Assembly (NCBI GenBank): GCA_964057225.1
Contig: OZ059895.1
Span: forward strand, 9,114,001 to 9,178,000
Direction of reading: 5' to 3'
Length of the DNA: 64,000 bases
Origin: Auanema rhodensis
Lineage: Eukaryota; Animalia; Nematoda
In this document: positions 1 to 64,000 of the stretch, piece after piece
Layout of the letters: the number at the start of each line of letters is the position of its first letter
Position numbering within the stretch: position 1 is the stretch's first letter
Translations under genes and position numbers: made by a program
The notes under the pieces: model-generated
Database searches by the model: none
What the model was told of the DNA's origin: nothing
What the model saw: only the letters and a program-made list of their open reading frames with translations

Positions 1-3000
1 TAATATACTTACATACAACACATTTACCATTAGAACATAATGAATTTTTTGAATATGAACTTGATAAACATGCAGTTGAAACACTACATGTTTGCCCAAT
101 AAAACCTTCAAGAAACTTAACAACTTAAAAGCAAAATGTTTAGAAACTTACCTAAATCGCAATCACATTGTGGATCATTGCTAAAGTCTTGTGAACAAAC
201 ACCTAAGTTACTACAAGGACAAGGTGTTGGAGTTTCACTACTTTCTGAACAAAGGCGTAGCACATTTCCATCTTCTACTACACATGTTGATATAACAGTA
301 TCTATAATTATATAAATAATATTATATAGTTTAAATATATAAATATAATTATATAATTAAGATATATAGGTATATTACCAGTATGATGTCTTATCATATA
401 AACACATATCTGGTTAAGTTCGGATTTAGCATTACATTCTTGATCAATATTCATAAAAGAACATGTACTTCCTTCAAATCCTAAAAATAAATAGAAGTTA
501 TATGAAATTATTTGAAATTATACCATTTGAACATTCACATGTTCCATTTAATGTTTTAGTTTTTGTTCCAATTGATGAACAATATGAATATTGTTTATCA
601 TTTGAAACACATTCACCATGTCTTGAATCAAATACAAATCCTTTGAAATATTTTTTTATTTTTTTGTTTGGAAATTTGAAATTACCTTCATAACAATCAC
701 ATTCGTAATTATTCTCATCAATTGGTATACAACTTCCCCATGGACAACGATTTATATTACAAACATTCGTTGGAGTTACTACTGTTGAACCAATCAACGG
801 AGTTTGAGATGAGGAGAAACCTCCAAATGACGGAGTTTGAGATGAAATTTGTGATAATGTTGTTGTTTCAAAATTTGAATTCATTGGACCTAAAAAATAA
901 AAAAAATTAAAATATAAAAATTAAAAAAATACATGTATTTGATATATTCCATCCATTAATATCACATATAGCTGTTATATTATATTGATCAATATTGAAT
1001 AAATTTGGACATTTTATAACTTTTGATTGTTTCCTTGATGTAACATATGTTTTTTCTATAACTATGTTACCATAACGAATCTAAAATATATTTTAATTTA
1101 TAAAAAAAAATAATTTTATAAATTACTTGTGGACATATATTATAAATTATATCAAATGATCTTATTTGAGCTGTATCAGATGAATATATTTTAATTGAAA
1201 TATATCGATATTCAATATCTGTTATATTTATAAATAATAATCCAGCATGAGTTGTTGTTGCTATTAAATCTTTATCACCAAATATAGGATTACCAATATT
1301 ATCTATATTTGCATGCATATCTAAATTAAAAATATATAGTATATATAGTATATATAATACTTACAAATATTGAGACTTCCAACAATAACTGAAACATCTA
1401 ATACTAATTGTATTGTATCACTGTATAATTCTACTAACATTGCAGTTAAATAACTAAAAATATATTATTATTATTATTATTTAATTAATTATTATATATG
1501 TTTACTATATATTATATAATTTAGATATATTAAAGTTTTTAAAGTTTAAAAATAGCAAACAGGAAAGGAAAGTTTATAAATTCAGGTATAACCCTTAAAA
1601 GATGTTTTATAAAGCTTAGAATTTCAAATTTAACAGACATATAATTTATATTTAATTATATAATTATATAAATTTATATTACTTACTTGTCTGGTGCTGC
1701 TTTAGATATTGAATATATTTTATTTTTAGAATTATATGACCACTAGAACAGAAGAAGAATTAGTACAAAATACAATTAAAAAGAAAAAAAAACAACATAC
1801 ATCTATTGACATTGTCCAAATATATGTTAAAAATAAATTTAAATCTAAAAATTATATTTAAATTAATTATATTAATTATAATAAATAAATATTTTACCTT
1901 CATGCATCAATGATTTACTATTACAATCAGTACTACCATACCAACTAGCATAATCTCCACCTGAATTATAATTTATTTAAAAAATAAAATATAATTAAAG
2001 TTAGAAAATAGTTAATTTCTAAGTTTACAACTTAGATTATACGAATAAGTTGCATTTCTGATATATGCCATGTACATATAGATATATATTAGATGGTACA
2101 AATGAAATGTAGCCAGCTAAAACTTAAAAAAAAAATAAAAATAGAAAAAAATGTATTTTTTAAAGTTTTCGCCCTCGTTCTTTATCACTCTCTGCTACCT
2201 TTCTTTCAAAATTCCGACAGCTCTTCCGCAGAGAATCTTAGCCTTCGGCTATATTTCATAAGTACCATCTAACACATAGATACTATATGTATTATATTTT
2301 GAATAAAAAATTTATAATTAAACATATATTTACCCAATTCACATATAATCACAGCTGGAGCACAAAGACAATTCTCAAATTGAATAGTAATTTGAGAATT
2401 AAGTGAAAAAGGATCATTTTCATTACTAAAAGTCATTTTCCAATTATTAGTAATAGCTAATCTTGTAATATTTGGACAACGATAATCTAAAATAATAAAA
2501 TATTATATATAGTATATAGTATATATAACTAACCAACACATAATGGTGTTTCATTCATTATATTATCATAACCACATATAACATTACCAGATCCAATTTG
2601 TTTTTTAGATGAAATACATTGTACTACTTCAGTTTGTAAAAATGGAAGATAAACATTAGAAAATGGAATCTCATAATTGTTGTTATCTATCTTACATGTT
2701 TCTATAATTTATATATTATATATTAATTTATATAATTATAAAAACTAGAACTTACTATTACATGGAAAAGCTGAATAATCCCATATTCCTGATGTACATG
2801 TAACTACTGCTTGAGCAAATACAGGTGGATAGTTTTTTTCATTTGTAATAGTTTGACAATAAGCCATAGTACTTTCTCTATCTCTATAATATAATTAGTT
2901 AGATATATGCATATAGTTAATAAGATAGTTAATAACCTAAAATATTTTTTATGATGTCCAATAAAATCAAATCCGGAATATAATATATCAGATGAATCAC

Positions 3001-6000
3001 ATAATTCATCTAAAAAATATAAATTATAATAATTATAATTATATATCTTACATATACAACTATATCCTGCAATTCCACGAAGTGTATATGGTAAAAATTC
3101 ACCCATCCATAGCCTTTTACCCTGAGGGCATATACACTTATAACTTCCAATTAAGTTCACACATAAAGCATCATCATCACAAACATTCAAAAATGAAGAT
3201 TCACATTCATCAATATCTATATTGAATATAAAGTTTTAAAGTTTTAAGATAAAAACCTTCACAAATTTGAGTTGTGCCATTATCTTTCAATTCAAAACCA
3301 TCATTGCATTTACATGTATATCCACCTTCTAAGTCAATAAGTGAACCATTAACACATAGATCTTGTGAAAATATAATAGCTATAATTATAAATATTATAG
3401 TTAATATAGTTAAAAAAATAATTTACTTGAACATTCAGCATCTAATGAATCTAAAGTCCCATTATAACATCTTATTTCATCAGAACTTTCAAAACCTTCT
3501 AAACATTTTGGTTTTGTTAATTCACCAGAACGTAACAAAGTTTTTGAAAAGTATCCATAGTCAAAAGAATAAATTTGACAAACATTTTCTTAAAATCAAA
3601 AATTAAAATTTTCTTTTTAAATATAAAAACCTTTAAAGTTAAATCCTATATCTTTCCAATCATATTTACCATTTGATGATTCTAAACAATATCTAAAATA
3701 TAATTAAAATTTTAAAAAAATATATATTATATGTTAAACCTTTGAGCTAATGTTGGAAAATATGTTAAATCTGTTTTATAATATGCTATACTTCCATAAT
3801 TTGTTCCCATAGTAGTATTTAATAAGAAAGAATTCTTATAATCATTTGGTAAATCAGAACATTTTGATACTGTAATATAGATTATATAGATTATATAGAT
3901 TATATAGATTATATATAACTCACTTCTACACTCAGGTAATGGATCAAATACACCTTTATCAGTACAATTAATTAAATTATCACTAATTAGTTTATGATAT
4001 CCACTTATACATCCATATTCCAAACTATGTTCAGAGACAGATATCAAATAACCATTTTCAATAATTGGAATTAAACATTTCAATTTATTTTCTAAAAATA
4101 AAATAATCTTATAACGAAATTAAGAATAAGATGAAATACCTTCACAAGTAGCTAAGCCATGTGACCAATGTCCAGCCATTAGACAATATGTTTCTGATGG
4201 TCCATTAATGCTTAGATGATTTGGACAAGAAAATTGAATACAAGATCCAAAAGATGTTGATTGTTTGGAAACAAGAGCATTTGATTTGATTTCAGGACAA
4301 TCTTTAAGATAATTATAATAATTTTTAATTAATATATGTATATAGATACCTATAGAATATTTAATACTTAAAGAAAACATTGAAGATGATTGATTAATTT
4401 GAAGATTTGTATGACCCGAACCATAATATTTAGAATTTGTTGAAGAAGATACTAATTCATATGATTTTGTATTAATAGTTAACTATAAATTAAATAATTA
4501 AAAAATTAAAATTAAAATTATAATAAACCTTAACACTATCAGTAGGATGAGCTTGAATTCTATCTATAATCCATGTATAGTTATTAGTTGTATTCATAAT
4601 CAAATATAATGAATGATTTTCAATATTTGATTCATCGGATGAAGGCCAATGTAATGTTAAACCATTTCCAGAAATATATATTGGATTATAATCTTAAATA
4701 TAATAAAAATATAAATAATTAATTCATATAAATAACCTTTTTTTATAAAAAAATAATTAAGATTAAATACTGTGTTGATTAATTGTCCTGATTTCCATGA
4801 ATCTCGAATAGAAATTGTTGCTTGAGATGAAGGTAATATAACAGATTGTGAATGATTTGAAGAAGAAAATAGAAAAGTATCTTTTGTTGATGATGAAACA
4901 GAAATTATAGTTTTTTCTCCAATTATTATCATATCAGCCTATATATATAAATAATATAATTAATATATAAATTATAAATAAAACCATAAGATAAATGAAA
5001 TCATAATCCATAGGTGATTGAATTCTATATTCACAATCATATGGCATTATTTGAGAATCATAATTTATTATATTATTTGATATAGAACATGGAATTTGTT
5101 CTAAAAAAATAAAATATATAATATATAATTAATATATTTAACTAACCTTTAGCATTATATCGTAATATAAATGATTTCAATAATAGTTTTTTTGAAATTA
5201 TTTGAATAAATAAAGATTTACTATGTGTTCGAAATGAAAATGATTCTCTTTCTTCTATTATATCAAATAATATTTCCTTTGTATCATCATCTTGTATTAT
5301 GATATGATCTCCTGGATTTAATACAATATTTTCTGTCTAAATAACTTTTTTTTTAATATAAGGAATAATTCTAATGATTTCTTACTATTATAACTATATT
5401 GTTACCAGATTTTGGTTGAATTTGCCAAGTACAATTCACATTAGATGAATATACTATTTCACCAATATTAGAAGTAAATATAGATTGACCACATTCTTTT
5501 ATTTCATGATAAATCTATAAAATAAAATTATTTTTTAGATTATTCTTAAAAACTATTCATACCTCATTAGCTCTTGGAGATAATGGAGTTTCATCTGAGT
5601 TATCAACACAATCAGAAACTCCATCAAATAAGGCATTTCTTGGAATACAACGTGAATTATCAAGACATCGAAATTCATCTAATAAATATTAATTAATTAT
5701 AATATTAATTATATTAACTATATACCATTTCTACAAGCAAATGTTTGACATATTACAGATAGTTGTTCAGTACAATTAACTAAATTCCATCCAAATGTAT
5801 CATGATTTCCAACATTCATTGAAACGCATAGTGAACGATAACTATATTATTATATATTATTATCTATATTAATATAAAATATTATACATTAACGATGGTT
5901 GTCCTGTTGCCCATAATGGATTAAATATAGTTTTATTTTCATATGAAGAACGAACAGATAATGTATTATCATCAATAACAATAAAACCTAAATATATTTT

Positions 6001-6700
6001 TAAATTAATTAACTATATATATATATATATATGAAAAACCTGTCCAATAAGAAGTTGCTTTAACTATATTACGCAATTTTCGAGCTAATAACCAATTATC
6101 TATTGTTAATGCATCTGAATAATGTCTTCTAAAATAAAATAAAATTTATAAATTATTTGAATTTTTTATTAAATAAACCCGGAATCTAAACAATATGTTT
6201 GTGATGAATTCCATGATGATTTGAAATTATAATTAGCATAAATACAATAAGAACCAATAACATGCCAGCCTGGAAAAAAAAATATTTGTTTTAAAGTTTT
6301 TTTTCATTTAAACTTCACATATGTCTATTATAATGAATTCGCTTATGTAAGAGGAAAAGCAAACAATTTCAAAACAGCCGAAAGCTACATTGAATGAACA
6401 TATACATATACGAATTATTCAAAAAAACTTTTAAATTTGAAAAGATTATTTTGAGAAATACTGTATTCTATTTTACAACATTGTTATAAATGATAATCAT
6501 ATATGTAGTTTTATATTTATTTAGTTTTAAAACATCACACACACATATAAATTTTTAAAAGAAATTCATTGATTCTTACCTGAACCTAAATTTTCACAAT
6601 TATATTTAATAGTATTTCCAATAGACCATGGGAATGAATATGTAGGATTAGCTATTATAACGCGGAAGAGAAAACATATAAGAAGGAAATCCACCTTCAT
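1..6700 (-). CDS. Large secreted or cell-surface mosaic protein (C-type lectin, LDLa, CUB, CCP/Sushi, EGF/cbEGF); uninflatable/clec-78-like architecture; 3' end lies outside the window
   Basis: ATG at 6700 gives signal-like MKVDFLLICFLFRVIIA. Later exons: GWHVIGSYCIY...WNSSQTYC (CTL, ~6180-6210), DEFRCLDNSRCIPRNALFDGVSDCVDNSDE (LDLa, ~5590-5680), CUB-like NCTWQI (~5420), CCP (CIQFSCPNHLSINGPSETYCLMAGHW, 4140-4300) and EGF (VCDDDALCVNLIGSYKCICPQG, 3110-3190; CNINRCPWGSCIPIDENNYECDC, 690-765). Many GT-AG introns. Confidence 0.8.
797..845 (+). repeat. 16-bp direct repeat inside a coding exon (SSQTP twice)
   Basis: acggagtttgagatga at 797-812 and 830-845, in a Ser/Thr-rich linker. Confidence 0.7.
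2089..2272. mobile_element. Putative MITE or non-autonomous DNA transposon in an intron
   Basis: Left end ttagatggtacaaatgaaatgtagcc; right end ggctatatttcataagtaccatctaa. These are reverse complements over 26 bp with 3 mismatches. The interior is GC-richer than the host intron and has no ORF. Confidence 0.6.
3875..3917. repeat. 9-bp tandem repeat (ATTATATAG) x~4, intronic
   Basis: atatagattatatagattatatagattatatagattatatata read directly. Confidence 0.8.
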
Positions 6701-7279
6701 AGGTGGCAATAACTAAAGCCCAAGGCGCCTTAATCTTTCTTCTAAAACTAGTATACAAATCAATTAAAACAAGTATTATTATATAAAATAATATTAAAGA
6801 ATACGAATAGAAATATACCTATATTAACCTATAGATACAAGTTATATGTTTGTTGAAACAAGCAAATGATAATTTCTTATCTCCGGAATCTAATCAATAA
6901 AAGCACATTGCTACATATGTATGTTCAAAATTGAAATAGTTTTAATACGAGAATAATGATGTATCTTAATTTTAAATATATATATTGCTTGTTAGGAGTA
7001 TATGTTAAACTGTGGATACGAAAAATAAAATATGAATGTTTGTAAGAGCCACCTATCTTACAAGAGCTACACAAACAATGTATTGACCATCGTCATTCAA
7101 CTCTATCCTCACTCATTTCTCCTTTTGCTCTTTTATCAATTAAGTATATATTCATTAAGTTTCATAAAATTTATTAGATATGAAGCGATAGCCAAAAACA
7201 GGGAATCATAAAAAGAAACAATGAAAATTAGAAACCCCAAGTATTAAACGTGCTGTAACAATATATTAAATCAACAAGT

Positions 7280-9464
7280 TTAAGGTGCACATCTTCCAAT
7301 AAATCTTGGGTACAGACAGACATCTCTGATATGGGAGGTGTCAGTAAGCCAGCAGATGAATCGCTCAAGACCTAATCCATAACCACCGTGTGGAACGGAG
7401 CCATATTTACGTTGATCCATGTACCTAAATATGGATATATAGTATTTGAAAAATATTTGAAACAACGTACCAATAATAGTTCTTAGAATCGATACCAGCC
7501 TTTGTGAAAGCTGCTTCTAATTCATCCAGCTTCCAAATACGCATGGAACCACCAACAATTTCTCCAACACCTAAATAAACGGTTAAATATATTATTACGC
7601 TAGAACACTAAAACCTGGCATCAACAGATCAACAGATTCTGTTAAATCCCCTGGTTCACCAGTTCTAGACATGTAGAAAGCCTTAATACCACCTGGGAAT
7701 TTGTTCAGAAGAATTGGCTATAACCACTCTTGTTTTGAATAAATTTAATAACTTTGAATTTACCACTCCAATAGTATCCGTCATTTTACGTTCAGCAGCC
7801 TCAGCAATATCTTCTCCAAATACAAACTTTTCTCCATGTTCGTTTCTAATATCGTTAGCTTGAAGCCATTCAATAGCTTCCTTGTACTCCATGCGACGGA
7901 ATGGTCGTTGAGGTGGAACAAAGTTCTATTATCAAATTTAATGAATTATATGAATAGAGCAAAACTTACGGGGTTAACAGCATATAAAAGTTCCTTACTA
8001 ACTGGATCAGCAAGCAGGCGATCTACAGTACCACAGACCAAATCCTCAATTCTGTCTAACAAATCAGAAAATGAGATGAATGGGCATTCTGCTTCAACAT
8101 GAGCATATTCAGATAAGTGACGACGAGTGCGAGATTTCTCGGCTCTAAACATATGCATGTTGAAAACTTTACTATGAGCTATATGAGGCACCTGTACGAT
8201 TGAGCTACGCAGTACACATCACCTAAAGCAGCGGTACATGTCTCCAAGTAAAGCTGAGAAGATTGAGTCAAATAAGATGGCTCTCCGAAATAATCTAAAC
8301 CGAAAAGAGTAGATCCTCCTTCGACCTAAAACATGATGGTATTGAAGAATTTGATTGAAATAAACCTGAGTTTGCACCAAAGTTGGAGGACAAACTTCAG
8401 TATATCCAGCATAATAAAAGTGATCACGCATAGCACGAGTAACAGCAGCTCGAATACGGAGAGTACGAGAAGCATTTTCTCCACGAATAACCAAGTGTCT
8501 TCAATTTCATTTATTAAAAATTATTTAAACTAATTTAAAAATTATCACCTGTTATCAAGCTTGATATCAACACCTGCATCCTCGTTCAAAACATTGTCGA
8601 TTCCACCGGGTGGAGCTCCACCGATAAGCTAATAATAAACCTTGTTGCAATATACAAATAATCATCACACCTCCCAATAATCAACAATGAGTTCATGTCC
8701 TCCAGGTGCTTGCTTTCCCTCGGGAACAGCCTTCAAAGTACCGTATACTGTCACGGAACTCTCAGTGTTGATAGTAACAGCATCGTAAGTCATACACTAA
8801 ACGTAAAAATATGAGATAATAGCGTAAAAAACTGTTACGCAACCAAGTTATCGTTCAAGACGCATTGCAAGAAACCAGTTCCATCTCGCAAAACCCAGAA
8901 CATAAGTGACTTTCCTATAACATCTCTGGTGAAATTTTTGGCTTGATATTACTGATCACCTTGTCTTCTCAAACGATGGATCCAAGCTTTTACTTCAACT
9001 CTTTGATCTCTATATTGGCTAGCATTGCCAATTGTTGTGCGAGCAGCCTTTGGCAGAGAAGCATCCATGGAGATATGAATCTAAATTTGAAAGTTTAACG
9101 AAAATAGAACTAAAGAGTTATTACCTTCTTAGCCTGTTCTAGGACAGCGCTGAGAGCATTGGCTTGTTCAATTTCACGAGAAGCAGCTTTCTCGGCTTTC
9201 TTGGCTTCAGCCTCGTACCTGGAATGAGCAACATCACAGAATTTCTTGAGAAAAGGTGCAATACTTCTTTAAATTCTTCTTAATTGCTGCTTTCGAGGCA
9301 ACTTCCCAATCCACGGTGCCATCTTCTTTCTTAGTTTTGATTAAATACTCTCCCTTGTTACCACAGATCAGCATAGCTTTAAAAAGTGAAGCCAATGGCT
9401 TTTCCATAGTTCCATCGTTATCATCAGAGCCACTTTCTGTACACACGTAGTACTTAGTAGCCAT
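7280..9464 (-). CDS. nars-1: Cytoplasmic asparaginyl-tRNA synthetase
   Basis: Starts [15 protein letters not shown]. Contains [20 protein letters not shown] (motif 2), [16 protein letters not shown] and C-terminal [21 protein letters not shown]...[15 protein letters not shown]. Multi-exon. Confidence 0.97.
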
Positions 9465-10038
9465 CTTGGCCGAAAGTAACTGTAGATATAAATATAAAAA
9501 ACTATACATGTATGTACAAAAGCAAAGTGAAAGTAAAATGAAAAAATACAATAAGTAGAAATGAGATACTCTCTTTGGAAGAGGCATCTATATATAGGAA
9601 CTTCTTACATAATTCCCATCATAGTATAGGCCCACAGCCATCAGATTGTGCAATTGGAAGAAGTACGCAATTTCGCACGCGAAAATGCACACAAAACACT
9701 TTAAATTTAATATTTTAACTTTATTTTACCGTGTTTTTCACATCAATGACTGAGAAAACTTCATATTTCGATCCAAGGTTAAACCTTTATCGGTACACCA
9801 TTCTATAAACTATATTATCGGTATATTTTATAACATGTACCACATATTATGTTTAATAAAAGAGACGAGTACCACGTAAAATATTCATTAAAATTCATTC
9901 TTTTATGTATACATCGCTGAGAAAAATAAAACCTGACAAACAAGAAAGTTAATATTCATGCATTCACGCATGTCAGGATAAAATATTTGAGTCATTATGG
10001 ATAAGTAAAACGGTTAATAAAATACATTAAACATTTAC

Positions 10039-13000
10039 TCATAGACATGCAACCATGCGTTCTAATTCTTCAATACTTGTATTTGCAGCTTGGGCTAATT
10101 TTTCCTTCATAGCAGAATTGATAGATTGATTGATCATCATACGATTACTAGCCTCAAAAGCATCACGCACAACCTAAAATAAAAATGTGAGTTAGATATG
10201 CAAAATGCAACCGAGCCTGATCAGAAACGCCAGCCAGCTTCGCAGCATAGAATCCATAAGATTTTGGACAAACTCCAGTAGTTAATTGATATAAGAAGGT
10301 AACACATTCCTCAGTAGGGTCAGTCTCGTTCTCGTTTTCTACCATGCACGCCTTCAATTCAATATCTCACATACAACAAATGTAATTAGAACTGCTTACC
10401 ATGTGAGCCAACAGAACTGATTTATCGGTGGCAAATGTACGACAAATAGAGTGATAATGAGTTGAGAAAAAGGTTCTGCATTTGATTCTCTCGGTAATAT
10501 CGCTCAAAACTGCAGAAGCAATTGCAGTTCCATCGTAAGTGCTGAAAATACCAATTTAAATCATTTTATACTTAAAATTAACAACCTAGTGCCTCGACCT
10601 AATTCATCCATAAGCACCAGTGAATACTTAGAAGCATCTCTCAAAATAATTTGAGTCTCATTCAATTCAACAAAGAACGTGGATTGTCCTATAATTATAC
10701 TGTACTTTTTGAAACAATTAGCATGACTGACCACAAACAGTTCTATCGTTTGCTCCGATACGAGTGAAAATGCGATCTACAGGACTTAGACGCATAGATT
10801 TAGCAGGAACCATGGATCCCTAGACAACACTAGTAAAGATTTTAACAAAAAAAACAAACGATATGAGCCATAACGGACAGAACTGCAACTTGACGCATCA
10901 AAGTAGATTTACCACCCATATTTGGACCTGTCAGTAGAAGAGCAGGAGGATGTTCCCCTCCCATAAAAGTATCATTAGCTAAAAATATAATAATGCTTAC
11001 TACTAATCAACTAAAAAAATACCAATGAATGATGAAGCAGTAGTCGCATCGTTTTTGACAAGAGAAGTCGCTAAACAAGGATGACTACCAGAAACAATGG
11101 ACAACAAAGGCTATAATTAAGGCCCTATGTAATATATAATGATCTTCATATACCTCAGAAGCTTCGAAGTCAAATTCGGGCATACACATCTCCATTCCAC
11201 TGTTTTGAGAATAACGTGCAAGGCAGAATAAAACATCAAAAACAGCTACTCCTTGAATAATCCATAACCAAATCTCAGATCTATTAATTTCCATATTTTA
11301 AAATATGCTAACAATTTCAAACCGGCTGTCAAATTCAGCGAAAACCTTTCGAGTAGCATCAGCAGCTTGTCTATCCTGTTCTGACTCTGCTTCGGCAAGA
11401 GCTTCAATCAGATCAGTGAGCTGAGGAGTATGATATCTTCCAACACCCTAAGAAAATACTATAGATAAGAAAAAAAACAAAAAAAACCTTCTTCTTGGAT
11501 TTCATTTCATATTTTTGAGACAAACGAATACTATCTGGAATTTCCATTTGATATCTATTCTTTCCAGTACCATAATAAGTAATCTGAAAAAAAGCACTAA
11601 ACTATTTTATAATATATATATATCACATACCTTGCACTTTAAAGAACGTTCTTCTTCTTTACGATACCGTTCTAACTCTTTCTTAGCTTCTTCTACACAA
11701 GCAACAGATTTATCAAAATCAGCATCACGACCAGGTTGTGGTTCAATTGAACCACATTCTTGAGCAATTTTATGATTAAAAAGAGTCTGTAATATACAAT
11801 TTAAATGAGATGAAAAAAATGTTAGACTTACATCGAAATACTCCAGATTTTCGCGTAAGCGACAATTTTTTTCCTCATCTCCAAAAATATTAGCAAGAAT
11901 GGTTTCACTTCAAAATAGATATGCAATTCAAACATCATATTGCTGATAAACTAACGTGTTAGCGTCAGCAGCCTTAAACATATTCAAAATTTTACTACAA
12001 GATTTGAATCCCTCCAAGGTAGCAAGAAGATCTCTAATTTTTCTTTTATTGTACCGATGAAGATCAAACATAACTGCGCGACTGTCAGGGTGTTCCTGAG
12101 CGCGATATTTCAATCCAAGAGTATGAATCCTAAATTAAAATACCGTCCTATCAATCAAATTAATTATTCAAACTTTTGAGCCAAACGCTCTAAATCGGGC
12201 ATTCCTTTAAGTGTTTCCATCGCTGAACGACAGAAGTGCTGAGCATCATTTGAGCTAAGCCAAGAGATAGTGTTCTGTCTCATCTTTAAAATTTCAGGAT
12301 CACAAGAGGGAGAACAAATCCATTGTCGCAATAATCGTTTACCTAAATTATGATGAAAAATCCAAATTTTTAACATTTTACAAACCGAATGGTGTGCAAC
12401 ATTTGTTCAAAACTGTATACAAGGACATGCTATCAGCCTGTGTATCACCGCAGGGAATTAGATTCAAATTTTCCAAAGTGATTCCATCCAAAACCATGAC
12501 TTTTCCTTTCCAGTTTGTTTCTTTTTCAACTACCTTGAATTTCATAGTTTAAAAATTGAATAACTTTCGAAATGAAAACCTTTTTAATATTGGGATGATA
12601 AAAATGGAATTGTCTCATTGTAACCACATCTACATCAATTAGACACCGTTTCAAATACCTAAATTATTATAGCTAATAGGTTATGGGGAAATATTAAAGA
12701 ATACCCTAAAACGGCTCCCAGAGATGATAAAGCCAAAGAAAAATCACAATGCGGCTTAGGGAAAGCAGACTCCTGGTCAAGCATGTGCCTGAGAGCCTCA
12801 GGCCAATCAGTGGAGGAAGGTCCAAGATAAATATCATTACAAAGCTGCAACAAAGCTGCCGTCATAATTAATAACATGCTAAACTAACCATTTTGATAGT
12901 TTCCTCTGCAGTATAAAATTGCTTCTTGGCATTTAGTGTCTCTTTGGGTACGGAAGAAAGCATGTTATTCAAAATGGCATTAGTCTGACTGGAAGGATTG

Positions 13001-14613
13001 CCACGTTCAAGGAGAATCTGAAAGAAGACTAATACCTAGCATTTGTGCACAAAAACAAACTTGCACGGGAACATAGTTGGCAAGCATTGTTCTCAATTGT
13101 GATCTGAAATCGTCATCAGAAAACTGCCCGACCCAAAAATTTCCAATTGATGTGTCAATGAAGCAAACACCATAAGTAGAAGATGTTCCATTCGTCTGTT
13201 ATACTGTTTAATATACGGCGATGTAGTTCTGATACCTGTTCTTTAATTGCGACTAAATATTTAGCCCCACTTTCGAATTGTTCAACTCCACCGTCGCTGC
13301 CATCAAGAACACCGTAAGTGCGTGTACCCATTGTAGTTAGACGGCATAACTCTCTATATTACATTACAATATACAATATATTAAATGAGTTATCCCACCT
13401 GCGAACAACTTTATCTTTGGCACCAACTTTTTTGGAATTGCGTTCCTCCAGTTGTTGTGGAGTCTCAGTTTGTTCAACACGTGCAACCTTATATCCACGG
13501 GATACAAGTTGATCCGCGAATTTTCCATATGCCATTTCAGGAAAACCGCAATGTGCATAGCCTCCCTAATTGAATGAAGAAATATATCAGCTTATCTACA
13601 ATAACGAACTCTCATGTAAGAAAGCCCGAGGCAATTGACACCAATTACAGCATCCATGTGATAAAGCTCATAAAACTTTCCTACTTTGAAAAACAAAATA
13701 GTATCATAATAATTTGCTTTAAGTGACCACCATTGCTTATGACCTAAAATATAATTCTCATTTTTTAATAACACATTTGTTTTGGTAAAAAAAACGTACC
13801 TGGGGTTTGTTGTTTTAAAAATTCTGGAGGAACATACAAAGTTGTAGGATCATACTCTGGATCAGTTTGAACACGCCCACTGGCATCTTTCACTTTCTCG
13901 GGCTAAATAAGCAACCAAATTAAATAAAGCTCAAACAGCAGTACTTTCAGCCAAGTAAAATTTTCATGCTCATATTTGTCCTCAATAAAATTAACATCAG
14001 CTGATTTACTAGAATCCTTGATAGGATCTATTTTATAAATTGTCTTATCCAAAGTTGCAGTTGTGTCATCCTAGAAATTCGTTCTTTTTTATAAGTTTCA
14101 AAAGATATAGCTTACTAAATTTTCATCATGCGCTCTAAAAGAATGAATAAAAGATTGTGCCATTTGAATAGACAATGGAGTCTTAGGTACCATTTGTTTT
14201 CTATAAACAGTTGAAGGAGTTGACGGTGGACAACTCATTTCCGGCGATTCTTCTCTGCTAGCCTTAAGAAATGAAACTAAGGATTCAAATCAATGAAATA
14301 AGCTTACTCCCAATTTAGGAGTTTTAGGAGCATCATCTTCTCCAACATCCTCTTCATCTGACGATATAATAACTTTTCTTCTTTTTGCCTTGGATTTGAT
14401 TGGAGATTCCAAGCTATCATTAAAGCTGCCCCTCTTCAGCGTTTTTTCTACATCTGAACATGATTCCTTCAAGAGATATTCACTTCGACTACCTTTATCT
14501 TCCTGTTCAATTTCAATTTGTTTATTTCGCAATGGCTCTCGCTTAGGTGTGTTAGGAGTTTTTGGTGTAGAAGACCCTTTAAAGAAACTCAGCAAATTGC
14601 TTTGCTTCGACAT
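10039..14613 (-). CDS. msh-6: DNA mismatch repair protein MSH6
   Basis: N-terminal PIP box [39 protein letters not shown] (Walker A), [10 protein letters not shown] and [23 protein letters not shown]. Stop TGA at 10039-10041. Confidence 0.97.
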
Positions 14614-14764
14614 TCTTGAGTTCCTATAACTCCAAAATTTTAAATATATTCAACTGTATCTAACATTAGTAAATACAATAAACAAAATCACATAAGAAGA
14701 TCAATATGACCCCCACCACCCAATCGAGAAAAATTACTATCGTTTTGACGGGTTTAAACATAGT

Positions 14765-14785
14765 TTTCCCGCAAAAGATTTCAAA
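14765..14785. promoter_or_regulatory. E2F-like site (TTTCCCGC) followed by a CHR-like TTCAAA, upstream of msh-6
   Basis: ttttcccgcaaaagatttcaaa, ~150 bp 5' of the ATG. A similar arrangement sits upstream of ima-2. Confidence 0.4.
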
Positions 14786-16161
14786 TTATTACGTATTGTA
14801 TTTATACCGTAATAATTTTTAATTTTCAAAATTTAAATCAAAAAATACGATTGTTACATAATATTTGAACAATACTTTACGTAATGAACTTGTCTTCTGT
14901 TGTTTGGAATTCAATAGATCTGACACAAATATAGTACTAACAGTGAAGTATAGGAGCGATAAGAAAACTTTTATGTGTCTTATTTTGTTTGAAATAAAAG
15001 GATTTGCTGAAAACTAAATAAATTCCTATTTGTATCCGTTCTTCACTTTATTATGCTGAAGTAATAATGAATAATGAGAATGATCTGGCAAGGTATATAA
15101 AAAAATAGATTTTATTATAAGTAAACAAATCATTTTTCTATCTAATAATGCGTGATCATTTCTTAATTAATATTTGCCAGGTTATTTTATGAAAAGAAGA
15201 TTTTCATTCTGAAAATTTAAATTAAAACTATATGCTCACCAACAATTAATTTTGGGTATTATATAATGTTCATTATTCTCTACATGTATCTTTATCTTTT
15301 TCAAGTGGTACTAGATGTTACTAATAACTATGTAATATTTTATATCTTTAACTGGGGTCAAGAAAAGATAATCTTGATCCTTTAATAGAAGTGCCGTCTG
15401 TCAATTGTGAATGAGGCTGACAATTAAAGGTTTCAGAAGCTTGTATGTGCACTTGCTAATGTCTCACAAATCCACTCGCATGTGACTCGTAAATCTCTTC
15501 GAAATGGATTTTACTTAGTATGTTATAAAACTATTAATATTTTGTTTGATAATGTGGAAAATAATATAAGATTAAAGAACAATTCATAGAAGTATATCTC
15601 GTCCTATGAAGAGGATACTCCTTATATGAAAATATTAATAAATTGCCGCCGATTAATTCACTATATGATTTTCAATATTAATATTCGAATTTCTTTTATT
15701 TGCACAATATATTCTACGGTAGCTCTAAAATTCTTCTAAAGAAGAAAAATTAGTTGCCAAATTCATGATACATAGTTGGAAGTAGCGAACTAATATTTTC
15801 TTCAGGCTGGGATTCTCGATGGATGCTCTTAGCTAAAATATGAATTTAATTATGTGCGTTCAACTTGCCGATGTCGGCTTAGCTTTTCGTTTATGTCAGG
15901 AGATTTGCTGAGACTTATATTTCCATCTATTCTCTTTACATTCCCCATCCGACACTTCTCGCAATATTCTACACTAGCTTTCACCTAATCAATTGGTATA
16001 CTGTAATGGGCGGGGCAAGTGCAAATATGTAAGAGCAGATGAGCAATAACAGAATCTGCAGCTTTCGCGGTGGTGGCAGATTGCGTCTTTGGCGTTCCGG
16101 ATCACCTAATCAATTCTGCTTATTCACTTCTTACATATAATTGTGCTATTTTCCATTTTAA

Positions 16162-17707
16162 ATGTTCTTAGCTAAAAGTCGAAAAGAGTCAGCCACGGAA
16201 GAAGAAGATCTCCGAGGAGAAGATGAATCTGAAGGTAGTCAATTTCGACAGTTTCAGGTGAATTTAAATATAAATGAACTTAAATCAGTGTTTTTTTATG
16301 CAAAATACAATGATGTTTCTTGTAGTTTGATGGATCTCGACCAGATTTTCGTCAATTTCCTTCTGGATCATACATTGGATATACTAATGGAGAGAATTAT
16401 AATGCCGCGATGAACCCACCACAGCAAGTCCAACAGCAGCAACCTCCTCCACAGCAAGCATTGAATTCAGTAAGCTTATAATTAGATTAGCACCCAAATT
16501 AAAATAGATTTATAATGATTTTGACATTTCAGGCACATTGCGCTATCGTACCTTTTTACACATCACGAATTGATTTTCCTCAGCAAGTTAATAATTTCAT
16601 GAACCAAAATGAACATGAGCCAGAAGTTTGTTAATTTCACTTTTTGAAATTTCATTTAATTTCAGATATTTCCATCAAAAATTGAAGGGTTAGAAACAAG
16701 AAGTAAGCATATATATTCTCTTTTTTTTGCAATTACTGTACATTTCAGTGTTAAGGAAAATTGATATGCCGTTATTTTTTCTTAATGATCCCACGTTTTG
16801 TAATCCGTCTACAGTAGATCCACGAGAAGTTCGAAATTCTGAGAAATTAAGATTAGTACAACTTGTAGGTTTATTGCACTGTTCCTGGAAGAACTTCATT
16901 GTTGAGCAGTACTACTAAATACAGAGTTACAGTGGGGGAAATTCAAAGGCGTATCAGTCCACCAGAGTGTTTGAATGCTTCTCTTCTTGGAGGAATTCTC
17001 AGAAAGTAGAGCACTATTCTATTATCTCATATTAATTTCTCATTAAGAGCAAAATCTAAAGATGGAGGAAAAACATTAAGAGACTCTTTAAAAAAAATAG
17101 GCTTAACATTGCCAGCTGGACGAAGAAAGCAGGCGAATGTCACAGCTTTAACAGCGTTGGTGGAAGGTGGGAATTAACATAATACTTGAATAATTTCAAT
17201 TTCATTTCAGAAGAAGCCGTTCACATGGCTAAGGATTTTGCTATTGTTTGTGAAAAAGAGTTTCATGCTAGAGAAATTGGAATTTTCCTAACTAAAGCTA
17301 ACTTAGCCGTTGAACATGACGCAGTTAAAAGAAGATCTATCTTGGAGCACAGCAAGTATGTTTATCGTCAGCCTCAAAGTTTAGTTGAATGCTATTTAGA
17401 AAAGTTATTACGGAGTTGTGTGATTTGATTGCAGCTGACAGGACCCCTCTAACCCCTTTTATTCAAATTCCTCGTGGTACTCCATTACTTGATCCAGCGG
17501 TTCAGCAACATATTAGCCATTTTACTTTGGTGCAATATAATATTTTTTTAAAATGAAGACGTTGAAGTAGTTTAGGTAACACATGGTTTTGGAACAGTGG
17601 CAATGGTGGGAGTATTACAATCAGTAAGAAATGTAATTGAAGAAAGTTTGAAATATATGGATAGAAATTGCCCGCCACAAATGTATATGAATTATAATAC
17701 TCGTTAA
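16162..17707 (+). CDS. AP-2 family transcription factor (aptf-like); start codon uncertain
   Basis: Spliced [53 protein letters not shown]...[12 protein letters not shown]...HFTLVTHGFG is the TF_AP-2 domain. Stop TAA at 17705-17707. Confidence 0.92.
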
Positions 17708-17865
17708 TCATTGCTTCTTACATTTACATTACATTCAATTTATATTTAAAACAGTCAGTAATAAAGAAAAGGAATTCATTGAATTCTACAATACAAAATG
17801 AGAACAAGTACTTACGACATTATTGAAATTTCCCGCATTTGCAAATAAATAAAACAGTTACGTTA

Positions 17866-19254
17866 TTACTTAGCTTTCACTTTTTCTTTAGTTTCCTTTT
17901 TTTCTTCCTCTTTTTTCTTATCACCTTCCCCTTCACGCTCTCGTTCTGCTTTTTGTAAAGCCAACTGTAAAAAAGGTATTTTAAAATATTATAATCATCT
18001 ATCTCTAACCTTATTGTCAATGAGATTATGAAGAGCTATGACCGAACGAACAAGAGATCCCATATATACACACATAAGCTGATCGTTAGTTTGTACATTT
18101 TGAGCAACGACGAAGTCTGGATGAGCAACATCGGGCAATAAATTCAGAACTTCCTTAAATGAGCATCTAGTTAATATGAATACAAACAAATTCAAGCTAA
18201 CCTGAATGTAATAAATAACTGGGTGATTTACAGGAAGAGATCCCTCAGCAACTTCTCGAAGATACTTTTCAATGTCTTCCAATTGAGAATGCAGACCACG
18301 AAGACCCAATAGTTGATCTGTAACACGCTGAGAAAGAGTACCAGCAGTCTGATCCTTGATATCTCTGATGATAATTAATGAGTACATAAAACATGAGAAT
18401 CGAATATAGTACCTCAAAAGATGTTCAACACCAACTTCTTCTGCTTCCTCAGCACCAATTTCGCTAGGAACATGTTCAAAGGTTTTAATTGGAGGAGTAC
18501 CATCCTAAAGAGTGAAAACTTGAAAAAACTATAAAAAAAAGTGAGCTTACATCATGCACTTCTTGTACTTCCAAGTAAGCTTCAGTTGGCAAACCAATAT
18601 CCTTTGGTTCAGCTTCAATTATAACAAGTACTGGATTAGGAGTAAAACGTTTCAATTGCTCATTAATAGCAATATCGTTCTGAAAAAAGTTGATAAAAAA
18701 GCATATCTAACACATAAATGCCAAATACCTTGTGGAGCTTAGGCCCAGTATGATACCATCCTACAATCTTTTCTTTTGCAGCAACCTAAGATTTATATTA
18801 AAATTTATAGAAATTTCTTCAGATACAAAACCTTATAGAACATGCTGTACATGCTTTCCAAATAGTCCATATCAAGGAACCAAGTGTCTTTGTCCTTTTC
18901 GTCTTCATCAAAGGGTACTGAACGAATAAAAAAGTATCTTAAAAAACAGTACTTAATTTCTTACCAGCAAAACTGTTTCCTATATCAAAAACTTTTCCAT
19001 TTTTCATAGAACCGAGAAGAACACCAACAACTCTTTTCACGCTCTGAGTTTTCTTAACACGGTTGAAATGATCCACAACACTGAGAAGAACAAGGGGGTG
19101 AACAATAACCTAAAAGTCATTATTGATAATATGATTTTAAAAATAAAAACAATACTTTTTGCACAGGCAAATTTGCATGAGCATTGCTAATGCAATGAAG
19201 TCCTCCCTTCTGTTTTACAGTCTCTTGGAGTGTAGAAGTGCTACCGAGAGCCAT
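17866..19254 (-). CDS. rpn-8: 26S proteasome lid subunit RPN8/PSMD7
   Basis: [70 protein letters not shown] and a Lys/Glu-rich tail. Confidence 0.96.
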
Positions 19255-19519
19255 TCCTTCAAAAATATAAATATTTACCGAGTAAATTTTATAATTAATA
19301 ATATGAGCAAAATGAATAATCAAAAATTCATAATGAAATAAAACGACCATAAAGAATTAAACAATCTGTGAAAAAATTGTAATCATTTTGAGAGTGGAAA
19401 GTGTGCTCTGTTGCGAAAATTGTTGCGGGACCATTTTTTGTTTCATATTTTAAGCACTTATAAGATAGCTAAGAGATTAGAATAGCCATCCACTATTCTA
19501 TACGTCTTAAGCTTAGAAA

Positions 19520-21098
19520 ATGGAAAGTGACGTAGAGCAAAAATACGATTCTGATTGTCAACCTATTGACATAATAGAGCATGATGATGTAGTGGAGGTG
19601 TGTTAAAGTATATATTTTACTACCATTTATATGCAGTTCATTATCTTTAATTTGATATGTAGGTGCGGAAAGGCAGACAAGCCGTATCTTCCGGGGAGCC
19701 TTCTTTGGATGGCAGTATTGATGAGGACAGGGGAGCTCTATCAGATTCGGAAATCACTCATGTAGCTCGGTCAAATGTATGTATTACGAGACAATTTTCT
19801 TGAAATTATAGTTTTGTAGACCATAGCTGCTCAAGTACGCGGACCATCTTCAGATGCCTTAGAAGAATCATGTCGAATTGAAGCTTCTGGTAGAGATAAA
19901 TTTTCGGAATGGGAAGACATCTTAGGGAGTGGAAATTTGAAACGAAAAATTGTTATACCAGGTTCCAGCAATACTGATCGTCCCAAGGATGGGCAATGGG
20001 TCACTATTAAAGTAAGATATGCAGTATTACGTTTAGTTCAATCTTTCCTTAAAGGTGAAAGATACCTTACGCGGGATGGACTCTCATGATAGACTACGTT
20101 TTATCACAGGATATTCGATGGTTATTGATGGTTTGACTTAGGAAAGTGGTTTTCAAATATTACTTGTTTCTTTTTGTAGCATGGGAATTGGTTGTAAAAT
20201 TAATGCATGTCGGTGAATTATGTGCGGTTAAGACTAGTGCTATTCTTGCATATGGCGAAGTTGGTTTAGACCAGAGAGTTCCCCCTGATCAAGATCAAGA
20301 ATACACGGTTTTTTTCTTGCTTGCATGATCTTATTTTGTATTACTTTTCAGATTGAGCTGATTAGCATAGAAGATGGCTCTATGTTTGAGGAAATGTCTT
20401 CGCAAGAATTAGAAACGTTTTTACTGATGTTGAAGGATAGGGGAAATTATTTCTTTAACCGTTTAGAGTATGATAAGGCTATTTTTGTATACAGAAGGTA
20501 TGCTAGAACATTTTAACATGGGAACAAAATTATTTTAGAGCTTCGGATATACCTCTCCAAAATCATGTTGACTTAAATAAGCTAATGTCTACGATTTATT
20601 CTAATCTAGCCGTTTGTTACTATAAAGTTAGGAGTTTTAATTATATTTTCTTACCAATTGCTGTTTTAGCTTGGTGAATATGACACTGTTATAAGTTGTG
20701 CTAACGATGCCATTGCCTTGGATAAGCTCAACACAAAAGCTCTCTATCGTAAAGCTGTGGCTTTATCTGCTCTCAAGGAGTATGAACAAGCTCAAACGTG
20801 GCTTAAGCGATCCCTAGACATCGATCCTTCTCAACTGGTAATGTTGTTTCCGTTGTTTATTTTAATAAATTATATAAATTAGGCTGCTCAAAATGAGTTA
20901 GACAGAGTTGACGGCTTACGGAGAAGACGAAGACAAGATGAAAAAGAGCTGTATAAGAAAATGCTAAGTGGGGCAGGCGATGATTTAAATACGAATAGTG
21001 TGATATACAGAAGCTGGGCTGCTGTTCATAAAGTGAAAGTGTTGGTTATTGTTTTTTTCCTATTCACTTTTTTATGTTTCATCTATTTTTTGACCTAA
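19520..21098 (+). CDS. FKBP8/FKBP38-like immunophilin (degenerate FKBP domain, TPRs, C-terminal transmembrane anchor)
   Basis: Acidic N-terminus, WEDILGSGNLKRKIVIPG, AWELVVKLMHVGELC...AYGEVG, TPRs (LKDRGNYFFNRLEYDKAIFVY; YSNLAVCYYK; TKALYRKAVAL), EKELYKKML and hydrophobic tail VLVIVFFLFTFLCFIYFLT*. Confidence 0.85.
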
Positions 21099-22117
21099 AT
21101 GTAAAATTGTATAAAAAAAATATCGACCAACTCTTTTTTTATTGCTTCGATTTTAGATTTCTGACCCTTTTTATGATTTGTATTGTTCACTCAATACCCA
21201 AAGGGTCTTTAAGTATTTCTTTTCACCTGTGAGTTATAACTCCTTTCTTTCTATTCCATTAAAATCCGAGATCTGGATATATGTGTACAGTTTTAATATC
21301 AGATTCTTTGTCGTTCTGTTTTATAAGCATTACTTTTCTCATAGTTATTATTACTATAATAATAATAATAAATCAAGCAATCATTTTTTTGAATAATGGA
21401 TAAGAGTTGTTAGTGTTAGTAGACTTATTAGGTTGCCTGTCCTGTTGGATATGAATGAGGTAATCATGAATCCCCGCCTATCCCTGTTCTCTATACATGG
21501 ATTGGGCCACTATTTAGAGACTCAAAACCAGGTGAATAACGAGTTTTTAGTAGGCATGATGATTCAGGCTACCGAATATCATGCTTTCTCTGATCATTTT
21601 TACATTTTCGATGACCTCATAATGCTTTCTACAATTTGACCTTCATTCAGTATTTACTTTCTCATGCAATTCACACATACTCAAGATCTGTGCTTGAGAC
21701 CCATATATTCCTATTTTATTCCCGAAACTTCATCTCAAAAACTCCGTTGATCAGACATGATTTGTAAATCTTTTGATCGAACAGTACTCAAGAGATGATT
21801 AATGGTGGTTTGTATACGGTGGTTGACATCGACCTTTTACAATTCTGTATTCGTCGTGTACTAATGAATCTATTGAGGTTTTCTAGTGGTTATTGTAACA
21901 TATAGAGTTATGAAAATCTTGATAATCCTTTTGAATTTTCTCAAGATGTCTAATTCTATTACATTTTTTCCAAAGAAAGTAAGAGTTTTAGAGATTAGAA
22001 TCCATTTTTTTGAATATTTCTGTATCTTATCCATTATTTCTTTAATTTCTCCTATTTATTTTAAGTCTAATATTAAGATTAATATGTTTTTCTTTTATTT
22101 TAGAAATCAAACTGCAT

Positions 22118-25100
22118 ATGCTCGTTTGGCTTTTATGTATTGCGGCTCTGTTGCCTCGTGTTTTTACTGCAACAACCCCATTAACTTCATTATGTTCTGA
22201 TATTCCTACACCATCTTCATTGAGTAAGAATAGATAATCTTAGAATACTCTTTGAAGAAAAAATTAATTGTTTCAGGTGCTGTATCAGTATGGGTGAAAC
22301 ATCTGACAGATACATCTCTATTTAGAATTTCAGATGAAGATCTTACTGACGAAGGATTTATGAGGTAAATTCCTATAATCAACTTGTAAAATGTATTTTT
22401 AACATTAAGAAGTGCTGCAGATCGAGATAGTTTTGTTGTTTTATTGTCTCGAAATCTTGATACATGTTCTCAGAATAATTGCTCAATCAAGTTGCAACAC
22501 AGTCGACGCTTAAGAGATGGTATATCTACTATATTTGAAAATTTGCATCACAATACTCTTAATGTTGTCAGTTAAATATATGAAATTGGCAAACAAAATT
22601 TTATATTTTCAATCTATCTAGATATCTATTGTTGTTAAAACTATTTTGATGGCAGTTTTTCAACATATAATTCGAAAAAACCTTCCTGATTACTTTGTGT
22701 TGATATTAAGTTCTGTTGTTCTTTAGGTGCTGAAGTTCAACAAGAAAATATCATTGGCACACCACTTGGTTATGAAGCATTGAAAAACGATTTTTACTGT
22801 GCTCGCTCAATCGGTGATTGTGGAGCTGAACTGCCTATATATCAATGGGTTCGCGGGAAAAACAACGAGACCAAAGGTGAATTCATAATGAAATCTCGAA
22901 TAAACTAGATAATAATTACAGTTTATGCTTACACATTTGATCCATCAGCTTCAATTTCTGGCTATATTCGAGATGTTGTTCCAATTTGTTATGGTTGGAG
23001 TGATGAAGGATCTATTATCCCGTCCTTCGGAGGAAATTCGGTACCCCAGAACGAGACAGAAATTTGCGCTCGTGTAGGAACAGTTCAAAACGCTAAGGTG
23101 ATTAATCAGTTGAAATTGAGGCCAGAATTCTTTCAAACAACTAGCTTATCTATCTAAACATAAAATTTGAAACCATATTGAATTGCTAGTCCGTCTGTCA
23201 AAAGAAAAAAAAGGTTTTGAGACGATTTATCTTTCCATATTTACCAACTTGTGATTGAAAAAATCATCATAACAAACATGACAGACAAAGGTCATCCACC
23301 CAATTTCGTTTGAAAAATTTGAATGAAAAAAAAATTGAAAATAGGAATTAATATTTTGATAAAGAGAGAAGAAGGGAAGAGGGGGGGTGGTGGATTGAGG
23401 AATTATTAGTGAGAATTATCTGGTATAGATCATTAACCGTTCATAATAGTACATTTGACACAGATCAAACAAAAGTGAACGAGATAAACACATGCTTTTT
23501 CAGAAAAAAAAAAGATTATTTGGTTACAGTTATTTAGTACTTGCTCTCTTAATCCAACCTCTCAAAATTTCGAATATCCCATGTTTGTCCTCTTTCCAAT
23601 TGTTAAAAGCAAAACCAGATTATATAAATCCAACTATATATCGCATGTGTGTATATATGTATACATACATGTAATATTGAGGTATTGAGTGTGAATATTA
23701 TATAAACGAGATATAATAAGTTTTTTCACGTGGCCTTGATATCAATTGAATTCTTTTTTGTTTTAATATTATTGAAAAAGATATAAAAATGGTCTTTTCA
23801 ATAGGGATTTGAGAATATTTATGATAATATATTCCTTTATTTAGTTCCAACTTAATGACTTTGGGCAAGCACGTGCTGCTTTTGAAATCGAAATAACATT
23901 TTGTTTTTAACAGATTTCATATTCAACTGCTGGTTCATCCTTATTTCCCATAGGAACGACAGCAATACTTCAATGTTCATCTGATTATGTTGCTAGTGGT
24001 CAAACTTCCCTAGTTTGTACTAAAAACGGATGGTACCCAAGTACCGGATTGGGTGGATGTATTAATAATAAAAATTCTGGTACATTTATAATCGATTAAC
24101 CTTAATCAAATAATTTATATATTATAGTTTCAAATGTTTCACCTAATATAAGACAATCATCAACATCTTTATGTTCATCAACATTTAATATACCAAATGG
24201 AGCTTTGGCTATTAGTAATCCCAATAATAGTAATCTTAAAAACAAGTTTTTCATACATAAAATTTCATTTTTACAGTTTCCAATCCAAAAGCTACTGTAT
24301 TATGTAATTTGGGTTATATATCAACTTTCTCGGAAATCATCTTATGTGCCGATGGTGAATGGCAACTTCCGAACATTGACTCTCCTTTGTGTATTCAAGC
24401 AAGTGAAGTGAAATGTCTGCCACCTTTAGCACCCATGAATGGTCATGTATGTATAATTATTTTTATTAAAAGTTATTTTCATTTTTTAAAGATAAAATAT
24501 GTTTCAAATGATAAAAATCCATTCAAAAGTGGATCAAAAGCTGAATTACTTTGTGAAGAAGGCTTTGCTTTGGTGGGAAATCAATATATTCAATGTACAA
24601 CTTCAGGATGGAATCCACCTATCTTTGGAACATGTCAACCGGTAAAATTATATTTTTTGTCTTGATATATGTATATTTGAATTTTATGATTATTTTTTAA
24701 TAATTAGCATAAATATATTAAAATATAGCTTTGAGATCATTTCAGAGAGCAAGATCTAAACGCCAGGTATGTTGAATCCAAAGGGAAATATTAAGTTCTA
24801 TCATAAGTTTTACTATCTATCCTTTCCCTATTTCTAACATTTCTATTCTGGGTATAGGTTTCGGTACTTACATTTTCATAATTTCTAACTCACAACTTTT
24901 TTTTTTTTAATTTCTGATACAAAAATTATTCAATTTATCAGGAACTTGCAACAACCAGCTTGGGTTGTGCCGCTCTTTTCGTTGTTGGCGGAAACGTAAC
25001 TTATGTGCAATCATCACCATCTTTACCATATTCTTCCGGAACTTCAGCTCTTCTGATCTGTAATCCAGGCTATCAGCTTGAAGGATCATTTTCCTCATCA

Positions 25101-28100
25101 TGTACCAACGGGCAATGGCTTCCTGCCATAGGTACATGCACGTTAGGAAATAGTTTGAGTGATGCGAACTACTTAAGAAACTCAAAATTTGTAGATTTAG
25201 GCACAGGTTTTATCAGTACTGGCAATGCTGGAGGTACATGTACAGACCTTATGACACCATTGAATGGAGTTGTTACATATACTCCTCTATCGTGTTTGTT
25301 ATTTTTTTTTGTGTTTTCAAACAGATTACCAGAAGATTACAGCTGTTGGTTTGCGTTCATCCGGAACAGTAGCCACCCTCTCATGTAATATGGGCTATAC
25401 AGTGTCTGGTTCTTTGTCTGCTAGCTGTTCAAATGGGGTATGGTCACCTATGGCTTTAGGATCTTGTATATCATCAGGTGTTACTTGATTGAATAAAATG
25501 TTTTATAATATACGTAAATATAGGAAGTGGAACTGGAAATGGGGTATTTCCTTCTTTAGATTGTGCAACACCTACTGTTACAAATGGAATTTTATCATTT
25601 AGCTTATCTGGATCAAACAATGTTGGTTATAATAATATAAATTAACTTAATTATATGTTTAGCTTGATAAACCATCTGGAACAATAGCTACTATATCTTG
25701 TAATCTTGGATTTGAATTACAAGGTTTTCCAACATCAACATGTCAAAATGGACTATGGTCACCGCCAATTCCAACATGTGGAACCACAACCGGTGTTAAC
25801 ATAGGACCTGGTAATTTGAAAAATAATAAATTTGTAAAACATTTTAAATTTAATTTTCAGGAGCTCAAATGAACCAATGCTCAGCACTTTTACCTCCATT
25901 AGGTGGAAGTGTAAATTATTCCACTGGAAATATATTTGGACCATTTGCAACAGGTACAACAGCCTATTTATCCTGTACTCATCAAGAAGATATAAGTGGT
26001 AATTTAAAATTAAATAATTATATTTAAAATAAAAATAATAATTTATAAAGGAGCATCATCAGCAGTATGTCAGTCTGGTCAATGGGTTCCACCAAATCTT
26101 GGAACATGTTCAATGGGTACATTTGAATAAATATATCTTTTAATTAATATATTTTTAAATATTCAGGATTACAATGTGGTGGAATGATATTACCATTAAA
26201 TGGAGTTATTAATTATTCTGCTGGAAATGCTTTTGGACCTTTCAGAGCTGGTACTGTTGCCACATTAACATGTAGCAATGGAGCTGCACCAACTGGTTTG
26301 ATATCACGAACTTCCGTATAATTCAAAACTTATGTTTAGGAAGTCAGAGTGCTGTTTGTACAAATGGACAATGGGAACCAACAATGTTAGGATCATGCTT
26401 TTCAAATTCCCTTCCAAGTAGAAGAAAAATAAATCTTCTAAATCAATTTTGATTTGATATTTCAGATGGAAATCAATGTACTACCGGATTTACGGTTAAT
26501 GGAGGTTCAGTATCTTATTCATCTATAATAGCTACACCTCCATTTGTAAGTGGTACTATAGCTACTGTGACATGCTTAAATGGGAATAATGTAATTGGAA
26601 GTCAAACATCAACTTGTCAAAATGGAATTTGGAATCCAGCCATATTGGGAACTTGTACAGATGGTGGAGGAACAAGTATAATCTCACTTATATTTACTAA
26701 TTAAACTGAAACATTCACCTTGTAGTTGGTGCACAGTGCATGGGAGGAGTTTCTGGTCCAATGGGATCGACTATCACATATTCTAATGGAGGCATATTTG
26801 GCCCTTTTCCCGGTGGAACAACAGCAACATCAACTTGTTCAAGTTTTGGAGGATTAGATCCTAATTCTGTTGTTGGAATAAGTATGTTTCTAGCCGTCAA
26901 GATGCCAAAGGAATAATGTTTCTCTTACTTAGGTACGGCAACCTGTTTAAATGGAGTCTGGAATCCATCAACATTAACCGGTTGCCAACAAGGCGGTGGA
27001 ACAGGTTGAAATAATATTTAGTTTATAACCTGATACATTGATTATTAACAGGTCAATGCTTAAACATTCCTCCTCCATTTATGGGATCTATTAGTTACAC
27101 CACACAACCTACTGGAATTCCATCAACATATACTGATGGAACAGTTGCAACTTTAACATGCTCAACATTTGTTCAGGGTTAATATCATTAGAAGAATTTA
27201 TATTATTATAAATTAATTTAAGGAAGTTCAACAGCTCGTTGCATATCTGGTACGTGGACACCAACTCTTGGCGTTTGTAATGGATCTGACAACAACAACT
27301 CAGCTCAATGCGCAACTCCACCAATGACACCATTCGGAGCAACTCTTGCATATTCCAATCAAGTTACAATAGGGCCATGGACAAGCGGTACTTGAAGAAA
27401 AATTAATTATAAAGAGTATTTAATAAAATATATTGATAGGAACAACAGTTACAATGACATGTCCATTAGGACAATTCCCTCAAGGACCAAGTATGAGCGT
27501 TTGTGAAGGTGGTATTTGGAATCCTCCTTTAGCAACATCATGTTCAACAACCTCTATAAGTGGAAATGGTTAGTTCACTTCCTACTCCTTACTACTCGTG
27601 GTATCAAGAGAATGTTGTTATTGAATTTATTTGAATCATCATATTGTTATATATATATATATAGAAATATATACATAATATACATGAATTAATGTTTTTT
27701 TCTATGATTTAAGTATAACTTTTTGATTTCTTTTTGGTTCTTTTCTATCAAAGATGACGGTCAAGCAACTTACTATCTATCTATTTGCTTCTTTCTACTT
27801 CTTTTTTCCCTTTCTTTCTAAACACTGCACTAATATGATTTCTGTTTCATTTTTCTATTGCTTGACCGTCCTCTACCTATAGGCTGTCTTCCAATAGCTT
27901 CTCTTCTGTCTCCAATTACAAACGGACAAGTAGTTTACATTCCTAATCCAACCGAGCGTGTTGCGATCGGAACTGTGGCCAGTCTCGTTTGTGATCCGTC
28001 TCATCAGGTTTCCGGTGGCTCGAAAATAACTTGCACATCTATGGGATGGAGTCCGTCAACACTTGGTCAATGTTTATCACAAGGCTTGTGCTTTCCCTTT

Positions 28101-29800
28101 ACCGTTTTTTAGATTAGTCATGTGATAAAAGAATGGAATTATATTTATTTTCTGCTTTGATCTAACTTGACATGACTGAATAACTTTATGAATTTCTTTA
28201 ATTTGCTTGTTAAGTTCAAATCTTTAGGAACGGGTAATGGAGCTACTTGTACTGCATTGCTAGCTCCTGCAAATGGCTTACTAACATATTCTCAAGGAGG
28301 TACATTTGGTCCGTATCCAACTGTACGCAAAGATTTTCTTGATAATAGTGATTAATATTCAAAATACAGGGTACAACCGCTCAGGTTACATGTAATATTG
28401 GCTACAATATTAATGGTGCTAGCTTATCAGCATGTCAAAATGGTCAATGGATTCCCTTTCAAATAGGTCAATGTATTGCTTCAGGTCATTCGTTTTCCCA
28501 TAAAAGCATCTCATCTATTTTTACAATTTCAGATGGAGGTGGAACAGCTGGAATACAATGTCCAGCAGGTCTCCCTGCCGTACCATTCGGTACATTGGTT
28601 TATTCCAATGTAATTGAATTTAGATTTCAAACTTATCATTTGAAAATACTTGCAGGGTATGCCTATTGGGCCATATAGTGCAGGAACTGAAATAACATTA
28701 ACTTGTTCACCTAATTATAATCCATCAGGTAAAAATATGAAAAAACATAGAGTAGATAATCTGATCTGTTCTAGGTTCAACCAGATCTATTTGCTCTAAT
28801 GGAGTATGGACTCCATCATTATTGGGTTCATGTATTCCTTCAACAGGAACTCTGATTCAATGTCAAGCCATACCTTTCATTTGGTCAGGATCGGTAAATA
28901 ACTATGTGAGTATGTAATTAATTTTTTTTGCGAAAGGTTTCTTATACCCCATCTGGACTACCACCCTACAATGAAGGAACTGTTGCAACTTTGAACTGTA
29001 ATATTGGATCTATACCTTCCGGAATATCATCAGTAACATGTCAAGGAGGTAGCTGGACTCCATTCCCAGGTAAAATCTTCATTTTATTTTTGGTTAAGTT
29101 ACTAAAATTTAATCGTAGGTCTTGGTAGTTGTACTACAACACTAGCACGCTCTCCCCCGAAGTTATCACGAGCCCCAGCTCCAGCTGGTCAAGAAGAAGA
29201 AGATATACCAAAGAGCGAGAATGAAGTGGCAGACAATGGAATACGTGGCTGTCCCGGACCCTTAGCTCCACCATTCGGCGAAGTTTGAACTTCACATTAA
29301 ACCTGGTTTCGAAACGGCATATATTCAGATAACTTTCTCAAGAATTAGTAGTCGAACTGGCACCTTTGCTGCTGGAACAACAGCAGCTCTTCGTTGTGTG
29401 ATTGGATATTCTATCGAAGGAGCTTCATTTTCCACTTGTCAGCGAGGCATGTTCAGGCCTATGCTGGGAAAATGCTCTAATGGTCAAGTTGATCCTCTAC
29501 CTGGTGCTTGTCTACCGTTAGCGCATCCCGAACAAGGAAAGGTATAACATCTCCAAAATGATTTTTTGAAGTAATTCACTCGCTGTTCAGATTACATATA
29601 TACAGTCATCACGTAGTGTTCAGTTGGAAATAGGTTCAACAGCTCTCCTCAAATGTACTGATCCGTTACGAGCTGTGACAGGAACAGCAGCATTAACTTG
29701 TACTGCATCAGGATGGGAACCTGCCGAAGGTTTCGGTACATGTGATGACATGAGAAATCAGATAGTAGATGTTGAAAATAGTTCAAATTCAATTAATTAG
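22118..29800 (+). CDS. Large secreted protein with an N-terminal domain and ~18 CCP/Sushi modules (resembles the C. elegans F36H2.3 type)
   Basis: Signal peptide MLVWLLCIAALLPRVFTA, then repeated C-x8-(N/G)G-x-V-x-Y...GT-x-A-x-L-x-C...C-x-NG-x-W...G-x-C modules across 23060-29745. Ends ...NSSNSIN TAG at 29800 with no clear TM segment. Confidence 0.88.
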
Positions 29801-29828
29801 AGAGTACTACTCTTATTAATTATTTGTT

Positions 29829-29830
<2 letters not shown>

Positions 29831-29862
<32 letters not shown>
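29831..29862. repeat. (AAT)n microsatellite, ~10 units, in the 3' UTR of the CCP gene
   Basis: taataataataataataataataataataata read directly. Confidence 0.9.
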
Positions 29863-30183
29863 TTGATGTTTAAAACAAATGGAAGAAGGGTAATTTCTAT
29901 TACACAACATGTTCTTCAATAATTATATTTGTACTATGGAAATATTGAATTCATATCTAAACTGTATCATGTTTTGTTTTTTTTGTGGATACAGAAAATA
30001 AATTTTTGTTTTTTTTTAAATTCGAGTTCTAATTTTTAGCTATAAAATCAATATGATTTTATATTTGGCTAAATAATATTTATAATTTACGTTTTTTCCT
30101 TGTGGCTTCTAGTTTAAAATTTGAACAGCTTGCTTCAATTAGTCATTCTACCGATCAAATAATATTATTCAACCAATAACCGT

Positions 30184-31003
30184 ATGTGGACATCATCGTT
30201 TCTATCTATTTCTCTTATATTGTTTATAAATTTTAAAAGTAAGTTTAAATTATATATTATATCACATATAATATATAATATTATATATATTTATAGAAAT
30301 AAATGCCCAGGATCTTAGATATTTCAAAAAACCACAAATAATAGCCCAAAATGAAAATGTTGATTCATCAACTTCTTCCTCTTGCTCTGAAAACAGTTGG
30401 TCGGATTGGGTAGAGGTTTGAATTAGCAATTTTTATTTTAATTTTTGAATTCAAAACATCAAATAAGACTTTTTTATCAAATACAACATTGACAAGTTCT
30501 ATTTAAGTTGATGGCTTGTGATAAAGATTGTGGAGGATGTGGTAGAAGAGTCCTTCAAAGAACATGTCTATCGAAGGGAAACTGTTCATGCGAGTAAAGA
30601 GACTTACTAATGTTTTTTAACTAAATTTTTTTAAATAATAGCGGACCATCCCGTAAAGAAGAAGTTTGTAATATAAAAGTATGTGATTACCCACGTCCAG
30701 CTTGCTGTCCTCCACATAACCTTATGGTTTTAAACTCCCATTTTGTTTGTGGACCTCAAGAACAAGTAAGAATTTTAATTACAAAAGAATTGAATGTATT
30801 AAAAGCGTTGTTTAGAGTATAATTGATCAATTCTTGGAAACTGTTGATCCAAATTCAGCTCTCACTAGAATACAACAAAGGAGCAAACTGGATGTAAGAC
30901 ACGCTTTCCTAATATTTTTGTAATACATGTATTTTAGACACTAAAACCTAAATTAAATCATGATACAAATTATGATACCAGTTCTGAGGTATTATCTTTG
31001 TAA
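30184..31003 (+). CDS. Small secreted thrombospondin type-1 (TSP1) domain protein
   Basis: Signal-like MWTSSFLSISLILFINF. Spliced WSDWVE-LMACDKDCGGCGRRVLQRTCLSKGNCSC-SGPSRKEEVCNIKVCDYPRPACC. Stop TAA at 31001-31003. Absent from the ORF track because the exons are short. Confidence 0.8.
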
Positions 31004-31208
31004 AGCATTTCTTGAGCAATGTGTCATCATGCAGATATACTCAGAAGATTACCAAATGAATTACGGAACATATGTTAGAAATTTATGGGTAAAACCTATT
31101 GTTTATTATCATGATCACAGCGCATAAATAAAGTGAACTACTTACAATATCACAGATGCATTTTTTTAAATAAATTAAGCTTTAATTATAATTTGTAAAT
31201 GAGATCTA

Positions 31209-33903
31209 TTAAACATGTGCGACTTCTTCTTCTTCTTCTTCAACAACTTCTTCGTCGCTGTCTTTGGCATAAGGGACAAGCTTAGGAAACCGAGAAGGTA
31301 GTAGAGCAGACAAATCATCACTTCCCTCTCCCCAAAATGTGTTCTCACATAATGACATTACCTGTTATTGTGATTTGTGTAATAATCAAGAATAATTATA
31401 AAAAAAAATACCTGCGTTAAAACAAATGTAGTGGAGTAGGCATACACTGTGCTATCACTTATTCCAACAGAAAGGTGTTGAAGATACTCGAGCCAAATTT
31501 CTTTCATTAAACGTTCACATAGTGGGAATATAGGTGACCTGAAAAGGGAGTATGTATTTTATTCAGGAAAATCTTTATCTAATACTCAATAAATGGAAGA
31601 AAATCTCTAGCGAGAGCTGTAACAGCTCGGCTGAAATGAATGGTATGAGCAGAAACATTCAGGGCTGGTTTGCCCTCAGAAGCCACAGTCCAATCAACAT
31701 TTAACTGTACATCACTCAATTCTTCTACTAAACGATTAAGAGCGGATTCTGATTCTACAATTAATGGTCTCCATCTCTCTTCCTAAAAAGCAAGATTGAA
31801 ATGAAATTTTGAAAAAGAATAAATATACGTTAATACGTGAGCGTATGCCTTGTATCGTATTATTGAAATTTGATTCAAGCGCTAATTCCATGGCTGGCCC
31901 AAGAAGTCTGTAGACTTCAAACGTCAATTCCACACCCATTGCTGCGATTTCCTCCATAGTATTCATCAAAATTCGCCATGTGTGACTTAGAACAGCAATA
32001 GTGGGAGCAACTTCTAAAAACAAAGATTGTTTCAATTGTTTTCTAATTTTCTAACCAACGACATGTCGACGAACTAGTGATAATAAAACCATTAGCTCTC
32101 CGGAGCACCATTGCAACACCTAAAAAACATTTACAACCATGTTAGGAAAATTGAAACGAACCAGTGAGTAAGATTGAGGAGCATCTTCAAATTCTTTAAC
32201 AACATCATCAACATCAGAGGAATACAGTAGACATAATTGTTTTACATATGATAATGGCTCCTCAGATACAGCGATTTCACGACAAGCGTTTCTTTGTAGA
32301 GCACTGCGGCGTTTTAGATAGAGATCCAGAGCATAGGTACCTAGTATTATATAAGAAAATTGTTTGCATAAATAAAAAAAACCTCGTCCTAACTGTGTCA
32401 ACAATGTTCGAGCTTTTTTCATAGCTCTAGGCCCTCCATGAACAGCCCCTGGGCGCCTCACGTCATCACTTAGAAGTTGAATTACCTCAAATACCCATTT
32501 GACAATTTGATAATTATATATTTATTACCTGATTTTTCCTAGAGTTAAGCTGAACGTCCACGGCTGGATTTTTGGTTTTGCATTGTTTCCACTCTAATAA
32601 GATTTCAACAGCATGTTCCAAATCTCTGTGAGCGATGCAATCGTCGAGCTCAGCTGGAAGTTCTTCTAACCATGCCATCTCTTCCTCATCTTGAAAACGT
32701 AGATGGATAAAACAGTAGCACAGAGAAACATACCATGAACTTCATCTTGTTCTTCAACTTTTTCATCAATAATGGGTGACAAACTTGCTTTTTTTCTTTC
32801 CTAAATCATAAATTTACAAACTTGTACTAAAATACGAATATACCTGCACAGTTTTTCTTCTTCCTCGGATAGTCGCTTGTCTAGCCAAACTACCCTCATG
32901 AAGAAGTTCTCTTTTAGCGCGTTCCAATTCGTCCAACCATAATTTTTTAATACGAGCACTCTCACAACGATAATATCTAGAATGTTCTAACATTATACTA
33001 TCTATTTATACTCCTTACCTTTGTTCTGGAAAAATAAGTAACTTCAAAATTTGATCAACTCGAGCTGTTCGATTTTCTCGATCTTTGACATTAACAGCAG
33101 CTAAACTATTCAAAGAAAATGTGGACTCCAAACTATATTTTCCCGAGGAAATCATATTTCCAATCAGAAGACGATCCGTAAGCAAAATCAACATTGATTT
33201 ATGCACAGGTTGCATGGTTTCTCCATCCAGCAACGTCATCTCTCCGTGAAGAATGACACGATCACAAGAACGTAAATTATTTAAAATCCCCTAAACGCAT
33301 AAATGAAGAGTGACGGTGCACATAAAATACATACAGCTATACCATCCATTTTTTGCATCAAAAGTTGTATAGGATTGTTTCCACCTGTAGCTGATTGACT
33401 AGATACGGTATGTAATGAAGTCTTGTCGTCACCTGGAAACGTATAATACTTGCAGCAGAAAAAGAAAACGCTTACTGTTCATTTGAATAAGGTTTTCAAT
33501 TAATTGCTTCTGATCTAATAGAAGAGAAGAAAGCTGATATACCTCTCGTTCAAGATCTTAACATGGAAATATTTTAATAATTTAGGAAAAAACTAAACAA
33601 GAATGATAATACACTTACGGGAAATCTCTTTTGATGCATCAATAAACTGTTGGTAGTTCTCAAAAACACTATTTTTTAAAACTTCTTGAGTTGCACTACT
33701 GATTGCAGTCATTTCAGATCTCAAATTCCTCAAATCTCTAGTTTCTGCTCCGGGTTTGGTATCTTTAAGCCGTTCTCTAATATCTATAATTATGAAGCAT
33801 ATAATTAAGTTATGTAAATTACATTACATTCTGAAGGAACAAAGTTGGTGTCACAAAGAATCTCGTCATCATTCTTCCTATATTTAATAACCCGTTCTTC
33901 CAT
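31209..33903 (-). CDS. exoc-8: Exocyst complex component 8 (Exo84)
   Basis: LKNSVFENYQQFIDASKEIS, a PH-like region (LILLTDRLLIG...LKLLIFPEQR), WLEELPAELDDCIAHRDLEHAV and LLTQLGRGTYALDLYLKRRS. Confidence 0.92.
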
Positions 33904-34176
33904 TCTGATTACCTAAATTACTTAATATGAATATATCAGCTTAATCTTAAAAATTGTCTCTGCTCGCAATTCTCGCTAAGAACGCATTGCGGGCTAACTC
34001 GCGTATTGGCACATTTCGCGATCTATGTTGGCAAACAGCCAGCATCTTTTATGCTACAACCTTGATTTGTGGTTGATTATGCTAAAATATGTGATATGAA
34101 GTTTTTATTTGTTAATTCAAATATGAAATTAATAATGAAATATTTTTAGAAACCATTCTGTCGTTGTTAGTCGACA

Positions 34177-37100
34177 ATGATGAACACGGAGTCGACCAGC
34201 GAACCACGTGTTTTTCGCCCAAATGACTTGATTTGGGCAAAAATGAAAGGTTTTCCACCTTGGCCAGCAAAAGTATGAATAATCCACGGCTTAAAGACTT
34301 AAAGATATAATCATGTTCAATTCAGGTGATTTCTTCCGGGGAAGATATTCCGCCAGGTAGAATTCCTGTAATGTTTTTTGGTACAAGAGAAACGGCTTTT
34401 ATGAAACCATCGGATTTAAGTGACTATATGACTTACCGTCAACAACACGAAGTTTCACGCAAACATAAAGTTTTATTGTATTTTTTATGTTTTGTTTATT
34501 TCTAGTTTTGTAGGGGTTCAATGAAGGCATTCATGAAATTCGGGTAGCAGCTATGTTGGAAGCTCCTGATTATAAAGATCCATTATTTTTCCCAGCTGTT
34601 GATCCTGGAAAGAGTCCCTCTCCCATGTCCACACAACCTGGTCAGCGAAGATCTAGCGGAAGAATGCTTTCAGATGCTTTTCTCACTGGATATGAGAATA
34701 AAAGATCCAATAGTGCGTCTACCGTGTATGTTTCACATCTAGCAATATGAAAACTTTATATGTGCATATTTAAGCTCACGGTCTCGAGCAAGTAGTACAG
34801 CTTCTGCTCTAAAACAATTAAAAAAGGAAATATTTCGGAGGCGGCTTGACAGTGAGAGTTCAAATGGCTCTAGAAGAAATAAAATGATTAGTGGTTTTGA
34901 AAAAATCCCTAGCACAGATTTTTTTGATCAGCTTGGTGTTCGTTTATATTTTTTCGTACTTTTCATATTTCTTTTGCTCTTATTTTAGAATTTGGATGAT
35001 TTTTCTTTAATTGGCGAAGATAATCTTGGCGCTCCCGATGATGCTCGGTCTTCACGTTCTAAGAGATCACGTGGTTCATCAAAAGTGTTCGAAGATTATA
35101 TTTTGGGACTCGGGACTAGGACGAGGCATCGATCTGGTAGTATTAGCGAGGGCCGTGGTACAAGAAGCAGGTAATTGAACCCCCTTGTTTATTTTCACCA
35201 ATTATTTGAAATGTAGACTAATTTCTGGAGTGTCTGATGTTTTCGATGATCTCCTCTTCCCTCCCACAACTGGCGTTCAAGCCGCTACTGAGGAAATCAT
35301 GCATGTTCTGGATGACTTTCCTTCTGAAAGCAGCGAAGTAGCATGCAAAATATTCTTCTTTTTTTTTAATTGTCAAAAAAATTGTAGTGTCGTCCCGGAA
35401 CTCCAGAAGCTCCTGCTCCATTCCCTCGTCCCAATGAGTTTTGCAAAGATTGTGGCTGTGAATGTACGCTAGTTGGAATAAAATGGAGGTTTGTTTTAAA
35501 ATCCAAACTCAGAATTTTAAATTTTCATTAGATGTACATCTAAATACTGTTTGAAATGGAATGGCATAGCGGAACCCTATAATAGACCAAGCACATCTAT
35601 TGCTCCACCTGTTGATTATCCAATAGAAGAAAAGGAAGTTGTTCCAGTAAGAAAGCTCTTCAAGTTATATCATTAAATTGTGCTTTACAGCCTAAAGAAA
35701 CTGGAATTAACACTAATACTATTAATAGGAAAAGGCCAAAGATTCGGATTAAACATGACGTAAATTTCTTATGGTAAAAGAGATATTTTATTTTATTTTT
35801 AGAATGATTCACCGAAACGAGAAAAATCTGTGAAAGATCGAATACGGGAAGAATTTAATAGATTTGATAAGCCCGTTGCATCTGCTGTAACTAATGTTGC
35901 CAGCCCAAAGCATGATTCATCATCACCAGATAGATCCAGAAGTCCTAATAAAAAGCCTGTGGAACCTCAACCCGTAGTTGCAAAACGTGCTACAGGACGG
36001 CCAAAACAATAGTAATTTTTTCTTTTATATTTTAATTTCTTTTTTTTTGCATTGAACATTGTATTACTATTATTATTTTTCAGTAAAGTTGAAAGTACAC
36101 CGCCTATAAATCATAATGGATTGCGAAGCTGTACTTTTTGTAATGGTCAGGTCCGACCTCAAATGTGTGGAGGAAATAAACATAGGTAACCTTAAACATT
36201 TTGTCGTTTTGTATTTACAATATATGATTGAGGTGGCGATGTGTAGATAAGAAATGCCGTAAGTGGTACGGCTGGGTTAAATCTAGTGATGAGATTCCAC
36301 GAGATCTTGGAAGAAAAGGCCGTTTCAGTAATGTATTGGAGAAAGCACGACGAAGAGAAAGATTGCGATCGCAAAATTCAACGAGCTCTGCACATAGTTA
36401 GTCAAGTTTTGTTATACTTTTTTTATCTACATCGTAGTGGCAGAAGCTGCCTCTATCTCATCTGCCGGAGAAGCTGCTGCTGCAGCCGCTGGAATTGATA
36501 CAATTTCTCTTATGAGTGATGACAGGCATAGTGGCAGAATCGGCTCTATCGCTAAAGAACTCTCCGTTCGTGCAAACGATGATCAACCCGTATGTTTAAA
36601 CCGCATATTCTAATTCTATTCTGCATTCGTTTTAGAGAAAGAAAGGACGACCACCTAAGCAAACTGGTCTGAAAATTAAACTCAAGGGCAAAGATAAAAA
36701 AGATGGAAAACGGGGTAAAAATGAGGTTAATTTTTTTCTCTTAAAATCTATATATCTATACATCTTATAGAATGAACAAAGGGTAAAACGTAAATATACT
36801 AAGCGCAAAGACACCGATGTTGTCAAAGAAGAAGAAAAACCTCCCCGACGTATAATGCTTATTTTGTCCGTTTAATATATAATTGTTTTCAGCTATATCT
36901 CCTTTAACACCTCGTGAGATGCGATATAGACCATGCGCCATGGAGAAGAGAGGACGATGGTGGATAAGCGAGAAAAGAAAAATAGATGTAAGCCCGGAGA
37001 GGTAATATAACTTTTTTTTAGTTTTTTTTCAAGAAAAAATTTGTCTCAGAGATTTCCAAACTGATACTGCAGACTCAGCTGCTGCATTCAGGGTTCTTTC

Positions 37101-37351
37101 TCACGCTTTTCGAGCTGCGGCAGTGACTAGGTAATTTTTCAACTTTACCAGCTCTTACTTTTTTTTTGAATTTTAGAGCTGATGAGCCTGGGACTGTTAA
37201 TGGATCCTTAGATTTAATGATGGATTCCCTTCTAGGGTGTATGGCACCCTTATTGTCACTGCTTGGAAGACTACCAAACACAAGACCAGATCCTCAGGTG
37301 CTTCAACAACTTTGGAATGCATCCGCTGTACATTTACCTATGTTCCAATAA
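34177..37351 (+). CDS. PWWP-domain chromatin protein with two Cys-rich (possible Zn) motifs and AT-hook-like segments
   Basis: FRPNDLIWAKMKGFPPWPAK...IPVMFFGTRETAF...KGFNEGIHEI is a PWWP domain. Also CKDCG...KWRCTSKYCLKW, CTFCNG...RWRCVDKKCRKW and GRPK/GRPPK motifs. Confidence 0.85.
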
Positions 37352-37779
37352 TTTGCTAGGTCTTAATTACTCACTGTACTTTACGTTGGTTCAGATTGCT
37401 CAAACTGATCTCACTTCAATCTGAACATAATACATGTTTATAAATTGTATATGTTATTTTCCAGCCTTTTTGCTTACTAAATTATCAGTTCAATTGAGAA
37501 TAAATGCCTTAGGTTGAAACAAATTTTATCTCACTAGTCTTTCATAATTTGTCAATTTATATGTTGTTTAAAAGCTTGTTAATCTTTTTCTAATTTTTAT
37601 TAATATAGTTATTGTGTTTTTGCGAGTTCAAATATCGAATAAACTTGTCGAAATGTTCTTGTGATGTTGATGGTCTATGAAAATGTGTATTATGAGTGAA
37701 ATTTAGTTCATTCGTGGCTTACCTGTGAGCTCGCTTACCATCTGGCAAAAAAAATTTCATTACTACAGGTTTTGATGGC

Positions 37780-38499
37780 TCAGCAAGAGAAGCATCTAAA
37801 GTGAAATAAACTCTGAAAGTTAGGGAATTCATTCATGTTATTCTTATGTTTATATGCGAAATACCTGGATGAAGCATAACCATTTGTCCAACGGGAACAA
37901 TATTTGTATTTATTAGTTCCATTCAGATATACTAAGCACAAAAAATCGACAACATAATGTATTCTTTGATTATATTTCCATTTCTTAGTGAAGTAAATTA
38001 GTGTGGATGTAATTGATATATGTTCTAACCTGTTCAATAAATTGAATAATTGCTCTTTTACCTTTTAATGGAGTCATGGAACCTGAGATAGGCCAACGAA
38101 TATTAATTAAATCACTGGTCATGTCAGATCTATAAATTTTTTTTTCATTAATTATATTAATAAATTCTTACAAATAAGTTGGTATATGATATACAACGTT
38201 TGTATCTTCTCTAGGAGAAGGCGAATTGAAATATGTTACTCTATAAACTTTTTTGATGAAGAAGAATTGATTTTTTAATTTTTTTACCTCGGAATTTCAT
38301 CTACACGCACAATTTTGTTTCGTGAATTTCTATCTATTTCTACACCTTCTTCGGAAGAGCTCGAACTCTGTGTTAATAGATATAATTGAAAATATAATGA
38401 AAAACATACTTCTTCCGATAAATGAAGGATAGCTTCTCGAAAAGCTCGACTAAGGACTATACGGGCTAGATTTCTACAGTTCCACCATTCAAGATCCAT
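37780..38499 (-). CDS. Hypothetical multi-exon protein, no recognised domain
   Basis: MDLEWWNCRNLARIVLSRAFREAILHLSEE can be joined through ~5 short GT-AG introns into one frame ending ...GYASSRCFSC*. Confidence 0.55.
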
Positions 38500-38815
38500 A
38501 TTCGTATTAAAATATTAAGTTGGGACGAGAAATAAAAAGGAATGCAATGTCCGGTAAAATTTGGCATTTCTGAGCCAGCGGATTTCCAGTCAACTGCATT
38601 TACAACGTTAACCAATTTTCATGTTCAATGAATTCATAAAGAACTTATTAACATATGAGTAGAGGAAAAAAAGCATTAATCCATGCTAGTATTTGATTGA
38701 TACAAAGCAAAAGTTAAACGATTATAAAATATTTATTTTATATTTGTAAATATATAAGGAACAGAGTGAAGAAAAACCCGTTAAACAAATAATTTTGAAA
38801 GTAATAATTTGAATA

Positions 38816-40674
38816 TTAAGCTATCAAATGTGGTGCAGACATCATTATGGCTAATATAGATACAACAATAAAAATAGTAAACATAACCATACAAGCACGA
38901 TCTATGGCCATAGCTGCAAAACGCCAATCATTCTGTATTCTTTCTTCTCGTTCCTCTTTATCCAATACATTGCAAATCTGAAACCTTATTCTGATACAAA
39001 AAAAAATATTAAGCTTTACCTGTCTTAATTCTTTGTGAACAGCATGTAGTAATAGTACTTGAGCTTCATATGCTGGATGATGGCTGGGCAAGCTTGGAGG
39101 TGAAAGATATTTGGTTGTATCCTTTCGTGGAAGACGACGATTATCATAAGAAACGCCTTTTATGTACAAATGTTGTGGACGAGACATGAAAAGTATCCAT
39201 GGGAGCCATTCAAGAAGTACACGATGAACCTATTATATGGTGTTAATACTTTATAATAAAAAGAGTTTATACCAAAGGACTCATTTCATGAGTATCTGGA
39301 CCACGAAAATGAAGATTTAAAGCTACGACTGTGAAAACAACAGAAGCTGATATGACTAACATACAACAAGAAAAAAATACGCCTTAATAAACATCAAATT
39401 CCAGAAAATAAAACTGGATTACCTATCAAAGGAACAGCGTCAGAAGTAGGAGGTGTCATTTCAGAAACCATGCTTAGGAAAAATACTATTGCTAGCAGTA
39501 TTGTAACTTCTATAAAGCAAAATAAGAAAGTATGGAATTTAATCATAAATGTTACCTAAAGTTATTTTTTCTCCTGCATCTGGAGGTAAAGTAAAGCCTA
39601 ATACTGTCATCAACGAGATCAGTAAAGATGGAATTATCAAATTAAAGCCTAAAAACATAATCGAAGATATGTATCTGAACATGCATAGGAACAAACCATA
39701 AAAAAGAGTTCGACGTCTAAGATGTAGATAGTATTTCACGGTTGGGTATGGTTCTGGGCAACATTTGTAATAATTTACATGACGTACAGCAGGTGAATCG
39801 ACGACAATCCACTCTCCATTAACAACATAGGTGGACATATCCATTGAATGAGCTGATAGACAACATTTCATATAATCATCGCAGAGCACACTTACTTTCA
39901 TTAGCTTCCGTCGTGTCGATTTGAAGATCTAGTGCAAAACCATGAAAAGTCCATGATCCAAACTTTAATTCACATATTTGGTCATCAAAGGGAAACCTTA
40001 AGAATCATATTTATTTACTTTTCATACTGTTCAATTGATGTATACCATGTTACATCTAGTTGACAAACAAATTTTAAAACACCTGGAGGAATCCATGTAA
40101 CATCACCACTATTATAAACAACAAGATTACTCTTAAAAGTGGAATCAAAATCTTCAGCAGCACTAGAAGATGAATTATAAATCAATTTGAACTAAAAATG
40201 AAAAATAAATATACCTGTTATATAATAAAATATCAGGCTTCCATATATGATCAGTTGCGCCAGGAAAACGGATATCTTTTATGCCATCAAAATCAAGGGG
40301 ATCCCATTTAAGCTTATAATCTTTCCAAGACTGTAAATATATAACTATTCATAATATACTAATGATAAAATCAAACTTACATAACTTAGCCATGCATTAA
40401 TGCTTACAAGCTGATTCTTTTCATCAACATCCAGAATTTGTTGAAGAAAAAGTTTAATTTTAACCACTAAAGGCTCTGTTGCATTTTCTACAGGTCTTTC
40501 CAATGGATTATAGCCTACAGTTCAACATAGCTATTAAATTTCGTTAAAACATTTATATAAATACAAACCTGTTAAAAGATCATTAAAAAGCTTTGTTTCA
40601 GCAATACTACCACTAACACATAGAAATAATCCTTGTAATATTAGAAATGCTGTAGCAATACCTACAGATTTCAT
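38816..40674 (-). CDS. acr-11: Nicotinic acetylcholine receptor alpha subunit, ACR-16 (alpha7-like) group; closest remembered match is ACR-11
   Basis: Signal peptide, [38 protein letters not shown], Cys-loop [15 protein letters not shown], vicinal [25 protein letters not shown] and M4 [13 protein letters not shown]. Confidence 0.9.
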
Positions 40675-41007
40675 TAGATCACAAAAATGAAGTATCTGTC
40701 GCTACTGCTTATGTGATTGATATAAAGAGCTCAGAAGAAGACTAGATCGAGGACAAGGGATTATGCAAACAATTAGCTTCGTCATATATATCGATCAGAT
40801 TCTTCGTTGTCATTTCTTGTCATACTTCAACTGTCGCGGATATATTATATCAAATAACAAACTTAAAAATGAAATATTCATTAAAATCATGCACAATGAT
40901 GTCTTTGAAAAAAATCTAGATGTTACTCGTCTGGAATACCCAGTGGTTATTGGTATGTCAACCTATAAGAGTGAAAGCATAAGACAAAATAGTTAGAATC
41001 GATATGA

Positions 41008-42899
41008 TTAGAAAGCATATGGAGCATTGTTTTCATCGTTATTTCTATAAGTGTTCTCATTTTCGTTATCATCGTCATCAGCGAAAAATTCGGAGATAAT
41101 ACGGTGGGAGATACCATAGATTTTCTCAGACTCAGAGCTCTGAAGGTTTTCAAGATGATCAAGTCCTCCAGCTTCTTCAATTTCAGTTTGCAAAGTGTCA
41201 TAAAGATGTGAGTCGCTGAAAGAGAATAATAAGAGAATAAAGTGAATTCCGCCTGGTATTTAAACTAACGTTGTTGAAACATTTGATAGAACTGTATAGA
41301 GGGTTTCCAGAGTGTTAGTGAGTAAATCAGGGTTATTTTGATTAAGAAGACCGCAGAGAACTGGAATAGCACCATCAGTCACTAAAGCAATGATCTGCTT
41401 CGATGTTCCTCCTTGGGCAAGATTGGCAACAGCCCAAGATGCTTCAAATTGACATTTGAACTCTCCCTATAAACAGGGATTTATAAAAAACAATTATTAG
41501 ATGTAAGTTACAGATTTTAGGACTTCAATAATGAAAGGAAGAAGTCCGGCATCAATCACTGCTTGAATTTGCGATTGAGTTCCAGCAATGATATTAGAAA
41601 GGAGCCAGCAACACTCCTTGATAACTGTGGAAGATCTTGCTCTTTCCATTAAAGATTCAAGTTCGCCTAATGTTCCAAGGTCGACAACAGCTTGAGTAAG
41701 TTCATCATTTCCTGTGGCCATATTTCCAAGAACTCTGAGAGCAGGAGCTACAAGAGTATCTCCTTCACCCAAAAATTTAAGAACTGTAGGAAGAACACCA
41801 GAGTTTCTCGTCAAAGCGATTTGCTCATCAGGTCCATCAGAAAGATAAGAAATAGCCCAACAAGCATCTTGGCGAACTTGCTTGTCCTAAAACGTACTAT
41901 AAACAAATTTACAATAAGTAACTGTCTACTTGATGTTGAACAAGTTTCGCCAAACCACGGCTAAGAACTTCAAGCACAGGCAATGGTGCATTAGGATTCT
42001 TGTGACGACACATGTTGGAATAAGCCCAAGCCAAGGTACGAGCGAAACTATCTTCCAAAGTATCAAGACGATTCATGAGAGACACAAGAGCATCAACACC
42101 ATGGCATTCTTAATAATCAAATTCTTAGAATTCGAATATTTTTGAACTAACCTATAACATAGTCACGCAGTTGAGCAGAATCACCAGCAATATTTGCAAC
42201 AGCCCATAAAGCTTGTTCTGCTAAAGCGGGATTTTGATTGACAGAAAGAACAACTAATGGAGCGGTAGCGCCAGCCTCCACTGCGGCAACGGTTTGAGAG
42301 GATGTACCAGACACAACGTTAGTCAATGCCCAGGCAGCTTCAAATCTAACCTTATCATCCTAAGAAAACTGATAAAGAATGAAAGACATATCGTACTTAC
42401 TTCAACGCTAAGAGCACGTACAAGGGCCTCCAAAAGACCACAGCGAATAACTTCATCTACAGGTGGGTTCTTGGACTTAGAAAGAGTACGACGAAGAGAT
42501 TCGAAACAGGATCTCATTTGTTCCAGATTAGGATCATTTGTAAGAATAGTGAGAACCTCCTCATTAGACAAGATAGCGGGCTTTACAGCTACGGTAGCTA
42601 AACGACTAAAATGTATCAAATACAATGAAAAAAAACCATACTTGGCTTCTCAGAGTCGGAAGCATCAGAATCTCCATCTTCTTTAAGATTTCTTCTCTTC
42701 ATAAGCAGTTGATCACCCTTCATTTTGCGGATTTCAACACTACATTCATTACGACGACGACGCATGTCCTGTAATACGGGTATAATAGCAATATATATTA
42801 AGACCAAACCTCATGCTTAGCCAAATTCTTGTATTGTTTCATGCGGACATCTTTACCTTCAGGGCTCTTATCGGCGTTGCCAACCTCGGAGAGAGTCAT
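41008..42899 (-). CDS. ima-2: Importin alpha, nematode IMA-2 type
   Basis: IBB domain YKNLAKHEDMRRRRNECSVEIRK...LMKRRN, SKSKNPPVDEVI, FEAAWALTNVVSGTS and ARM repeats through KECCWLLSNIIAG and FEASWAVANL. Confidence 0.9.
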
Positions 42900-43033
42900 C
42901 TTATTCTAAAATGTAACTTACAAACAAGTATACACATAAATAAATTAACAGTGAAAGAACTTTATGATTTAAAAACCAGCGACTGAATGATCCAATGAAT
43001 AGTCGATTATAAAGAGAACTTCCAAAATTATAT

Positions 43034-43053
43034 TTTCCCGCCTCCTTTTTAAA
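43034..43053. promoter_or_regulatory. E2F-like site (TTTCCCGCC) with a CHR-like TTTAAA in the ima-2/RCC1L divergent promoter
   Basis: ttttcccgcctcctttttaaa, ~135 bp 5' of the ima-2 ATG. Confidence 0.4.
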
Positions 43054-43289
43054 TTTAGCGGCACACTGAATAGATGTCTGTCAGCAGTATTTACGCGGTT
43101 TCGGTGTACATGCAAGGTATACACAGTTATTGGATAGAAATTTTTTTGGTTCTTTTTATACTCATGCGAAACGAAACGGGAAGCCGTACATGAAAATTAG
43201 TTCATATTAAAATTGAGATTTTTCATTGAATTCCTAAGGTACACTACTTAAGTTTTGCGTATAAGTGTGATATGTTACAGATCATTAAA

Positions 43290-45000
43290 ATGTTCTTATC
43301 CCAAGTATTAAATCGTTCAAAATCAACTGCAAACAAGGTTTTTTTGAGCATTATATTCCTTATTCTAACTAACCTTAGGTTAATTGCGCTGTTTATGGCA
43401 GTGGCTTGTCAGCCAGTGGAGCTTTAGGCATTCCCAGGTTGATTTTACAAAACTAACGACAATTTGTACAATATTATTTAGCCTTGTAGTTAATAACAAA
43501 GCTGTTAAAGCTAAAGAGCAACCAAATCCCGTGCGTGTCACATACTTGAACACTCTGGATATCGATAAAATCTCAGCTGGTTTCGGCTTCTCTATTTTTG
43601 CTTCCAAAAATACTTTGTATGGAGCAGGATTAAATAATAGGTTCAACGAATTAAACCATATGCTTTAACATATTTTGGCTCTAGATCTCAAATAACTACC
43701 CAGAAAAACTTTGATAAAGGACAAGATTATTATATTAGCTGCAAAAAACTCTTTCTGCCCGAATGTTTGATGAAAAGAACAGATTCATTTGTATACCTCA
43801 AAGCTTACAGGTTCTAAAATAATTTCAATATCTTCCGGTAGAGCTCATTCATTAATAGCTACAGATAAAGGAGTGTATGCTTTCGGCGATAATTGTCATG
43901 GACAATGTGGTTTTGATCCATCCATACATTCCGAAGTGTTTGGGGTGAGTAAGTTATCGCCTGTACTGTTAATTTTTTGAAAACAGACAAACACTACGCC
44001 TTTAACTAAAGTCAATTTACCTTCGGATTCTGAAGTCGTTCAAGTTCACTGTGCTCTTGATACTTCATATATTGTAACCGCTAAGGGTGAAGTACTATTT
44101 AAAAAAATACTAATTTTAAAAAATATATTCAATAGGTATTTGCTTTCGGTTTAAATGAGGATGGTCAGTGTGCTAATGGTTCTTTAGGAATTCAGCACGT
44201 TCCTACTCAAATTACAGGTTGTTTTTATATTTCAATAAATATAACTTTACTTTAATTATCATATAGAGACAATTTTTTGATTGTTAAAACTTCAGGTGAT
44301 TGCACTGGAACTAAAATCAGTCGTATCAGCGGTAGCTCTGATACACTTTTTGCGTTATCTGACAGTGGCGATGCTTTCATATGGGGTCAATGTGAGTATA
44401 ATCAAGCTGGTACAAATTTAAATGATGTACAAGTAAGAAATATTCACGAATGACAATGTTATCCGATCAATATAGTTGAAATACTCCAGCAGGCTTCCTT
44501 TTAATATTGGCAAAATTAAGTCTATTGACAGCACATTTGCTGGTGTAGTAGCAGCAACATCAGATGGAAAGGTTTCTCTTTTTGATTTAATAATTTTATT
44601 TGATGGTTTTAGGTGTATGTATGGGGAGTAGGATTAATTGGACTAGGTCCTACTGTGCAGAATCTTTCTCGGCCAACTGTAATGGATCAGCCCTTATTTA
44701 ATAATATTAAAGTAAGAATGCATATAATTTGTTGTCTTTATTGAATTTTTTAAAGGTTGCAAAAGTTTTTGGAGGAAATACTAGCATGGGAGCTTTGACT
44801 GAGAACGGAACATGTTTTGTTTGGGGCCAAAATAGGTATTTTGAGGTGTACCGAAATTAACTAGCCATGTAATATTCAGATATGGCCTTTTGGGCCTAGG
44901 CCACAAGAAAGATCAATACTTTCCGTATCAAATATGTGTACCTGGATCAGTGAAAAATTTAGCATTAGGACCAGATCATTCTTTATTACTAATGAAATAA
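43290..45000 (+). CDS. RCC1-like mitochondrial protein (RCC1L/WBSCR16-like)
   Basis: VYGSGLSASGALGIP, ISAGFGFSIFAS, LYGAGLN, ISSGRAHSLI...VYAFGDNCHGQCG, VYVWGVGLIGLGP and VWGQNRYGLLGLGHKKDQYFP...LGPDHS. Confidence 0.85.
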
Positions 45001-45124
45001 TACATTTAGTTATTAAAGCCTTATTACATATTATTTTGAGTTTTTGTTATATATCTGGTATATTCCTTTTATATATATTTGTTGATATACGCTTATCATA
45101 ACATATCTCATAAATTAAAAGGAC

Positions 45125-45702
45125 ATGACTATTGAACGTGCTGCTGGTCTGGTTGTTTATAGGAAAATTGCTGACAAGTTCGAATACCTTTTGCTCAAGG
45201 CGAGCTATCCACCATATCACTGGAGTCCACCAAAAGGTTATTAAGAATTCACCTAATATCTTATAGTTAATTGTAGGTCATGTTGATCCCGGCGAAACCG
45301 AATGGCAGGCTGCTTTAAGAGAAACCGAGGAGGAAGCTGGTTTCAAGCCAGATCACCTTGATATTCATGAAGATTGTCATCATACACTCTCATATCAGGT
45401 CCTCATATTAATATATAACTTTTTTTTGTAACTTCAGAACTGCTTTCAGGTTCCTAAACGTGGGGATCCAAATGTGATGGTTGATAAAACCGTAAAATAT
45501 TGGTTGGCTGGGTTAAAAAATCCTGAAAACATCACCTTATCTGATGAGCATACTGTTAGTTGATCTTACTATTTTTATTTATATTTCTAGTTTTTAGAAT
45601 TCTAAATGGTTAGAAATTGAAGAAACTGTTGTTACAGCTGGATTTAAAGATATGGAACAATTGATTCGAAAATTCCACGAGTATCTTTTATCGAAAAAAT
45701 GA
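45125..45702 (+). CDS. ndx-4: Nudix hydrolase, asymmetrical Ap4A hydrolase (NUDT2)
   Basis: RAAGLVVYRK...[40 protein letters not shown] (Nudix box)...KTVKYWLA...LSDEH. Confidence 0.93.
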
Positions 45703-45814
45703 ATATATTATTCATGTGATACTTTTTAAATAAATAGTTTTTAAAAACCTTTTAAATGTGATGAAATAAATCTTTTCTAATTCAAATTCAAATTTAGTTT
45801 TTTTTTTTCAAAAA

Positions 45815-46526
45815 ATGTCAATGAGCTCCTCCTCTTTTCCATTATTACAATCCGACGGATGTCTTCCTGTATGCTGTTCAGCTCTGTATTTTTTATTTTG
45901 ATTCAAGTAGCCATAGGTATACTCAAGAGTTTTCTCCGTGAAGAAGTTTTGTTCAGGCAATGCTGCCGAGCGCGCTTTGGATATGCCAATCGAATCTAAC
46001 CCTTCTGCACTATCTAATGGTAATGATAAACACCTTGATGATCACGTTCACAAACTCTTGGATATTGCTATTGACAAATTGAGTTCAAAAGTTCTGATGT
46101 TTGTTTCATACCCAATACTCTGAATAACTTGAAAATTTAAGATTTACATGTGCAAGAAGTGATGCTCCACCTTTAGATTGTAAAACCAGTGATACTATGT
46201 CAGTTTGCTACAACAATCATGATGTTGTTGTTATGGGAATTCCTCTCTAGTAAGCTGTGTATTTGTTTATTATTATTTATTTATACGTTTAAATAGTTAT
46301 AAGGATAATGATAGTGAATTGAAAAATATTGTATCATGGATACATAGATGTTCTGTTCAAAACAAAACAGAAAATGCTTACATTATGCAAGTTATTATTG
46401 ATCGTCTTCGACAAACACCTATTCTGTAAGTTCATATTGTCTTATCTGATTTCAATTTAGTATTTAAGCTATAATACTGTAAGTTTCACACAATGGATTT
46501 GTGGAGTTTTGATAATTATAATTTTG
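45815..46526 (+). CDS. Hypothetical ~180-aa multi-exon protein, no recognised domain
   Basis: MSMSSSSFPLLQSDGCLP joined by four ~40-50 nt GT-AG introns gives a continuous frame (VYSRVFSVKKFCSG...YKDNDSELKNIVSWIHRC...VLIII*). The last exon is less certain. Confidence 0.55.
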
Positions 46527-47298
46527 AGAATGTTTTAATGTAAGAGTAACTTTAAAAAAATCTTCAGAATATGTTGTATTATTTATTTATTGCAATCGTT
46601 GTCCAATGTTGTATTACATTTATCTATAATAATTTTTTTTGAGTTGAACCTTTAAGAATAATGATTAATTACCTAGATGCTGTCTGTTTTTTTCAAGGGC
46701 ATTTATAGATGTTTTCAACCATTCGTGCTCCATTTTTAATGCTTCCTCTAAGGAAATGACATTCTTTCTTTTGTTTTCAATCTAAATTTTAAATTAATAA
46801 TAAAATTATGTTTCAAACAAACATCTTTGATTTCTTTGCTAATGTTTATGAGAAACGATTGACTATTAGTTTCTAATATCTTCAATGATTTAGCCATCGA
46901 AGTACTTATCTAATTTTGATTTTAAAAACTTTATGGTATGGAATCAATAAAATACCACAGCTGTTTGACGATAAAGTTGCTCTCTAATCAAATCTAATGG
47001 CTTCTCTTCACTGTCACCACAAGTTCTAGAATCGGGCTGCACAATACTGTACTTGGATGAATATGAATGAAGCTTACTTCATTCTGTCCATTTTTTGCGA
47101 ATGACCAACCGCTATTTGCTGCCATTATAAATAAAAATAAAACTGTTAAATTTGCTATTTTCAATTCTAAATCCTTTCAAATATCTTTTTAATTTCTTTT
47201 CTTTTATTGTTTTTTTAAAATTAGCTTTCATGGTTCTTTAAGATAATACTTTAAAAATTTATTAAAATATAATCAATCAGGTAGATAAATGAAATATT

Positions 47299-48151
47299 CT
47301 ATACATTTCTTGTACGAACACGTTGCTGCTCTATGAAATCAGGTCCTCCTGATGTTGCTACCTGAATATATAAATTATTTAAATATTAATAGATATTCAG
47401 AACCTCATTGTTTCTCCAAGACAAAAACTTTAGATAACAGTCAAATCCATATGCGCACATCGCACCAAAAGCAAAGAACTAAATAGTATCATATTAACAA
47501 CATTCTCTGTATTCACTTTTAAAATATTCTACGATGCACAAGTATTAATGTTTTCTGTTCAAGTTGTACATATCTGAAACCTACCGAGGCAAACGCATAA
47601 GTACCAGTACCAGAATGTTGAGCTACAACTGCAGCTAAAACTGAAGCAGCGATAAAGAAGAAAATTGTCCAAGCAAAGCAAAAGCACATTTCCTTAAGCA
47701 TTCAATTCTCTTAATTTCAAAAGTAAAATTATTATACTAGAACAATCCATGGTACTTGAGGTAAACTGTCAACTACACGGAAAATATATAATAGCAAGAG
47801 AGTTGTAGTGATCGAGAGACCGATAGAAGTAACAAAAGTAGCCCAGCTTGCGCCTTAAACAAGTAATAAGAGTTATAAGTATTATTTCTTTCTTTAAACC
47901 TGGAAATGCTGCTCTAGCAAAGAGAATCATTAAAAAGCAAAGGAAGCATAGAATAATACAAAGTATTTTCATAATACCACCCAATGTTTTAATATACGAG
48001 CAATCCGCTTTTGGTATAGATAACTGAAGAATTCTTGAAATTAATTAGATAATATTGCTTCGGAACTTACTTGAACTGTTGGACCATTATCGACAATATA
48101 TTCTGTTGTTTCTACAACCGATGTTGTAGTTGTATACCGTGGCTCGTGCAT
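47299..48151 (-). CDS. MARVEL-domain four-TM protein (CMTM/plasmolipin-like)
   Basis: MHEPRYTTTTSVVETT...YPKADCSYIKTLGGIMKILCIILC, four hydrophobic segments and AFGAMCAYGFDCYLKF. Confidence 0.85.
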
Positions 48152-50539
48152 CTTAATTAAAAATTGTTTTTTTCAAATATTATAAGAAAAAGTAAAGAGA
48201 TATTGTTCCTAATTTTATCCTAATACAGGCATGTTCTAAAGTATCAGACGAACTGTACAGACAATAAAGACAAATGTGAAAATTTACATGATAAGTCAAC
48301 ATAGCAGAAGGGAGAAGTCACAAAGCTTTATACAGCGCGTGAACTAAGATGATTAACAAGCAAACCTAAGACTCGGGAGGGGGTGATCGTTCATAAAGTT
48401 CAATTTGAATACAACACTTTTTCTCGAAGATAATAAGAAAAGCGGCTAGAAAAGTTACGAGCTAGAATTATAATACACTGCATCATAGCAAAAGCATCAG
48501 ATGAACTCAATAAGTGAGCAAAGATTTTTTCCAGGTTCCAACCCACGCGCTATTTACAACAGGAACAGCTGGGGATTCGCATTATCGAATGGTGAGAGAT
48601 AAATTGAAACAGAGAAATACTGAAGAAAAATAACAAAAAGACGTTTTCAACAATTCATCTTGGTCATACTTATTGTGCTACAATCATATGAGCCTACATT
48701 TATATTCATTACTTAAGAAATTAAAAGATTCAACAATTAACAAAAACTAAAATCTCACTTTTTTATGATTATCGAAATCAGACATCTGCGAAGTGTTGTG
48801 TTGATTGTTCGAATGTTGACCTTTTCTGAAATTTATCTGATATTATCATTGATTTTTAAATATTGACTTATGAATGAAACTTTAAGTTAAGGCCAAGTTT
48901 TTTCTAGATCACATCAGTTGCTCTATTTAGTACAAAAACAAAAATTATCAGGTAGTTTATCTATATAAAACAGCAAACTTATTTTAAAATAAAATGCTAA
49001 GATAGAGCAGTTGGACATATGAATGCTATGAAAACCGTGACGGTCAATATGTCAAAGTTCGTTTCCGAAGATGTAATAGAATACGGTTTGCGAGTTCTTT
49101 GTATATCTTGAAAAAGCGTAAGAAGCATATTGTATCGAAGCTTTCAACATAAAATACCACAAAGAGAAATATCGGAAAGTCGATGTCTTTTGTCTTTTTA
49201 AACATTACCAGATATTTAAATTGTTGACTAAATTCTTTCTGAGACTAATGAATTAGAAAAAAAATACATTTTGCACCTATTTTGAAATATATGTATGTAT
49301 AATGTGTCCTATTCTACCAAATGAGGAATAGATTGCTTATTTAGTATTTCGGTCTCTTTATACCACTGAAGTTCTTCGTCATTTTTAACCACGTTCTTTT
49401 ATAATCAGATTTGTTCATTCAATTAACTTTTTGTAAATATTAATAGAGAAAGGCTATATTAAGTAAATAAAACTGAGGTGTATTGATTACTCGAATACTC
49501 ATTTAAAGCAACTTATAATAGTAAATACTCAACCCTCACATAAGTGTTACTACTGTATTAAAACATAACAACTTTAAAAAATTGTTTCTAGGACTGTACA
49601 AAATATTTTATTGTGAACTCTTAAATATATCAGTTTCAAATAAATCATAGAAATATGTTTATATTATTGCTTCGGATTTTTTCACAGTATGTCATATGAA
49701 TTAAATCAGCACAATGTAGTTTTAATTCATTTACTATAAACGTATTAATACTAAAAAACAACAAATGAATACTGAAATCTTCAATTGAAAACAAACAAGA
49801 ACGACCTATTAGTGATAATGATAAAGTTTTCAATAACTGTAGCACAAGGAACTAAAAAAAAAGATGCTTGAACTTCTTACAAAGTAAGTAAGTTACTAAT
49901 ACAAAAATTAAAATTCGAACACTAAACCTTCACAGTTAGGATGATTTTATAAATGAAAAGTTAATCTTGATCAGTATCATAATAACAAGTGCTGGGGATC
50001 ATTTGATTTAAGAAAAGCTTTACTCCTAGATTTATTTGCTATGATAGATACATAACAGGTTACCAGATTTGTTCAACAAATCAAAAAATATGAATAAAAA
50101 ATTGATACAGTATACTCCAGAAGTATCTCAATGAAAATTCTAAGATTACAAATTTTTATCAAACTGTGTCTCACAATACATTGGTTTTATTTCATCAGAA
50201 AAATCGTCTGTCTTATATCCTCTGATCAACAACGAAGCGAAGGTCTTATAAATCGAAAGGAACAACTCTGTTCAAATGACACAATGTACGTAATAAGTTT
50301 ATGTTACTTATTGCAAGTGATATTTTGAATTTAACGTCAATTTTCTTATGCAACGGAAGAAAACTATAATATTGTTGTTTGGTGGTTTCTTGTATAAGAT
50401 TGGTTTGTAAATAACCTTATATTTATGTTTGTCGTATAGTAACATATATCTGTATTGGTATATATTATATTTATTTGCTTAAATTTCATATTTTATTATC
50501 TCATATTATTTTCGGTCGTCTCATCTAGGGGTTTGGAAG

Positions 50540-54425
<3,886 letters not shown>

Positions 54426-55128
54426 AAGTCTTTGTTTATTTGTTGAGTTTGTGATACACATACCATTTAATTGTTTTCTTATGGATTTATTTCAATGATT
54501 ATAAAATTTTAACGGTTTTATTCTTTAATATAGTTTTTTCTGTTCTACAGTAATTAGGATAAGTTATGGGATTTTGAAAAAAATATTCAATACTAACATT
54601 TCTTTCAAAAAATTGGAGTGCTATTAAAAGGTCCAGCTTTCAATATTTACTCGATTCAGGGTTCTAAATTGTAATAAGTTTGAAGCAATTTCTAAAAGCT
54701 TCTTTTTTTTGTTTTTTTAACCTCATTCTTTTTCTTTAGTCGACCTTTTTTTTTCAATGTAGTCGATGTCGATAAAGTCGATCGTAGACACATCTACACG
54801 TAATTCACCTCTAAAAGAGGTAACTTCTTTAGCAAGTACGCAATATTGTCTTGAGTGTTATTTCAGGATTTTCGTCTCATGTCACTAAAATATTTTTGAT
54901 TTAACGGCACATCTCTGTTTCCTGTCTTCTTTTGTAATTGTGGGAACTCTATATTTTTTATATTTATTGACGTAGATCACAGTTATTGTTTACATTATTA
55001 TTTTTATTAGTATTTATAACAGTTTTTACCATTTTATAAAATCGTTATTTTCTTGAATATTGCATTTATTAAATCTTATTCTGTTTTCAGAAGTTGATAG
55101 AATTTATAGTATATTCTAATAAATAAAG

Positions 55129-56915
55129 ATGGGTAAAGGATATCAAAATTTCATGTCCAAAAAGGACTTCCATCCTAGTGCTTGGTGGAATTTAAAAAGA
55201 GTAAGTGTTTTCTTTGTTTGTTTCGTTTTCATACGATACGTTTGAGGTCTGGGAAGCCGAACAAACTAAAGCACAAAAAGAGAAAAAGGAAGAAGAAATG
55301 AGAGTACAGTATCAGAAAGAACAAGAAATGCTTAATAATAAGTAATTTAACTTGAATATTTCTCATTCACAATTAAATAATAATTTAGAGCTCTTCTTGG
55401 AGATGAAAAAGCTAAGCTAGGTCTTTCTTTTATGTACGAAGCTCCCGCTGGAATGACCAAGAGAGAAGAACCAAAAGTATGTTTTTATATTTTGATGAAA
55501 CCTCATTCATCTTTATTAAGGAAGAACCCAAATTCGAGTGGCAGAGAAAATATCAAGCTCCTCGTGAAGAGTGGGCAAAAAATAATGAATTAATTCAGGA
55601 TCAGCCTTTCGGTATTCAGGTTTGCTTGTTTCAAACTAATATTTTTAACCTGTTTATCCTTCAGGTTCGAAATGTTCGTTGTTGTAAGTGTCATAAATGG
55701 GGTCACTTAAATACAGATAATGAATGTCCCCTATATGGAATGAGTGGCAACTATGATGATGCTGGATGTAAGCTCTATAGTTTTTTTTATGACTAAGTTT
55801 AATATATTCAGATGCAAATAATCCATCCGATTTGTTCAAAGAACTCAAAAAAGGGCCTTTATCGAATAGATTAAAGGAGTAGGTTTTTAAATTAAATTTT
55901 TTTTATGGGTAAGCATTTTCAGCAATGATGAAGAATGGGTGGATAAAGCTCAGTTAGCAGAAGATATGAAAGAGAGTCACGGTCTCAAATTAAAGGGAGC
56001 AGTACTCGATGGTTAGTTCAGTCTTACGGATATTGAAACAATTGGTTTTATTGTTATTTAGGTATTAGAGAAGATCAACAAGTATCGAATTTGAAAGGAC
56101 CTGTTAGTGAGGCAGAACAAATGCGGTTATTTTTATCAACATTAAGTGATAAAGAAAAGAAGAAATTAATGAAGTTCGTTATTTTTTATCTTTATTTATT
56201 AATGCATGATTCAATTTAAGAAAACTAATGGGAGGAGACTCGTCCGAAAAAAAGAAAAAGAAGTCAAAAAACAATAAAAAAAGTAAAAAGGAGAAAAGAG
56301 TGAAGGCTCAGAGCTCTTCAGGTTGAATTTATCAGTTAGAATAAGACTAAACAATTTATATTCAGATTCCGACTCCTCCAGTTCTGATGATGAACGGGAC
56401 AAGAAGAAAAATCATAAAGAGGAGCGTTATGAACGACGAAGCAGAAATGATTCAGAAACAGATCATTCTAGACATAATAAAGAGCAGACGAGAAAGCAAC
56501 GAAGATATGATTCGGATCAGGATAGCGAAGAAGAGCTTAATGATAACAGAAAAAGTGAAAGACGGCATGAAAATCGCCGGGAAGACCGACGTAATGACCG
56601 ACGTGATGACCGACGTGATGACCGACGTGATGATCGCCGGGATGACCGACGTAATGACCGACGCGATGATAGACGTGACGACCGACGTGATGATAGACGT
56701 GATGATAGACGCGATGATAGACGCGATGATAGACGCGACGATAGACGCGACGATAGACGCGACGATAGACGTGATGATAAACGCGACGATAGACGTGACG
56801 AACATAGAAGAGATGGACGACATAGCGATGGTAAAAAAGATGATCATTATAGGTATGCTTTAATAAGAAGTTCATAGAATAACGTGAATGTTTCAGCGGA
56901 CACAGGAGAAGATAA
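55129..56915 (+). CDS. cir-1: CIR1/CWC25-family splicing factor/corepressor with a long RD-repeat tail
   Basis: [53 protein letters not shown] and zinc knuckle [22 protein letters not shown]. Confidence 0.93.
56575..56810 (+). repeat. 12-bp coding tandem repeat encoding (RRDD)n, ~19 units
   Basis: gatgaccgacgt and gatgatagacgc variants, translating [16 protein letters not shown]... Confidence 0.95.
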
Positions 56916-57084
56916 TCTCACATGTATGTTAATATCCATTCCGTTTGTACATAACTGTATCAATAAATACTTTATGATTGCTTGGATTTATATAAAGTTA
57001 ATGATAACCGTAATTCTGACGCATACTTAACGTATAATGAGTATAAATGTTGGCTTAGGGAGTAGTGTTTCAGTACTTTTCATA

Positions 57085-57321
57085 ATGTCTGATTCGTCTG
57101 GAGGGAAACGACCGTGTTCTAGAGAAAATCAGTTAAAGCTTCAGCTGAATAGTCTTAAGGCAGTAAGCAACCTTGTTAATTTAACAATAAAACCTATCTC
57201 TAAGGAAGAACAAGCTTTGAAGCAGATGTTGATGCATTTAATGAACAGAAAAAGGCAATTACTAATGGAGGGAGAAAGACTTAAAAATCTTGAAGAAAAT
57301 CAAATAAACGATTCTTCTTAA
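57085..57321 (+). CDS. 64-aa coiled-coil microprotein, candidate SNAPC5/SNAP19 homologue
   Basis: TTTCAG acceptor ending at 57073, ATG at 57085, 42-nt GT-AG intron at 57163-57204. Product MSDSSGGKRPCSRENQLKLQLNSLKAEEQALKQMLMHLMNRKRQLLMEGERLKNLEENQINDSS. The gene model is more certain than the homology. Confidence 0.6.
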   Translation: MSDSSGGKRPCSRENQLKLQLNSLKAVSNLVNLTIKPISKEEQALKQMLMHLMNRKRQLLMEGERLKNLEENQINDSS

Positions 57322-58026
57322 AATGTTTCTTCTAAATATTCTCTAATATATTTGAAACATGTACTTTACGGATACCCAAAAACATTTAGCAAGTTGAAGA
57401 AGGTTGCTGATTAAGATTATTTCAAAAAGAAAAATGATCTCTTGTGTATGTTTTCTTTTGTTTATTTAATGTTCCTTCTATATATTATCTGGTTTTGCTC
57501 AATTGTCACATTAATTTCCGGTATTTCAAAATATGATTCTTTGAAGTTTTCTCTCTTTATATTGTACTCTTAATGTAATTGCTGTATATTGTGCTCTCAA
57601 AAATATTTTTCATTCGTTTTCTTCAATTTATAATTATGTTGAAACATATTGACGATTCAGTTTAGTTTGAAGACTAAAAGCTACTATGTTGTTTGTTCCA
57701 TAATAATTTTTATTACAATTACAATTTTTTAAATTAATATTAGAGGAAATCTATAATATTACTTCAAGGAGAAAAGGAAACGTTTTATGTTTCCTAGTCC
57801 CTGTTCTTATTTCAACGTTGTGACACTGAATGGGAATAAGTCGTTTAATCTCCTAGAAAGCCATGCTTACAGTAAGCATTGCGCTATTATAAGATTTGGA
57901 AACAAATATAGGAACTTGATTACCTTCATAAGGCAATACTATTCAAAAGAAAAATTTCGGAAACATTCTATACAAATAAATTTCTTTGGCACAATCAGTA
58001 ACATAATGAGCACGATAGTAGACTAA

Positions 58027-59024
58027 TTAGATGAGTTCACGTGAATCACGAGCAGGTAGTTGAGGACGAGGCTCCATTTCTTCCTCAATTTTTCCTGGTC
58101 TTGCTGCAATACGAGTCCTTTGAAGCTCTAAGAAAGGCGATTCAATAACTATAATTATAAATATAGTTTTATACTTAAACATGATATCTACTTGTATAAG
58201 GAGTTGGCATATGGTTGGCTGCAAGGTGTGAGTTATCTGGTGTTATTTCTAATGAAGGAGATCGAAAAGAGGCAGATGTATCACGTAGGAATAAAACTTA
58301 AATAGTGAACGTTATTGTACAGAAACAGAATATATGAGTTCAAACCTTGTCCCTGATTTGGCACAAACGATGGCTCACTGGACATCATGGCAATATGGGC
58401 GATTTGGGATTGAACCCTCATTTCTAAAGTAATATAGCCTAAACATCTAAAAATTTAAGTTACTTTCTAAAAATTCTTCATCATTGGCTTCGCTCGGAGG
58501 TGTGGATGGCGCATTAGGCTTGGGAGCGATGAGCATATTGTCAGAATTAGATCCTCTTTCGTCTTTTGGAATTAAAACAGGTAATACTGATTTGGAACTA
58601 CTCGTATCTATAGGAACTGAAGGATTAGGTATAGACATTGACGATGCACTGTTAACGAGATCAGGAACTTCAGAATCCAATATTGATGATGCTAATATTG
58701 GAGTCATTACATTAGCAGCTGAAGCAATAGCAGCATTTCTCTGAAAAGTAAAGTTATACATTCGTTCTTATTGCTTAACTTACTTGATTTTGACGAATAG
58801 TTAGTTCTTTTGTGTATTTTTCAATTTCTTTTGAGCGTTTATTGCCATCTTCTAAAATTTTCTGGAGTTGTTCATAGGCTGAATCAAATAGTTAGATATG
58901 TACTGAAAACTTACTTACATTCTAAACTTGCATCATCATAAGATTTGCCAAATCCAAAAATTGAAATCGATACAATACCGATTGGACAACAAAACAAGCA
59001 AAAAATGAAGAAATTGCCAACCAT
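58027..59024 (-). CDS. Hypothetical protein, probably secreted, low-complexity
   Basis: Hydrophobic N-terminus MVGNFFIFCLFCCPIGIVSISIFG. Six exons join in frame via GT-AG introns to ...PQLPARDSRELI*. Confidence 0.65.
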
Positions 59025-59427
59025 GTTTATAGCAAAGAGATAAGTTTCGGTTAGCAGTCTACTTAGAAGCCAAGCAAGTCAAGCAAATAACTTGAACACT
59101 TAAAATGGTTAGATCGCCACTAATCCTCAAGGATCAATGGGCGGAGTTCGAGTGTAACCGGATTCTGATTCAAAGTTCTTTTGATATATTGCAACAATTG
59201 TATTTTTGCCAGAATATGCAAATCTGTTAAATCTGGCATTGGTCATTTGAAATTATTTTCATCCAAATATAGTTAGCATGGTCACTTTATTTTGTACAAA
59301 TAAAAGTAATAATATATAATACTATTAATAATTTCAAATGAATTAAATTAAAATAATAATACAAATATTTGATAAAATAAAGATATTTTTATAATTATAA
59401 TACTGTTTTATAAAAACAAGTTCCTTC

Positions 59428-60666
59428 TTATTTACAATTTGAATTCTTAATTCTCATTAGTGCAGCTAGATTATCTTCTCGTTCCTTTTTAAGGTTTTCC
59501 AGAGTTTCCGTAGGAGCCGTAGCATATAGAGATTGTTTCAACTTTTCCAAAACATCTTCCTCTTCGAAACTTGGGTTACGGCCAAAATCTGCCATTACAT
59601 TTTGGATACCAGCTGTATACCGTTGACAATAATCATCAATACCATTCGCATTCATATGAATCGTTTCAAATGGCCCATAGAATGCATATCGTGGACCCAA
59701 GCCGGCTTTCATGACCTGCATAGATTCAGTGAAATACAGTTTTTTTGACAAATATTGATTTAAAAAACAAAGAAAAATATAAGACCTTATCAACATCTTC
59801 AACACTCATCACGTCATCTTTTACTAAACGCCACGCTTCAGCCAGTAAAGCGAACTGTAAGCGATTGACAGCAAATCCTAAAACCTCTTTTGTAAGGTTT
59901 ACAGGATCCTATATATTATATGATAGCGTTAACTATATCAATTTTCTTTTTTAAACCTGTCCAATATCTTGCATTAATCTTCTGCATTTTTTTACAATTT
60001 CTTCAGATGTCCAAGGTGTAGATACAATTTCAACTAACTTCAGAAATAACGGAGGATTAACAGGATGAGCCACTAAGCAGCGTTCTCTATAATAACTCAT
60101 TCCATATATGTATTGCTAGAACGCAGAACCTATGTTTCAGATTTTCCGTAAACTTACTTGCTGGAATGGTTGAAGTGCTACTGGCTAAAATGCAATCAGG
60201 TGACGATAGTTCATCAAGTTCTTCAAATATTTTTATTTTATACTCAAGAGATTCGCAGGCAGATTCCTAAAGGTCTTTGTTAAACATAACAAAAATAAAA
60301 TATCCTTATGATGATACCTGTACATATATTGCGCTATTTACGGCTTCTGTTAAACAAGTTGTACTACTAATAAGTTGAAGACATTCGGATTTTGAAGCTT
60401 TCAATAACCCTTTTTCCTTCAAAATTTATTACCCAATTTCTGTTGTGTTTTCTTCATACCTCGAGTTTATCCAGATTATCTGATATTATTTCTCTGGATT
60501 TATTTAGCTGTTGATCTGATATATCAAAAAGACTAACTGAATATCCATTTGAAATAAATAGAGTAGCCCAACTAGACCCAATATGCCCACTTTAAGATAC
60601 AATAATTAATAAAAGCTTAAAATTTGTAAAATCGTACCTTCCAACTATAGCTACTTTTCCTTTCAT
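59428..60666 (-). CDS. Lambda-crystallin homologue (CRYL1, L-gulonate 3-dehydrogenase; 3-hydroxyacyl-CoA dehydrogenase family)
   Basis: MKGKVAIVGSGHIGSSWATLF...LFDI, ILASSTSTIPAS, LVAHPVNPPLFLKLVEIV, EVLGFAVNRLQFALLAEAWRLV and GLGPRYAFYGPFETIHMNA. Confidence 0.93.
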
Positions 60667-61224
60667 TGGTACAGATGTAGCTGAGAACATGCGCAATGAC
60701 CAGTCTTTGCTGTATACGGGTTATAGAATACTGAGCAGTTAGTTTATCAATTTCCCAGGTCACTAAATAGCAGTCACATGTCCTAAGATAGCAGTTTATT
60801 TGATAAGTTGATAACGTAGACCCACTTATCACAATTATTCTAGAGATTATAGATTGAAATAATTTATTCTTATAACAACATAATAATTGTTAACAATTAG
60901 TATTTTCACTCAAAAATTTCACACGTCAGTATGATAAAAACCAGCCAAATATACAAGTACTAATGTACAATCTGAAAAAATATTCTATATAAAGTTATAA
61001 ATTAAAGGATGTCGTGGTTCATCGAGAAGATATTCGTAAAGGGAAATTTTAGATCAGGAATTATGAATGCAAGAAAAAAATTCAGCAGTTGGAACTTAAA
61101 CTCGTTAAAGATTGCTGTTTTAGCTAACGCCAAATATCTTTTAATAAGAAGCTAAATAGAAAATCATGATAATTGGAATACAATAATTCAATTGTAATTA
61201 TGACGTATTATTCATTTGCAAGTT

Positions 61225-64000
61225 CTAGCAGTTTAATGTGTGTTGACCACAATCTCTTGTAGAAATAGGGAAAGAAACATTAGATGACATCGAGGCTTGA
61301 GTATTTGGTTGGTACATAGGCATGAAATCAGGAGAATCAATGCTTCTTGTACTTTCACGAACACCTTGACTTAAATAGCCTTGTTGCTGAAGCGGGTTAG
61401 GAGATCTAAACAAGATGTTTTGATTTATAAAAAAATTATATGAAATACCTGGGCGGCGCAAATAAATTCGTGACACTGGGTGGTCTATGTAGTCCATTAG
61501 TACTGGGGGGTCGATACAAGGAAACAGGGGAATGTGCACCCCTTCGTAAAGTAGTGGGTGAAGGACAGGGTCTGCCTAAACAAATTGGGGAATATATAAA
61601 ACCAAGGTATGTTCACAAACCAGGTTGCACAACAGTTGGCCTGCTGGAATGGCGATAATGTGCGGGAAGCTTGTCAAATCCTGTAGTGGTGCTAGCGATA
61701 GATCGTTGAGAGTAAGATGCATTAGGCTAAAATGAAAGATAAATGTTGCAATTGGAAAATCTAATACATCATTCTGGTAGAGTTCTGAAGCAGATATTGA
61801 TCGTACATGACGAGGTGATTCCATAGTCGAATTAGGTGGTGGAGGTTGGAAAGCTGAACTTCTCGATGCATTAACTTAAAATAATGATTAATCATGTTTT
61901 TTTTATAAAATAGCCTACTTTGCTGATGTCGTTGTTGATAAGGAAGAACTTGCACAGATTGTTGGCTTCCGTACTTGGGTAATTGACTATAATTGGAGTA
62001 TGGAGGCGGGCCAGGTGGGATCTAAAGTTGTGAAAATGATATCAAACAAAAAATAAAACAGCAGTACTTGAGAAGGTCTTGGTGGTGCAGGCTGTGAATG
62101 CATAGATTGAGACATAGCTGGAGAAGGAGCAGCATAGTTCGAGTTAGGCGAAGATTGAGAAGGATTAATTTGACCCTGAAATAAAGGATACAAATTGGAA
62201 TAAAGGTATATATACGTACCACCGGAACATTTGATTGCAGCCAAACAGCTAACCCATTCTTGTTAGCAGCACCTTTTTTGACTTCGAAATGGATTTCGGA
62301 TCCACTACGTGCCATATATTGGGCAGCACTAGAAATATTTTATAAAATATAAAACAAGATGTATCATACTCTTCCTGAGTTATTCCAAGTAAGGTTTGAC
62401 CATTAACAGACAGAAGCTGATCACCGGGAGCTAACCTTCCATCCTTTAACAGATTTTATGATTTAATATTTTAAAATAACTGTTTTTACCAACGCAGCAG
62501 GAGATCCATCAACAACTTTTTTAATATAAATACCGGTTTGCCTATCACCTATTCCCTAAAATAACACGAAAGATGTTTTTTGAATGTCGAAAATGTACCT
62601 GAGCAGCTACTATGCTTAGTCCGATTCCTCCATTACCTCTTGACAGGACTACACGTAAAATTTCATCGGCATGTGCTATACCATTCTCTCCCTATTGCTC
62701 AAAGTTTACTATATCAAACAAGTAAAACTTACAAATTGATTGGGCATATTTGTTAGCGTGGTTTGTGAAGCACTTCTCTGAATAGGGGCAGGAGGAACCG
62801 CAGAGGTAGGTATAACACCTTGCTCACCGTAACAGGAATTCTAGAATGAGAAAACATATGAAACAAGTTCAATTTATCTGCTGCAAAGCCAAAGAAAGCA
62901 TATGAAATCTTCGAATTGTTCTGGTTTTCACCGACATGTAACCGTATATAATTGCTCTTCCCGAAAAAAATATTTTGCATACCTGTGTCTGATCTGCTTG
63001 AGCGGGTATTTGGTCATTAAGATTAACAGAATGGCATAGGCCCTTGTCTCTTAACCCATATAAGTATTGCGCTAATCCATCAGGAACGGTTTTTAAAAGT
63101 TCTTTAAAAGTTGTTGAGTGCATTTTTTAAGATTATTTACAAACCAGAAGTGTATCCATCTTGAGGCAACAGAAAAGGCAGAGAGAGCTGATCAGGCTCT
63201 TCAAGGGTAACAGGAAGTCCATCCTGAAAAAGAATTGTATGAATTCATAAAACTTAATCAATGTAGAATACTTGTTGAGTAAGAACATCTGCTTGTCGTT
63301 CAGATAAGCTTACTATCCGGTTGAGAACTTCAGATTCGCAGGGAATTTCACCATTTTCAACTATGAAATTCGTTAACAAATATCGAACCTGAAACGAATT
63401 CAATCAAAACGAGAAAAAATTAAATAGTAACCTGAAGACTATTGAGTTTGTAGCATGTTGAACCAAGTACAGCTATATCATTTTTTTGAGCAGCTATTAA
63501 GTTAGCTGCTTGGCGACAGCGGTCCAAATGACATTCAGCGGCAAGTTCCACACCCATTTGCTCCGCCCATCTAGAAATATTTTTTGAATATATTTTATCA
63601 CCAAAATACGCAAACCTATGAAGAGCTGAAAGTCTTTGAACCAAGGACCTGCCGAAACGAGTTGTTAGTTCAAGTTTCTATAAGATATATTACAAATAAA
63701 TGAATAATAAACTCAGTTTTACTAACCATTGATCCCATTCCAATCATATTATTAAAAATTGTTGAGTTTATTGTATGAAACATTTGACTACATAGTTGAA
63801 TAGTTAGGGCTGGATTAAGGCATGAAGCTCGAGCAGCACGAAGAGTATTATCTAAGAGCGTTTTCAATTCTCCTAAAAGAGAACTAACATATTCAAGCCA
63901 ATTTGCAATTTTAAAAAAAATTTCAAAAGCAGTACTTACTTGTAGCATCCTCGACTGTTAAACGATTATCTAATAAAGCCCCACACGCAGGACGAACAGC
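61225..64000 (-). CDS. afd-1: Afadin/AF-6 (end of the DIL domain, PDZ, Pro/Ser-rich tail); 5' part lies outside the window
   Basis: DIL-like LNPALTIQLCSQMFH...WAEQMGVELAAECHLDRCRQAANL, PLFLPQDGYT and PDZ GGIGLSIVAAQG...GIYIKKVVDGSPAALDGRLAPGDQLLSVNGQ. Confidence 0.92.

Follow-up and report, generated by a model that had tools for sequence, protein, structure and literature searches.

The window analysed here, a 64,000-nucleotide stretch of Auanema rhodensis DNA, is AT-rich and nematode-like around 57 kb (G+C = 33%), with introns of 40–50 nt. A small two-exon gene lies there on the forward strand, directly behind cir-1. The features of both genes, numbered from the first letter of the window, are the following:

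55091–56915, + strand: cir-1, a CIR N-terminal domain protein of about 443 aa, presumed first gene of a putative operon
56962–56967, + strand: AATAAA, probable cir-1 poly(A) signal read from the sequence, 106 nt before the next acceptor
57037–57321, + strand: 94-aa ORF of the ORF list
57037–57084, + strand: 5′ part of the 94-aa ORF, outside the mRNA when the ORF list is compared with the RNA contigs
57068–57073, + strand: TTTCAG, 3′ splice acceptor (trans-splice type) of the small gene, from the sequence
57074–57084, + strand: 5′ UTR of the small gene, 11 nt, from sequence and RNA contigs
57085–57162, + strand: coding exon 1, 26 codons, Ser/Gly/basic N-terminus leading into the zipper helix (L17, L24)
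57163–57204, + strand: intron, 42 nt, phase 0, GTAAGC...TAAG, with the RNA joint 57162->57205 in four of four runs
57205–57321, + strand: coding exon 2, 38 codons plus TAA, remaining helix (L31, L38, L45, L52) and polar tail
57322–57709, + strand: 3′ UTR of the small gene, about 390 nt, with contig ends at 57596–57709

Two other genes flank this pair. Upstream of cir-1, at 53424–53909, the final exon of a gene is typical of the alanyl-tRNA synthetase C-terminal part (DHHA1-type). On the minus strand, a convergent expressed gene with five verified introns of 40–49 nt occupies 57794–59088, and its 3′ end lies about 85–100 nt from that of the small gene.

The RNA evidence consists of contigs assembled from four runs of one 2019 study. 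These runs are recorded only as 'RNA?', but the fifteen clean GT..AG or CT..AC joints in their contigs identify them as RNA. Each run contains one cir-1 contig extending from 55085 to 56757 with nine GT..AG joints, which remove introns of 44–50 nt; translation of the cir-1 exons shows a CCHC knuckle besides the CIR N-terminal motif. The cir-1 acceptor is located at 55090/55091 and the ATG at 55129. At their 5′ end the contigs carry the loose letters TTACCCAAG and then TTTGAG over the genomic TTTCAG, which together are the last 15 letters of SL1. Since the contig start is thus the 3′ end of SL1 (TTACCCAAG plus one mismatch), cir-1 is trans-spliced to SL1 at 55091. In the C-terminal part of cir-1 (window 56590–56800) there is a long, near-perfect DDRR/DRRN-type repeat run with 12-nt units, and in four of four runs the contigs end inside it, at 56757. 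The last cir-1 intron (56853–56896) and the stop codon (56913–56915), which lie beyond this end, are sequence predictions, and the stretch 56772–57059 is covered by no RNA contig in the four runs. In three runs, a separate contig enters the cir-1 intron 55879–55922 at position 55885, coming from 10–80 unrelated letters that end in ...CATGCTTTTTTCAA; it may represent an alternative exon, the other allele or an assembly chimera.

The small gene is transcribed and spliced. A preliminary description of this DNA had proposed from the letters that the 94-aa ORF hides an in-frame intron of 42 nt; the expected GT..AG joint, 57162->57205, which skips these 42 nucleotides, is found in one contig of each of the four runs. 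In every one of these contigs 91 letters stand 5′ of the joint, which places their common start at 57072, 2 nt ahead of the exon; no small-gene contig in any run extends farther upstream. The ATG at 57037, which opens the 94-aa ORF, therefore falls outside the mRNA. The alternative start that had been preferred, ATG 57085, which follows the TTTCAG by 11 nt, agrees with these contigs: it is the first AUG of the mRNA, has an A at −3, and opens a coding sequence of 64 codons (57085–57162 plus 57205–57321). Towards the 3′ side the contigs run to 57596–57681, with an additional loose end at 57709, and the 3′ UTR includes an AATAAT at 57702–57707. Word depth across the four runs is 23–40 over the small gene, as compared to 40–54 over cir-1. 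A search of Rfam returned zero families at this locus. In three runs a contig follows the 3′ UTR up to 57709 and then departs from it, with 255 further letters that begin CAAGTTGTTTC...; these letters are absent from the window, and with no GT at the break this is not a normal splice.

The position of the small gene behind cir-1 had been described as operon-like, and the arrangement bears this out. Both genes are on the same strand, the upstream one does encode a CIR N-terminal domain, ATG 57085 lies 169 nt past the predicted cir-1 stop, and the distance from the AATAAA to the acceptor is 106 nt. In C. elegans-type operons, downstream genes are separated from the upstream gene by a spacer of about 100 nt and are trans-spliced to SL2 or to a mixture of spliced leaders. 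Strand, spacing, the TTTCAG acceptor, the 11-nt 5′ UTR and a contig depth of the same order as that of cir-1 are all as in such genes; what differs is that the leader of the small gene is deduced from a contig break, and that the gene could have its own promoter in the 170-nt spacer. As to this break, SL1 ends in ...GAG, SL2 in ...AAG and the genomic acceptor is CAG, the common suffix being only AG. If several leaders share just these two letters, a de Bruijn assembly is expected to break 2 nt before the exon. The break at 57072 in four of four runs is thus consistent with the use of several trans-spliced leaders, the usual situation for a downstream gene of an operon, and we infer that the small gene is trans-spliced and forms an operon with cir-1.

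Use of the acceptor at 57073 in cis, from a cir-1 donor, would account for part of the same data. On this reading, what follows 57073 would serve cir-1 as an alternative 3′ exon, with the small frame inside a 3′ UTR. Since AG is the ending of the last cir-1 exon too, a break at 57072 is compatible with such a junction, and the uncovered stretch 56772–57059 suits this reading as well. However, the four runs contain zero joints from cir-1 donors to 57074, and the exon, read in the cir-1 frame, stops after six codons; furthermore, the recurrence of the break in each of the four assemblies suggests that several upstream sequences compete there, as spliced leaders would. We therefore regard cis-splicing from cir-1 as very improbable and retain trans-splicing of a downstream cistron.

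The predicted product is 64 aa long: its N-terminus is short and basic, its middle part a single long helix, and its tail short and polar. Leucines at 17, 24, 31, 38, 45 and 52 form six consecutive heptads that run across the exon junction. Its helix propensity is evident from the AlphaFold2 model of exon 2 alone, a single helix spanning exon residues 2–37 with a mean pLDDT of 94. The intron is in frame and free of stops; if retained, it would add 14 residues, exactly two heptads, which keeps the phase of the zipper but introduces a proline. A bZIP reading of the product was ruled out, the N-x7-R basic region being missing.

These properties bear on whether the frame is used at all. The transcript could be real and the 64-codon frame untranslated or non-functional, the RNA being young or non-coding and riding on cir-1 read-through. 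Zero relatives were found in any database searched, the hydrophobic periodicity of the product is not significant by itself, and for a frame of this size the 3′ UTR is long, all of which would suit such an RNA. On the other hand, the frame opens at the first AUG, with 11 nt of 5′ UTR before it, and combines six in-phase heptad leucines with a confidently predicted helix; in simulated sequence of matched composition, ATG-ORFs reaching the 78 codons of the genomic reading occur with P about 0.011. In addition, the intron inside the frame is efficiently removed, and the steady level of the transcript is similar to that of cir-1. A non-coding or non-functional frame is, in our judgement, improbable, though less so than the cis-spliced cir-1 exon. 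We infer instead that the frame is translated and that its product pairs through the zipper; the locus very likely encodes a real small zipper protein.

As to the nature of this protein, the preliminary description proposed the SNAPc subunit SNAPC5/SNAP19. SNAPC5 stabilises SNAPc and is dispensable for its basal activity. Residues 1–51 of human SNAPC5 form one helix of the wing-2 four-helix bundle, whose other helices are provided by SNAPC1 (162–234) and SNAPC4 (81–125) and which contacts TFIIB (10.1101/2022.09.21.508861; PMC11696126). The SNAPc of C. elegans, fly and Arabidopsis has been described as a three-subunit complex (PMC9652321), SNAPC5 is listed as common to honey bee and vertebrates and lost from other ecdysozoans (PMC2656531), and recent immunoprecipitation work on SNPC-4 and SNPC-1 names no small subunit (10.64898/2026.08.31.747621). 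Our literature search found no paper on nematode SNAPC5 or on the neighbours of cir-1.

Family and relative searches covered the single exons and the unspliced readings of 78 and 94 aa, and a match that depends on the joined peptide could have escaped them. With the Pfam model of SNAPC5, PF15497 (gathering score 23.6 bits), no match at E<=10 was obtained for exon 1, exon 2 or either unspliced reading. As controls, residues 1–31 and 22–60 of orang-utan SNAPC5 scored 39 bits each, as compared to 13 bits for one bonefish exon of 25 aa; because SNAPC5 pieces of the same size are detected, the exon-by-exon test has power. Other Pfam matches of the exons and of the 78- and 94-aa readings (Spo16_C, SatRNA_48 and UL11, with E of 0.05–0.2) were discarded as noise. 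Comparison with 23 tetrapod SNAPC5 sequences by hhalign gave a probability of 0.8–1.1% over an aligned stretch of 9 columns only (worm 17–25 against SNAPC5 22–30), and BLASTP of the single exons against Pongo SNAPC5 gave nothing useful.

The wider searches returned no relatives either. A word-index search of 5.8 billion proteins, run with short queries split by the intron, found zero relatives, and an exhaustive phmmer search of 1.84 billion representatives yielded a single match, a 2130-aa repeat protein (P0001), which was rejected, its score being the sum of seven weak repeats that lie partly on intron-coded letters. Human SNAPC5 chains were not matched by phmmer in the PDB; the matches that did appear there, a designed TPR protein (via intron-coded letters) and an antibody framework, are noise. 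In the JGI metagenome scan 555 patterns were matched and 0 confirmed. The protein searches, with the same intron-split short queries, recovered no nematode relatives. Searches for invertebrate or plant SNAPC5 sequences returned vertebrates only, so that no broad SNAPC5 family profile was available.

SNAPC5, too, is a leucine zipper (leucines 8, 15, 22, 29 and 36), and consequently any offset that is a multiple of seven aligns leucines with leucines. We scored the two worm exons against SNAPC5 cell by cell on common diagonals, ungapped. The human stretch used for the original comparison was accurate: a 58-residue bait designed from it was 100% identical to primate SNAPC5 entries, and only the database proteins that it returned were used in the comparisons. 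In the register first proposed, with worm L24 opposite SNAPC5 L8, a gapless alignment does exist, with 10 identities in 43 columns, but its score of 37 is within the range of heptad-preserving shuffles, which reach a mean best score of 41–42 against SNAPC5. It had also been stated that this register emerges only once the intron is removed; this is half true, the zipper phase being kept either way. Taken with the exonwise PF15497 result and the hhalign probability of about 1%, a register at the coiled-coil background leaves the proposed SNAPC5/SNAP19 membership unsupported.

The best register is a different one. It places worm L17 opposite SNAPC5 L22, with 10 identities in 16 positions, a score of 47 and the common motif QLNxLKxEExALxxM, which crosses the exon junction. 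The score of 47 has P = 0.005 against plain shuffles and P = 0.20–0.25 against heptad-preserving shuffles, whereas the 10/16 identities have P = 1.5e-4 and P = 0.006–0.009, respectively, by a 16-residue-window identity metric chosen post hoc, after the match was seen. The residues that match do not vary between tetrapods and fish, and positions 23, 31, 34, 37 and 38, where the worm differs, are variable ones. On the other hand, in this local register the worm helix is shifted: the invariant SNAPC5 residues 1–21 have no helical worm partner, and about 20 residues of the worm helix project beyond that of SNAPC5. Hence, the two good registers disagree, the globally sensible one being at chance and the local one better.

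The intron offers a further point of comparison. In vertebrate SNAPC5, an intron lies after K30 (codon 30) in phase 0, as seen at a bonefish locus (L001). The worm intron, also in phase 0, falls after the residue aligned with SNAPC5 position 31 in the best register, one codon further on and thus not at an identical position. As evidence of descent this is near-neutral, given that a slide by one codon is about as improbable under descent as the coincidence is by chance. Many vertebrate SNAPC5 'isoforms' in the databases diverge right after ...LNRLK; these (L001 3001–3759; P0137, P0138, P0151, P0187, P0188, P0190, P0197) are products of intron retention or exon skipping that diverge after K30, and the valine following K30 in most of them corresponds to the GTN of the retained intron.

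An Atlas feature search provides a language-model lead. With the whole reading, clusters bearing PF15497 took ranks 1 and 2 with a score of 0.80, and with exon 2 alone one of these clusters was again at rank 1, with a score of 0.79. PF15497 is carried by 11–19% of the members of these clusters, most of them hypothetical plant proteins with lengths of 57 and 89 aa. One in three shuffled proteins attains a score near 0.8, and the search gave a low recognition value. That the nearest named Atlas family is the very one proposed earlier is notable, but amounts to a lead at a noise-level score.

The product could, then, be the nematode orthologue of SNAPC5/SNAP19, adding the fourth helix to a wing-2 bundle in which SNPC-1 supplies two and SNPC-4 one. 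In that role it would stabilise SNAPc and touch TFIIB at snRNA, SL RNA and piRNA promoters. The identities of the L17 = L22 register on vertebrate-invariant positions, significant by the post hoc metric against full and heptad-preserving shuffles alike, speak for it, as do the phase-0 intron one codon past that of vertebrates and the first ranks in the Atlas search. The build is also compatible: a tiny product (64 aa, as compared to 80–102 aa) with leucines every seven residues along one long N-terminal helix, in agreement with residues 1–51 of SNAPC5 (10.1101/2022.09.21.508861). One long helix in a small protein is nevertheless a generic feature rather than one specific to SNAPC5, and the worm product differs from the vertebrate proteins in having neither the INQT box nor the acidic poly-Glu tail. 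Against the orthology also stand the exons without a PF15497 match, where fish and primate pieces of similar size are recovered, the hhalign probability, a score-based shuffle test at background with an identity metric chosen post hoc, the disagreement of the registers, the one-codon shift of the intron, the Atlas scores attained by shuffled proteins and the three-subunit description of SNAPc in C. elegans and fly (PMC9652321). Membership of the SNAPC5 family is thus unproven, though not refuted; it has three weak leads behind it and, on balance, we consider it unlikely, although clearly less so than a non-coding transcript.

On present evidence, most of the resemblance to SNAPC5 is of the sort expected between any two short leucine zippers with a similar composition. 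The product also resembles generic short leucine-zipper or coiled-coil subunits, such as the small helices of Mediator, BLOC-1 and the kinetochore, in its single amphipathic helix, small size and fast drift; it differs from those families in that none of their Pfam models matches it, and it also has no bZIP-type basic region. The protein is best described, for the time being, as a small zipper subunit that evolves fast and is restricted to its lineage.

Overall, we favour the view that the locus is a genuine, previously uncalled protein-coding mini-gene, most probably the downstream member of a two-gene operon that begins with cir-1, and encoding a small zipper subunit. The pre-mRNA would be cut and polyadenylated after the AATAAA at 56962, and the downstream RNA would be trans-spliced at 57073/57074 and then relieved of its 42-nt intron, so that the first AUG (57085) opens the 64-codon frame. 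The resulting protein would consist of about 16 flexible basic and serine-rich residues, a helix of about 45 residues (L17 to L52) and a short polar/acidic tail. Such a molecule could act only through zipper pairing of its one helix with other helices, in a homo-oligomer or as an extra helix in the bundle of a partner.

The certain part of these results is ordinary but useful: an expressed gene of 64 codons with a verified intron and mRNA start, of a kind that both ORF-based and homology-based annotation miss. More tentatively, rhabditids may keep a strongly diverged SNAPC5, in the form of a 64-residue helix encoded in the cir-1 operon that completes the SNPC-4/SNPC-1 wing-2 bundle; the candidate is small and hence quick to test by tagging, co-immunoprecipitation and knockout. 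If this somewhat unlikely possibility were true, nematode SNAPc, and along with it the machinery that transcribes SL RNA and piRNA genes, would have a fourth, overlooked subunit. The three-subunit view of the complex (PMC9652321) and the loss of SNAPC5 in ecdysozoans other than honey bee (PMC2656531) would both have to be revised, and the small protein would offer a new means of studying SNPC-4 complexes at the promoters of snRNA, spliced-leader and piRNA genes.
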